Shown in pieces: positions 1 through 64,000 of a stretch of DNA of 64,000 bases. The notes under the pieces are model-generated. The model was not told the origin of the DNA, searched no databases, and saw nothing but the letters and a program-made list of their open reading frames with translations. Within the stretch, counting starts at the first letter, position 1. Each line of letters begins with the position of its first letter. The translations under genes and the position numbers were made by a program. The stretch covers positions 13,319,979 to 13,383,978 of the forward strand of contig NC_057753.1 in NCBI RefSeq assembly GCF_004010195.1, in the 5' to 3' direction. The stretch comes from Chiloscyllium plagiosum. Lineage: Eukaryota.

Positions 1-210
1 TTCTGAAGCACTAATGTCCCAGCAAAGTGTTCACATTGCCAAGAGACCATTCAAGTGCTCTCATTGTGTGATTGAGTTTGGGAAATCCTCTTAACTCGTA
101 CACCAGCTTATTCACGCCCTGGAGAAACCTGTTCACTTGCTGTGAGTGTGGGAAGGTATTCAGTCAAATCTTTCACCTGCTGAGGCACCAGTGAGTTCAG
201 CAGCGACCTT
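1..210 (+). pseudogene. 3' end of a degenerate C2H2 zinc-finger array
   Basis: Reads ..LMSQQSVH..RPFKCSHC.. and ..TCCECGKVFSQIFHLLRHQ*V.., with in-frame stops and frameshifts. The family 3' UTR motif follows at about 220-260. Confidence 0.75.
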
Positions 211-494
211 GGGATTGGACTTTGCTGTTAATCACATCCAGGGCTGAACCATGTTGATTGATATCTTTTTCTGCTGATGTCAGTACATTCCACTTCAATT
301 TTTGCTGTCAGAATTCTGAATAAAAGTCACATTAATCAGCTTTTCATTAAACAGTTCTGAGGCTTTTCAATATCTATAACACCAGTACAGTTCACACTTG
401 AAAGAAATTTTTAAACGTCTGGGTCTCTTACAAAGGCTTCAGAGTAAATAAGACTTAGTGGATTTTGAGGGGATTTGTATCTCAGGTTGAGGTT

Positions 495-750
495 CTGGAT
501 GTAAATTTGCTTGCTGAGCTGGAAGGTTTGTTGTCAGACATTTTGTCACCATACTGGGTAACATTATCAGTGAGCCTCCGGTGAAGCACTAGTGGTATGG
601 CCTGTTTTTTTTTTGTGTGTTTAGGTTTCCTTAGGTCAAGAAAACCCAATGAAACCTGAACACACACAAAAAGCGGGCTGATGTTAGCTAGTATGGTGAC
701 GAAATGTCTGAAAACAAACCTTCCAGCTCAGTGAGCAAACTTACATCCAG
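495..750. mobile_element. Penelope-like palindromic (inverted pLTR) fragment
   Basis: 495-570 is an inverted repeat of 678-750 (ctggatgtaaatttgcttgctgagctggaaggtttgtt / aaaacaaaccttccagctcagtgagcaaacttacatccag). Confidence 0.6.
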
Positions 751-769
751 TAAATAAGATCTGTTGTTC

Positions 770-1150
770 ACACTGCAGAGAGACCGTTCACTTACTCCAC
801 ATGTAGGAAGGGGTTCACGTCATAATTCCAGTGCACTGAACATCAACATGTTCCCATTGATCAGCGACATTTGGTATGTTCTGACTGTGGAAAGAGCTTT
901 AAAAGTGAAAAATATCTGAATAAAAGAAATCTGGAATTAAAAATCAAATGTTGATTGCCTGAAAAACCAGGACAAAATAGCCTCTTAACTTGCTTGTAAA
1001 TTAGCAGTGGAACGATTGAGTGAATCTCTTCCCACACGTGAAGCGGGGAAATAGACTCAAGTTCATGTTAGGAAGCAGCTATTTACCTGCTTCATGTATG
1101 GGAAGAGAATCACTCAGTCATCCCATCACTGATTCATAAGCAACTTAAGA
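770..1150. pseudogene. Zinc-finger gene relics
   Basis: cacactgcagagagaccgttcacttac.. (HT.ERPFT) and tgttctgactgtggaaagagctttaaa (CSDCGKSFK) on +, plus a minus-strand finger fragment near 1015-1050. No open frame. Confidence 0.55.
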
Positions 1151-2095
1151 GGCTATTTTGTCTTGGTTGTTCAATCAACATTAGATTTTTAATTCCAGAT
1201 TTCTTTTATTTCAAAACCAAATTCTACCATTTATCCATAGTAGAATTTGAACCCTGGCTCCCAGGAATGTTACTAGGGTGTCTGGATTAATATCACTCAG
1301 CCCTCAACTCCTCCTTATTCTGGCTACAAAAAAAAAGTTTCAGATGGCAGCGTAAGTCTTCAACTACTGGAACGAGACTTGGAATGAATTATATTAACAA
1401 AGGAGGGATTTTGAGATAACAACCCCAACTTAGGAACTCAATTCCAAAGGAGTGTCAGATTGAACTGGAAACTTTATCTTTGTTTCTCTCTCCACAGACG
1501 CTACGAGACGTGCTGAGTTTCTCCACCAGATACCAATGCCAGGCAGCAAGCAAGCACAGGGGTGATGGGTGAGCAGAGCTTGGTGTGGGAAAGCTCATGA
1601 GCAGCAGAGTTTTGAAGATCTCATGCATCCAGGTGAGAGACTAGTCAGGAATGGTAAAATTGCAATGGTAAAATTTAACACTGGCTTGGATGAGGGTTTC
1701 ACTAGCCGTTGGGTTATGGTCAGGTGGCAATGGATAACATGGAGAGTAAAGTATCTGGGACTATATATTGTGTAAAGTCAGAAGCTCATCCTGGGGTTAA
1801 ATATGAGACTGAGATAATGAACCGTATGGTTCAGTGTCATAGTTCCAAAAGAGAGGGTCAGTTCAGGATCATAATTTTGTAATGACATTTTGTAATGGTG
1901 CCTTTGATCTCCCCAGTTTTTAATTAGAGGATATTTCTTCTCCGATACTGAATTTGGGTTAATCAGTCTGATCGTTTAGTGACAGTGAAGGAATGGATAT
2001 TTATGGTTGTGACAGTGGAGCTGCATACATGTGAAAACTAACGCAGTGTTTCCAGACACTGTCACCTGGTTGTAATCTGAAAAAGATAGATCTGG

Positions 2096-2395
2096 GATGG
2101 TTCAGTGGTTACCACTGCTGCTTCACATCGTCCGGGACGTGGGTTCAATTCCGTACTTGGACAGACCATCCGTGTGGAGTTTGTATGTCTCCGTGTTTAT
2201 GTGGGTTTTCACATCATCTAAACATCTGCGAGTTGTTTGGACTCACCGCAGTAAAAAATCACTCTGTGCGCAGCTCAGGTGGGTGAAGAACTCCATGTGA
2301 GGTGATGGAGATGGGATGGGTTGGGTTGGGATGGGATGCTGTTCGGGTCACTCAGTGGGCTGAATGGCTTCTTTCTGCTCTGTAAGAATTCTGTG
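2096..2395 (+). mobile_element. Degenerate HE1-like tRNA-derived V-SINE
   Basis: tRNA-like head (cagtggttaccactgctgcttcac..ggttcaattcc) and V-domain tgtggagtttg..gtgggtttt. Confidence 0.6.
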
Positions 2396-3039
2396 ACCCT
2401 CAGGGAACACCAAGTTCAAAGAGTTTGAGGAAAGGCAGGTGGAAGATCAAGTGATAATCTGTTCAGATGGAATGCTGAAGGTTTTTAAGGATGTTTGATG
2501 ATGTGGATTTTAAAGGTGAGGGGGACAGATGAGAGAATTATGAACAGTAACAGCTAATGTGGAGAAGTTGAGTGGTCAGCATTTTCGTGGGAATAGAGTT
2601 TGTGGACAACGCATTGAGTCCTGTGGACACGATGAGCTTTGTCAGGGAGAGCAGAGAGATGCTGGAGAAAGATGGGAACTGATGGTTAACCCAGAGAGGA
2701 ACTGTAGATGTAGTTTTACCCAGTGAGGTAGTGGAGGAGAGGGAAGCAGCGGAAACAGCCAATCAAATTGTCTCTGTCTCAGTCTCAGTGAGAAAGAAGC
2801 TCCATAATCTCCTATGCTTGGTGATGTTGGTGAGGATGGAGGAGACGGGAGAGGTACAGCAGTTCCAAATTAATTCATTCAAAATTAATGTGTGAGAGGT
2901 ATTAACAATTTCCCACACTGTTTCATTACAAAGCAGTTTATTTTTATCCAGAATATTAACAGCTAAAACTGAGTTGGAGTTGATTAACCAATGAACATGG
3001 TTCAGTTCTGGATGTGACGAACAGCAAAGTCCAACTCCT

Positions 3040-4151
3040 GTCGTTGCATTCAAACTCACTGGGGAGTCAGCAGATGGGGTTTTCGAATGAATCTGTTCCC
3101 ATACTTGGTGCAGGTGAACGAACTCTCCCCAGTGTGAATTCACTGTTGTTCTAAAAGGTAAGATGATCACTCGAACACAGTCCTGCAGTGAGAGCATCTG
3201 AAAGGTCTTTGAATTTGAATACATGTATTGATCACCAGATGGCGAGAACTCTTCTGCAACCTACTGCAGTCTGAGCTGTTAAAAGTTCGGTTCCCAGTGT
3301 GAACCTGTTGATGTGTCATCACTTCCTGAGAAGTTTTAAAGCTTGCCCGCAGAACGGACAATTAAAAGTTCTCTCCCCAGTGTGAGCTTGCTGGTGTATC
3401 ATGAGTTGGGGTAATCGAATGAATGTCTTCCCACATGTGGAGAAGGTGAATGGCCTCTCCCCAGTGTGAATTCACTGGTGGAGTGTGAGATAAGATGAAT
3501 GCCTGAACCCAGTCCCACAGAGACAGCACTTGAGTAGTCTCCTCCAGTGTGAAGCTGTTGAAGGGGCATCACTTCCTGCAAACGTTTAAGGCATTTCCTA
3601 CAAATTGAACAGTTAAAAAGGTCACTCCTCAGACTGAACTCGCGGGTGTCTTGTGACCGCACATATCTCTTCCCCTGCAGGCTGGAGGTGAACGGCCTCT
3701 ACCCAGTGTGAATGCACTGGTGGACAGTGACTTCAGATGATGTCTTGAACCCTTTCCAACAGTGACAACATCTGAATGGTCACTCCTCAATGTGAACACA
3801 TCACACGTTCACAGCAGTTCCCCGAAACATTTATATCACATTCCACAGTCTGTGCATTTGAAAGGTCTCTCCTCACTGCGAACTTACTGGTGGGTCGTGA
3901 GTTGGTATGACGGAATAAATCCTTTCCCACACTCTGAGCAAGTGAATGGCTTTTCCCCAATGAGACTGCGCTGATGGGTCTCCGGCTCAGGCAGGGATTT
4001 GAATCCTTCATCACAATCCCCACATTTCCATGGCTTTTACTCAGTGTGACTGCTTTTGTCTCGAGGGGCCAGATGATTGGCTGAAGCCTTGTCCCCACAC
4101 AGAATATGCATAGGGTTTCTCTTCACTGTGAACTGTGCCTGTTCCTTCCAT
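3040..4151 (-). pseudogene. C2H2 zinc-finger pseudogene
   Basis: ATG at 4151 gives MEGTGTVHSEEKPY.., then KPWKCGDC.. and many HTGERPF linkers, broken by frameshifts and stops. Confidence 0.85.
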
Positions 4152-4849
4152 GTTCAAAATGCAGTTACATTCTGCTTGTAATAATCTGGAAGCTGCCATC
4201 AGATTCTGAGATGATGCTGGATATGTGATCCTTGATTGTAATTCCTCTTTCTATGTTATCTTCTGAAACCATTTTAAAACAAAAAAAAGTGAGAGAACAT
4301 TCAAAAACACAAGGCTGTGACATTGAGATGAATTGATGTGATACTCTGTTGGGCCAGCACTGAGAGAAATTCATCATGAAACCTGCCAGGATGTTGGAAA
4401 ACCTCAACTGGTTCACTAATGTCCATCAGGAAGGGAATCTGCCATCCTAGTCTGAACATGGACAGGATTATGGCCTCATGGGATAAAACAAAAATAAAAG
4501 TGAGAAATGCAAAAATGAAGGATAGTGATAGTATATACTTACAGTTTAACCAGAACCTCGATAGAATTTCCCAAATTCTCAACCTTCACCATCTAGAAGA
4601 ACAGGAGAGGAGATGCATGTGGACACCATCACTTCTAAGTCCCTTTCAAATCTCACTTTGTCTTGACTGGTCTGACATCCAGAGCTGGATGAGGAGAAAC
4701 ATCTTCCACTGAAACGCTGGAAAGATGGAAGTATCCACTTCAGTCTCTGTTACAAACTCCACTCCTTAGTCCCAGTGTCAACCTTCTTTCTGACAACTGT
4801 CGAATACTCAAACAGATTGGTCAGACAACAGTGCCATGCCCAAACAAAA

Positions 4850-5260
4850 CTAAATGTGAAGGCTTGATTTTCAGACTGGAAGCCTGTGACCAGTGATGTG
4901 CCACGAGGGTCGTTGCTGGGTCCACTGTTTTTTGTCATTATGAAAATAATTTGGATGTGATATAGATGGTTATTAAGTTTGCAGATGACACCAAAATTGG
5001 AGGAGTAGTGGACAGTGAAGAAGGTTACCTCAGAATATAATGGGATCTTGATCACTTGAGCCAATGGACCAAGTGGTGGAAAGTGGAGTTTAATTTAAAT
5101 GAGTATGAAGTGCTGCATTTTGGAAAGGCAAATCAGGGCAGGACTTTACCACTAAGTTAAGTCCTTGGTTTGAACAAAGAGACCTTGGAGTGCAGGCTCA
5201 TAATTCCTTGAAAGTGGAATCACAATTAGACAGGACAGTGAAGCTTGTTTTTATTAGTCA
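4850..5260 (+). mobile_element. CR1/HER1 LINE ORF2 (RT) fragment
   Basis: VPRGSLLGPLFF and KFADDTK motifs. Confidence 0.85.
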
Positions 5261-5274
5261 GTGTGGAGAGATGG

Positions 5275-5440
5275 AGTTCTGCAGATACTGGAGATCAGAA
5301 TCAACAAGTGTGGCACTGGAAAAGCACAGCAGATCAGGCAACATCCTAGGAGAGTTGACATTTCAGGCATATAGCCTTCACCAGGAATATGAGCCCACAA
5401 TGACTTTCCTGCTCCTTGGATGCTGCTTGACCTGCTGTGC
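5275..5440. mobile_element. Penelope-like short palindromic element
   Basis: ctggaaaagcacagcagatcaggcaacatcc ... ggatgctgcttgacctgctgtgc. Same family as the copies at 23.3, 42.5, 52.7 and 58.6 kb. Confidence 0.6.
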
Positions 5441-5849
5441 TGAAGCAAGTACAAGCTTTTTGGAGAATCACTTAAACACTCTTCGCGATGCTTGCAGAGC
5501 CATGTCAAGTGATAGCTCTCCAAATAAGGGAGTAGTCCTCCCTTTATACAGGGTTTTACATCAGTCAGTCATGCATGCAAGATATACTCTATGCCACTCC
5601 CCCATAGTCACATGCCCAGCAACAATTATAGTACTTGCCACCCAAAAACAATGGAAAGTGATTAGATTATTTCTCAAAACAATGTGAGATAAGATTATTT
5701 TTCAACTGCCGTTTGATAGTTTAGCATTTACAGAGGACAGAGTATGATTAGATTTTCACAACTTGCCTGCAAGACAGAAAACAAAATCCCCGGGCATAGT
5801 TTATCATCTAATTTCTGACATGTTAGCAGAACATGTGATGACGAGGTAG

Positions 5850-6045
5850 GCAAGCAGGAGGCTTGAACAACACAGAAAGCCAGGCTCCATCCGCTGGAGA
5901 AGTCAACGTTTTGGGTGTAACCCTATACCCACAGAACCTATATCCTGCACCTGAAATGTTGACTTCTCCACCTCCTGATACTGCCTGGCTTGCTGTGTTC
6001 TTCCAGCCTCCTGCTTGTCTACCCTGGATTCCAGCATCTGCAGTT
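5850..6045. mobile_element. Penelope-like short palindromic element
   Basis: Inverted arms gcaggaggcttgaacaacacag / ctgtgttcttccagcctcctgc. A related copy lies at 23910-24070. Confidence 0.55.
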
Positions 6046-6189
6046 TCTTTTGGCAAGCCTGCTGTGGAGGGTTGGCGCATAGGGACATGGGAGAAGGTAC
6101 TGGTATTTTTTTGAGTGCAGCAGACTGCAGAGTCTCCCGAGTAGAAAATCAAATGGTCGTCTTCCAGCTCGCATTGAGCTTTCACTGGA

Positions 6190-6705
6190 GCCGAGCCCCG
6201 CCCCTCATTCACTGTGATGCGGCTGGAGGACCAACCGCAGCATCTCGGTCCTCCAGTCCCGCCTCTGTTTCCTATTGGTCCGGAGCTGCCGACAATCGGT
6301 CGGGACCCATTGTGTGACGCTAGGCATGCGCAGTGCCGGTCCCGCGGTCGCACGGAGACGGCCGCATTGTTCCGTTACCTGGTAAGGGACCCCGTCGGAG
6401 GATGCGGGGGGGTACGGCCGAGCCGGTGGGTGGGTTGTCTGGATTAGAATAGAATGTGCTGTATTTGTCACCAAAGATGTGGATTCAGAAACACATCGAG
6501 ACGAGAAGACTGCGAATGCCGAATGGAGACTACCTTTCGGGCGTTTAAACTGGCGTCAGCTTCTCAGGGTGTTGCTCTCCACAAGAACCGAGTTAACAGC
6601 CGCCATCTTCGCGGGCGCTGGGCCACAGCATGGCGCATGCGCACCGCTGGAAGGCCTACGCCCTTTGTTCACTCCCATTGGTTGGAGGAACAGCCCCGCC
6701 CCTTA
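6190..6705. promoter_or_regulatory. CpG-rich zinc-finger gene promoter with two convergent modules
   Basis: GC box at 6195, CCAAT (attgg) at 6274 and NRF1-like GCATGCGCAG at 6324. YY1 CGCCATCTT at 6601, NRF1 GCGCATGCGC at 6633, CCAAT at 6677 and GC box at 6693. Candidate donors on both strands around 6378-6382. Confidence 0.7.
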
Positions 6706-6716
6706 TCCACTGGTAG

Positions 6717-7370
6717 TGTCATAGAGATGGGCAGCTTGGAAACAGACCCTTCGGTCCAACCTGTCCATGCTGACCCAGATATCTCAACCCAATCTAGTCC
6801 CACCTGCCAGCACCCGGCCCATATCCCTCCAAACCCTTCCTATTCATATACCCATCCAAATGTCTCTTAAATGTTGCAATTGTACCAGCCTCCACCACTT
6901 CCTCTGGCAGCTCATTCCATACACGGACCACCCTCTGCGTGAAAACGTTGCCCCATAGGTCTCTTTTATATTTTTCCCCTCTCACCCTAAACCTATGCCC
7001 TCGAATTCTGGACTCCCTGACCCCAGGGAAAAGACTTGTCAATTTATGCTATCCATGCCCCTCATAATTTTGTAAACCTCTAAAAGGTCACCCATCAGCC
7101 TCTGACGCGCCAGAGAAAACAGCCCCAGCCTGTTCAGCCTTTCCCTGTAGCTCAGATCCACCAACCCTGGCAACATCCTTGTAAATCTTTTCTGAACCCT
7201 TTCAAGTTTCACAACTTCTTTCCGATAGGAAGGAGACCCGAATTGCATGCAATATTCCAACAGTGGCCTAACCAATGTCCTTTACAGCCGCAACATGACC
7301 TCCCAACTCCTGTACTCAATACTCTGACCAATAAAGGAAAGCATACCAACTGCCTTCACTATCCTATCTA
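6717..7370 (-). mobile_element. CR1/HER1 LINE 3' end
   Basis: VRPLLEYCMQFGSP, LERVQKRFTRMLPG and FTQRVVRVWNELP, then a (tctatgac)-type tail. Confidence 0.92.
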
Positions 7371-7514
7371 CCAACTGCTCATTTTGTCCCATATGACTGG
7401 CTTTAACTTGTTTCATACCACCCAGATTTAACTGACTATACTGAATTAACTGAGAATGGGTTTCACATGGCAAAATGAAAGGGGGTAGTAATGAAAATGA
7501 AAACGTGGATGGAT

Positions 7515-7812
7515 GTTAGATTTAGATTAGTTACAGTGTGGAAACAGGCCCTTTGGCCCAACAAGTCCACACTGACCCTCCGAAGAGCAACCCACCCAGA
7601 CCCATTCCCCTACGTTTACCCCTTCACCTAACACTACGGGCAATTTAGCAGGGCACATTTTTGGACCGTGGGAGGAAACCGGAGCACCCGGACGAAACCC
7701 ACGCAGACACAGGGAGAATGCTGCAAACTCCACACAGACGGTCGCCTGAGGCGGGAATTGAACCCGGGTCTCTGGCGCTGTGAGGCAGCAGTGCTGGCCA
7801 CCGTGCCGCCCG
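7515..7812 (-). mobile_element. HE1-like V-SINE
   Basis: tRNA-derived head, V-domain, CR1-like tail and (tctaa)n. Confidence 0.9.
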
Positions 7813-8367
7813 TATGGTGAATACAAACTAAAGACAATCCAGTTGTGATGGCGTTCACCTCGATCACACTTTCAGAAGCTCCCAGGCCTGCTGGGTATTT
7901 CCAGCATCTTCTGTTTTATATCAGATTTGCAGCATTTTACTTCTGCACATATCCTTAGGACTGAAGGGATCAAAGGGTCTGGGATGAAAACAAGAACAAT
8001 TGCCTCCCTGTATCTCCCAGCTGTGCCTCTCTTCATGTACTTTTATGCAAACACTGACTGGCTTCAATGTTGGGTTTTAATGATAATCCAAGAGTTCACA
8101 TGGTAATGTTTCTCCCTAAGTATCAATTCATTAATTTCTCTCAATTTCACAGCCTGTGGTCTCTCTCACTAATTTTTGTTTTCTGTTTGAAAGGATGATT
8201 TGCAATTAACGGATTCACACAAGACCATATCCAGGTCTGACTGGCATTCTGTTTATCGGAACTGATTTATCAAAGGATCTTGAACATGGAAGGGAAAAGC
8301 AGCGTTCAACACTGGGGGGATACACACCTACTGTGTGTGTAAAAGAATCTGCCAACGTTTATCTGAA

Positions 8368-9069
8368 ATGTCCAAACACCAGTGCAGTCACACAGGAGAG
8401 AGACTGTGGGAATGCGGGGGTTGTGGGAAGGGATTTCTTTACCCATCCCAGCTGGAAACTCATCAGCGCAGTCACACTGGGGACAGGCCATTCACCTGCT
8501 CTGATTGTGGGAAGAGGTTCGCACAGTCTTCCGACCTTCTGACGCACCAGCGAGTTCACACTGGAGAGAGACCCTTCACTTGCTCCATCTGTGGGAAAGG
8601 ATTCACTCAGTCATCCAACCTGCTCACACACCAGCGAGTTCACACCGGAGAGAGACCATTCACTTGCTCTCTATGTGGTAAGGGATTCACTTCGTCATCC
8701 ACTCTCCGGATGCATCAGCAAGTTCACACCGGGGAGAAACTGTTCAGCTGTTCACTGTGTGGAAAGAGATTCACTCAGTCATCCTCCCTGCGGAGACATC
8801 AGCGAGTTCACACCGGTGAGAAACCATTCACTTGCTCCATGTGTGGGACAGTATTCACTCTCACAACTGACTTGCTGAGACACCAGCGAGTTCACACCGG
8901 AGAGAAACCATTCACCTGCTCTGTGTGTGGCAAGGGATTCAGTCAGGCATCCAACCTGGTAACACACCAGCGCGTTCACACTGGAGAGAGACCATTCACT
9001 TGCTCTGATTGTGGGAAAGCATTCACTCAGTCATCCAACCTGCTGAGACACCAGCGAATTCACAAATAA
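8368..9069 (+). CDS. C2H2 zinc-finger protein, 8 fingers, no KRAB seen
   Basis: Eight CxxC..HxxxH fingers with TGE[RK]PF linkers. First in-frame ATG is 8368; the family-type ATG (MEGKS..) at 8286 is one base out of frame. Confidence 0.85.
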
Positions 9070-9961
9070 CCACAAGTTGAAGGTTTACTTTTCTCTTATT
9101 CACACCAAGGACTGAACATTGGTCTTTGGCAGTTAAAACATTAATAAAATTGTATATCTGGAGGACTTGGTTTTGTAAACGATCACATCATCATTGTAAA
9201 TGCACACACTCACACTGCGTTGAGATTTTACATCAGATCTGAAATAACAAATGAACCTGTTGAAGAAATTCAGCAGGTCTGGAAGCCTCTGTGTAACATA
9301 TTCTGAAAACGAATCATTGGAATTGAAACATTAGCTGTTTCTCCACGGTGCTGCCAGACCTGCTGAGTTTGTCCAGTACTTTGTTTTTAGAAACACCTCG
9401 CAAGACCCTTGCTTGTTGATGCCATAAAAAGTGAGGGTCAATCGAATCCTCCTGTACTCAATGGGGATTGACTTTAGCAAAGAGTTAAAACCCTTGGGAT
9501 TTCTGTGTTACAACAAGAACGTGTTTAATACAGATTTACGACAAAAGAAAAACAATCAATCAAATACTGGGAAACTGAAAAGAACAAACATGGCGGTTAG
9601 GTCCCATGGGATTAGAAAGTGATAAATTAATGGAGACAGTTTCAGGTGAGACTCCCTCTGAATGAACACTTCCCAGCACTAACTGTAACCTCTATTGCAC
9701 AGCCTCCTTTTCAATCAATTTGTGTTATATATGTGATTATTTAAAAGTGTAAGTTAATATCTGTCAATCTCCCAATGGTCATATTCTTGGTGACATATAA
9801 TTTCTAGGTCAACTTGGATTGCCAAACTTGGTTTTATCTTTTCCAGTGTGCAGAAAACTTAAATCTACAGGTTCACTTCCAAACAGGAACAGATCACAGT
9901 TTTACACTAATCTTTGATCTGAAGCACATTTCCAGCATCTCTCTCATTTACAACTGGGCTT

Positions 9962-11050
9962 ATAACATAGAACATTACAGCGCAGTACAGAACCTTTCGC
10001 CTTTGATGGTTCCACAGGTGGGTGCAACAATCTGAAGCCGATCTATCTTACGCTATTCCACTTTCATCCACATGTTTATTCAATGACCATTTAAATGCCC
10101 TTAAAGTTGGCGTGTCTACTACTGTTGCAGGCAGTGCGTTCCACACCCCTACTGCTGTCTGAGTAAAGAAACTACCTCTGACATCTGTCCTATATCTATC
10201 ACCTGTCAATTTAAAGCTATGCCCCCTCGCGCTAGTCATCACCATCTGAGGGATAAAAGCTCTCACTGTGCACCCTATTTAACCCTCTGATTATCTTATA
10301 TGTCTCAATTAAATCACCTCTCAACCTTCTTCTCTCTAACGAAAACAGCCTCAAGTCCCTCAGCCTTTCCTTATAAGATCTTTCCTCCATATCAGGCAAC
10401 ATCCTTTGGGTGGCACGGTGGCGTAGTGGTTAGCACTGCTGCCTCACAGCGCCAGAGACCCGGGTTCAATTCCCACCTCAGGCAATGGTGTGTGGAGTTT
10501 GCACATTCTCCCTGTGTCTGTGTGGGTTTCCTCCCACAATCCAAAAATGTGCAGGTTAGGTGAATTGGCTATGCTTAATTGCCCGTAGTGTTAGGTGAAG
10601 GGGTAAATGTCGAGGAATGGGTCTGGGTGGGTTGCTCTTCGGAGGGTTGGTATGGACTTGTTGGGCCGAAAGGCCTGTTTCCACACTGTAAGTAATCTAA
10701 TCTAATCTAATAAAAGCTAACACACTGTATGCCTTCTTAACAGGGATCTATGCACATGGACACAGAGACCTCTCTGTTCATCTCCACAACCAAGAACCTT
10801 ACCATTAACCCAGCACTCTGCATTCCTGTAACTCCTTCCAAAGTGAATCACTTCACACTTTTCCGCATTAAACTCTATTTGCCACCTCTCAACCCAGCTC
10901 TGTCCCTCTGTAACCTGAAACATCCTTCAGCACTATCCACAACTCCACGGATTTTAGTGTCTTCTGAAAATTTACTAACCCATCCTTCTACACTCTCATT
11001 CAGGCCATTTAGAAAAATGACAAACAGCAGTGACCCCAAAACAGATCCTT
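9962..11050 (-). mobile_element. CR1/HER1 LINE fragment split by a SINE
   Basis: FFTQTAVGVWNALP and WQIEFNAEKCEVIHFGR, with a (catagaa)n tail at 9962. Confidence 0.85.
10409..10711 (+). mobile_element. HE1-like V-SINE nested in CR1
   Basis: ggtggcacggtggcgtagtggttagcactgctgcctcac ... aatctaatctaa. Confidence 0.9.
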
Positions 11051-11449
11051 GCAGTTTAGAGAGTTACTGCTGTGTGTCCTGGAGGACTGAGCTATGGAAG
11101 ACAGACAGTGGCTGGGATACATTTCTCACACACCACAGGACTAACTCACACCAGCGCTTTGCTGTCAATGAAAAGAAACAATAAATATTGAAGCACCATT
11201 TGTCCCCCACAGCATGATCCTGAAGGATGTGTCCAGGCTGAAGTTCTGTTGTTACCATACGATCCTCCCGCAGATTGTCTTTTCTGAGCTCCAGGTGATG
11301 TTAAACACTGAGGGGAGAAATACAATAACCGACAATGACGTTTTTGAACCAAAGCTACTTTATTTGATATTTCTCCAGAATATTCTAGTCCAATATAAGG
11401 GGCTATTAACATCATCAGAAACAAACACCAAAAGGTTAGAATATAAACA

Positions 11450-12620
11450 TACAAAAGGTACAGCACAGATCGAGGCCATTTGGCCCATCATGTTTGTGTG
11501 GCTGAAAGACAACTATCCAGGCTGATCCCATTCTGCAGATCATAGTCCACAGCCCTGTACATTTTACATTTCATGCATATCCATGTGTGTGTTTTTTTAA
11601 AGTATGTTGAGGGTTACTGCCTCTACCACCCCATCACACAGTGAGTTATAGAGTCGTAGAGATGTACAGAGTTCCAACTTGCCACCATCTCTGGGTGAAA
11701 TGATTTCTCCCCTCCCCCTCTTCCTGTGAATTACTTTAAATCTAAAGCCTCCAGGTACTGACCTCCTTGTTAATGAATAGCTCAATCCTTTCTACTCTAT
11801 ATGGAATCCTCATAATCTTATCGCTTCAATTAAATATCACTTCGGTCTCATTTTCCACAGAAAATAACCCCAGCCTGTCAAATCTTTCCTCTGACCTAAA
11901 ATTCTTCAACCCTGGAAAAATCCTCATCAATCTCCACTGCCTGTGTCTGGTGTGATGACATCTATCCTGGAATATGGGGACCAGAACTAAGTGCAATGCT
12001 TTAGCTGTGGTCAAATGAGTGTTATCGTCCATCACAAGCATTGTGTCCCTGGCATCACAGAGAGATGAAGAAGGTATTTGGCATGCTTAGCTTCACTGGT
12101 CAGAGAACCGAGTACACGAGTTGGCATGCCACAGTACAGCTATAGAAGACATTGGTGAGGCCAAATTTGGAGTACTGCATACAATTCTGGTCACCCTGGC
12201 ATGGAAAGGATGTTATTAACCTGCAAAGGGTGCAAAAGCGATTTGCTCGGATGTTAGCTAGGTTGGAAGGTTTGAATTATAAGAAGAGGTTAGATCACAT
12301 GGACATATTTCGTTGAAGTATAAGAAGCTGAGGGGATGACATTACAGAGGTTTATAAAATCATGTGGGACAGAGATCAGGTGAATAGCGAAGGTCTTTTT
12401 CCCCAGTGTAGAGGAGTTCAGAACTAGAGGCTAAGAGTTGAGAGGAGAAAGATGGAACATTGTCCGGAGGGGCAACCTTTCACACAGAGGGTGGTGAGTG
12501 TATGGAATGAGCTGCCAGAGGTAGTGGTAGAGGTGGGCAGAAATACATCATTTAAAATATATCTGGACAAGTACATGGATGGGAAAGTTATAGGCAAATG
12601 GGACCAGTCCAGTTTAGTAA
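11450..12620. mobile_element. Two degenerate CR1 fragments: minus about 11450-12040, plus about 12060-12620
   Basis: RIFPGLKN..LGLFS on minus. LVRPNLEYCIQFWSP and FTQRVVSVWNELP on plus. Confidence 0.75.
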
Positions 12621-13599
12621 ACCTGATCAGTACTAACAGATTCGTGCTTATAAGGTAACTCTCTTATCATGGTGCGGGCATGCGAATCTACTGAAAAAGG
12701 AACGGGAAAAAGACAGAAATTTGGAACTAAGTTAAATATGCAACCTATCACTAACTATCCTGACTTTCCCACATGGAAATTAATGTGCAGTCCATGGCAC
12801 TGGGATTCTTTACCATGTGTTTACTTCTTAACTAATTCTAAATAAATTTCAGATTAAAATAAAGAAAGGTTTAATCAGCTATTCACCAATCAATTACACA
12901 GAAGTCACCTTATTTTATAGGAAGGTAACCAAAATGTTTTTCTTAATTATTATTATTGAAACACAGATTTTAATTTGCTGAGAAAGTTCAGCTATTCTCA
13001 CTGTTATAATCGCTTGTAGGTTAGCTTTATCTTTATCAGCTATACTTGTTGCATTCAACACTGACTGTAATTATATAAATAAATTGACTTCAGTTTTATG
13101 ATAATTAATCTAGTCTTAATTTCTTGTTGGTTAATGTAAGGACAAGAACTACCCTTACTACTCCAGCTGTGCTCTAACTAGTGTTTACTAAAGTTCCAAT
13201 ATTACCTCCGTGGTCTTATCTTCTGGAATGATTCAAATGCCCTACTGACCTCTGTAACTAACAGTCCAGCCACCTTCACAGATTTGTGGAGGTCACTCAG
13301 AGGAAGCACTCTCTACTCCTCAGTGCCCAGCAATTATTCAGCATTTACTTTGCCCTGTTGGCCCCCTGCCCTTTTAGATTCGTTATCTCCAGAATGAATC
13401 CCATTGGCCATGTTTCTACCTGTTTGAGTCATCCATTGACATCACGCAGTCTGCAGCTTTCTTCCTCATTAACCAACACCTGACCAACATCTGTGATAGT
13501 TACAAATTTATTCATCATGGGCTCTACATCGAAGTCTAAATCCTTGATATATACCACAAAACTGTGGAATCCCATTGGAAATCAGCAGCCAGACCAGGT

Positions 13600-14748
13600 T
13601 CATTTCTGGATGCAGTTAACATCAGCAATAACAGCAGTATATAATTGCTGCTCTTGCAGGTGAAGTTGCTGGTGTCTCAGGAGGTTGTGTGATTGAGCAA
13701 ATCCTTTCCTGCACACGGAGCAGATGAATGGTCCCTCCCCATTGTGAATTTGTTGATGTTTCATCAGATTCTGTTTACTTTTAAACCTCTTCTCGCAGTC
13801 AGAGCATTGAAAGGGTCTCTCATCAGTGTGAACAAGTTGGTGTGTTGTGAGGTGGGATGACTGAGTAAATTTCTTGCCACACAACGAGCAGGTGTATGGT
13901 CTCTCCCCACTGTGAACTCGCTGGTGGATCACAAGGTCAGATGAGTCAACAAATTCCTGTTTGCAGTCAGCACACGAGAATGGCCTCTCCCCTGTGTGAA
14001 CTCGATGGTGTCTCAGCAAGTGGGATAATCGAGTGAATCCTTTCCCACAGATAGAGCAGGAGAATGGCCTCTCTCCAGTGTGGGTGTACTGGTGTTTAAG
14101 CAAATGCTTTCTGCATTTGAATTTCTTCTCACAGTCGGGACATTCAAAAGGTCTCTCATCAGTGTGAACAAATTGATGTGTCAGAAGGTAGGATGAATTA
14201 GTGAATCCCTTCCCACAAACTGAGCAGATGAACGGTCTCTCCCCAGTTAAAGCGCGTTGGTGGTTCAGTAAATCCTTTTTACTTTTAAAGCTCTTCTCAC
14301 AGTCAGAACATTTAAAAGGTCTCTCATCAGTGTGAACAAGTTGGTGTGTCAAGAGGTGGGATGACTGAGTGAACCCTTTCCCACACACTTTACAGATGAA
14401 CGGTCTCTCCCCAGTGTGACTGCGTTGATGTATCAATATATCCTTTCTGCTTTTAAAACTCTTCTCACAGTCAGAACATTTAAATGGTCTCTCATCAGAG
14501 TGAACCTGCTCGTGGGTCCGGAGGGTTGATAAAGCATTAAATCCCTGCCCACACACAGAGCAGGTGAATGGCTTCTCCCCAGTGTGAACGTGCTGGTGTG
14601 TATAGAGGCTGGATGACTGAGTGAATCCTTTCCCACACACAGTGCAGCTGAATGGCCTCTCCCCAGTGTGACTGCGTTGATGGGTTTCCAACCCTGATGG
14701 GTAACTGAATCCCTTCCCACAGTCCCCACATTTCCATGGTTTCTCCAT
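13600..14748 (-). CDS. C2H2 zinc-finger protein, 13 fingers (finger 6 degenerate), no KRAB seen
   Basis: 382-aa ORF starting [14 protein letters not shown] with tandem fingers. Finger 6 ends HQRAL, so the second His is lost. Confidence 0.93.
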   Translation of the reverse strand: MEKPWKCGDCGKGFSYPSGLETHQRSHTGERPFSCTVCGKGFTQSSSLYTHQHVHTGEKPFTCSVCGQGFNALSTLRTHEQVHSDERPFKCSDCEKSFKSRKDILIHQRSHTGERPFICKVCGKGFTQSSHLLTHQLVHTDERPFKCSDCEKSFKSKKDLLNHQRALTGERPFICSVCGKGFTNSSYLLTHQFVHTDERPFECPDCEKKFKCRKHLLKHQYTHTGERPFSCSICGKGFTRLSHLLRHHRVHTGERPFSCADCKQEFVDSSDLVIHQRVHSGERPYTCSLCGKKFTQSSHLTTHQLVHTDERPFQCSDCEKRFKSKQNLMKHQQIHNGEGPFICSVCRKGFAQSHNLLRHQQLHLQEQQLYTAVIADVNCIQK

Positions 14749-15599
14749 AGTGTCAGTGTCCTTAATTCACTCCAGGTTCAATGATTGACTGAAATTGATC
14801 TTGAAAGACAGAACACATTGATGGTCTCTCCCTGTTGTGGATGGTGTAATTATTTTTCATGCCAAGCAGCCGGTTAATGCTCTTCCCACCGTCCATTCAC
14901 TGGAACACTCTCCTTCAGGTGTGTGTGTGTGTCTCAGATCTTTTACTGTCACACTGATGTTTAAATCTTTTCTTACAGATGATGTGTCTTCAGAGGCCAA
15001 TAATATTCAGATTCTGATTAACTGAATGGCTCTGTCAGATTTTGATGTGATGCATTTTTCACCTTCTGAATACCCTGCAAAAACAGTTTAGTATGACATA
15101 TTTAAGAATATGAAAGAAAGAAAAAGGCTATACAGCCTAATTACTCTGCTGTTTTCATGTTTACCCTCCCATTTCCTTAATTTCATCGCCGTCTACTGAC
15201 TTATTTTTCTAATCCCTTCCCCCTCTCAGATTTATCTAGTTTACTTTTGAAGATCTCTCCGCTCTTTGTCGGCACTATTTCCTATAAATTGCACATTTTA
15301 GTCATTCACTGAGTAAAGAGATTTAATATGGAAGCATGCTCTACGTATTGACCCCGTCTAAAACATACAGCAGTTTAAAATGCTCAAGTCAGTTCACTGC
15401 ACAGTGTTCTTAAAAGCCCCAATCTGTTCAATCTTTCCAAAGCCTGCATTATTGTATAAACTCCATCTGTGTCAGTAGAGAAGATGCGAACAGATATACG
15501 TTTCTCTGGGATGCAACTTGCAGATTCTCCCCTTCCCTGGAACAGAAGTTTATAAAAACCAATGTCTGTCGTTCCAGCTCACTGCCATCACTCTCTGCA

Positions 15600-15880
15600 A
15601 ACCCAGGACCGGGAGCACACCTTTACTACCCCCACACACCCTGTTCACATAGGGATCAGCTCCGTCCAGCTGCTGGCTGCATCGCTCCCTCCACACGGGC
15701 CCCAGAATCCCGGACAGCGCTGCCCATGCGCCAGACACCGCGCCTGCGCACTGCGTTCCCTTTGATGTGGGATAGGTGACTCTCACCACCGCGGGGTCTG
15801 ATGGGTAACGGCACCGCCATGAACCTTTTCAAGAATGCACGCTGTCACTTGTTCTGCTTTTACGGGTCGACACGGGGCCA
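15600..15880 (-). promoter_or_regulatory. CpG-rich candidate promoter or first exon of the 13-finger gene
   Basis: Local CpG enrichment and NRF1-like GCGCCTGCGCA at about 15740, roughly 1 kb upstream of the ATG. Confidence 0.5.
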
Positions 15881-16224
15881 GAGATTCAAATAGCAAAGCA
15901 AATAGGCAAGGTAAACAAAAATCCAACTAAATGGATCACCCTTTACCCATCAGAAACGAGGAGAAAATGATTTGATGGTGCATTACTGAAACAGCAGCGG
16001 TGGTAACGGATTTGAACTGCTGGAGTCACGTGTCTCAGTGAATCACTGCCCACACACATGCCCTTTAAACTTCGCTGTAGTGTGAATCCTGTAATCTTTC
16101 ATACTCTACGTTTGTTTTAGATTTCCAGCGTTCGCAGAATTTTGCTTTAATTTGGGTCTCCTCACAAAGCTTTACTTGTCCCCAAGAGAATACAGATGTC
16201 TGTTTCTGGAGGTATCAGTTTTCT

Positions 16225-16750
16225 TGATAGAACATAGAACATAGAAAAATACAGAGTAGTATAGGCCCTTTGGCCCTCGATGTTGCGCCGATCCAAGCCC
16301 ACCTAACCTACACTAGCCCACTATCCTCCATATGCCTATCCAATGCCCGTTTAAATGCCCATAAAGAGGAAGAGTCCACCACTGCTACTGGCAGGGCATT
16401 CCATGAACTCACAACTCGCTACCCTATCTAAACCCCTAATCATCTTGTACACCTCTATCAAGTCACGCCTAAACTTTCTTTTCTCCAATGAAAACAGCCC
16501 CAAGTGCCTCAGCCTTTCCTCATACGATCTTCCTACCATACCATGTAACATCCTGGTAAACCTCCTCTGCACCCGTTCCAGTGCCTCCACATCCTTCCTA
16601 TAGTATGGCGACCAAAACTGTACACAATACTCCAGATGCGGCCGCACCAGAGTCTTATACAACTGCAACATGACCCCAGTGGACACCAAGATCCCTCTGC
16701 TCATCCACACTACCAAGTATCCGACCATTAGCCCAGTACCCCATCTTTTT
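16225..16750 (-). mobile_element. CR1/HER1 LINE 3' fragment
   Basis: [38 protein letters not shown], with a (catagaa)n tail. Confidence 0.92.
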
Positions 16751-17171
16751 GTGACTAAATGTTGTGCTTTATCACCCTACTGGCAGGTGAAATCGATCTC
16801 TGTGCCTGGATGTAGAGCCTTCTCCTATTCTTCCTGACCTGAGCAAATCCAAAGTCAGTACAGATATTGATCAATTTGAAACAAACCAGTCTTTTCAAGT
16901 AAACTGTTTCTGATTGATTCAAATGATATTTGACACAAAACCACCTACCCCACCGTGAAGAGAAAAAAATCAGTGCATGTATGATTTAACACCAGGATGG
17001 TGTGATGTCATGACTGTTACTACTCGTTTTGAAATACCACCGAAATAGTGGTATGAGTCTCATGCTTTGGAAACATTCCATTTTTAAAGGACACTCACAT
17101 GACAAACTTTCTAGGTGCTACATGGTACAGAAATATTCAACATCATCTTGGAGAAAATAATCAAGATTACC

Positions 17172-17472
17172 AGGCAGCACGGTGGCTCAGTGGTCAGCAC
17201 TGCTGTCTCCCAGTGCCAGGGACCCAGGCTTGGGTGATTGTCTGTGTGGAGTTTGCACATTCTCCCAGTGTCTGTGTGGGTTTCCTCTGGGTGCTTTGGT
17301 TTCCTCCCGCATTCCAAAGATGTGCTGGTCAGATGCATTTGCCATGCTAAATTGCCCATAGTGTTGGGTGCATTGGTCAAAGAGAAATGGGTCTGGGTGG
17401 GTTACTCTTCGGAGGGTTGGTGTGGACTTGTTGGGCCGAAAGGACTGTTTCCACACTGTAGGGAATCTAATT
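17172..17472 (+). mobile_element. HE1-like V-SINE
   Basis: Full head, V-domain and tail. Confidence 0.88.
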
Positions 17473-17729
17473 TGATTAAGAAAACCTGTCAGTTGTCTGA
17501 AATTGGGCCACCTTTGATTAAAAAATTGTCAGACACAATTTGCCAGGTTAGTTCAAAGTAATATTGACCAAATAAAATAAAGAAACAAATAGGGTTAATA
17601 CATGCAATCAATAGAACATGACTTTTATTTGAAACTTAATTTTGGGCAGCAATATTTCTACAGGGGTGACAAAAATGGTAGGAAAATATAACTAATTGGA
17701 TGTTTAAAGTTTTATCATAGAATTATTGA

Positions 17730-18075
17730 ATCTCTACAGTGTGAAAACAGGCCATTAGGACCAAGTCCACACCGACCCACTGAAGATTAATCTTCCCAAA
17801 CCCATTCCCCTATATTTACCCCTGACTAATGCACTTAACCTACACTTCCCTGAGCACTATGGGTAATTTAGTCTGGCCAATTCACCTAACCTGCAAATCT
17901 CTGGATGATGGGAGGAAACCAGAGCACCTGGAGGAATCCCATGCAGACTTGGGGAGAATGTGCAAACTCTACCCACACAGTCACCTGAGGCTGGAATTAA
18001 ACCTGGGTCCCTGGTACTGTGAGGCAGCAATGCTAACCACTGAGCCACTGTGTTGCCCATGAGCCACCATGCTGC
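17730..18075 (-). mobile_element. HE1-like V-SINE
   Basis: Full head, V-domain and tail. Confidence 0.88.
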
Positions 18076-19399
18076 CTATCCTGAAAGGAGGTGATTTACG
18101 GTAACAGATTGAATTAAGGAAAACAGAACATCACTGAATGGAAACTGGATTAGCCCACTTTGAGTCCAGTTGAACTGAAAATACTAAATGTTTTTGATGT
18201 ATGTTCTACTGAAAGAAAAGTATAGATAGGAGTAACAATTTGATGAGTTGTCATCACCCATCTGGGATAGTGGTAATACTCTAGCCCCACTACTTCTTGG
18301 ATCATCTTCATATATAAAGGTTTAATCGGAGTACTCGAAGTCTCCAATTTACCCCTCTGATGGACTCAGTTTAGCAGAAAGTACTGACCATGTTTCAGTA
18401 TGTGTTAAGAACTACAGCTTATAACAAGTAAATTATTTCTAATCATTGGCAACAAAACATGTATCACCAACACATAACTCTAATAGTTCAAACTCTGAAA
18501 CCCCCTTGGCAATTTTATACACACACACACACACCATTGAATCAATCAACAGTGTCAGCACAACTCACAATGATTACTAGTAACTTGTTTTTCCAAAGTG
18601 AAGCAACCACTTCCACAGTCCTTGATTTAAAATGGTTTATTTTCCCTCACCTTGTTGCATAATACAAATAAAGAAAACTAAAAAGATGCAGTATATTCGT
18701 ATGTTGCCTTGGATACGTTTCTACCTTTGTCTATGAACTTTTAAAGAGAACGTATATTAATAATCTGATAACTACTGAAGACATTGGGATCATGCAGGTG
18801 GGCATAAGGAGACAGACACCTTTGAGTGAGTCATTAGAAATTGCTAAGAAGGTGAAGGGAATCATTTTAAGACTAATATTTAATTGAAGAAGACATCCTT
18901 CAGTTAACCAAATGTGTTAATTAGTCACCAGTCAGAAACACATGATCAAATACGTCATGAGTGTCAATTCATGATAGTTGAAGAATTCATCAATCAGTGA
19001 TTATGTTGAATGACTGGGTTATACTTCCAACTCCATCAGCTTGTTTTAAATCCCATGCTGCAGTTTCTGAGCAAAGGAATATGTGATCTGATAAGATGGT
19101 AAGCAGTGAGTCCTCCATGGCCTCGGCCAATCTTATTTAGAACTGAATGACGATACAACAAACAGAAGGTTTATATAGGACCAGATGGAAGAGATGTATT
19201 GAAGAGTCCCATCGCTTTCCTCAACAGCACATTTACAATAATACCCAAAAGTGATTTGAATCAATTTGATAATGAAAAATAAACAACTGCTGAATTATAA
19301 TCTGCTCATTTCAGCTGCAGTAATTGCTGCTGAGAGATTAAATCTTCAATGATCCTGAAGGTCTGTAATGAGACAAATACTGGAAATCCCAAAGCAAGA

Positions 19400-20580
19400 T
19401 ATTGAACAGAAATAAAGGTGATGCTGTTACTGTGGTGCACATAGACTTCTGAATGCTGTTTGCTGCAGTGTCAAACTGGATAAAGTTAAAGCTCATAGAA
19501 TAAAAGAAACATGAGCCACACGGGCACAGAATTTGCTGAGTGATGGGAAAGACGCAGTAATTGTTAATGAATTTTCTCTTCAACCGGAAGATTTACAGTA
19601 GCGATCTGCAAACATTGGTGCCACAATGTTTGCTTTTTCTGGCATAAACGGAAATGATTTAGACCTTGATGTGCAGGGGATAACTTTATTGTTTGCCAAT
19701 GAATCAAAACCTGAAAGCAATGTAAACAGTGAGCAGGAGAGTGTAGAACTTCCAAAGTACATTGTCAAGTTGCTAGAGTGAGAGGATAACTAGTAGGTAA
19801 AGTTCAATGTGGAGAACAGTGAGGTGTTACCTTTTGGTAAAGTGCATGGAGAGACAGTTTAAAATAAAGTGCACTACTGTAAATATATCCATGAGCAGAG
19901 AGACCTGGGCACGTGTGTGCATTAGTCATTAAAAGGTTGCAGGACAGGTGGAGAGAGATGTTACCAGTATGTATGGAATCCTTGGATTTATTGATAGCGA
20001 GAGAAAGTAGAAGAACAAGGAGGTTGATGAACTTACATGGATACTAGTTTAACCTCAGCTGGAATATTAGGTATCATTTTGGATGCCACACTACAAAGAA
20101 TATGAATGCATTGGAGAGAGTACAGAAGGGATTTACAGTAATTTTTCTGGGATGTAAATCTTCAGTTATGAGGCTATTTAGGAATAGTTCCCTTGGAAAG
20201 ACGACTAAGAGGGCATTTGTCACAGGTTTTCAAAATCAATATTGTGTACAGATTGATAGCAAGAAACTGTTTGATTGTAAAAGGATCGTGAAACAAACGG
20301 CACAGTTTTAAAGTGTTTTGCAGAAGAGGTAAACATGAAGCAAACAAAACATTTTTTCCATAGTGTGTAGTTAAGGGTCTAGAATTGGAATAACTGCCTG
20401 GAAACATTGTCAAGACGGGTTCCACTGCATCACTTGAGAAGTAGTGAGTTGACAGTTAAAGAAATAATGCACAGATTTACAGGAAAAATGGAGGAGAATT
20501 ACATTAAGTATAATCATTCAGAGAGCTAATGCAGACATAATGGGACAAATGGCTTCATTCTGCACCACAACAATTCTGTT
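19400..20580 (+). mobile_element. Old degenerate CR1 LINE ORF2 fragment
   Basis: Contains ..ttcaatgtggagaacagtgaggtg.. and NALERVQKGFT; heavily mutated. Confidence 0.65.
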
Positions 20581-20658
20581 TAATAGGACTGGAGTTTATG
20601 AACATCAGAAGAAACAGACCTTGATGAACATGGTTGTGATTAACTGCAATCACTGCAG

Positions 20659-22089
20659 TTACTCATGAACTCGCTGGTGGGTCAGAAGGTTGGATGACCG
20701 AGTGAATCCTTTCCCACACTCAGAGCAGGTAAAGGGTTTCTCCCCTGTGTGAACGCGCTGGTGTCTCCGCAGGTTGGATGAATGAGTGAATCTCTTCCCA
20801 CACTTGGAGCAAGTGAATGGCCTCTCCCCAGTGTGAACTTGCTGGTGCATCATCAGGTGGGACGATCGAGTGAACCCCTTCCCACACTCAGAGCAGGTGA
20901 ATGGCCTCTCCCCAGTGTGAATCCTCCTGTGCATACTGAGTTGAGATGATTGTTTGAAGCCAGTCCCACATTGAGAACATCTAAATGGTCTCTCATCGGT
21001 GTGAACACGTTGATGTCGCATCAGCTCCCCAGAAATTTTAAAGCACTTTCCACAGTCTGGACATTCAAAAGGTCTTTCAATCATGTGAACTTGCTGGTGT
21101 GTCAGCAAGGTGGATGACTGAGTAAATCCTTTCCCACACTCCGAGCAGGTGAATGGTCTCTCCTCAGTGTGAAATCGCTGATGTTTCAGAAGATTGGCTG
21201 TCCTAGTGAATCCCTTCCCACACTCAGAGCAGGTGAATGGCCTCTCCCCAGTGTGAATGCGTTGGTGGAGAATGAGGTCAGATGATCTCCTGAATCCAGC
21301 CCCACAGTGAGAGCACCTGAACGGCCTCTCATTGGTGTGAATACGTTGATGGAGCGTAAGCTCCTGGGAACTTTTAAAACCCTTCTCACAATTAGGGCAT
21401 TTAAATGGCCTCTCATCAGTGTGAATTCGCTGGTGTCTCAGCAAGGTGGGTAAAACAATAAATCCCTTCCCACACACTGAGCAGGAGAATGGTCTCTCGC
21501 CCGTATGAATGCGCTGGTGTGCCTGAAGATGAAAGGACTGAGTGAATTTCTTCCCACACTCAGTGCAAGTGAACGGCCTCTCTCCACTGTGAGTGCGTTG
21601 GTGCACAGTGAGGGCAGAAGAATGCCTGAACCTCTTTCCACAGGAAGTGCAGCCAAACAGCTTCTCCTCAGTGTGAACTCGTTGGTGTATCTGGAGAGTG
21701 GATAACTGAGTGAAATCCTTCCCACATTTGGAGCAGGTGAATGGCTTCTCCCCAGTGTGCACTCGTTGGTGTGCCTGCAAGGTGGATAAATGAGTAAATT
21801 TCTTCCCACATGCCGAACAGGTGAATGGTTTTTCTCCATTGTGAGTACGTTGGTGCACAGTGAGAGCAGAAGAATGCCTGAACCTCTTTCCACAGGAACC
21901 GCAGCTGAACAGCTTCTCCTCAGTGTGAACCCGCTGGTGTGACCAAAGGCCAGATGACTGAGTAAATCCTTTTCCACACACAGAGCAAATAAAAGGCCTC
22001 TCTCCAGTGTGATTCCGTCGATGGTTTTCCAACAGGGATGGGTAATCAAATCCTTTACCACATTCCTCACATTTCCACGGTTTCTCCAT
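20659..22089 (-). CDS. C2H2 zinc-finger protein, 17 fingers, no KRAB seen
   Basis: Open frame 20659-22239. First ATG at 22089 ([14 protein letters not shown]) gives 476 aa with 17 intact fingers. Confidence 0.94.
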
Positions 22090-22789
22090 AACACAGGTGT
22101 CCTCGTGTCTGTCTAGGTTGTGAACGGAACACGTGGAGAGTTTCTCCCGCTTTGAATAGTGTGATGCTTTTTTTAAAGCTATGGAACTGGTTAAAGCTGT
22201 TTTCACAGTTAGTGAACTGAAACACACACACACACTCAATCTGGTACGTGTGCTTCTCTTTGTGATTTTTCACTCACAATAAATGGTTGAAATGTTATAG
22301 CCAGGGCAGCACAGGCAACCACAGACAGCAAAGCCCGAATGCAGTGACAATCATGATCTTCCTCTTCGAGCACCTTGGAAAAGATGTTTACGAAACTGAT
22401 CATCAAAAGCGGAGGAATCGGAATTCAAAACCAATAATTCCGATTTTGTGTGCAAACTCCATTGTTCCTCAAAAGTGTAAATCACCAATCCCACAAAACA
22501 CACACCCCTGCGCCAAAATCCAAAGTCCTGGGGCATTTCCCCCCCTCCCTTCTCCACGTCAATTGTATATTCAATCCAATCTCTCTCTAGCCCACCCCTT
22601 ATAATCAGCAAGATAGCTACAACATACGTCCGGCTCCACATATAATCAAGATGGTGACCATGAAAGATGATCACGTTCCGGAGAAGCAGCCTCGGGACTG
22701 GAAACGCTGGACCTGCAAGTTGTTGTTATTGGTCTTTGGGCTATTCATCGGAGCGGAGGGAGAGGCTGCAGCCCTCGGGCTCGCCTGCC

Positions 22790-23285
22790 TTCCCCACCCC
22801 CCTCCAACCAATCAGAACGCGGAAGGGGCTGACGCCTGATGTCACGCTGTGGGGGAGGGGCTGGGCAGGCTGAGCTCCCTGATTGGTTGCCCGGCGCCAG
22901 CACGGTGGAGAGCATGCGCATAGTCCCCTGCACCCACGGCCAAGATGGACGCCGCTGATCCGCCGAGCGCCTGTCGCCGGTCCAAACGTCGCGCCGGTAA
23001 GTTCCCAGCGCGCATTCAAATTATTCTTGAACGCGGTTACCAAATCTCCAGCGCACTTCCTCCGCGAACCTGAGGGGAAATCACACTCGCAATGATGTTG
23101 AAAAACGGAGCCCTCCGGGAAAAACTGCCCGTTCCGGCACTGCGCATGCTCCATTACGCCTGGTCGCGGCTGATTGACGGCGGCTCTGCACCAATAAGGA
23201 CCGGCGGGCGGGGCCTGACGCCCGAGCTGGAGTGAGTCGTCCTCCAACCAATCGGCGTGAATGAGAGGCGGGGCTGTATCCGCCC
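22790..23285. promoter_or_regulatory. CpG-rich zinc-finger gene promoter with two convergent modules
   Basis: The minus-oriented module at 23135-23277 aligns by eye with 6195-6340 (GC box, CCAAT, GC box, CCAAT, NRF1). A plus module at 22805-22950 has two CCAAT boxes, NRF1 and AAGATGG. Donors GTAAGT at 22997 (+) and GTAACC at 23040 (-). Confidence 0.7.
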
Positions 23286-23317
23286 CTGTCTCTGATTGAC
23301 ACAAGGTAAACTCAATG

Positions 23318-23780
23318 ACTGCAGATGCTGGAAACCAGATTCTGGATCAGTGGTGCTGGAAGAGCACAGCATCCAAGGAGCAGCGAAATCGACGTTTCGG
23401 GCAAAAGCCGTTTGGCCGAACTGGTCCTCCCCCTTAACAATTTCTCCTTCGAATCCTCCCACTTCCTCCAGACCAAAGGGGTAGCCATGGGCACACGTAT
23501 GGGCCCCAGCTATGCCTGTCTCTTTGTTGGCTACGTAGAGCAGTTGATCTTCCGTAATTACACCGGCACCACTCCCCACCCCTTCCTTCGCTACATTGAT
23601 GACTCATTGATGGCTGCATTGGCGCCACCTCGTGCTCCCGCACGAGGTTATCTTATAAGAAGGGCTTTTGCCCGAAACGTCGATTTCGCTGCTCCTCGGA
23701 TGCTGCCTGAACTGCTGTGCTCTTCCAGCACCACTAATCCAGAATCTGACTGACACAGTGGCTAATCTGGTTTCTCTCAA
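23318..23780 (+). mobile_element. Penelope-like retroelement fragment: RT piece between inverted pLTRs
   Basis: LAELVL.LNNFSF..QTKGVAMGTRMGPSYACLFVGYVEQ..LRYIDD is a PLE-type RT. 23330-23410 is inverted relative to 23660-23750. Confidence 0.85.
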
Positions 23781-24254
23781 ATTCCAAGAGCTTTCCCCGC
23801 CTTTTCAAATAAACAGTGACTTTGGCAGTTTTTTTTTAATCTGCTCGGACTATTCCAAAATCTTTTGGAAACTTACAAACAATGCATCCTCTGGCTGCTT
23901 GTTTTAGAATTAGCAGGAGGCTGGAAGAACACAGCAAGTCAGGCACTATCAGGAGAAGTTAACGTTTTGGGGTGTAACCCGACACACACAGAACCAAGTG
24001 GTGCCAATGATCCTCGACCCAAAGCATTGACTTCTCCTGATGCTACCTGGTTTCTAGCCTCTTGCTTGTTCACCTTGCAGGAGGTATGCGCAGTTTTATT
24101 TTGGTAAATATTTCTTTATTCCCCCAATCCCACACACACAAACACATTACTGCCTAACTGCGGTATTTTCCCCAGCACCCATGTGGTGTGTGTGTAGGTA
24201 TCACCTTTTTTTTTCTTTTTCAGTGCTCTAAACTTGCGCAGTTTTATTATAATT

Positions 24255-24533
24255 TAGATTTAGATTACTTAGTGTGGAAACGGGCCCTTCAGCCCAACAA
24301 GTCCACACCGACCCGCCGAAGCGCAACCCACCCTTACCCCTAACCTAACACTACGGGCAATTTAGCATGGCCAATTCACCTGACCTGCACGTCTTTGGAC
24401 TGTGGGAGGAAACCCACGCAGACATGGGGAGAATGTGTAAACTCCACACAGTCAGTCACCTGAGGCGGGAATTGAACCCGGGTCTCTGGCGCTGTGAGGC
24501 AGCAGTGCTAACCACTGTGCCACCGTGCTGCCC
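24255..24533 (-). mobile_element. HE1-like V-SINE
   Basis: Head, V-domain and tail. Confidence 0.88.
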
Positions 24534-24779
24534 GCTGACTCCACTCTGTCAATAAATGTCTCTTTTTTTTTTCTTCTCCAGCCACCATCAAATGTTTACT
24601 TAATGTTTGATAGAATCAACAGCTACTGTCAGTGCTACTACAACATTTAGCCCTCCATCTGGCTGCCAAGATGTCTCAGGGTGGGCTGATTGATTGAATG
24701 CCTTCCCACACTCAGAACAAATGAAAGGCTTCTCTCAGGTGTGTCGATAAGCGAACGTACTTCTATTTCTTTTTTCTAT

Positions 24780-27700
24780 CATGTGATTGGTTAAACATTT
24801 ACTTGTTTTTTTATTATATTTTTTGGTTATTTGAAAAAGAGCAGTGAAGTATTAGAAATTATTTAGCACATAAATTTATGTAAAGTAATAAAATAATTAA
24901 CTAGGTAGAGATGGCTCGGCTGGTGATGTGCTGTAGCTGTATGATCTGGGAGCTGGCTGATCCCATTGTGAACGGCAGTGACCAGATTTGTAGCAAGTGT
25001 TGGTTGCTGGAGGAACTCTGGCTCAGAGTTGATGATCTGAAATCTGAGCTTCAAATATTGTGGCACATCCGGCAGATGGAGAATTACCTGGGTGCTTTGT
25101 TTCAGGAGGCAGTCACACCTGATCGATTAAGTGATTCAAATTGTTCATGGTCCGGGTGTGATTGCAAGTGAGGCAGGTAGGGAAATTCTGAGTCCAGGAA
25201 TGGAGGAGCCTCAACTTTTGACGTTATTCAACAGGTATGAGATACTTGCTTCCTGTGTGAATGAGGAAAAGGGCTGCGGGGTGGATGAGCCAGCTCACCA
25301 TGGCACTGAAGGCCCTTCCAGAGGGAGGCTCAAAAAGACAAGTGGTAGTTATAAGAAATTCTATAATTAGGGGGATAGATAGTATCCTTTGCAAGCTGGA
25401 TCGGTAGTCCCGCATAGTGTGTTGCCTGCCTGGTGCCAGGATGCAGGACATCTCTAACCGTCTTGAAAGGATATTGGAGTGGGATGGGGAGAACCCAGTT
25501 GTTGTGGTTCACAGTGGGACTAACAACATAGGCAAGGTTAGGATGGAGGACCTGTTTGGGGATTATCGAGCACTAGGAACAGAATTAAGGAATGGGTCCT
25601 CAAGGGTTATAATCTCCCGGTTACTGCCTGACCGACGTGCAAGTTGGCTTAGGGATAAGAAAATTAGAGAAGTAAACATGTGGCTAAGGGAGTGGTGTGG
25701 GAAAGAGGGGTTCCATTTCATGGAGGATTGGCATCAGTTTTGGAACCGGGGACATCTGTACCAATGGGATGGTCTCCGCCTGAACCAATCTGGGACTAGT
25801 ATTCCAGTGAGAAGGATAAAAAGAGTGGTCATGAGGATTTTAAACTGGTGAGTCAGGGGAAGGGAAAGTTAAAACAACAGGAATTATAGTGGTAGATTAA
25901 AGGTAAGCAGCAGGTTAGCATGTGTGCAGGAGGGTTTAAATATAAGGCAGACTATGAAAGCAGTAAAAGGAAGGATAACTCAGCAGGTATTATTAGATAT
26001 GTTGGAAATCATGAGGGTAAAAAAGCTAGCATAAAGGCACTTTACCGAAATGCTCACAGCATTTGTAACAAGGTTGATGAGCTAACAGCACAATTATCAT
26101 GAATTGAATATGATTTGGTAGCTATTACGGAGACATGGTTACAGATGGTCACAACTGGGAGTTAAATATCCAGGGGTATCAGATTATTCAGATGAGCGGA
26201 CAGGAAGGTAAGGGATGTGGTGTAGCTCTGATATTCAAGGACGACATGAGGGCTGAGCTGAGAAATGATACATGTTCTTTGGAGAATGTTATTGAATCCA
26301 TTTTGTTGGAAATTAGAAATTCTAAGAAGAAAATGTCACTGATAGGCATAGTCTATAGGCCACCACATAATAACATCACATTTGGGGGGGCAAGAAATGA
26401 AATATCTAATGCCTGTAAAAATGGTACGGTAATTATCATGGGGGATTTTAATCTACATGTCGATTGGTCGGTCAGGGTAGCGTTAAGGAGGAGTTCATTG
26501 AGTGCAACCGTGATTGTTTTCTTGAACAGTATGTAATGAAACCAATGAGGGAGCAAGCTGTCCTAGACCTGGTCCAGTGTAATGAGACAGGAACAATTAA
26601 AGACCTCGTATTTAGTGATCGTCTTGGAAGGAGCAATCACAGTATGGTTGAATTTAGATGGAGAGTGTGAACATAAAATCCAATCCCAGGATCCTGTGCT
26701 TAAAAATGGGAAACTACAATAGATTGAGGGCGAACTTGGCTAAAGTAGACCGGAAACAAAGATTTTATGATGGCACAGTTGACGAGCAGTGGAGGACTCC
26801 CAAAGCAATTTTTCAAATTGCTCAGCAAAAGTATATTCCAATGAAAAGAAAGGACTGTAATCTGCCATGCGTGTCTAAGGAAATAAGGGAGGCTATCAAA
26901 TTGGAAGAGAAGGCATACAAGGTTGTCAAAAACAACATGAAACCAGAACATTGGGAAAACTTTAAAGGTCAACAGAAAGCCACAAAAACAGCTATGAAGA
27001 AAAGTAAGATAGAACATGAGAAAAACTAGCACAGAATGTAAAGACAGATAGCAAATGTTTCTGCAAATATATAAACAAAAAAAGAATGGCTGAAGTAAAC
27101 GTTCGTCCTTTAGAGGATGAGAACAGGTACTAAGTTACAGGATATGATGAAATGACCGAGGCATGTAACAGGTATTTTGTATCGGTGTTCACAGTGGAGG
27201 ACACTAATAACATTGCCAGTAATTGACAAAGAGACGAAGGTAGGTGAGGACCTGGAAGCAATCATTATTACGGAAGAGGTAGTGTTGGGCAAGCTAATGG
27301 AGCTAAGGATAGACAAGTCTCCTGGCTCCTGATGGAATACATCCCAGGGTATTAAAAGAGATGGCGGGAGAAATAGCAAGTGGACTGGCAGTAATTTTCC
27401 ACTTTCCGAAAGGCCTTCAACAAGATGCCGCTCATGAGACTGCTGCATAAAATAAAGATGCATGATGTTAGGGGCAAAGTATTAGCATGGATAGAGGATT
27501 GGGTGACTAACAGGGAGCAAAGAGTGGGGATAAATGAGTGCTATTCTGGTTGGCAATCAGTGATGAGTGGTGTGCTTCAGGGATCAGTGTTGGGACCACA
27601 ATTATTCACAACTTATGTAGATAATTTGGAATTGGGGACCACGTGTAGTGTGTCAAAATTTGCAGATGACACTAAAAGGAGTGAAGTGTGCGGAGAACTG

Positions 27701-29290
27701 TAAAACTTTACAGGAGAACGTAGATACTTTGAGTGGGTCAGCAAAGTTCTGGAAGAATGGAATACGTTGTTAGTAAATGTGAAGTCACCTATTTCAGTTG
27801 GAGTAACAGGAAAAAGGATTATTACTTGAATGGTAAATAGTTGCAGTATGCTGCTATGCAGAGGGACCTGGGTATCCTTGAAGGTTGGTTTACGGGTAGA
27901 ACAAGTAATTAGGAAGGCAAATGGTATCTTGTCCTTCATTGCTAAAGGAATTGACTTTAAAAGCAGGGAGGTTAAATTGCAGCTGTACAGCGTGCTGGTG
28001 AAGCCACACATAGAGTACTGTGTGCAGTTTTGGTCTCCTAACTTGAGAGAGTATGTACTGGTACTGGAAGGAGTGCAGAGGAGGTTCAATAGGTTGATTC
28101 TGGAGTTGAGGGGGTTGGCTTATGAGGACAGACTGAGTAGGCTGGGATTATGTTCATTGGAATGCAGAAAAATGAGGGGGGGAATCTTATAAAGTTGTGA
28201 AGGGAATAGATAAGACAGAAGTAGGGAGCATGTTTCCACTGGCAGGTGAAACTAGGACAAGAGGGCGTGTGGTGGAGGAAAATGTAGAGAATCATCAGGA
28301 GACGAGGAGTAGGTCTTTTATTTGTAAACAAAAAACCGTGACACTGAGAAAGCAGATTCTCGAATGCCCACGAACCTCAGGGTCTGTGTTTTTTTATATC
28401 ATTGTTTCTGTTAGCTTATCAGCATGTCCAACTATATCAATCAAAGTACCTCACTCTAGCTACACAGTAAACCAGTGATGTTAGTTCCCATTATCTCTTC
28501 AGTTGTACATTCTACTTAATGTTATTCTAATGTCACGTTACATATTTTAGTGCTAACTTTTGCAGTAATGATCGTTCATTCTAGACCCTACTTAATATTT
28601 TTCTTAATGTCATGATTAGATATTTACTATCACCTCTGCTACAGTGATCTTCCATTCCAGACTAACCTGCCATCGTTAGATATTTAGCTATTCTATCTAT
28701 GACAATAATCTTCTGTCTCAAGCTGACGCTATTAACTATTAATTAGATAGTTAATGTCATGTCCCAAATATTTCTGGTCCCAATCTTGTCATAATGGCAC
28801 TTAACGTGGAGACTACCTCTCCTAACTGTTAGCTCATCTCGCCATAGTGACCTTTCAGCCTCAGCCTTGCTCTGCTAATTGGTGTTAGAGCATTCTAATA
28901 TTCTTACCCCATTCTGCCTTCCACAGACCACAGATTGCCAGTGGCCTTCATGCTTTAACCCTGCCCAAACTCTCATGCTCTTTATTTTCCATAGGCGTAT
29001 CTCCTCAAAATTAAGGGGAGCAGATTTAGGGCTGAATTGGGAAGAAACTTCTTTACTCGGGGTGGGGGGGGTTATAAATCCATGGAATTCCGTGCCCAGT
29101 GAAGTAGTTGACGCTATGTCAGTAAGCGTTTTTAAAGCTAAGGTAGATTTTTTTTTTAAAACAATAAAGGAATTGAAGGATATGGTGAGAGCATGGATGA
29201 GTCCATGAAAACATCAGCCATGATCTTAACGAATGTCGGAGTTGGCTTGAAGGGCCAGGCGGCCTCTTCCTGCTCCTAATTCTCGTGTTC
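24780..29290 (+). mobile_element. Near full-length degenerate CR1/HER1 LINE, interrupted by a solo LTR
   Basis: ORF1 zinc-knuckle-like start (CxxC..ICSKC) and SGNH esterase (VCCLPGAR, VVHSGTNN, DGLRLN). ORF2 endonuclease (GIVYRPP, IMGDFN) and RT (QGSVLGP, KFADDTK). Many stops and frameshifts, and an internal deletion. Confidence 0.92.
28268..28993 (-). mobile_element. Solo LTR (726 bp) inserted in CR1
   Basis: GGCG target-site duplication at 28264-28267 and 28994-28997. Termini TGTGG..CCATA. Minus-strand TATA at about 28395 and AATAAA at about 28320. CR1 resumes in register after the insert. Confidence 0.7.
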
Positions 29291-29310
29291 TTCTGTGAAC
29301 TCCCAGGTGT

Positions 29311-29836
29311 CTCAGCAGGCTGAAAGTCGGAGAGAATTCTTTCCACACACACACACACAGCGTTGTTCATCCAAGTGGATTAGATTAGATTACAGTGTGG
29401 AAACAGGCCCTTCGGGCCAACAAGTCCACACCGACCCGCCGAAGCGCAACCCACCCATACCCTCAGCAGGCTGAAAGTCGGAGAGAATTCTTTCCACACA
29501 CACACACAGCATTGTTCATCCAAGTGGATTAGATTAGATTACAGTGTGGAAACAGGCCCTTCGGCCCAACAAGTCCACACCGACCCGCCGAAGCGCAACC
29601 CACCCATACCCCTACATTTACCCCTTACCTCACACTACAGGCAATTTAGTATGGCCAATTCACCTGACCCTGCACATCTTTGAATGGTGAGAGGAAACCG
29701 GAGCACCCGGAGGAAACCCACGCAGACACGGGGAGAACGTGCAAACTCCACACAGTCATTCGCCTGAGGCGGGAATTGAACCCGGGTCTCTGGTGCTGTG
29801 AGGCAGCAGTGCTAACCAATGTGCCACCGTGCCGCC
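29311..29836 (-). mobile_element. HE1-like V-SINE with a tandem duplication (about 150 bp) of its 3' junction and an adjacent zinc-finger relic
   Basis: 29311-29461 is repeated at 29462-29610. The SINE head is at about 29835. Confidence 0.85.
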
Positions 29837-30539
29837 CAGTGATTAGTGTGTGTTTGGAAGGAACTGTCAGATGAAGTAGTGGAATCTGGTGCAATGCCAA
29901 CCTTTAAAAGGCATCTGAAATGATTGATTCATCGGAAAGTTTTAGAAGGATGAGGGTCAAATGTTGGCAATTGGGATAAGATTAATTTCGGATATCCTGT
30001 TCGCATGAACGAGTTGGAGCGAAGGGTCTTTTTCTGTGCTGTACATCTCCATGATTCTTTCTGTCTCCCTTGGTGGTATCTCACTGTGAACTGCTCCTGT
30101 TTTAGGTACAGATTTGGGATTGTGGCCAGGCCATTGAAAACTGGATTGCTCCCAGTTCAAACCAGTGTTACCCAAACAGATCCCTGAAGGCAGTATGGAC
30201 ACAGAGACTTCACCTGATGAAGGAGCAGATCTCTGAAAGTATGTAATTTCAAATAAACCTGTTGGAATATAACCTGGTGTCATGTGACTTCTGACTTTGG
30301 ATATAGAGAGAGTGGGGGGGTGCTAACGAACCCCACTCCACGTTTGGCTGAGTAGGTGTCTGATCTGCAAGTGGAGTGGGGACATTATGGCCTAGTCAGG
30401 TCAAAATGATCAGGGGCCTGTCCTGTGGGTGAGAAAGGGGAACTGAGGCCTACTGTGGTCCTGGCTAAGCACAGGCCTGTCCTGAGGGTGAGAGAAGACA
30501 GGAATGCTCTTTGAGCCAAGGTTATTGCTCGAATCGCTG

Positions 30540-31265
30540 TATCTGTCTCTCTCTCTCTTGCTCTCTCTCTCTCTCCTCTTCCCGCGCCTCCGTTTGTCTC
30601 TCTCTCTCTATCTGTCTCTCTCTCTCACTATCTCTCTCTCTCTCTCTTGCTCTCTCTCTCTCCTCTTCCCGCGCCCCCGTTTGTCTCTCTCTCTCTCTAT
30701 CTGTCTCTCTCTCTCACTATCTCTCTCTCTCTCTCTTGCTCTCTCTCTCTCCTCTTCCCGCGCCCCCGTTTGTCTCTCTCTCTCTCTATCTGTCTCTCTC
30801 TCTCACTATCTCTCTCTCTCTCTCTTGCTCTCTCTCTCTCCTCTTCCCGCGCCCCCGTTTGTCTCTCTCTCTCTCTATCTGTCTCTCTCTCTCACTATCT
30901 CTCTCTCTCTCTCTTGCTCTCTCTCTCTCCTCTTCCCGCGCCCCCGTTTGTCTCTCTCTCTCTCTATCTGTCTCTCTCTCTCACTATCTCTCTCTCTCTC
31001 TCTCTCTCGCTCTCTCGCTCTCTCCTCTTCCCGCGCCCCCGTTTGTCTCTCTCTCTCTCTATCTGTCTCTCTCTCTCACTATCTCTCTCTCTCTCTCTCT
31101 CTCGCTCTCTCGCTCTCTCCTCTTCCCGCGCCCCCGTTTGTCTCTCTCTCTCTCTATCTGTCTCTCTCTCTCACTATCTCTCTCTCTCTCTCTTGCTCTC
31201 TCTCTCTCCTCTTCCCGCGCCCCCGTTTGTCTCTCTCTCTCTCTATCTGTCTCTCTTCTCTCTCT
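30540..31265. repeat. (CT)n-derived minisatellite, unit about 80 bp, about 8-9 copies
   Basis: Recurring core cctcttcccgcgcccccgtttg separated by CT tracts containing tatctg and cactat. Confidence 0.95.
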
Positions 31266-31629
31266 CTCTTTGTCTTGCACGCATGCACGCACACACACAC
31301 AATGTCAAGGCTTTAGTTCAGTTCATGGCTCATTGCCCATTGGAATGTTCCAGAACACAATGTTACAACCGATGATTAAGAGGGCTTGGAATGGACATTT
31401 GTGTAAATCTGTCTTCCAAGTTACTGGTGTGGGGGAGGGGAGTGCAACCATTTTGCTATCGCATAACTGGGAGGAGGAATTAACGCCATTTTGGGTGTTG
31501 CTTGGAGCCACTTAGCTCCTGCTCCCAATGCCTTGGTACCAATGTGCGTAAGAGAGGTGAACCACAGAGGAGAGATTGGGTATTGGAGTGGGGGGGGGGG
31601 GGGGTGAACTCTGCTGTAACAAGTCCTAA

Positions 31630-32420
31630 CTGAGATGCTGATCGTGGGTGTTGGAGGTCAGTCATCTGAGCTCCTGGATATCTCTGCAGGAGTTCATCAG
31701 AGTAGTGTCCTAGATTCAATCATCTTCAGTTGCTTTATCAACGATCTGCCCCTCAATTGTGGTGGGGGGGGGGGGTCAGGAATGGAGATGTTCGTCAATG
31801 ATTGTATAATATTTACTGCTCCTCAGATGCTGCAGCAGCAGTACGTGTCCAAATGCGGCAAGACGTGGATAATAATCAATGTCGGGCTGACAAGGGACAA
31901 GTAACATTCACTCCCACTCACACTCTCATTTTCTTCCCAGCAAGAGAATCAGCAGGTCATGTTGAACTCATTTATTGGAAGTCTTTGAGATCATTACAAG
32001 CACGGTGGATAACAGGGAACCGGTGAATGTGGTGTGGCTGGATTTCCAGAAGGCATTCGACAAGGTACCACACAAAAGGCTGCTACATGCGATAAAAGTG
32101 CACAGCATTATGGATAACATATTAGCATGGAGAGAAGATTGGTTAACTAACAGAAAGCAGAGAGTGGGGGTAAATGGTTCGCGTCAGTCACTTGTAGTAT
32201 GCTTCAGAGGTCAGTGTTGGGACCATAATAGTTTACGATTTACATAAATGATTTAGAGTTGGGGACCAGAGGTAACTTCTCAAAGTTGGCAGATGACACA
32301 GAAGCGAATGATATAGCAAAATGTGCAGAGGACACTGAAAGTCTGCAGAAGGATGTAGATTGGTTAAGTGAGTGGGCTGGGTCTGGCAGATGGAGTACAA
32401 CGTAGGTCATCTGTTTTGGT
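31630..32420 (+). mobile_element. CR1-type LINE RT fragments
   Basis: ISAGVHQSSVL..FSCFINDLP and LDFQKAFDKVPHKRLL..WLTNRKQRV. Confidence 0.8.
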
Positions 32421-32580
32421 CAGAGTGGCAGATGGCTGACTCCTGCTGCTATTATTCCTGCACTTCATTTGCTGCTTGGGAACTCTACCCGGACTCAATA
32501 TCGAATTCAACAGTTTCAGGGCATGAGGCTCCTTCTCTCATGTCCTTTACCTAACCCACTCGATGCCAGGACTTGTCATA

Positions 32581-32900
32581 GGGGTGGCACGGCGGCTCAG
32601 TGGTTAGCACTGCTGCCTCACAGCACCAGGGTCCCAGGTTCGATTCCAGCCTCGGGTGACTGTCTGTGTGGAGTTTGCACGTTTTCCCTGTGTCTGTGTG
32701 GGTTTCCTCCGGGTGCTCCGGTTTCCTGCCACAGTCACAAAGATGTGCAGGTCAGGTGAATTGGCCACACTAAATTGCCCATAGCATTAGGTGCATTAGT
32801 CAGGGGGAAATGGGTCTGGGTGGGTGACTGTTCGGAGGGTCGGTGTGGACTTGTTGGGACGAAGGGCCTGTTTCCACACTGTAGGGAATCTAATCTAATC
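32581..32900 (+). mobile_element. HE1-like V-SINE
   Basis: Full head, V-domain and tail. Confidence 0.9.
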
Positions 32901-33214
32901 ATATGGTCTGCAATTAGACACAACCCATTGTTCACCACTAATAGTCCTCATGAGCAGCTGTTGATTCTCTGAGACTATTCGTTATCCACCCCTTTGTCTA
33001 TCCAACTGTTCTTCTCTCCCTTTCAGGTCTATTCCCACCTATAATTTATTCCTTACCCCCTTCCCCGTACCCTACCTTCTGCAAAAAAAAAAGCTGTATC
33101 CCAAAACATAAACTCTGATTTCTGTACACAGATGCTGCCAGACCAGCTGAGCTTTTCCAGTAATGTCTGTTCTTGATTCTGATTAACAGCATCTGCAGTT
33201 CTTTCAGTTCTTAC

Positions 33215-33612
33215 CATCTCTCTCTCTCTGTCTTTCTGTGCATTTCTCCCTATCTGTCTCTCTCCCGTTCTGTCTCCTTTCTCTCACTTTTTTTTCCTTC
33301 TCCCTCACTGCTCTGTCTCTCACTCTGTCTCTCTTTCTCTATCTTTACCTCTCACTTGCTGTCTCCTTTCCTCTCTTTCTGTTTGTCTGCCTCTGTCTCC
33401 TTCCCTCTCTCTCTGTGTACTTCTCTCGCTCTCTGCTTCCCTCTCTTGCTACCTCTCCCTGTTCCTCCCCTTTCTATGTGTCTCCCTACCTCTCTCTCTC
33501 TCTGTTTTGCACTCTGTATGTCTCTCACTGTCTCTCGTTCTCCATCTTTACCTCTCTTTGTTGCTGTCTCCTTCAGTCTCTCTCTTGGCTCTTTCCTTCT
33601 CTCTCTATCTAT
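33215..33612. repeat. Degenerate CT-rich low-complexity tract
   Basis: Polypyrimidine (CT)n-like sequence. Confidence 0.85.
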
Positions 33613-33699
33613 CAAAGGAACAATATCACTCACTGTATTTCAATCCCAGCCTCATCCTCGAACTGTTCCCATGCCAAATCCATTCCCACTCCAATCATT

Positions 33700-34150
33700 T
33701 TGAGGTGAGGGTGTTTGAGGAGTTCTGCACTTTGGCAGGAAGAATAGAGAAACAGGATATTATTTCAAAGGTGACAGACTGTGAAGGTTGCCGGACAGGA
33801 CAACTTAGAGGAGTACATAAATCACAGAAACCTAGTGTGTAAGTTCAGTGGGGAATTGGGAATGCAAATGGTCTTTTGTTGCTGAGAAATGGAGTATAAA
33901 TGTAGGGAGAGATTTTGCTAGAAATGTGCAAGGTACGTGTCAGACCACGGCCAGCTTACTGCAAACAGTTTTTGGGGTCCTGTATCTGAAGAAACTGTTT
34001 TGGGGTGCTGTATCTGAGGAAGTAGAGACTGATGTCAGAAGCAATCTGGAGAAGGTTCACTCGCTGATCCCAGAGGTGTGGAGTTACTGTGTAATCTGTA
34101 GAGGTCAGGTCCGTACTCTTTGGAGTTTACAAGAATGAGGGGGGCACATG
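33700..34150 (+). mobile_element. Degenerate CR1 fragment overlapping the ENaC stop codon (antisense to ENaC)
   Basis: ..gcactttggcaggaagaatag.., ..ggagaaggttcact.. and ..tactctttggagtttacaagaatgagggggg match the CR1 copy at 27790-28185. Confidence 0.75.
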
Positions 34151-34339
34151 AAGAGTAGCATCCGACGGATGTGCGGACTCCTCGGCGGGAGATCCCAGGT
34201 TCGGAGAGCGGGCCCAGAGCAAGATGACAGCAAGGGTAATAAGGTCGAAGATAAGTTCCACCATCTCCAGGACAGACATGACAGAAGAGCCGAGCCAGAG
34301 ACTCCATTGGCTTCCCAAGTTGGCAAGCATGACCGCCAC
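34127..34339 (-). CDS. SCNN1A: ENaC coding exon 12 (TM2 and short C-terminal tail)
   Basis: [39 protein letters not shown]. Confidence 0.9.
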   Translation of the reverse strand: MAVMLANLGSQWSLWLGSSVMSVLEMVELIFDLITLAVILLWARSPNLGSPAEESAHPSDATLHVPPSFL

Positions 34340-37300
34340 CTACAGGGGTAGGAGGTAAGGGCAAGACCGGGATGTTAATTGTGACTCCCATCAAAGGGAA
34401 GCGCCCAATGCTTCCTCCATCTCTCCTTCTCATCAGCCCCATACTTCAGAACTCTCCCGCCTGTCCCTCACACCTCTAGGACTTGCGAAAGTGCAACTCA
34501 ATTACTTCGACATTCGCAGATTGGCATTTTAAGATTTCAATGTTTCATTAGACCCCTCGGTCACCTCTCGACGTACACTTCCCTGCCCGTCTGGGCAGAC
34601 CCCCTCCACTCGATGCCCCTATTTCCCGGGGAGAGAGCACAAGGTGATCCCCCGAAACGGATGGAGCAAGAGAAACTCACAGGCAGTGCTGGGGTCTCCC
34701 TCATCGATTTGTAGTTCAGCTCACGGAAAAAGAGATTCAGTTTGGCCAGTTCCTTCCTGCTCCGTAGGGAGAAAGGGACAGGGTGAATAGGTGGTGGGCT
34801 TGGAGAGAGGGCGACAGATGGAAAGACAGAGAGAGGCATTCAGATTGAAACAGACAGACAGACAGACAGTGAGAGATAGCCAGAGAGAAGAAGAGAGAGG
34901 GGGAGTTTCAACATTACTAACCTGTTGGAGGTGGCAGAACGGTGTTGATTCTGGAAGATAGGATTCATCCAGCTCTGCGGATTGGATAGAAAATGCAACA
35001 TTATCGATAGAGAGTGTGTGAACGAGACAGAGAGAGGGAGTATCTGTGAGAGAGTATGTGACAGAGTGAGTTTTGTGTGAGAGAGAGGGAGAGTGTGTGT
35101 GTTCACACGTGTGTGTGTGTGTGTATGCCCATGTGTGTCTGTGTGTGTGAGAGAGAGAGAGATAGAGAAAGACTGCATGTGGCTCCAAATACAGGTGGGT
35201 TTTTAGTTGATTTAATTTCATTAGACTTACCAATGAATTTTTTGATGGCCAGTTTGCATATCCAGCTGTCATTTGATATTCAGTTTGTCTGAAAATATCA
35301 CCAAGAATTAGATTAAATATAATCGCTCTGTACTGATTGTCCGACAGCACCTGCTCCCTCAGTGCTTACCCTCAAACAGTGCCCGCTTCCTCAGCACTGA
35401 CCCTCTGACAGTACCCGCTTCCACGGCACTGACCCTCCGACAATGCGGCACTCCCTCAGCACTGACCTTTTGACAGTGCCTGCCCTCTCCACATTCTGGT
35501 TGAGGCCTGGTTCCGAGTTTGCTTTTACACTCACTTGCATGGTTTCTGACAGATTTTGAAACAACCGAGGACATCGTCTGTGAATTCTTTTGCCAGCCGG
35601 TAATAGCAGTGCCCTGGTGGTGAGAGAGACAGAGAGAGGTGAGCAGGAAGTTCTTTGTTCTGGTCACCTTTGACCAATTCCTGCCTCATCCTGAGCACGG
35701 GCCCAAAACTGTAACCAAGTTCCCTCTAATCCTGAGCAACAGGTACAAAGTCTTGGCCAATTTCCTTCCCTGCACATCAACAGGCCCAAAGCTTTGGCCA
35801 GCTTCCCTTTCGTCCTTCACGACAGGCCTAAGACTATGGCTAAATCTCTTTAGCAATAGGCCCCAACCCTGGCTAGCTCCCATCCCGCCCTTAGCAACAG
35901 GCCCAAAGCCTTGGTAAGTTTCTCTCTCTCCTTAGCAAAAGACCCCAAACCCTCATCAACTCTTAACTCATTCTTAGCGACAAATCAAAAATCGTGGCTG
36001 TTTTCCACTTATCCTTCTACTTATGAATATTCTGACCAACCCCTATCGTATCCTTGTCAATGGCCCCAAACCATGACCAGTTACCCTCAACCCTTAGCCA
36101 CAGGCCTCGGGCCCTGACTAACTCCTGACCCATCCTTATCCTTAAGTCCTAAACCCTGTCCACATACTGTCTTATCCTTAGCAACAGGCCCAAATTCTAT
36201 GACCAAATCCAAGCTTACCCTTAGCTTGGGCCCAAAATCCTTTCAATTACCCTTTCTCCTTGGGAACAGGCTCCAAACCCTGTCCAAATCCCACCTTATC
36301 CTCAACAACAGGCCTCAAAATCCTGACCAAGACACATCTCCTCCTTAGCAACAGGTCATAACGGGCTGTAACTCGTTTTAGGATATGTGACTAACTGTGG
36401 ATGCAATACAGGCCTATCACAACAGGCCTCACTTACCCCAAGCGGTGTGTTTGTTGTAATTGCAGTACTCTGCTCCTGAGGGCAGCGGGTAGTAATAGTA
36501 GGCGCAGCCGCAGCGGGACACCATGGTGAGCTGGAAGCAGGAACGGACGCAAGTCTTTTGGAAGAGCAAGTGGGTGGAAAAGAGAGGAACAATCAGGGCC
36601 TTAGTGCAAAGGTTTGTTGAGAAAGGCTTGGACTGCGTTGTTGAGAGCAGCAACAGAAGGACCAGGAAACTGAGTAACAGGCCAGAGAACCTGAAGTCAG
36701 AAATTTGAAGCTTAGCAACTAGCCCAAGAGCCTGATGCCTAGGGATGCCATCTTCACCAATAGGCTCTGGAGGCTGAGGCCTAACAACATGAACCTCAGC
36801 AATCGGCCCGGGAGCCTGAGGCCTAGGAATGCAACCTTAGTAAGAGGCTGGGAACCCTGAGGCCAATGGAAGCCAGCATCAGCAAATGGCGCAGGAGCCT
36901 GAGGCCTAAGGAGGCCAATTTTTGCCATAGGCCCAGGAGATGAGGCTAAAGAACATGAACCTTCGCAATAGGCCCAGGAGTCTGCGGCTGAGCAATGCCA
37001 ACTTCTGAAAAAGGTGAGAAAGCCTCAGGCCTGGAGGCTTCGAGAAGGACTGAGCACATTATCATTAACCTGTTCCCCAACAATCACCAAATCTCCACAG
37101 ACCGAGATGAGGCAGCAACCCCATGGCTCAGTTACCTGCTGGGTGTAGTCAGATTTGTAGAGATTATGAACTTTCACGTCAGAACCATTCTCTGTACAGT
37201 CACTGTATGGCTGTCCAAGGCGAGATACCACCTCCTGAAACGGGGAGGAGAGAAATAGATCAGAACCAGGCTTGAACAGAGATAGAAAGAGAGAGAAGAT

Positions 37301-40300
37301 AGGGAGGCCGGAGGAGGTGACAGAGATAGGGAGGGGGTGTAGGGGCCAGAGGTGGTGACAAAGATAGGGAGGGATGTAGGGACTGGAGAAGGTTACAGAG
37401 ACATGGAGAGGTGTAGGGGCTGGAGGATGTTACAGAGATAGGGAGGGGTGTAGGGCTGGATGAGGCGACAGATAGGGAGCGATGTAGGGTCTGGAGGAGG
37501 TGACAGAGATAGGAGCTGGAGGAGGTGACAGAGAGATGGAGGGGTGTAGGGTGCTGGAGAGGATTACAGAGATAGGGATAGGGTGGAGGGGGTGACAGAG
37601 AGAAGGACGGAGAGAGAGAGAGAGGCAGTGGCTCTCAATGATGGAGGAGATGAGAGGCTCCCTCTCTCCATCCCTGACCTTCCTCATGCTGATGGAAGTC
37701 TCCAGTCCTGGGCGAACATCAAAGCCACCATCTTCCATGAAGGGGGAGCGACCGCGGGCATGAACCATCATCCGGGCTCCAGCTGCCGTCGACAGAAAAG
37801 GAATGGAGTCATTCTGTTCAATCCTGAGCACAAGGGACAGACCTGGGCATCACAGAGAGAGAGAGAGAGAGGTGGGGTAGAGAAAGAGGGGTGGGGGTGG
37901 GGGAGAGAAGGAGAGAAAGAGAGGGAGAGACAGAGAGAGAGCTTTAATCTATATCTGACCCCATGCTGTCCCTGTCCCTGGGAGTTTTTGATGGGGGACA
38001 GCATAGAGTGAGCTTTACACTTTATTTAACCCCTTGCTGTCTCTATCCTGGGAGTGTTTGATGGGGGACAGTGTAGGGGGAGCTTTACTCTCCAAGTTCA
38101 CTCACCATGGTCTTTTCCAGCCTGCGAGGATTCCCATTGTATGCTGCTATTAATTCCATTGAAGGTGTAACAGTTTCCATAAATTGGATGGTGAAAAGAT
38201 GTGTCAAAACTGGAATTAGTAAGAGAGATGGAGAAATCAGTGACATCCCTCACTCTCCATCTCTGTCATTCTCTGCCTCTCGGTGATCCCGTATCTATCC
38301 CTTTCCCTGTCCCATTCACCCTCGAATAAATCCCCTCTCTCCCTCTGACTCTCTCCCTGCCCTCTCTCTCTGTCACTCCCTTTCTCCATTTTCCCTCCTT
38401 CCTCACCACCCTCTCTCACTTCTCTCTCTCTGTGGTTCTGTGCCACAGAAAGGGCACAGCAGACATGTGGACTCTGTTTAAGGAGCAGTTGTTGCGAGTG
38501 ATGCATGAATTTGTTCATCTGAGACAGGTATGAAGGGGTAAGATTAAGGAGCCTTGGATGACGAGAACAGAGGATCTTCTCATCAAAAGGGAGAAGGCAG
38601 CTTATGTAAGGTGGAGGAAGCAAGGATCTAGCACAATTTTGGAGGATAACAGGCTTGCTAGAAAGGAGATCAGAAATGGACTGAGGAGAGCCAGGAGGGG
38701 GCACGAGAAAGGCTTGGCAGGAAGGATTCGGGAGAACTCAAAGGCATTTTACTCATACGTGAAGAATAAGAGAATGATCAGGGAAAAAGTAGGGCCGATC
38801 AGGGATAGCATAGGGAACTTGTGCGTGGAGTCTGAGCGGATAGGGGAAGCTCTGAATGAGTTTTTTGCCTCAGTTTTTACTAAGAAAATGGGCCTTGTTG
38901 AAAATGAGAACTTTGAGGAGCTGGAATATGGGCTTGAATAGATCAAGATTGATGAAGTTGACGTGTTGGAAATTTTGGCGAACATTAAGATTGATAAGTT
39001 CCCAGGGGCAGACCAGATTTATCCTAGGTTGCTCCGGGAAGCGAAAAAAGAGGTTGCTAAGCCGCTGGTGAAGATCTTTGCTTCCTCATTCTCCACAGGA
39101 GTCATTCTGGAGGATTGGAAGGAGGTGAATGGTGTTCCTCTTTTCAAGAAAGGTAATAGGGAAATCCCTGGCAATTACAGACCAGTCAGTCTTATGTCTG
39201 TGGTCAGCAAGGTTTTGGAAAGTATTCTGAGGGATAGGATTTATGACTATTTGGAAAAGCATAGCGTGATTAAAGGCAGTCAGCATGGCTTTGTGAGGGG
39301 CAGGTCATGCCTAACTAAGCTTATTGAGTTCTTTGATGAGGTGACAAGACAGGTCAACAAAGGTTGAGCAGTAGATGTGGTGAATATGGACTTCAGCAAG
39401 GCATTTGATACGGTGCCCCATGGTAGACTCATTCATAAAGTCAGGAGGTATGGGATACAGGGAGAACTTGGCTATCTGGATTCAGAATTGGTTGGCTAAC
39501 AGAAAGAAGGGAGTGGTTGCCAGGGCTTTGTTTTTGGGCCTCTGCAGTTTGTGGTTTTTATAAATGACTTGGATGAGGAGATTGAGGGGTGGGTTAGTAA
39601 ATTTGAGGATGACACAAAGGTTGGAGATGCTGTTGAAAGTATTAAGAGCTATTGCAGGCTGCAGCATGACATAGACAGGATGCAGAGCTGGGCTGAGAAA
39701 TGGCAGCTGGAGTTCAAACCAGATAAATGCGAAGTGATGCAATTTGGAAGGTCGAACTTGAATTCTGAATATAGGATTAAAGACAGGATCCTTGGCAGTG
39801 TGGAGGAACGGAGAGATTTTGGTGTTCAAGTACATAGATCCCTCAAAGTTGCCACCCAAGGGTTGCTCAGAAAGCATATGGTGTTTTGGCTTTCATTAAC
39901 AGGGGGATCCAGTTTAAGAGCTACGAGGTTTTGCTACAGCTCTGCAACACCCTGGTGAGGCCACATTTGGAATATTGTGTCCAGTTCTGATCGCCCTACC
40001 ATAGGAAAGATACAGAGGCTTTGGACTGGACTGGAGGGTTTATCTTATGAAGAGAGGTTGACTAAGCTTGGACTTTTCTCTCTGGAGAGAAGGAAGAAGA
40101 GAGGTGACCTGATCGAGGTATTCAAGGCAATAAGAGGCATGGAAAGAGTCAATAGGCAGAGACTTTTCCCCAGGGCAAGATTGACTGGGATGAGGGGTCA
40201 AAGTTTTAAGATATTAGGAGGAAGGTATGGAGGAGATGTCAGAGGTAGGTTCTTTACGCAGAGAGTTGTGAATGCATGGAATGCATTGCCAGCGATGATG

Positions 40301-43300
40301 GTGGAAGCAGAATTATTAGGAACATTTAAGTGCCTGCTGGACATGCACATGGACAGCAGTGAATTGAGGGGTGCGTAAGTAAGTTTTTTTATTCTACATT
40401 AGGATTAATCCTTGGCACAACATCGTAAGCCGAAGGGCCTGTTCTGTGCTGTACTTTTCTATGTTCTATGTTCTTTCTCTCTTGCTCTCCTCCCCCACCC
40501 TCTACCCTGTCTCCCTTACCTCCCTCTCTGTCAGAAAACATGAAAATGCTCTAACGCCTGCAACAAGCATAATAACCCTATTTTTCTGGTGTATATAAAG
40601 TCTTTTTAAAAATAGCTAATTATCCGTTCAGTTCCATCAACATCTTACAGCATCAATAGAGCACCTAACCCCTACACCGCTAACATCGATTGCAACTTTG
40701 AAGTGTTTCGAAAATGGTGTAGTTAGAAAAGATGTGTAGATTAATATGATTTTTTAAGTTCCCAAATACCTCTTGACATTATTCTGTCCACCGTAATCTC
40801 GTTTCCTTCTTTCGTAAATCTTTCAGTGGTGCCAACATGCTGCAGAACTTTGGAAATCTTGTGAGAGAATCCGCTCAGAAACAAAAAAGAAAATAAAATC
40901 TTCTTTCAACAAATTTTGTCGTGGAAATTCCTCGACGGCTTTCGGCTTCACGCTGCTTGGGGTCACGCATCCATGCCTGATGTTATGTCCGAAGGTCGTC
41001 AACTCTTCTTTCGTGAATTCTTTTGTCTTTCATTTTATTACCACTTTCTTTTTCGCTTCATTCAAAGAGCTTTGTCCTTTCCATGAAGGTTTAAGGATCA
41101 TCACATCATGCGCATAAACTGTATTATTTCTTAATCCAGCCACAACTCTGTTCATGAGTCTTTGGCAAGTGGCTGGTGTGTTCTTCAAACAAAGAACTTC
41201 ACTTTGAATGGATATTGCCCATTTGGGATTACAAACGTAGAAACTTGTTTTGACATCTCTGATAAAGGAACCTGCCACTAACCACGCAGTTAGTCCAACT
41301 TCCTATTGCTTCTGTCATACCCAACTTTCTCTACGCTGTTCTACAAACTTGGCATTGAACAAGAGTCTGATTTAGATTCAGTGTTGCCCTTCCAATATTC
41401 GACGCAAAATCTTTGAATCCAAGCAGATATCAGTGAACTCCACTCCCTCTGACTCGGTTGGACGATGTCTTCGTTGAGCATTTCATCCACTTGCTAATGG
41501 AGATGTGTGGCTTTGTGAAGTATTGCAAGTTAAGCACGTCAGGGTGTCTTTTTATTGGAACAGTATTCCATCCTTACACGACTTGCACAGTAGCATTAGT
41601 CCTTCTCATTTTATTCCTGCATCTTCTCATTCTGCTGCAAAAAAATTGTCTTTCTGTCTCTCTCTCTCTCTCTCTCTCCCTCACCTCTCCCGACAGGCGA
41701 AGCCGTTGAACCGACAATCCTGGACGAACTCTCCCATCCTCGCCTCGTCTGAGGGTGCTGCATCGAGGGAGATGCGTGCCATGAGGTTCACGTAGTGGAA
41801 GGTGTACCACTCCCTCAGGGCATCCACGCCGGACGAGTGCCAGTTGTAAAAGCAGTCTCCGCCGGTGGAATTGCACTGTGCATGGGGATCGGTGGGGTGT
41901 ATGGAGAGGTGGGGGGATGTGGGGACAAGGTGGGGAAAGGGTGGGGAGGGGGTTAGAAAAGAGAGTAGCTGAAAGCAATTGGGGGAATGCCTCACCCGCG
42001 ACTGTCTGGGGTCTCCATGGTCTGGTGGAGGGCACTGGAAGGCATTACTGTGCCGCCCCACCAGGTCGGTCAACCGGTCGAAACGGGATCCGTGCTCAGC
42101 CGGGAAGAGGTTCTCGGTCAGGGCACCCCTGAACGATCTGAGAATGTTCTCTTCCCCCTCCACCAGAACTTACCAGCTCGAAGCCGATCTTCCAGGAGCT
42201 GTTTCGGGTCAGGGGTGGGTTGTGGGCCCAGGGATCGCCCTCGCCGCCGCCGCCACCCCCCCGCCGGGGCCCGATCTCCAGGGCCGGCGAGCCGTGCCGC
42301 CCCTCTGGGTTGATCAGCCGCAGGCCCAGGCGCCGTGGGATGGCAGCCCGGCGATCCTGGGTGGGTGGCGTGGCTGCTCCATTCCCGGGGCCCCGGTAAC
42401 CGTACAGGAAGTACAGCGCCTCCCGGGTCAACAGGTCCAGTTCCCTCAGGTTGGCACTTACCTCCTTGTACCTGCAGGGGGCACAAATATATTCATGTCA
42501 GGTTTGGTAAGGGGTAGAGAGAGCTTTACTTTGTCGGGAGTGTGGTGCTGGAAAAGCACAGCAGGTCAGGCAGCATCCGAGGAGCGGGGAAGTCGACGTT
42601 TCGGGCCGGAGCCCTTCATCGGATTCCGAAACGTCAATTTTCCTGCTCCTCGGATGTTGCCTGGCCTGCTGTGCTTTTCCTGCAACACACTCTCAACTCG
42701 GATCTCCAGCAACTGCAGACCTCGCTGTCCTCTAGGAGCTTTTCTCTGTATCTAACCCCGTGTTGTCCCTATTCGAGGAATGTTTAATTGACACAGTGTA
42801 GAGGAAACCTCACTGTGTCTAACCCCGTGCTGTGCCTGTCCCTGGGAGTGTGTGATGGGGGGGGCCACAATGTAGAGTAGACTTTACTCGGTTTGCTACC
42901 CCATGCTGTTCCTGTCTGTGGGAGTGTTTGGTGGGGACTGTATACAGTAAGCTTTACACTGTAACTGATGCCATGCTGTGCCTGAGAGTGTTTGACGGGG
43001 GGTACAGTGTAGAGGGAGCTTTACTCTGTATCTAACCCCGTGCTGTCCCTGTCCCTGGGATGGGGGGACAGTGTAGAGGGAGCTTTACTCTGTATCTAAT
43101 CCCATGCTGTCCCTGACTTGGAAGTGTTTGATGGAGAGACAATACAGAAGGAGCTTTACTCTGTGTCGAGCCTGGTCTGTACTTGTCCTGGGAGTGTTTG
43201 ATGGTGGAAAGAGTAGAGTGAGATTTTCTCTGTATCTAACCCTGTGCTGTCCTTGTCCTGGGAGTGTTTGGTGGGTGTAGAGGGAGCTTTACTCTGTATC

Positions 43301-43896
43301 TAANNNNNNNNNNNNNNNNNNNNACTCTGTGTGGTCCCTGACCTGGCAGTGTTCAATGGGGGGACAATGTAGAAACAGCATTACTCTGTATCTCACCCCA
43401 TGCTGTCACTGTCCTGGCAGTGTTTGATGGGAGAGCAGTGTAGAAAAATCTTTATTCTGTGTCTAACCCTGTTCTGTACCTGTCCTGGGAGTGTTTGATG
43501 GTTGGGGGTAGGGTTGACACCGTAGAGAGAGCCTTACCTGTACGGGTTGAGAGTACAGATGGTGACAGCGGGGAACTCTATCTTGCCACTGTGGATCGAG
43601 AGTGAAATTTGAACGGGGAACTGTAGGTACTGCCGACAGATGAGGCCAAACTGCCAGTACATGGCACCCAGGGTGAGTGCCAGGATGGCTGCCCATAGGC
43701 CGGTTTTCATTCGATTGCCCTCAGTACAGATCAGCCTTACCGCCCCATGGATGGTGGTCGTGCTACAGAAGGTGCTCAGAGCCTCAGTGAATGAGGATGG
43801 CATCTTCAGCCAGCTTTTGGTCTCCTCCGTCGTCTTGGCCTCACCCCTCTCCTGGCTCTCCCCCTCGTCTTCCGGACTGCTCTCCTTTTCTGGCAT
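34127..43896 (-). CDS. SCNN1A: Amiloride-sensitive epithelial sodium channel, alpha(/delta)-type subunit; 12 coding exons, 1812 nt, 603 aa
   Basis: All introns are GT-AG with consistent phases. Motifs: TIHG gating motif, [21 protein letters not shown], Cys-rich thumb and TM2 [11 protein letters not shown]. The Ser at the amiloride site marks an alpha/delta subunit, not beta or gamma. Alpha versus delta orthology is not proven. Confidence 0.9.
34681..34756 (-). CDS. SCNN1A: ENaC coding exon 11
   Basis: [25 protein letters not shown], 76 nt. Confidence 0.92.
34922..34974 (-). CDS. SCNN1A: ENaC coding exon 10
   Basis: [17 protein letters not shown](R), 53 nt; phases fit both neighbours. Confidence 0.85.
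35231..35288 (-). CDS. SCNN1A: ENaC coding exon 9
   Basis: [19 protein letters not shown], 58 nt. Confidence 0.9.
35535..35613 (-). CDS. SCNN1A: ENaC coding exon 8
   Basis: [26 protein letters not shown], 79 nt. Confidence 0.92.
35690..37035. repeat. Degenerate minisatellites (unit about 35-40 bp) flanking ENaC exon 7
   Basis: Recurring ttagcaacaggcccaaa at 35690-36430 and agcaataggcccaggagcctgaggcctaag at 36640-37035. Confidence 0.75.
36437..36554 (-). CDS. SCNN1A: ENaC coding exon 7
   Basis: [39 protein letters not shown], 118 nt, AAG acceptor. Confidence 0.92.
37136..37234 (-). CDS. SCNN1A: ENaC coding exon 6
   Basis: [24 protein letters not shown], 99 nt. Confidence 0.92.
37275..37600. 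repeat. Purine-rich minisatellite, unit about 37 bp
   Basis: Repeats of gtgacagagatagggaggggtgtaggggctggaggag. Confidence 0.85.
37679..37842 (-). CDS. SCNN1A: ENaC coding exon 5
   Basis: [29 protein letters not shown], 164 nt. Confidence 0.92.
38106..38209 (-). CDS. SCNN1A: ENaC coding exon 4
   Basis: [34 protein letters not shown], 104 nt. Not in the ORF track. Confidence 0.92.
38530..40472 (+). mobile_element. CR1/HER1 LINE ORF2 3' half in ENaC intron 3
   Basis: [31 protein letters not shown] and FINDLD..KFEDDTK, with a (ttctatg)n tail. Confidence 0.95.
40530..41420 (-). mobile_element. Degenerate Gypsy/Ty3 LTR-retrotransposon pol (RT/RNase H) fragment
   Basis: [24 protein letters not shown] resembles [29 protein letters not shown] resembles the RNase H start. 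Confidence 0.7.
41685..41875 (-). CDS. SCNN1A: ENaC coding exon 3
   Basis: [33 protein letters not shown], 191 nt. Confidence 0.92.
42174..42471 (-). CDS. SCNN1A: ENaC coding exon 2 (finger/GRIP region)
   Basis: ctgcag|[20 protein letters not shown]|gtaagt, 298 nt. Confidence 0.9.
42540..42730. mobile_element. Penelope-like short palindromic element
   Basis: Inverted arms tgctggaaaagcacagcaggtcaggcagcatccgaggag / ctcctcggatgttgcctggcctgctgtgcttttcc. Confidence 0.75.
42735..43530. repeat. Minisatellite, unit about 65-68 bp, in ENaC intron 1; contains a 20-N gap at 43304-43323
   Basis: Repeats of agctttactctgtatctaaccccgtgctgtccctgtcctgggagtgtttgatggggacagtgtagaggg. Further units at 37940-38090 and 44970-45065. 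Confidence 0.9.
43538..43896 (-). CDS. SCNN1A: ENaC coding exon 1 (N-terminus, HG motif, TM1)
   Basis: [29 protein letters not shown](R). Donor AG|GTAAGG; acceptor CAG at 43899-43901. Confidence 0.92.
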
Positions 43897-44079
43897 CTCT
43901 GTGCGAGAGGAAGGGAGAGTGTGAGAGGTGTGTGTGTGTGTGTGTGTTAGACAGAGAGGGGTGGGGAGGGCATGGGGGTGGTAAGGGAAGGGGAAGGAAA
44001 GAGCGGGAGGGAAGATGGGAGAGAGAAAGGGACAGAGGCTGGGAGATAGTCACTGTCTCCCTCCCTCTCAGTGTCTCAC

Positions 44080-44176
44080 TGCCATCGGCTCCTGGCTCAG
44101 ACATGTTGCAGGGATTGAGGCTGGGTCAATGGGAACTGCCTCGCTCCCAATTCAAACCAGTGCAACCCAGACATGC
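44080..44176 (-). other. Candidate upstream ENaC exon with in-frame ATG at 44104
   Basis: ctcag|..caacATG TCT GAG CCA GGA GCC GAT GGC A|gtgaga would splice in phase to the acceptor at 43898, giving MSEPGADGK-MPEK.. Confidence 0.45.
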
Positions 44177-44549
44177 CTGAGGCGCCCACAGGAAGAATGT
44201 AGAGAGATCGAGATGGAGGGAAGGAGAGAGACAAACAGAGAGAGCGAGAGAGAGAGACGGAGAGAAAGTCCCATTCACACACTGTCTGGCTTTTCCTCTC
44301 TGTTCCCCCATCTGAACTCTTTCTCTCTGTGTCTCTCTCACCCAGTCTGTGTGTTGAATCTCACCTGGATTTTTTAACTGTCTCTGTCTCTGTGTGTGTC
44401 ACTCTCTCACCAGCGTCTCACTGCGATCCGTTCCTGGCTCAGACAACAAGCTAGAATTGGGGCTGGGTCAGTGAGAACTGGATTACTCCTGGTTCAAACC
44501 AGTGTAACCCAAACAGATGCCTGAGGGCAGTATGGACAAAAGATTGTAG

Positions 44550-44585
44550 AGAGATCAAGAGGGAGGGAGGGAGGTAGATAGACAC

Positions 44586-44618
<33 letters not shown>

Positions 44619-44872
44619 AACACAGAGAGAGAGGGAAAGAGAGGCAGAGACAAAGATTCAGAGAAAGAGGGAGAGACAGAGGCAGACAGTGAGAGAGACA
44701 CACACGCAGATGGAGAGAGAACAACAGAGAGATATACACATAAAGAGAGAGAGAGATACAGACTGAGAGAAGTAGAAAGTGAGAGAGATACTGACCGGGC
44801 AAAAGAGAGAAGGAGAGAGAGGAGGAGAGAAAGCAAGAGAGGGGAAATAGAGACAGTGAGAGAAAGAGAGGC
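44550..44872. repeat. (GA)n-rich low-complexity tract
   Basis: Polypurine repeat. Confidence 0.85.
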
Positions 44873-45067
44873 AGTTAGATTATTCAAATGCCGATTGGCA
44901 AAATCTCTTTCAGATCAATGCAATTTTTATTGAGGCAGATCCACCCATCAGCATATTACAGGGCACTGTGCTTTGTATCTAACCCCATGCTGGCCATCTG
45001 CTGGGAATGTTTGATGGGGGGTGGAGGATGTGTAGTGTCAAGGAAGCTTTAGTCTGCATCTAAGCTG

Positions 45068-47055
45068 TATGGAGGCTTTTAGCCTCTCAGATGTAGATCG
45101 TGGTGGATACAAAATGCAGGTTAATGACTGTCCTGCTGCCTAGGAACCACAGTAGGCCTGTGGCCTACTTTCTCGACACATGATGGTGAAGACCAGAGAT
45201 TGTTGGCTCCATGACATAGAGTCAAATGCCCAGAGAGTCGATACCCATGACGAGCATCAGCTCACTGATGTTATATAGTGTAGGAACTAAGATCTGTCTT
45301 CCTGGTTGGCTGGGGATTCGCTGAAGGCCGATTTTTCCCAAAGCCTCAATAGGGTAGGCCACAGTATGGCTGAAGTCAGGGGAGGGGTGGGGTGGAGACC
45401 CGAAGAGAAAAACAAACTTTACCAGCACAGGAATTGAAACCTAGCCCAGTAGGCCCCATGGTATAAAAGGAATTAGTTTGATAGCCTGAGGGTGGTTCGT
45501 TTAATTTATACAGAATAACAGATACCTGGGAGGGAGTTACAAACTGGAATCTAATCGAGGGGTTTGAGGTTGTTTATATATAGAATAACAGATACCCACG
45601 ATTAAGTTATAGACTGGAATCTATCCAAAAGGTTCTGGGTGGTTTAGAGATAGAACAACAATACCAGGGAGTGAGGTACAGACCAGAATCAATCAATGGG
45701 TTTATGTTCAGAATAACATGTACCCGGGAAGGTGTTACAGACTGGAATCTATTCGAGTAGATTGAGGTGTGGAGTGGGGGGTAGGATAGTTTATATACAG
45801 AATAACAGCTACCCCGGAGTGATTCACAGTCTGGAATCTATTCAAGGTATTCCAGATGATTTATATACAGAATAACAGCTCCCCGGGAGGGAGTTACAGA
45901 CTGGAATCTAATCAAGGGGTTCGGGATGGTTTATATACAGAATAACAGATACCCGGGAGGGAGTTACAGACTGGAATCTCATCCAGGGGTTCGGAGTGGG
46001 GTTTATATGCAGAATAACAGATATCCCGGAGTGATTCACAGTCTGGAATCTATTCAAGGTGTTCCAGATGGTTTATATACAGAACAACAGATACCCCGGG
46101 AGGGAGTTACAGACTGGAATCTAATCGAGGGGTTCGGGGTGGTTTATATACAGAATAACAGATACCCGGGAGGGAGTTGCAGACTGGAATCTAATTGAGG
46201 GGTTCGGGGTGGGGTTTATATACAGAATAACAATACCCGGGAGGGAGTTACAGACTGGAATCTAATTGAGGGGTACGGGGTGGTTTATATACAGAATAAC
46301 AGATACCCGAGAGGGAGTTACAGACTGGAATCTAATCAAGGGTTTGGGATGGTTTATATACAGAATAACAGATACTCGGGAGGGAGTTACCGACTTGAAT
46401 CTAATTGAGGAGTTTAATGGGAGGGTGGACTTAATATACTGCATAACGGATACCTGGGAGTGAGTTACAGATTGGAAACTAAGTAAGTGGTTCAGGGGAA
46501 TTTATATAAGGAATAACAGATACCTGGAATCTGGGGTATCTGTTATTCTATATATAAATGACCCCAAACCCCTTGATTAGATTCCAGTTTGTAACTCCCT
46601 CCCAGGTATCTGTTATTCTGTATAAATTAAACGAACCACCCTCAGGCTATCAAACTAATTCCTTTTATACCATGGGGCCTACTGGGCTAGGTTTGAATTC
46701 CTGTGCTGGTAAAGTTTGTTTTTCTCTTTGGATCTCCACCCCCCCGACTTCAGCCATACTGTGGCCTACCCTATTGAGGCTTTGGGAAAAATCGGCCTTC
46801 AGTGAATCCCCAGCCAACAGGGAAGACAGATCTTAGTTCCTATACTATATAACATCAGTGAGCTGATGCTCATCATGGGTGTCGACTCTCTGGGCATTTG
46901 ACTCTATGTCATGGAGCCAACAATCTCTGGTCTTCACCATCATATGTCGCGAAAGTAGGCCACAGGCCTACTGTGATTCCTAGGCAGCAGGACAGTCATT
47001 AACCTGCATTTCGTATCCACCACGATCTACACCTGAGAGGCTAAAAACCTCCATA
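45068..47055. repeat. Inverted repeat, arms 45068-45597 and 46534-47055
   Basis: The arms are high-identity reverse complements, e.g. tatggaggcttttagcctctcag versus ctgagaggctaaaaacctccata. Confidence 0.92.
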
Positions 47056-47160
47056 GGGAATGAGTTACAGACTGGAAGCTAATTGAGGGGATTGGAGTGG
47101 TTTATATACAGAATAACAGACACCGGGAGTAAGTTACAGACTGAATCTAATCGAGGGGTT
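45490..47160. repeat. Minisatellite, unit about 64-68 bp
   Basis: Repeats of ggtttatatacagaataacagatacccgggagggagttacagactggaatctaatcgaggggttcgggg. Confidence 0.93.
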
Positions 47161-47179
47161 TTTGATGCCCCGCCTTTGA

Positions 47180-47480
47180 CATAGGGGAGTCCAAAACGAG
47201 AGGATATGGGTTTAAGGTGTGAGGAGAAAGATTTGAAAAGATTCTGAGGTGTTTTAGTTTCACACAGAGGGTGCTGTGTGCATGGAATGAGCTGTCAGAG
47301 GAAGTGGTGGAGGCTGGTACAATTTCAACATTTAAGAGACATCTGGATGGGGACATGAATTACAGGTTTACAGGACCTTGGACCAAGTGCTTAAAAATAG
47401 GACCAGGTCAGAATGGGATGACTGATTGGTGTGGATGAGTTGGACCAAAGGGTCTGTTTCTGTTCTGTATGACTCTATGA
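47180..47480 (+). mobile_element. CR1 3' end
   Basis: ttcacacagagggtg..tggaatgagctg, with a (tgactcta)n tail. Confidence 0.85.
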
Positions 47481-48085
47481 ATGAGTCCTTTCCCATACTC
47501 GGAGCAGGTGAATGGCCCCACCTCAGTGCGAACTTTCTGGTGTCAAGATTATAATTGATTAGATTCCCTACAGTGTGGAAACAGGACCTTCGGCCCAACC
47601 AGTCCACATCGACCCTCCAAAGAGTAACCCACCCAGACCCATTTCCCTCTGACTAATGCACCTAACACTACGGGCAATTTAGCATGGCCAGTTTACCTGC
47701 CCTGCACATCTTTGGACTGTGGGTGGAAACCGGAGCACCCGGAGGAAACCCACGCAGACACGGGGAGATTGTGCAAACTCCACACAGACAGCTGCCCGAG
47801 GCTGCAATCGAACCTGAGACCCTGGTGCTGTGAGGCAGCAATGCTAACCACTGAGTCACCGTTAACAGATTCCCTTTGTTTATGGGGCCTTTTCTCACAG
47901 TTGGAACATATTAAAGGTCTCTTAACTTGAGTGAAAGAGTCATGTTAGGTGAGATTGAAGAGTTGAGTGAATGAATCCCTTCCCAAACTCCTCATATTTC
48001 AATGTTTTCTCCATTGGGCTAATGTCCTTTTGACTTTCCGGACTGAATGATTGATTGGAGTCACATCAACATGCAGAACACGTGA
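47480..48085 (-). pseudogene. Zinc-finger gene relic interrupted by a SINE
   Basis: ..ggacattagcccaatggagaaaac..gagtttgggaagggattcattcactc.. and ccattcacctgctccgagtatgggaaagg. Confidence 0.6.
47555..47860 (-). mobile_element. HE1-like V-SINE
   Basis: Head, V-domain and tail. Confidence 0.88.
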
Positions 48086-48099
48086 ACTGTGATTTTAGA

Positions 48100-48433
48100 A
48101 TCTTAGATTCCCTACAGTGTGGAAACAGGCCCTTCGGCCCAACAAGTCCACACAGATCCTCCAAAAGGTGTCCCAGCCGAACCCATTCCCCATTACTCTA
48201 CGTTTCCCTTTAACCTGCAAATCCCTGAACACTATGGACAATTTAGCATGGTCATTTCACCTAACTTACACATGTTTGGTTTGTGGGAGGAAACCGGAGC
48301 ACCCGGAGGAAACCCACGCAGACACAGGGAGAATGTGCAAACTCGACACAGACAATAGCTCGAAGGTGAAATCAAACCCAAGTCCCTGGTGTTGTGAGGC
48401 AGCAGTGCTAACCACTGAGCTGCCGTGCTGCCC
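48100..48433 (-). mobile_element. HE1-like V-SINE
   Basis: Head, V-domain and tail. Confidence 0.88.
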
Positions 48434-48989
48434 ATCGGGTCCAGGTGACAAGTTTCTGAATTCGTTAGTTTCCTTCATCCAAAATTGACTCTCGTTCGCA
48501 CCCACTCCTTGCTCAAGGTCCATTCAGTGTTTAACTTTCCTCAGATCTGATGAAAGCTCATTGACTTGAAACATTCACTCTTTCTCTCCACATTACAAAA
48601 CTCGGCAGTTTGGCTGTTTAATAGCGAACTACTCAAAGACAGATTACGTGCAGGGGGGCACTTTGGTGGGAGGAGTGCAAAAATCACTTAGTCCCTGGCG
48701 AATAAGGAAGTGAATGGAAAAGCAGAAACCAACCTCAGCTGTTTTATGACAGGCTGACATGTTTGACTCCTGTATTTTAAACTGTCTGCCTGGACCAGAG
48801 TGCCAAACTTGAATTTTCTTTCAAATTCATTCACACAATGTGAACGTTCTCGGCCAGAGTTTACTGGCCCTGCAACCCAGTTATAAGAAATATTAACATC
48901 AGCAACATCACCTGACATAATGACCTTGGTTCAGTTCTTCGTGTGATCCAGTGCAGAATATGATTACAACAGCAGAATCTGCCCTGGCC

Positions 48990-50870
48990 GTCACTATGAA
49001 CGTGCCGGTGTCTCAGCAAGTTGACTAAATGAGCAATCTCTCCCCGATTTGAAGATGCCTGGGTCTCAGCAGGTGGGATGACTGAATGAATTCGTTCCCT
49101 CACTTAGAGTGGCATCTCCCCATCTGATACATCACCGGACACTTTCTGAGCCTAAGGATCGTCTCACAATGAGAACACTTGAAAGGTCAGTGTGAACAAT
49201 TTGATCGTCATTGAGCTGCGATTGCTGAGTGAATCTCCTCCCACATGTGAATCGATCGAATGGTCTCTGCTGGGTGCGAATTCGCGAGTATATGAGTAAA
49301 TGGGGCGAATCAATGAATCGTTTTCCACACAGACACACACACACCAAATAAATGTCCCCGGTGTCAGCTCGTTGGTGTCTCACAGTGGGACACAGTGAGT
49401 TTAGAAGATTAAGGGGAGACTTAATAGAGACGTACAAAATAATACATGGCTTGGAAAAGGTGGATGCTAGGAAATTGTTTCAGTTAAACGAGGAGACTAG
49501 GACCCGTGGACACAGCCTTAGAATTAGAGGGGGTCATTTCAGAACAGAAATGAGGAGATATTTCTTCAGCCAGAGAGTGGTGGGCCTGTGGAATTCATTG
49601 CCACGGAGTGCAGTGGAAGCCGGGACGCTAAATGTCTTCAAGGCCGAGATTGATAGATTCTTGTTGTCTAGAGGAATTAAGGGCTACGGGGAGAATGCTG
49701 GTAAGTGGAGCTGAAATGCGCATCATGATTGAATGGCGGAGTGGACTCGATGGGCCGAATGGCCTTACTTCCACTCCTATGTCTTATGGTCTTATGGATG
49801 AGCGAGTGAATTTCTTCCCACAGGTGGAACAGGTGAATGCCCTCTCCCCAGTGCAAACTCGCTGGTGTGTCAACAGATCCTGTTCACTTTTAAAGCTTTT
49901 CTCACAGGCAGAACATTTGAAAGGTCTTTGATCAGCGTGAAACCGCTGATGGCGTCTGTAATCGGGATAAACACCTGAATATGCTCACACTCAGGGAGCA
50001 AGGAAACGATCTCTCCCCACTGTGAATGCGTTGATGGACTTGCAAGTCAATTTTACTTTTAAAGCGTTTTCCACAGTCAGAACATGGGTAAGGTCTCTCA
50101 TCAGTGTGAACAAATTGGTGTGTCAGAAGATGGGGGTGACACAATGAATCCCTTCCATACAATTCCTACAGTGTGGAACCAGGCCATTCGGCCCACCAAG
50201 TCCACACCAACAAGAGTAGACGAACCAGATCCATTTCCCCTTGATAATGTCCCGAATGTACGCGTTCCTGAACGCTGTGGATAATTTAGCGTGGCCAATT
50301 CTCACCCTAACCTACACATCTTTGGAGTGCTGGGGGAAACCCACGCAGACACGGGGAGAACGTGCAAACTCCACACAGACAGTCGCCCGAGGTGGAGCAA
50401 GAGTGAGGACTGATCCATGTGTGCGTGTGTTGGTGTCTCAGCTGTTTGCTTTTGAAGCTGTTCTCTCGATCACAGCATGTAAAATGTCTCTGGTCAGAAT
50501 GAACTGATCAATCAGGAGCTTTGATGAAGGATTGGACCGTTCCTGACAATCACGATCAGTGAACGGTCTCCTGTACACTTTGGTGTGTTTTGAGGCTGGA
50601 TACGTTTGCAATTTTTTTTTATTCCACACCCGAGGGGCACGTGAATGCCTTCTCTCCAGTGTGGAAACAGGCCCTTCGGCCCAACAAGTCCAGTGTGTCG
50701 GCGGTCATGGATATCCAGTTCGCACGGGTAATTGAATCGAGTCCCGCACTCCCCACATTTGCACAGTTTCTCCATGGTGCAAGTGTCCTTGTGACTCTCC
50801 AGGTTAATCAACTGAAGCCTTGCCCCTGCACAGAACATATATAGTCTCTGCTCACTGAAAACTAGGCGAT
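48990..50870 (-). pseudogene. C2H2 zinc-finger pseudogene interrupted by CR1 and SINE insertions
   Basis: [43 protein letters not shown] and LLRHRHVHS, with frameshifts. CR1 at 49395-49795; SINE pieces at 50160-50395 and 50655-50695. Confidence 0.85.
49395..49795 (+). mobile_element. CR1/HER1 LINE 3' end
   Basis: EFRRLRGDLIETYKI..FFSQRVVGLWNSLP, with a (tcttatgg)n tail. Confidence 0.92.
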
Positions 50871-51660
50871 TTATTTCAGGCTGCGTAATTACTCTCTTTT
50901 GAAACCTCCTGTCGAATCCACCAACACGACTCTCCCTGGGCAACACGTTTCCAGCTCTTAGCAACGCTCGGAGTAAACAAATTTCTCCTAGCTCTCTTGC
51001 TAATGATTTCGAAATTATGACCCATAGTTAGTGACCTACTGCCCTCAGGGTGTGAGAGCCGTGCACCTGTTAACGTTTTTCTCTATTTCTTTGCTCATTT
51101 CTACACAGAACTGTTAAACATGCGGTTTTTGTAATACAGCTGCTTTACAGTTCCATACCTTTGATCTCTGAAAAACCACGTTCATTTACACTGGAATCAC
51201 AAAGGAGAATACTTTGTTTTCTTTTTTAAAAAAAAAAGGTAAATCCCTCTCCCTTACTCTCTACTTCTGACTATTTTTCGTGGTTTCTCTTTCAATCTGT
51301 CTCAGTGTGTCAGATTGTCTCTTTCAGGAACCATGTTGATTTTTGCAGGAACTGTTCTGCCTGTTTATGTCTCACGGGATTTTGCTGCCCGTATATCCCT
51401 AACTTCCTCTCCATTTCTAATTGCTTTCGTTCACCCTGCTCTCTACGGACATTGCTGAACGTTGAATAATTCCTAGGGTGCCTTTCTGCATCGGTTGGCC
51501 TATTATTTCTGGATGCAGTCACAGGCGGGTAACTGACGGTTTCAAGTTCTCGTGCCACCCACCCGTCATAAGTAGATTTGGCAACACAGAGGTTATAATC
51601 CAGTTCGCTGATAAATCGTGCATGTGGCCTTTACTGTGAATATTCACTTCAAAGCACTCT

Positions 51661-51940
51661 CACAGTGGCACAGTGGTTAGCACTGCTGCCTCACAGCGCC
51701 AGAGACCCGGGTTCAATTCCCGCCTCGGGCGACTGACTGTGTGGAGTTTGCACATTCTCCCCGTGTCTGCATGAGTTTCCTCCGGGTGCTCCAGTTTCCT
51801 CCCATAGTCACAAAGATGTGCAGGTCAGGTGAATTGTCCCTAGTGTTAGATAAGGGGTAAATGTAGGGGTATGGGTGGTCGGTGGGTCGGTGTGGACTTG
51901 TTGGGCCGAAGGGCCTGTTTCCACACTGTAAAGTAATCTA
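51661..51940 (+). mobile_element. HE1-like V-SINE
   Basis: Head, V-domain and tail. Confidence 0.9.
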
Positions 51941-52409
51941 AACTGTACCTCTGCCCTTCTCCTTCAGAATTGCATTGGATGACAAGCCCCAGCGCCTCAC
52001 TGTTCTTTGTCAATCCCAGAGCAGAGCATGCTGACACACACAGTAATCAGAGTAAAAAAATCCAAACACGAAAGCGCTGACGCAAGTTGCTGAATTATGT
52101 CACAATAAAATAGTATTTCAATTGAAAATAAACAAAACAAAGCTGTTTAGATATGTAAGTCATTAATAAAAGCACGTTCGAGAACTTTGAACATGCTTTT
52201 CCTTCGAGTATTCATTAACTTTCTTTCAAACAGTTAGAAATAGTATGAAATATGATAGTATGTGATAGGAGCAATAGCAAGGCTTGCCCCCATCATTTCG
52301 TAAGATCATGGCTGATATGTTTATGTTTCAAATTCCGCATTCCCATTTGCTAGCGATCACGTTTCATTCTCTTGCTCAACAAGAATCTGTCCACCTACTT
52401 TCTTTAAGT

Positions 52410-52540
52410 ATTTAGATTAGATTAGATTAGATTACTTACAGTGTGGAAACAGGCCCTTCGGCCCAACAAGTAGGTGGGAATTGAACCCGGGTCTCAGGCA
52501 CTGTGAGGCAGCAGTGCTAACCACTGTGCCACCGTGCCGC
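52410..52540 (-). mobile_element. Internally deleted HE1-like SINE (head joined to tail)
   Basis: The tRNA head runs directly into cttgttgggccgaagggcc..(tctaa)n. Confidence 0.8.
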
Positions 52541-52679
52541 TATTTAATATTCCTGCTTCCACAGTCCTCTGAATCAGGGTTCCAAAATTGAACCAACCGA
52601 AACATAAAACCTTCCTTGTCTCTGCGCGAAAGCACTAACTACCACTTTGATAAATGATGGTCCGCATTTGTGGACGAGG

Positions 52680-52890
52680 AGAAAGTGAGGACTGCAGACG
52701 CTGGAGATCAGAATCGAAAAGTGTGGTGCTGGAAAAGCACAGCCGGCCCGCGGCATCCAAGTCGCAGGAGATTCGACGTTTCGAGTATAAGCTGTTCATC
52801 AGGAATCTGACGAAGCGCTTATGCTCGAAACGTCGACTCTTCTGCTCCTCGGATGCTGCCTGAGCGGCTGTGCTTTTCCAGCACCACAGT
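52680..52890. mobile_element. Penelope-like short palindromic element
   Basis: Inverted arms around tcatcaggaatctgacga. Confidence 0.75.
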
Positions 52891-55800
52891 TTTCGACAAA
52901 TTTGTGGACTGACCAAATAGACAACATATCTTTTGTGTGCAAACCTTGCCAAGGTCATTTTGGACCTTGTAAACTTAAATCAAGTCACCGCTCGCTGTTA
53001 TCAGCTTCAGTGGCAATGACTCTCTGACATTATAAATGCACATTTCCAACCTATACTGATAAGGCGCTCCACCCTCTTCAGGTCTTAATCTTCTCTGAAC
53101 CATTTACACTAAATACTTCCTTAGAAATGCCCACACAGTTCTTTCTCATAGTCACATCAATGCTCTGTAGAATGAAGTCACATTATTCTTACGTTCGTGT
53201 TCACCTGGTCTGCTAATAAAGGTTAGTATCTAATTTGCCTTTCTGGTTACTATCTGTACCTGGTTACTGACTCTGTGTGATTCTTACACGTGAATAGTTA
53301 AATTCCTCTGAAACATTGCATTCTGCAGTCGTTCTCCATCCTGCAATGTTTCACATCATTTTTCCCGACACATTTTGGTGTTGTCTGCCATACTTTCTCT
53401 CCCCTCATCTTGTCGAATAATTTAAATTGTGAATCGTTAAGGTCCCAACGTAGAACCCTGCCGGATACCTCATGTCACATCCTGCCAATTGGAAAACTCT
53501 CAGTTTTGTTTTGCTGTTTTCCTCCAGTCGGCCACTTTCATATTCAAGCTAATATGTATTTCCTGCATCAAGAACTTTCATTTACTGCAAATACCTTGTC
53601 CTAAGCCTCTGACAGTCCGAGTGCAGTGTGTCTGCAGGTTCTCCTTTTATCCATGACTCATGTTGTCCCTTCATGAATTCCAACAAGTTGGTTAAATATA
53701 AGTTCCCTTTAATGAAACCACGTTGGATCTTCCCAACTATATTGAGTCTTGTCCACGTGGCCCGTTAAAATAACTTAAAGAAATGAGGATGCTGGACATC
53801 TGAAACGAAAAACATGAGTTCCTGGAGAAACCAAGTCGGTCTGGCAAAATTTGTGGGGAGAAAACAGAGTCAATGGTTCAAGTCTGGTGATTCTTTATCA
53901 TAATTCAGTTTTGATGAACAGTCACTGGACTGGAAACGCGAATTCTGCTTTCTCCTCACAGATTCTGCCGGAAGTGTTGTTTCTCCAGCCATTTCTACAA
54001 TGTCACAATCTCTTTAATGATCAATTACAACACCGTCTCATGACAGACGTTCATCTAATTGACATAAAACTCCTTATTATCTTTGCCTCCCTCTTTTCTT
54101 GTTCAGAAAGGTTATATTTGTTGTTATCCAGTTACAGGGAACCTTTTCTGAATCGACGGAATTTTGGAATTTTAACATCAACCGATCAACTTGCTTTTTT
54201 TAAATCAACCTCTTTTAAAATTCTTCTCTGTGAAATTGGAACATAGTAGAATTCTAAAGGACCTGAAAAATCGGGGGATCACTCTCCAGGAACGTCTCTC
54301 ACACCGGGTGAGAGAATCTGAATGGTTCCAGCATTTTGGACAAAGGTAAGATGAAGTTATGTTATTGTATCTCAGACTGTTGTAGGTATTCAGCAGCTGA
54401 ATCAACATATATTCTAATACTAAAAGAATCAAAAACATGGGAATAGTATAGGATCTTGGCGTTGATATAGATTTACCATAACTGAATTGAAATGGGGAAG
54501 GCTGGAAATTTGGAATGGCCTGCATTTGCTTTTTCCAATGTTATCAACTTGGATTTTTAACAATCATGACACAAAACACAAACAATAAGACACGTTTATC
54601 CAGTGTGTTATAGCAGACTGACTTCTCTTTGGAAAATAAAATGGAAAACCGATTTTTTTTTTTGTTTACCCATGCTCTTTTTCAACGTGGAGTTCCATGA
54701 TTTCTAAACACCCTATTTGCTTGATTTTTGACCAACATGTTGCCGAGAGTCTGACACTTCCGACATACCAGAAGTCTCTTTGTACCAGAGGTCCTGGTGT
54801 TCAGTACAGTACTCAGTAATTGTCATCTGATTCAGTGATGGAAGTGATAATTAAGTTAAAAATGTGATTGAATAATAACAACAATATTCTCGCGGTCATA
54901 TAAAGCATACAATAATGACCAAGTGGTGCAGATGTTGAAATGAATATTCTAGAACCGTAAGTTGGAACAGCATTATAGCAGGTATGACAATTACATTCTG
55001 TTCATGAATGGATCTGAATTGTGTGTAACAAAGTACAACGATCATGGTTGTCAATAGTAATCAGGAAATAACCAGTTTGTTGTTTGCACCTCATTGATTG
55101 CTTCCTGCATTTTATGTTAGGCAAATCACTAGCTACACTGTCTGATCTATCTTCGATCACACAGCAATTGAATATAATTGCTCTCAGAAACGCCTTTATG
55201 AGCAATTCACACCGATAGGTGATCATTTCATCCTTTAGACATAAGTCAGGTGACAAGGAACACTCGCCAGGTCGAGCATCGATTGTAACAGCACATACAT
55301 ATTACAAACGTGAAACCTGCTCAACAACAAGGAACAGTTCTATCTCACAGTGCAATGTGTCATTAATTTGATTTCGTATGCATGTGCATCAATATGGCGC
55401 CTTCAAAGTTTAACTGATAAAATATGCAAGACTGATATCATAATTGAAGTATAATTTAAAAATTATGAAAGAGCTTGGTAGCATCGATGAGAAATATATG
55501 CTCCACCTTCATGAGTATCAGAATGACAAGGAATAATTGACAAAACCATCAAGACATTTATTAATCTACTGAGATCTTAGATCCACTGAAGTAATGATCG
55601 TAGATACGTTTAAAGAAATCTAAGTGAAATGTTTGAAACAGGAAGAGACAGAAAGGATACGATTAGCTTTAAGTGATGTAATGTGCGTGGAGACTTGTGC
55701 AGAGAGTGAACATCAGCACGGACTAGTTACAGTTGCTGTGCAAGACATTCTGTGCAATACAATTCCAGCAAACCTCAGTTTGCAGGCAATGACGTATGTT

Positions 55801-55893
55801 CAGCTTCATTAAGCAACAGAGCAGTGAAATGCATTGTTGTGAGTAATGGAATACCTGATCTTTGTAAAGTCTAGTGAATGCTTTTCAGGACCA

Positions 55894-55932
55894 AGTTTTT
55901 GAACTGTTGTCTCGTTCATTGCTGGCACAGTG
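55894..55932 (-). promoter_or_regulatory. 23-bp-spacer recombination signal sequence (RSS)
   Basis: CACTGTG, then 23 nt (ccagcaatgaacgagacaacagt), then TCAAAAACT, directly 3' of the V exon. Confidence 0.85.
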
Positions 55933-56333
55933 AGTGTTTGGATTGCACATTAATAGACTGCCGAATCCTTCATCGTTGTCCTTCTGAACGCGAAATAGCC
56001 TGCCCTTTGGTTAATTTCAAGCACAATCTCCCATCGACCGACCACGTTCTTGCCGTTTTCTCTGCTGGTCAGGACCCACTCCGGCCTCCCATCTGCTGTC
56101 AGCTTGTACCAATGAAAGGCTGATGCCTTGGAGCTGGTGAAGTTGTAATCAAACTGTGCTGGGTCTCCCAGCTTAACTGTTTTGGAACCGGGCCATTGCA
56201 ATACTTCAATTCCAAAGCCACTGCCTGGGGAAACATGAAGAATATTTCTGCTAATTAAACAGGAAACGAAGAGGTCGGGCTGCTTTTGTACAAGAAAATT
56301 GCAGATCAACAAAAGTCGAAAGATGCAGTGCAT
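55933..56333 (-). pseudogene. Antigen-receptor (TCR-like) V gene segment pseudogene
   Basis: Leader-like MHCIFRLLLICNFLV. V exon from 56224: GSGFGIEVLQWPGSKTVKLGDPAQFDYNF..FHWYK..RPEWVL..DSAVY*CAIQT. The B-strand Cys is Tyr, and YYC is interrupted by TAA. An RSS follows. Confidence 0.85.
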
Positions 56334-58149
56334 TTTTCCTGTTATGAAACCCCATTATTCATTGAATATGCAAGATATAATTATCACAATACAATATTTT
56401 GACATTCATTATTTCAATGCTGTCTTCCTTAATGGATAATGCATTTCTTCAAGGGATGATCTTTGTGCAAGATGATACCGCCAGGTCATACTAGGAGTAT
56501 ATTAGATATCGTTTCAGAATCGTTATATACAGACAATATTAATGCCCAGTGTTTGAAATGAGATATAGAATGCTCACAGGAGATGAACAGGAAAAATAAA
56601 TGCATTGCACGCATGGCTGAATCTCTTAATAGTAGTGAATGACAGGTTATAGTTCTTTCATGAAAGCTGGTGATGGATCTGTTGGTGAATTCCTGAGGGT
56701 TCTTGTAAAAGCAGATCTAGCGCCGCTACTTCCTATCCGTTACGTCACTGGTTACAGGAAGAGGAGGAAAGAAACAAGGCAAGAAATACGAGAATTATAT
56801 CAACAGCAAATATTTCAATATATAATGTGGCATGCTACAGAAAATGAACACGGTTGTGTCGAAAAAAAAAACACACACACATTTCACGTGATGATGAAAA
56901 CTGCAAGGCGAAAGTTGTCCCGAAAATTCTCGGGTGATTTAAATTGCAAGTGCTTGCAGAAGCGAATGTATAAAGCCAGGCAGAATCTATGGTCAATCAA
57001 CTGGTTATTCCAATCTTCTTCAGCTTTTATAGGTTTGAGAGTTCAATAAATTCAGACTGCAAACTCTCTCCACCGTTTTAACACAAATATTACTCCTCAA
57101 TCGTTGTCTTAGTTTTCAAGATGTTGTTTTCGTCAGAGCTGATACTTATTCTGTTGTCAACACGTACAACAGTGTTGATCGATTAGTTATCCTCCTTATA
57201 GCCATTATCACCGCTTCTGACTTTTGTTTATGGACTATTTGGTTTCTAATCTCACTCGCCACTTTTTTTATTTGTTGAACATCCTTCTGGTTCACCTTTC
57301 CTCCCCTGTTTAACAGTATTGAAGTTAATACTTTACCAGCTCTTCAGTTCCAAAGGAGAATCAAATTGGACTGGAAAAGTTAATTGTGTTTTTTTTTCCC
57401 TCCTGTCCATTGTTCTTGCAGACATGTTGAGATTTCCCTTGACTTGCGCCTTAAATTTCAGATCCCCAGTACCTGTTGTCTATTAGTTTTGATCAGAATT
57501 GGCTCTGGTTCGCTTATCATGGTGGGAGAGAGCACGTCCTTGTTATATCTCCACGGGTCCCTTGAACAATTTATAATATCACATGCAACCCCCAAGAAAA
57601 TTCGGTATACGAGCACGCCATTAAGTCACTCTCGTCTGCTCTGCCACTTGGTCAGATTATTATTGATCTGAATCCAAGCTCAACTCCACGTCTCCACGTT
57701 TACCTTTGATAAACACTGGCTCCTTACATCAGATCAAGGCTCGTTCATCAACGTATTGAGAACTGCCATGGTTTATACGGGAAACCGTTTCTTCAGTTAT
57801 TGTAGCATGAATTCCCTACTCAGTTTATTACATATTAGGCGTCTCATTTTATATTTTGCAACAGCTAACATTTACATCACTGCATTGTACCCAATTCTGT
57901 TAATAATAATAACGTAAGCTCTACCTTGTTATTGTGACACTATTCTGTATTTCTTTTAATTCATGAATAAGTCCAGCCTTGCTATTAAATGATGTCTCAG
58001 TGAGTACTGAGCCAAATAATATCACTGTTTATGTTACACAAGATTATAAAGTGGTAACGTTTTTTTCAGACTGTCCCTCATTCTATTTGTATAACATGCT
58101 ATTTCTTTATTACCGTAATTAACACATCTCTTTATGCTACAGATAGAGG

Positions 58150-59290
58150 TGTGTTACATAGAAACAAATAGTACGTAGAAAATAGGAATGGGGTAGGTCA
58201 CTTGCCCTTTAGAGCTTGCTTTGCCATTCAATATAATCATGGTTGATCATCCAACTCAATTCAGCCAATTCAACGTCCAAGGTTTTACACTATGCCCTGC
58301 GATGCCATTAATCCTAACCCATTCTGAAAACTTTTAACACTTGCACCTCAATTGTAATCTGTGGCAAAATAATTTTACAGGCTCACCACTCTCTGCATAG
58401 AAAATATTATCTTCGTCTCAGTCCTACATCCGACCCCCTAGCCTTACTCTGTTTCTAATCGCCTGTTCATTAGAAACATCACCCTGTGCTTAGCCTGTCG
58501 AATCCTGTTAGTATGTTATAGGTTTCCATGAGCTCTCTCCCCTATCCTGTCAATGCTTCCACATTTGAGTGAATGTAGTCATAGTTGAGAGTGTGTTGTT
58601 GGAAAAGCACAGCAGGTCAGGGAGCATCCGAGAAACAGGAAATTCCTGATAGAGGGTTCCAGCCCAAAACATCGATTTTCCTGCTCCTTGGATGCTGCCT
58701 GACTCGCTATGCTATTCCAGCAACACACTCTCAACTCTGATCTCCAGCATCTGCAGACCTCACTGTCTCCTGGTTGATTTCAGTTATACTGCAAAGCCTC
58801 TTCCAAGGATGCCTGCCTTGAAGAAGTTCTCCTCCTCTCTATGCAAAGATGTCAGTGAGTCTCTGTCTCACTGTACTCCCCAAGTCCTCTCCTCTGTCCT
58901 TTCCTGCTGAAGGGCTCTGGCCCAAAATGTCACTTTTCCTGGTCCTTGGATGCGGCCTGACCTGGTGTCCTTTTTCCAGCAACACACTCTCAACTCTGAT
59001 CTCTAGCATCTTCAGACCTCACTGTCTCCTGACTGTAGTCATAACTGTCCAGTTGCAATTCATACGCCAGGAATTAATTTAGTGAATTTCCATAGCCTGA
59101 ACATCTCCTTTCTAATGAAGTGACTAAACCTGTACACAGTTCTCGAGATATGTCTCACCAAGGCCCTGTAAAATTGCAGCGAGACCTCCCCCATTTGTCC
59201 TCCAACGCCCTCACTTTCAGGCCAACATGCAATTTGCATTATTCACCGTCTGCTGCACCTTCGTATTACTCGACTGCTGTACAAGGACAT
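58150..59290. mobile_element. Degenerate minus-strand CR1 with nested Penelope-like pLTR fragments (58585-59030)
   Basis: CR1 tail catagaaac and ..caacgccctc..ggccaacatgc. Two direct copies of ttccagcaacacactctcaactctgatctc. Confidence 0.65.
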
Positions 59291-60349
59291 CGAGATGGTG
59301 ATTCGGAGCTAGCAGAATGGGCTGAACGACCTCACCTGATATTGTATTGTCAATTGATCTATTTTTTGACAGAAGTGAATGAACAATCAGTGGAGTTGGC
59401 TCAGGTCTGGCCCGGTGATGCATTTAAATAATACTACCCAATGATCAAATGATAAAGATTAACATCACTATAACAGAAAGAGATATCAGTAGTGGTGTAG
59501 CCTGAGCAGGTTTTGTGACATCGTACTGACACCGACACTGCGAAAGAGATGGCCTCTATCGTTCACAAAGGGGTCAACATCTTCAGCAAAGCAAAGAGGC
59601 CAGTGGGGATACTGTCAGGCTGGAATTCAGAGGGAATTTGTTATTGTGCCTTGGACACATTCTGGCAGCGATTACCCAGTGCTGCCCTTTTGCAGATTGT
59701 ATTAACTTCTTGTTGTGTGGATGAAACGCTTGAATCGGTGGGGTTCGGGGTGGGGGTGGGGCTGGGGGGGGGGTGGGGTGGAGTGAGGGTTGCTTCCTTT
59801 ACACTTTTATGGGTCAATAAATCACACATGGACTGTAGCCCTTCCAAGGCAACTCAACACCAGCTTTTTGGGGACAGCCCGGGGTGGTAATAAATGTTGT
59901 CCCAGCCAGTGATTCCCATTTCACATGTGGCAGGTGGGACTAGATTGGATTGGGATATCTAGTCGGCATGGATGTGTTGGACCAAAGGGTCTGTTTCCGT
60001 GCTGTACATCTCCATGACTCTATGTCTCTAATAAAATCTCATCATCGATAGACAAATATATTCTCCTGGAAGTGAAGTGAGGAAGAAGACGCGCATATTT
60101 TCCATGCAACAAAAAATTACGATGGACAAAGCAGTACCAAGTCCATTCAAATCAACTCGTGTTTTCACATGGGGGTAAACATATCTAGAAAGGGAGACAG
60201 GGAAAAGATGTTAGGCAGAGACAAGCGATAACATGTAGATGTAGAGAGAAAATACAGAATAACTATAGATGGAGAAAAATAATGAAGAAGATGTAATCAT
60301 GGAGATTAAGAGGTAAGGATATTATGAAAGAAAACATAGTAAAGGCCCA

Positions 60350-61040
60350 GGCATGCATATTTCCTTGAAAGTGGAGTCGCAGGTCGATAGGAAAATGAAG
60401 AAGGCGTGTAGTATGCTTTCCTTTAATGCTCAGGGCATTGCATAGAGCAGTTGGGAGGTTATGCTACCGCTGCACAGGACATTAGTCCACTTCTGGAATA
60501 TTCTGTGTAACTCTGGTATCTCTCTAATAAGAATAATGTTGTGAAACTTGAAGGGGTTCAGAAAAGATTTGCAAGGATCTTGTCAGGGTGGAAGGTTTGA
60601 GCTATAGGGAGAGTCTGAATAGGCTTGGACTGTTTTCCCTGGAGTGCCAGAGGCGGAGGGGAGGGGTGACCTTAAAGAGGTTTGCAAAATCATGAGGGGC
60701 ATCGATAGGGTAAATAGACAAGGTCTTTTCCCTCGGCGAGGTAGTCCAAAACTAGCGGGCATAGGTTTAAGGTGAGGAGGTAAAGATTTAAAAGGGACCT
60801 ACGGGGCAACATGTTCATGCAGAGGGTAGAGTATGTATGGAATGAGCTGCCAGAGGGAGTGGTAGAGGTTGGTATACTTACAACATTCAAAAGGCATCTG
60901 AATGAGTATAGGAATAGAAAATGTTTGGAGGGATATGGGCCAAGTGCTGGCAAATAGGAATAGATTAGGTTAGGATATCTGGTCAGAATGGGCGAATTGG
61001 ACCGGTGGGTCTATTTCCGTGTGGTCGATCTCTATGACTT
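60350..61040 (+). mobile_element. CR1/HER1 LINE 3' end
   Basis: Matches the 6717-7370 copy in the opposite orientation. Confidence 0.9.
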
Positions 61041-62794
61041 TATGCCTGACACTGACAGAGAGGGGGAGGGTATTAGATGAATTTACATCGAGGGAGTCAA
61101 AAGCAGCAATACGAAAACAAACAAAATTAAGAAATTGAGAAATTTAAATTAAAGCAAAGGAAATATTGAGTGAATGAGAGAGAAACATTGAGGCAAATTT
61201 CGAGGAATGCTGAGGCCTCACAAACGGTGAGTGAAATGACGTACAGATGGCGACAAAGTTTAATAAATGAAGACAGAATGAATGAGATTAATAGATTAAT
61301 ATAAAATGTCGGCAGAAGCCTGCAAGTATTCAGACTGAGAGACAAAGTGTAAGAAATGAATAAACAACGTAAACCGAGTAGAAGAAGCAAGAATATGGCG
61401 ACAAAAGCCATTTCTATAGTTGAAGTAAGAGTTCTTTGAAGGGATAGAGAATGTCTTAATATAGCATTGTATGTGGCACGCATAGAATGAGTTCTGGGAA
61501 GAATGCAACTTGCTAGATTACTACAAGATCAAAATAACATGGAGTCACCATAAGCGTGCATCGTGCAGTCTGTAAACTATAACGTGGCAGAGCTCCACCT
61601 GTTGGCGATCTGAAGTCTATGTGCATTAGCTGAAACATCTTCAAATCCTCAAATCAATGAAGAATGTTGATGCGTGATTATTTCAAATTGGTCTTGTTGT
61701 CATTGTTTCTATATATTCAAATGCATGGAGGCACTGGGCATTAAAATAAACAGATAAGGCGATCGAGTTAGGTGGAACACATTTTCAGCAATATAAAATC
61801 ACAAACATGCAGTGATATGGAAACTATTAACCCTCATTTAAGTATATCCAATCTACTCTAAGGTTTTGATGGAGTTTTTCTGTTTTAACCTTGTTATTAA
61901 CATGTGGCGTTTATAATGTTTCTGCTCTCGTTACTTCCACCAATAGAGAACTTTGGTTAATTCGATGAAACTGAAGCAATGATGGAAGAACTCTCACTCT
62001 TTACAGTCTAATCTTTCAAACAACATAGAAAAGGAGAAATACAGGAAGTGAGAATATACCAGAACTCGATTATTAATGCCTGAATGAACAAACCCTATTG
62101 ATAAGCTCATTTCTATGGTCGTAAATTGATAAAGGCAACAATATCATCATCAATGTGTCCAACAATGAGGCAACTCTCTCGATAAGGACACTGCCTGTGA
62201 TCTGTCTCAAAGTATTTTCATTCAGTAGCAGTCAGCTGACTGCGTACTGATCTCATAAGTGCAACGGGGCACATAAGGAATGAAAGTGAGAGCAAACTGA
62301 CACACAACAGCAGGATGTTGAGACTGGGGGAGTAGAAAGAACTTATTAATATTTCCATCTCCACTTTTACAAATAGGAGAACGAGGATGCAACTAATCAG
62401 TGTCTGGTTTGTTTGGCGACTATTTATGACTGGTAATTCTGGACAAAACACATTACAACCTGAGCAGTGTCTCAGGTTAAATTTTGAACACAAGTCCACA
62501 TGATATTTCCTCATTAGACATTTTCATATTCGAGCCACGGGACTTCTGTCACTCAGCCACTTTCATCAGAAGTTAAGAGAACAGATGCTAACTTTATGCT
62601 GTACCAACAAAGCTGCATGGAATTGTTATTACTTCCTATGGTATCACCAAAAACCAAACACACAGCCTGAGCTCGTTCTCTTATGAATACTCCAACGATG
62701 GTGCACAAAGCAGAATTTTCTAAAATCCTTTTCACTGCTGAGCTCCAGACCTTGAGAAAATTCAGCAGTTTAATGATCTCAGATCTGCAGCGAA

Positions 62795-62857
62795 AAGAAA
62801 AGAGAGAGAGAAAAAAGAAAGAAAGAACGAAAGAAAGAAAGAAAGAAAGAGAAAGAA
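62795..62857. repeat. (GAAA)n microsatellite
   Basis: Directly visible. Confidence 0.9.
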
Positions 62858-63370
62858 CATGCCTATTGTAATGCAAGACAACTGGCACCAACTGTGCACA
62901 GAAGAATATTCCAGTAATCCAGAACAGTAATTACAAAATGAGCAGAAACCATATTTATTTTTTCACTATTAACATCGAAACATGCGTAATACTAGAAACA
63001 ATAGAATATGTCTGTTCAAGTCTGCTCTGCCATTCATTTTGATAATGGTTGATTATTATACCCAGTGCCCTGTTCCCGCTTTCTACGTGAAGACTAAATA
63101 TTGACACAGGACTATGAAGATAACTTGTCTTGTTATTTCATGAAATGAAGCCGAGATGTATTTGATGTTCAATTAAGAAGGTAAACACAAATTTCAACCA
63201 GAGAGGCATAAACTCTGATCATTCAGAATTTGTTCAGCATTTTTTATTAAGGGACCTGACGCATCTTGACTTTTTATCTTGTATTTCTTTACTTTCGCAT
63301 TTTGAGTCTAGTACTTATTCCTTGTAAATTGAAAGTATTATATTCTCGGGCGCACTGGTGCTAAATGGCA

Positions 63371-64000
63371 TCAGTATGGTATTGAGCTGTGTTCTTTTTT
63401 ACCATTTGAAGCATTCAGTAGAGATGTGTAAGGACACATTAACATTCTTTTCAGCTCCTTTTGGAACTTGTTCTGGGTTGCCGCAGAGATGAAGACATTG
63501 TTGCAGGAACTGATTACCTGGAGCTTGTTGGGTGTTTCTTGAAGAATGTTCTGCGGGTCTTTGAATTTCAAGCTGCTGGCGTAATGCTCATTAGTAATCA
63601 ATCGGTAGAGGAAGCGACCCATACAGTTGGCCAACAGGGGGAGGAAGCTGAGAGAGATGGCGAAGAGCAGGACGATGGATCTCTTGCGGGTCACCATCTC
63701 TGGATCTTTACCATTCTCACTGCCCCTGAGTCTCTTGCGTGCTCTGCCAGCTAATATGATGCGTCTGCCCGTCAGGGCATTGAGCAGAGGAATGAGGAGG
63801 AATGGGAGAAAGGGGGTTAAGATTCGTTCGAGCCAGTCTAACACCCGCCAGGCAGGCAAAATGTGGAAAGTGAGTGTGATATCACAGAAGCATGGCATCC
63901 CGTCGAGGATATACATAGACTGGGTGTAAATGAAGTAGAAAGGGGCGTTCTTGAAATAGCTCAGGGAAAAGGTCACTGCTAAGACCAGCGATGCAATTTT
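63371..64000 (-). CDS. GPR139/GPR142-like class A GPCR, TM4 to C-terminus (5' part outside the window)
   Basis: WLERILTPFLPFLLI.LLNALT.RRII..RARKRLRG..DPEM..RKRSIVLLFAIS..SSCNNVFI.AATQNKFQKEL matches the GPR139-like receptors expanded in cartilaginous fish. Uninterrupted over this stretch. Confidence 0.8.
   Translation of the reverse strand, partial: KIASLVLAVTFSLSYFKNAPFYFIYTQSMYILDGMPCFCDITLTFHILPAWRVLDWLERILTPFLPFLLIPLLNALTGRRIILAGRARKRLRGSENGKDPEMVTRKRSIVLLFAISLSFLPLLANCMGRFLYRLITNEHYASSLKFKDPQNILQETPNKLQVISSCNNVFISAATQNKFQKELKRMLMCPYTSLLNASNGKKEHSSIPY

Follow-up and report, generated by a model that had tools for sequence, protein, structure and literature searches.

The last exon of an ENaC alpha (SCNN1A-like) gene of Chiloscyllium plagiosum is fused to an antisense CR1-type LINE, which gives the protein its final five codons and its stop and forms the proximal 3' UTR. 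The gene lies within the 64,000 nucleotides of DNA that were analyzed (the window; features in Table 1), and its short end is already present in the RefSeq annotation of the species. As a whole, the explanation that we consider fairly probable is that a deletion in the ancestor of bamboo, zebra and whale sharks produced the fusion and was tolerated because beta and gamma keep their PY motifs (L/PPxY), which would still bring Nedd4-2 to the channel.

Results

Joined, the 12 exons translate into exactly P0009 (XP_043538348.1; C. plagiosum, 603 aa). The product of 34339-34127 (minus strand) matches Pfam ASC (PF00858), and its best relative among solved structures is human ENaC alpha (E 6e-12), with beta and delta at E 1e-4. 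The protein contains the ASC domain, two TM segments, an N-terminal TTIHG and a GSS selectivity tract in TM2. A quick tree of 29 proteins unites the five carpet shark alphas in one clade (SH-aLRT 100), itself within a shark clade (100), and the shark alphas fall inside the alpha/delta clade (100), apart from beta and gamma and outside the delta clade (100); support for placing the sharks nearer to bony alpha or to delta is just 80-86. The carpet shark stem branch in this tree is long (0.33 vs. 0.17-0.27 for the outgroup shark tips), hinting that the entire subunit may have evolved faster. In the same tree, P0094 also joins the shark clade, by a branch as long as 1.22 (support 88); P0094 and P0255 represent a divergent protein of alpha type whose very short tail lacks PY.

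Tetrapod SCNN1A is syntenic with TNFRSF1A and LTBR. TNFR genes gave no match in the window, and none was found on contig C44 among 19 PF00020 matches (150 of 222 candidates scored). The neighbors seen downstream are long C2H2 zinc-finger ORFs (8284-9066, 13603-14766 and 20662-22269, the last of which was run against Pfam). An N gap of 20 bases (43304-43323) falls in the first coding intron and leaves the junction untouched, and a stop-free minus-strand frame of 209 aa at the window edge (63374-64000) has hydrophobic stretches and no Pfam match.

Table 1. Coordinates of the ENaC alpha gene and of the LINE fragment in the window
Feature	Position	Strand	Remarks
ENaC alpha (SCNN1A-like) CDS	34127..43896	-	12 exons, GT-AG at every intron
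Exons 1-6	43896-43538, 42471-42174, 41875-41685, 38209-38106, 37842-37679, 37234-37136	-	
Exons 7-12	36554-36437, 35613-35535, 35288-35231, 34974-34922, 34756-34681, 34339-34127	-	
Last intron	34340..34680	-	absent from the spliced X16 and X18 contigs (joint 34336-34679)
Last coding exon, TM2 part and GSS selectivity tract	34214..34339	-	Pfam ASC and solved-structure match
Host-derived cytoplasmic tail remnant	34145..34213	-	23 aa, one basic residue after TM2; aligns with the tails of outgroup sharks in their proximal part
LINE-derived codons PPSFL and TAA stop	34127..34144	-	antisense CR1-type ORF2 end region; 15/18 bases are the commonest
CR1-type LINE fragment antisense to gene, both ends broken	33722..34144	+	gives stop and proximal 3' UTR
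Tandem duplication of ~28 bp within LINE fragment	33967..34022 (bounds approximate)	+	profile positions 317-345 matched twice
First AATAAA past stop	33045..33050	-	candidate poly(A) signal

The gene in the window is the only intact alpha-type gene found in the C. plagiosum genome. The alpha-like loci on C72101, C45 (two), C18, C21, C99165 and C16927 (L077, L078, L080, L082, L084, L085 and L086) are scattered, broken partial duplicates, most of which carry stops or frameshifts where they match, and all of them leave the last two exons unmatched. A second intact alpha gene was thus rejected as a candidate, the other loci being broken and without the last exon. Separately, an ASC-family first-exon match at G000:C19:68892669-68893181 contains nine stops and is possibly a pseudogene or a frameshifted exon.

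Past TM2 (after LLW), the translation of the last exon leaves a tail of 28 aa that ends in VPPSFL* and contains no L/PPxY, in agreement with the sequence-only reading of this DNA, which had described an alpha-type subunit with a tail of about 30 aa and no PPPxY. Alignment with the SCNN1A proteins of other sharks shows that three outgroup sharks keep a long PY tail, with PPAY in Heterodontus and LPPTY (LPPTYDSL) in Cetorhinus and Scyliorhinus torazame; because these orthologues have the motif, its absence in carpet sharks is a derived loss. The tail comparison leaves out the Mustelus and S. canicula entries, which are partial or mis-ended, and among the matches listed, rays, skates, chimaeras, nurse sharks and wobbegongs are not represented by any alpha that includes a C-terminus. 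Judged from the alignment, the fusion is specific to carpet sharks among the sharks compared. In carpet sharks, the tail can be aligned with the proximal part of the outgroup tails up to the end of a DPxxH(L/V)-like block ~11 residues ahead of the PY motif, where it breaks off, or ~8 residues earlier in an alternative register. We infer that five residues stand where ~44-52 were lost, PPxY and YxxL among them. Directly after TM2 (34213-34240), all five carpet sharks have one Arg where the outgroup sharks have 2-4 basic residues; the alignment points to a further short deletion at this basic cluster.

To delimit the LINE, we compared copies of the element from the genome with the window. A first query (33960-34200) returned a biased copy set, whose members align up to 34142 and run on into more of the element where the window turns to exon. 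We therefore built a junction-free profile that leaves out the window and combines 40 copies from the genome, 29 retrieved by a query that stops at 34085 and 11 by using another copy as query. On the plus strand, nhmmer aligned 33722-33994 to positions 64-345 and 33993-34143 to positions 317-474 of the 885-position profile (E 2.6e-53 and 2.1e-18). The window carries the commonest base in 15 of the 18 LINE columns at 34127-34144 (binomial p 4e-6 vs. an assumed 0.3), and in only 5 of 18 at 34145-34162, indicating that PPSFL and the TAA are LINE-derived. A LINE origin of the H and V just before PPSFL is not supported by these columns. The sequence-only reading was thus right that the end of the gene comes from an antisense LINE, and its extent of 6-8 codons plus TAA shrinks to five codons plus TAA.

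These alignments also bear on a rival account, in which PPSF is an eroded ancestral PY and the LINE starts only after the stop. An automatic alignment does set PPSF over PPAY and PPTY, and the sea lamprey alpha has PPPSF in Table 2 of PMC8791634; however, the LINE match in junction-free copies passes through the stop to 34144 with 15 of 18 bases, and what precedes PP aligns with the DPxxH(L) block ~11 residues upstream of the outgroup PY. The eroded-motif account is largely refuted by these two results, and we regard it as highly improbable.

The LINE belongs to a high-copy interspersed family that is contiguous with a reverse transcriptase ORF. One copy (L089), which aligns to the fragment in the window, has an ORF matching Pfam RVT_1 (E 1.8e-18), and the ORF piece adjoining the LINE has 218,724 first-look candidates in the genome. 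The motifs of the fragment presumably resemble those of CR1. Assignment to CR1 rather than to another LINE clade would follow from these motifs, from the abundance of the RT-linked family and from the dominance of CR1 among shark LINEs; a protein-cluster comparison gave generic RT clusters. In the whale shark, CR1 is the dominant LINE, at 21.78% of the genome (PMC8455134). The profile and the RVT_1-bearing copy thus confirm a LINE at 33722-34144, close to the 33700-34150 interval earlier called CR1, and the family name is a label by abundance and motifs.

The fragment stops at profile position 474 of 885, so that the intact LINE 3' end expected by an insertion site is absent. The sequence-only reading had pointed out that CR1s are normally truncated at the 5' end, whereas this one lacks its 3' end exactly at the junction. 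The missing end is real, the profile continuing for ~410 positions, but it is not by itself unusual: 7 of the 20 other matches to the profile in the window also end before position 600, and a broken 3' end is, by these matches, common in old copies of the LINE. A 5' inversion by twin priming was also considered and rejected, as no complementary LINE 3' piece adjoins the fragment. When the three outgroup tails were run against the window by tblastn, no trace of the ancestral tail emerged (best E 0.38), and a genome search with the catshark protein gave no separate tail match, although a displaced remnant may have escaped its stricter first look. The sequence-only reading had held that a deletion fused the last exon to a LINE and removed the original tail. 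Fusion and loss of the PY tail stand, since the outgroups keep the tail and the window holds no remnant of it; deletion is the likely route only. A deletion that joined the exon to a downstream LINE relic is likely the simplest reading, and an insertion with loss of target sequence, or an inversion, may be alternative origins.

The same ending recurs in other species. Annotated proteins of C. plagiosum, C. punctatum, Hemiscyllium, Stegostoma and Rhincodon end in PPSFL or PPSFF. In the whale shark, two annotated isoforms use different frames in this region and thereby determine its bases, which differ from the window at 1 of the 18 positions that derive from the LINE and, of the 7 just past the stop, at 1 or more; this near identity indicates that the whale shark has the same junction. 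Carpet shark families, except those of whale and zebra shark, separated before the K-Pg boundary (PMC8529718). Because families that share the ending had split by then, the fusion is inferred to be older than ~66 My.

Transcript evidence was sought in four runs, two of which (X16 and X18) are from one related species and two studies; their RNA status was guessed, yet the spliced joint is present in both. In each, one contig covers 33626-34336 with the junction unbroken, and the contigs extend at least 135 letters beyond 33626. Depth over the last-intron joint is 117 (X16) and 1640 (X18), vs. 35 and 65 in the intron. The X16 contig differs from the window at 25 positions, none of them within 34096-34153. 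Because the spliced contigs run unbroken through the junction, the LINE forms 3' UTR. No joint leaves the tail in the X16 and X18 contigs, which show neither strand nor rare isoforms.

These data weigh on the alternative that the ending is an assembly error, or that the mRNA splices to a later exon with a PY motif, two ways in which the fusion could have proved illusory. The data of C. plagiosum itself are uninformative (X21, two partial raw reads of <90% identity from ~2% of the run; X20, one contig of depth 2), and Logan contigs drop rare variants, which leaves this alternative some room. Against it stand the ending annotated in five species and the unbroken junction contigs from two studies of a related species, which together reveal no misassembly at about 34150; these contigs contain no splice to a further PY exon, no PY-tail match occurs in the window, and none of the broken alpha-like loci retrieved elsewhere includes the last exon. 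An artefact is thus largely refuted and seems very unlikely.

Although L/PPxY, the group I WW ligand sequence, is absent, PPSF stands in its place. The earlier description, correct that PPPxY is missing, overlooked that the new end is a PPxF sequence. The LINE event could have removed the PY tail and also written a C-terminal PPxF, a weak WW ligand that was selected and kept for >66 My as a tuned, low-affinity site for Nedd4-2 or its family. PPSF is invariant in all five species (4 of 5 new-end columns vs. 8 of 23 host tail columns; Fisher p 0.13), and the whale shark differs from the window at fewer of the LINE-derived positions than of those just upstream (1/18 vs. 9/27; p 0.034, post hoc). 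In vitro, YAP65 and further group I WW domains accept Phe in place of Tyr (PMC1557994), and PMC8791634 lists the lamprey PPPSF among alpha motifs. The numbers are small, however, and the coding part is no nearer to the LINE than the UTR is (15/18 vs. 274/371; p 0.58); 99 of 354 UTR windows match the LINE equally well, in a UTR set partly biased upward by the query. A single residue follows the Phe, so the PPxYxxL extension is missing, and the pertinent passage of a Nedd4/Nedd4-2 proteome study names only L/PPxY (PMC2824488). We consider a rebuilt docking site unlikely. If it were real, a transposon would have both destroyed and rebuilt a ubiquitin-ligase docking motif.

Discussion

On the deletion reading that we favor, the mRNA would read through the LINE as 3' UTR and encode an alpha without PPxY or YxxL, which would itself carry neither a canonical Nedd4-2 site nor a canonical clathrin-adaptor site. 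The alpha-beta-gamma channel would still be ubiquitinated and internalized via beta and gamma, as proposed for PY-less delta, and the change would be near neutral for surface density. The beta and gamma last exons, the only exons of these genes checked for PY, lie on C21 and encode PPPQY (PPPQYDSL) and LPPTY (LPPTYETL), respectively. The human alpha truncation P619X had no effect on current, which rose when beta or gamma was truncated (PMC7973139), and PY-less delta is ubiquitylated, presumably via beta or gamma (PMC8791634). Because beta and gamma keep PY, the human alpha truncation is inert and delta offers a precedent, we judge it reasonably likely, by analogy, that the shark trimer is still turned over via beta and gamma, and that losing the alpha PY was near neutral. 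The physiological effect in sharks is probably small.

These observations also bear on two of the consequences suggested from the sequence. A Liddle-type gain of function is unsupported and unlikely, as beta and gamma keep PY in this genome and truncation of human alpha raises no current (PMC7973139); the Liddle truncations covered in a review are in beta and gamma (PMC5877673). Nor does a general bearing on elasmobranch osmoregulation hold up, the change being confined to carpet sharks among the sharks seen.

Two observations pull against neutrality. The motif is kept by 101 of 124 TM2-bearing proteins in the first set, and carpet shark entries account for 11 of the 23 that lack it; these counts argue for selection usually acting on the alpha PY. 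The invariance of PPSF and of the stop position in five species may likewise reflect selection on the new end. One selective account is that loss of alpha PY and YxxL stabilizes alpha-only or alpha-rich channels at the surface in a tissue where beta or gamma is scarce, as an adaptive escape in carpet sharks. In stingray kidney, alpha (12-30 TPM) exceeds beta (2-10 TPM) (PMC9396271), the exon contig reaches a depth of 2379 in X18 (a poor measure of expression), the carpet shark stem is long, and seven of seven sea turtles also lack the tyrosine. The long branch fits relaxed constraint equally well, however, and the human truncation is inert in alpha-beta-gamma channels (PMC7973139). Nor do the losses follow habitat: the outgroup sharks, equally marine, keep the motif, and marsupials on land have lost it. 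We therefore view an adaptive escape as improbable.

The losses outside sharks are seen in protein annotations. All seven sea turtle species (P0027, P0218-P0223) have LPSN, LPSS or LSSS for the alpha LPSY that Mauremys, Terrapene, Gopherus and Chrysemys keep. Five Australian marsupials (P0065, P0076, P0214, P0216, P0217) lack an alpha PY: the alphas of bilby, sugar glider and tammar end at one and the same point before the motif, that of the brushtail possum diverges at this point, and the wombat has PPPAC, whereas Monodelphis (opossum) and Dromiciops keep PPPAY. These annotated proteins would contradict a published statement that all alphas keep PY, and they suggest at least two more independent losses.

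A literature search mostly outside subscription journals found no account of the carpet shark ENaC alpha tail, and the passages of PMC11331422 that were searched contain nothing on sharks. Stops supplied by transposons are known, as are alpha-type subunits without PY; the literature searched seems to make no mention of the two together in ENaC alpha, or of the alpha PY having been lost repeatedly. The carpet shark locus offers a dated exception, transcribed in a related species, with a traceable molecular cause. Natural PY-less alphas make the function of the alpha PY, whose deletion has little effect in oocytes, open to testing. If PPSF were indeed a ligand, the sea turtle and marsupial losses would make the alpha PY a repeatedly retuned dial of ENaC turnover.

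With shark and bony-vertebrate SCNN1A, the gene in the window shares the ASC domain, the N-terminal HG, the GSS in TM2 and 12 coding exons, at ~65% identity to other shark alphas and ~50% to bony-vertebrate alphas; it differs in its 28-aa tail without L/PPxY or YxxL and in its LINE-supplied stop. ENaC delta (SCNN1D) is also alpha-type and without PY, but the window alpha lies outside the delta clade and its nearest shark relatives keep PY, so the carpet shark loss is independent of delta. Liddle truncations likewise remove the PY motif from the C-terminus, but in beta and gamma instead of alpha, where the matching human truncation brings no rise in current (PMC7973139). The carpet shark truncation, unlike those, is fixed across species. 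Exaptation of transposable elements in last exons, giving C-termini and stops, is a known kind of event, and here too a mobile-element relic gives terminal codons, stop and 3' UTR. What sets the carpet shark gene apart from such C-termini is that the element is broken at its 3' side, that a named regulatory motif was lost, and that the new end spells PPxF.
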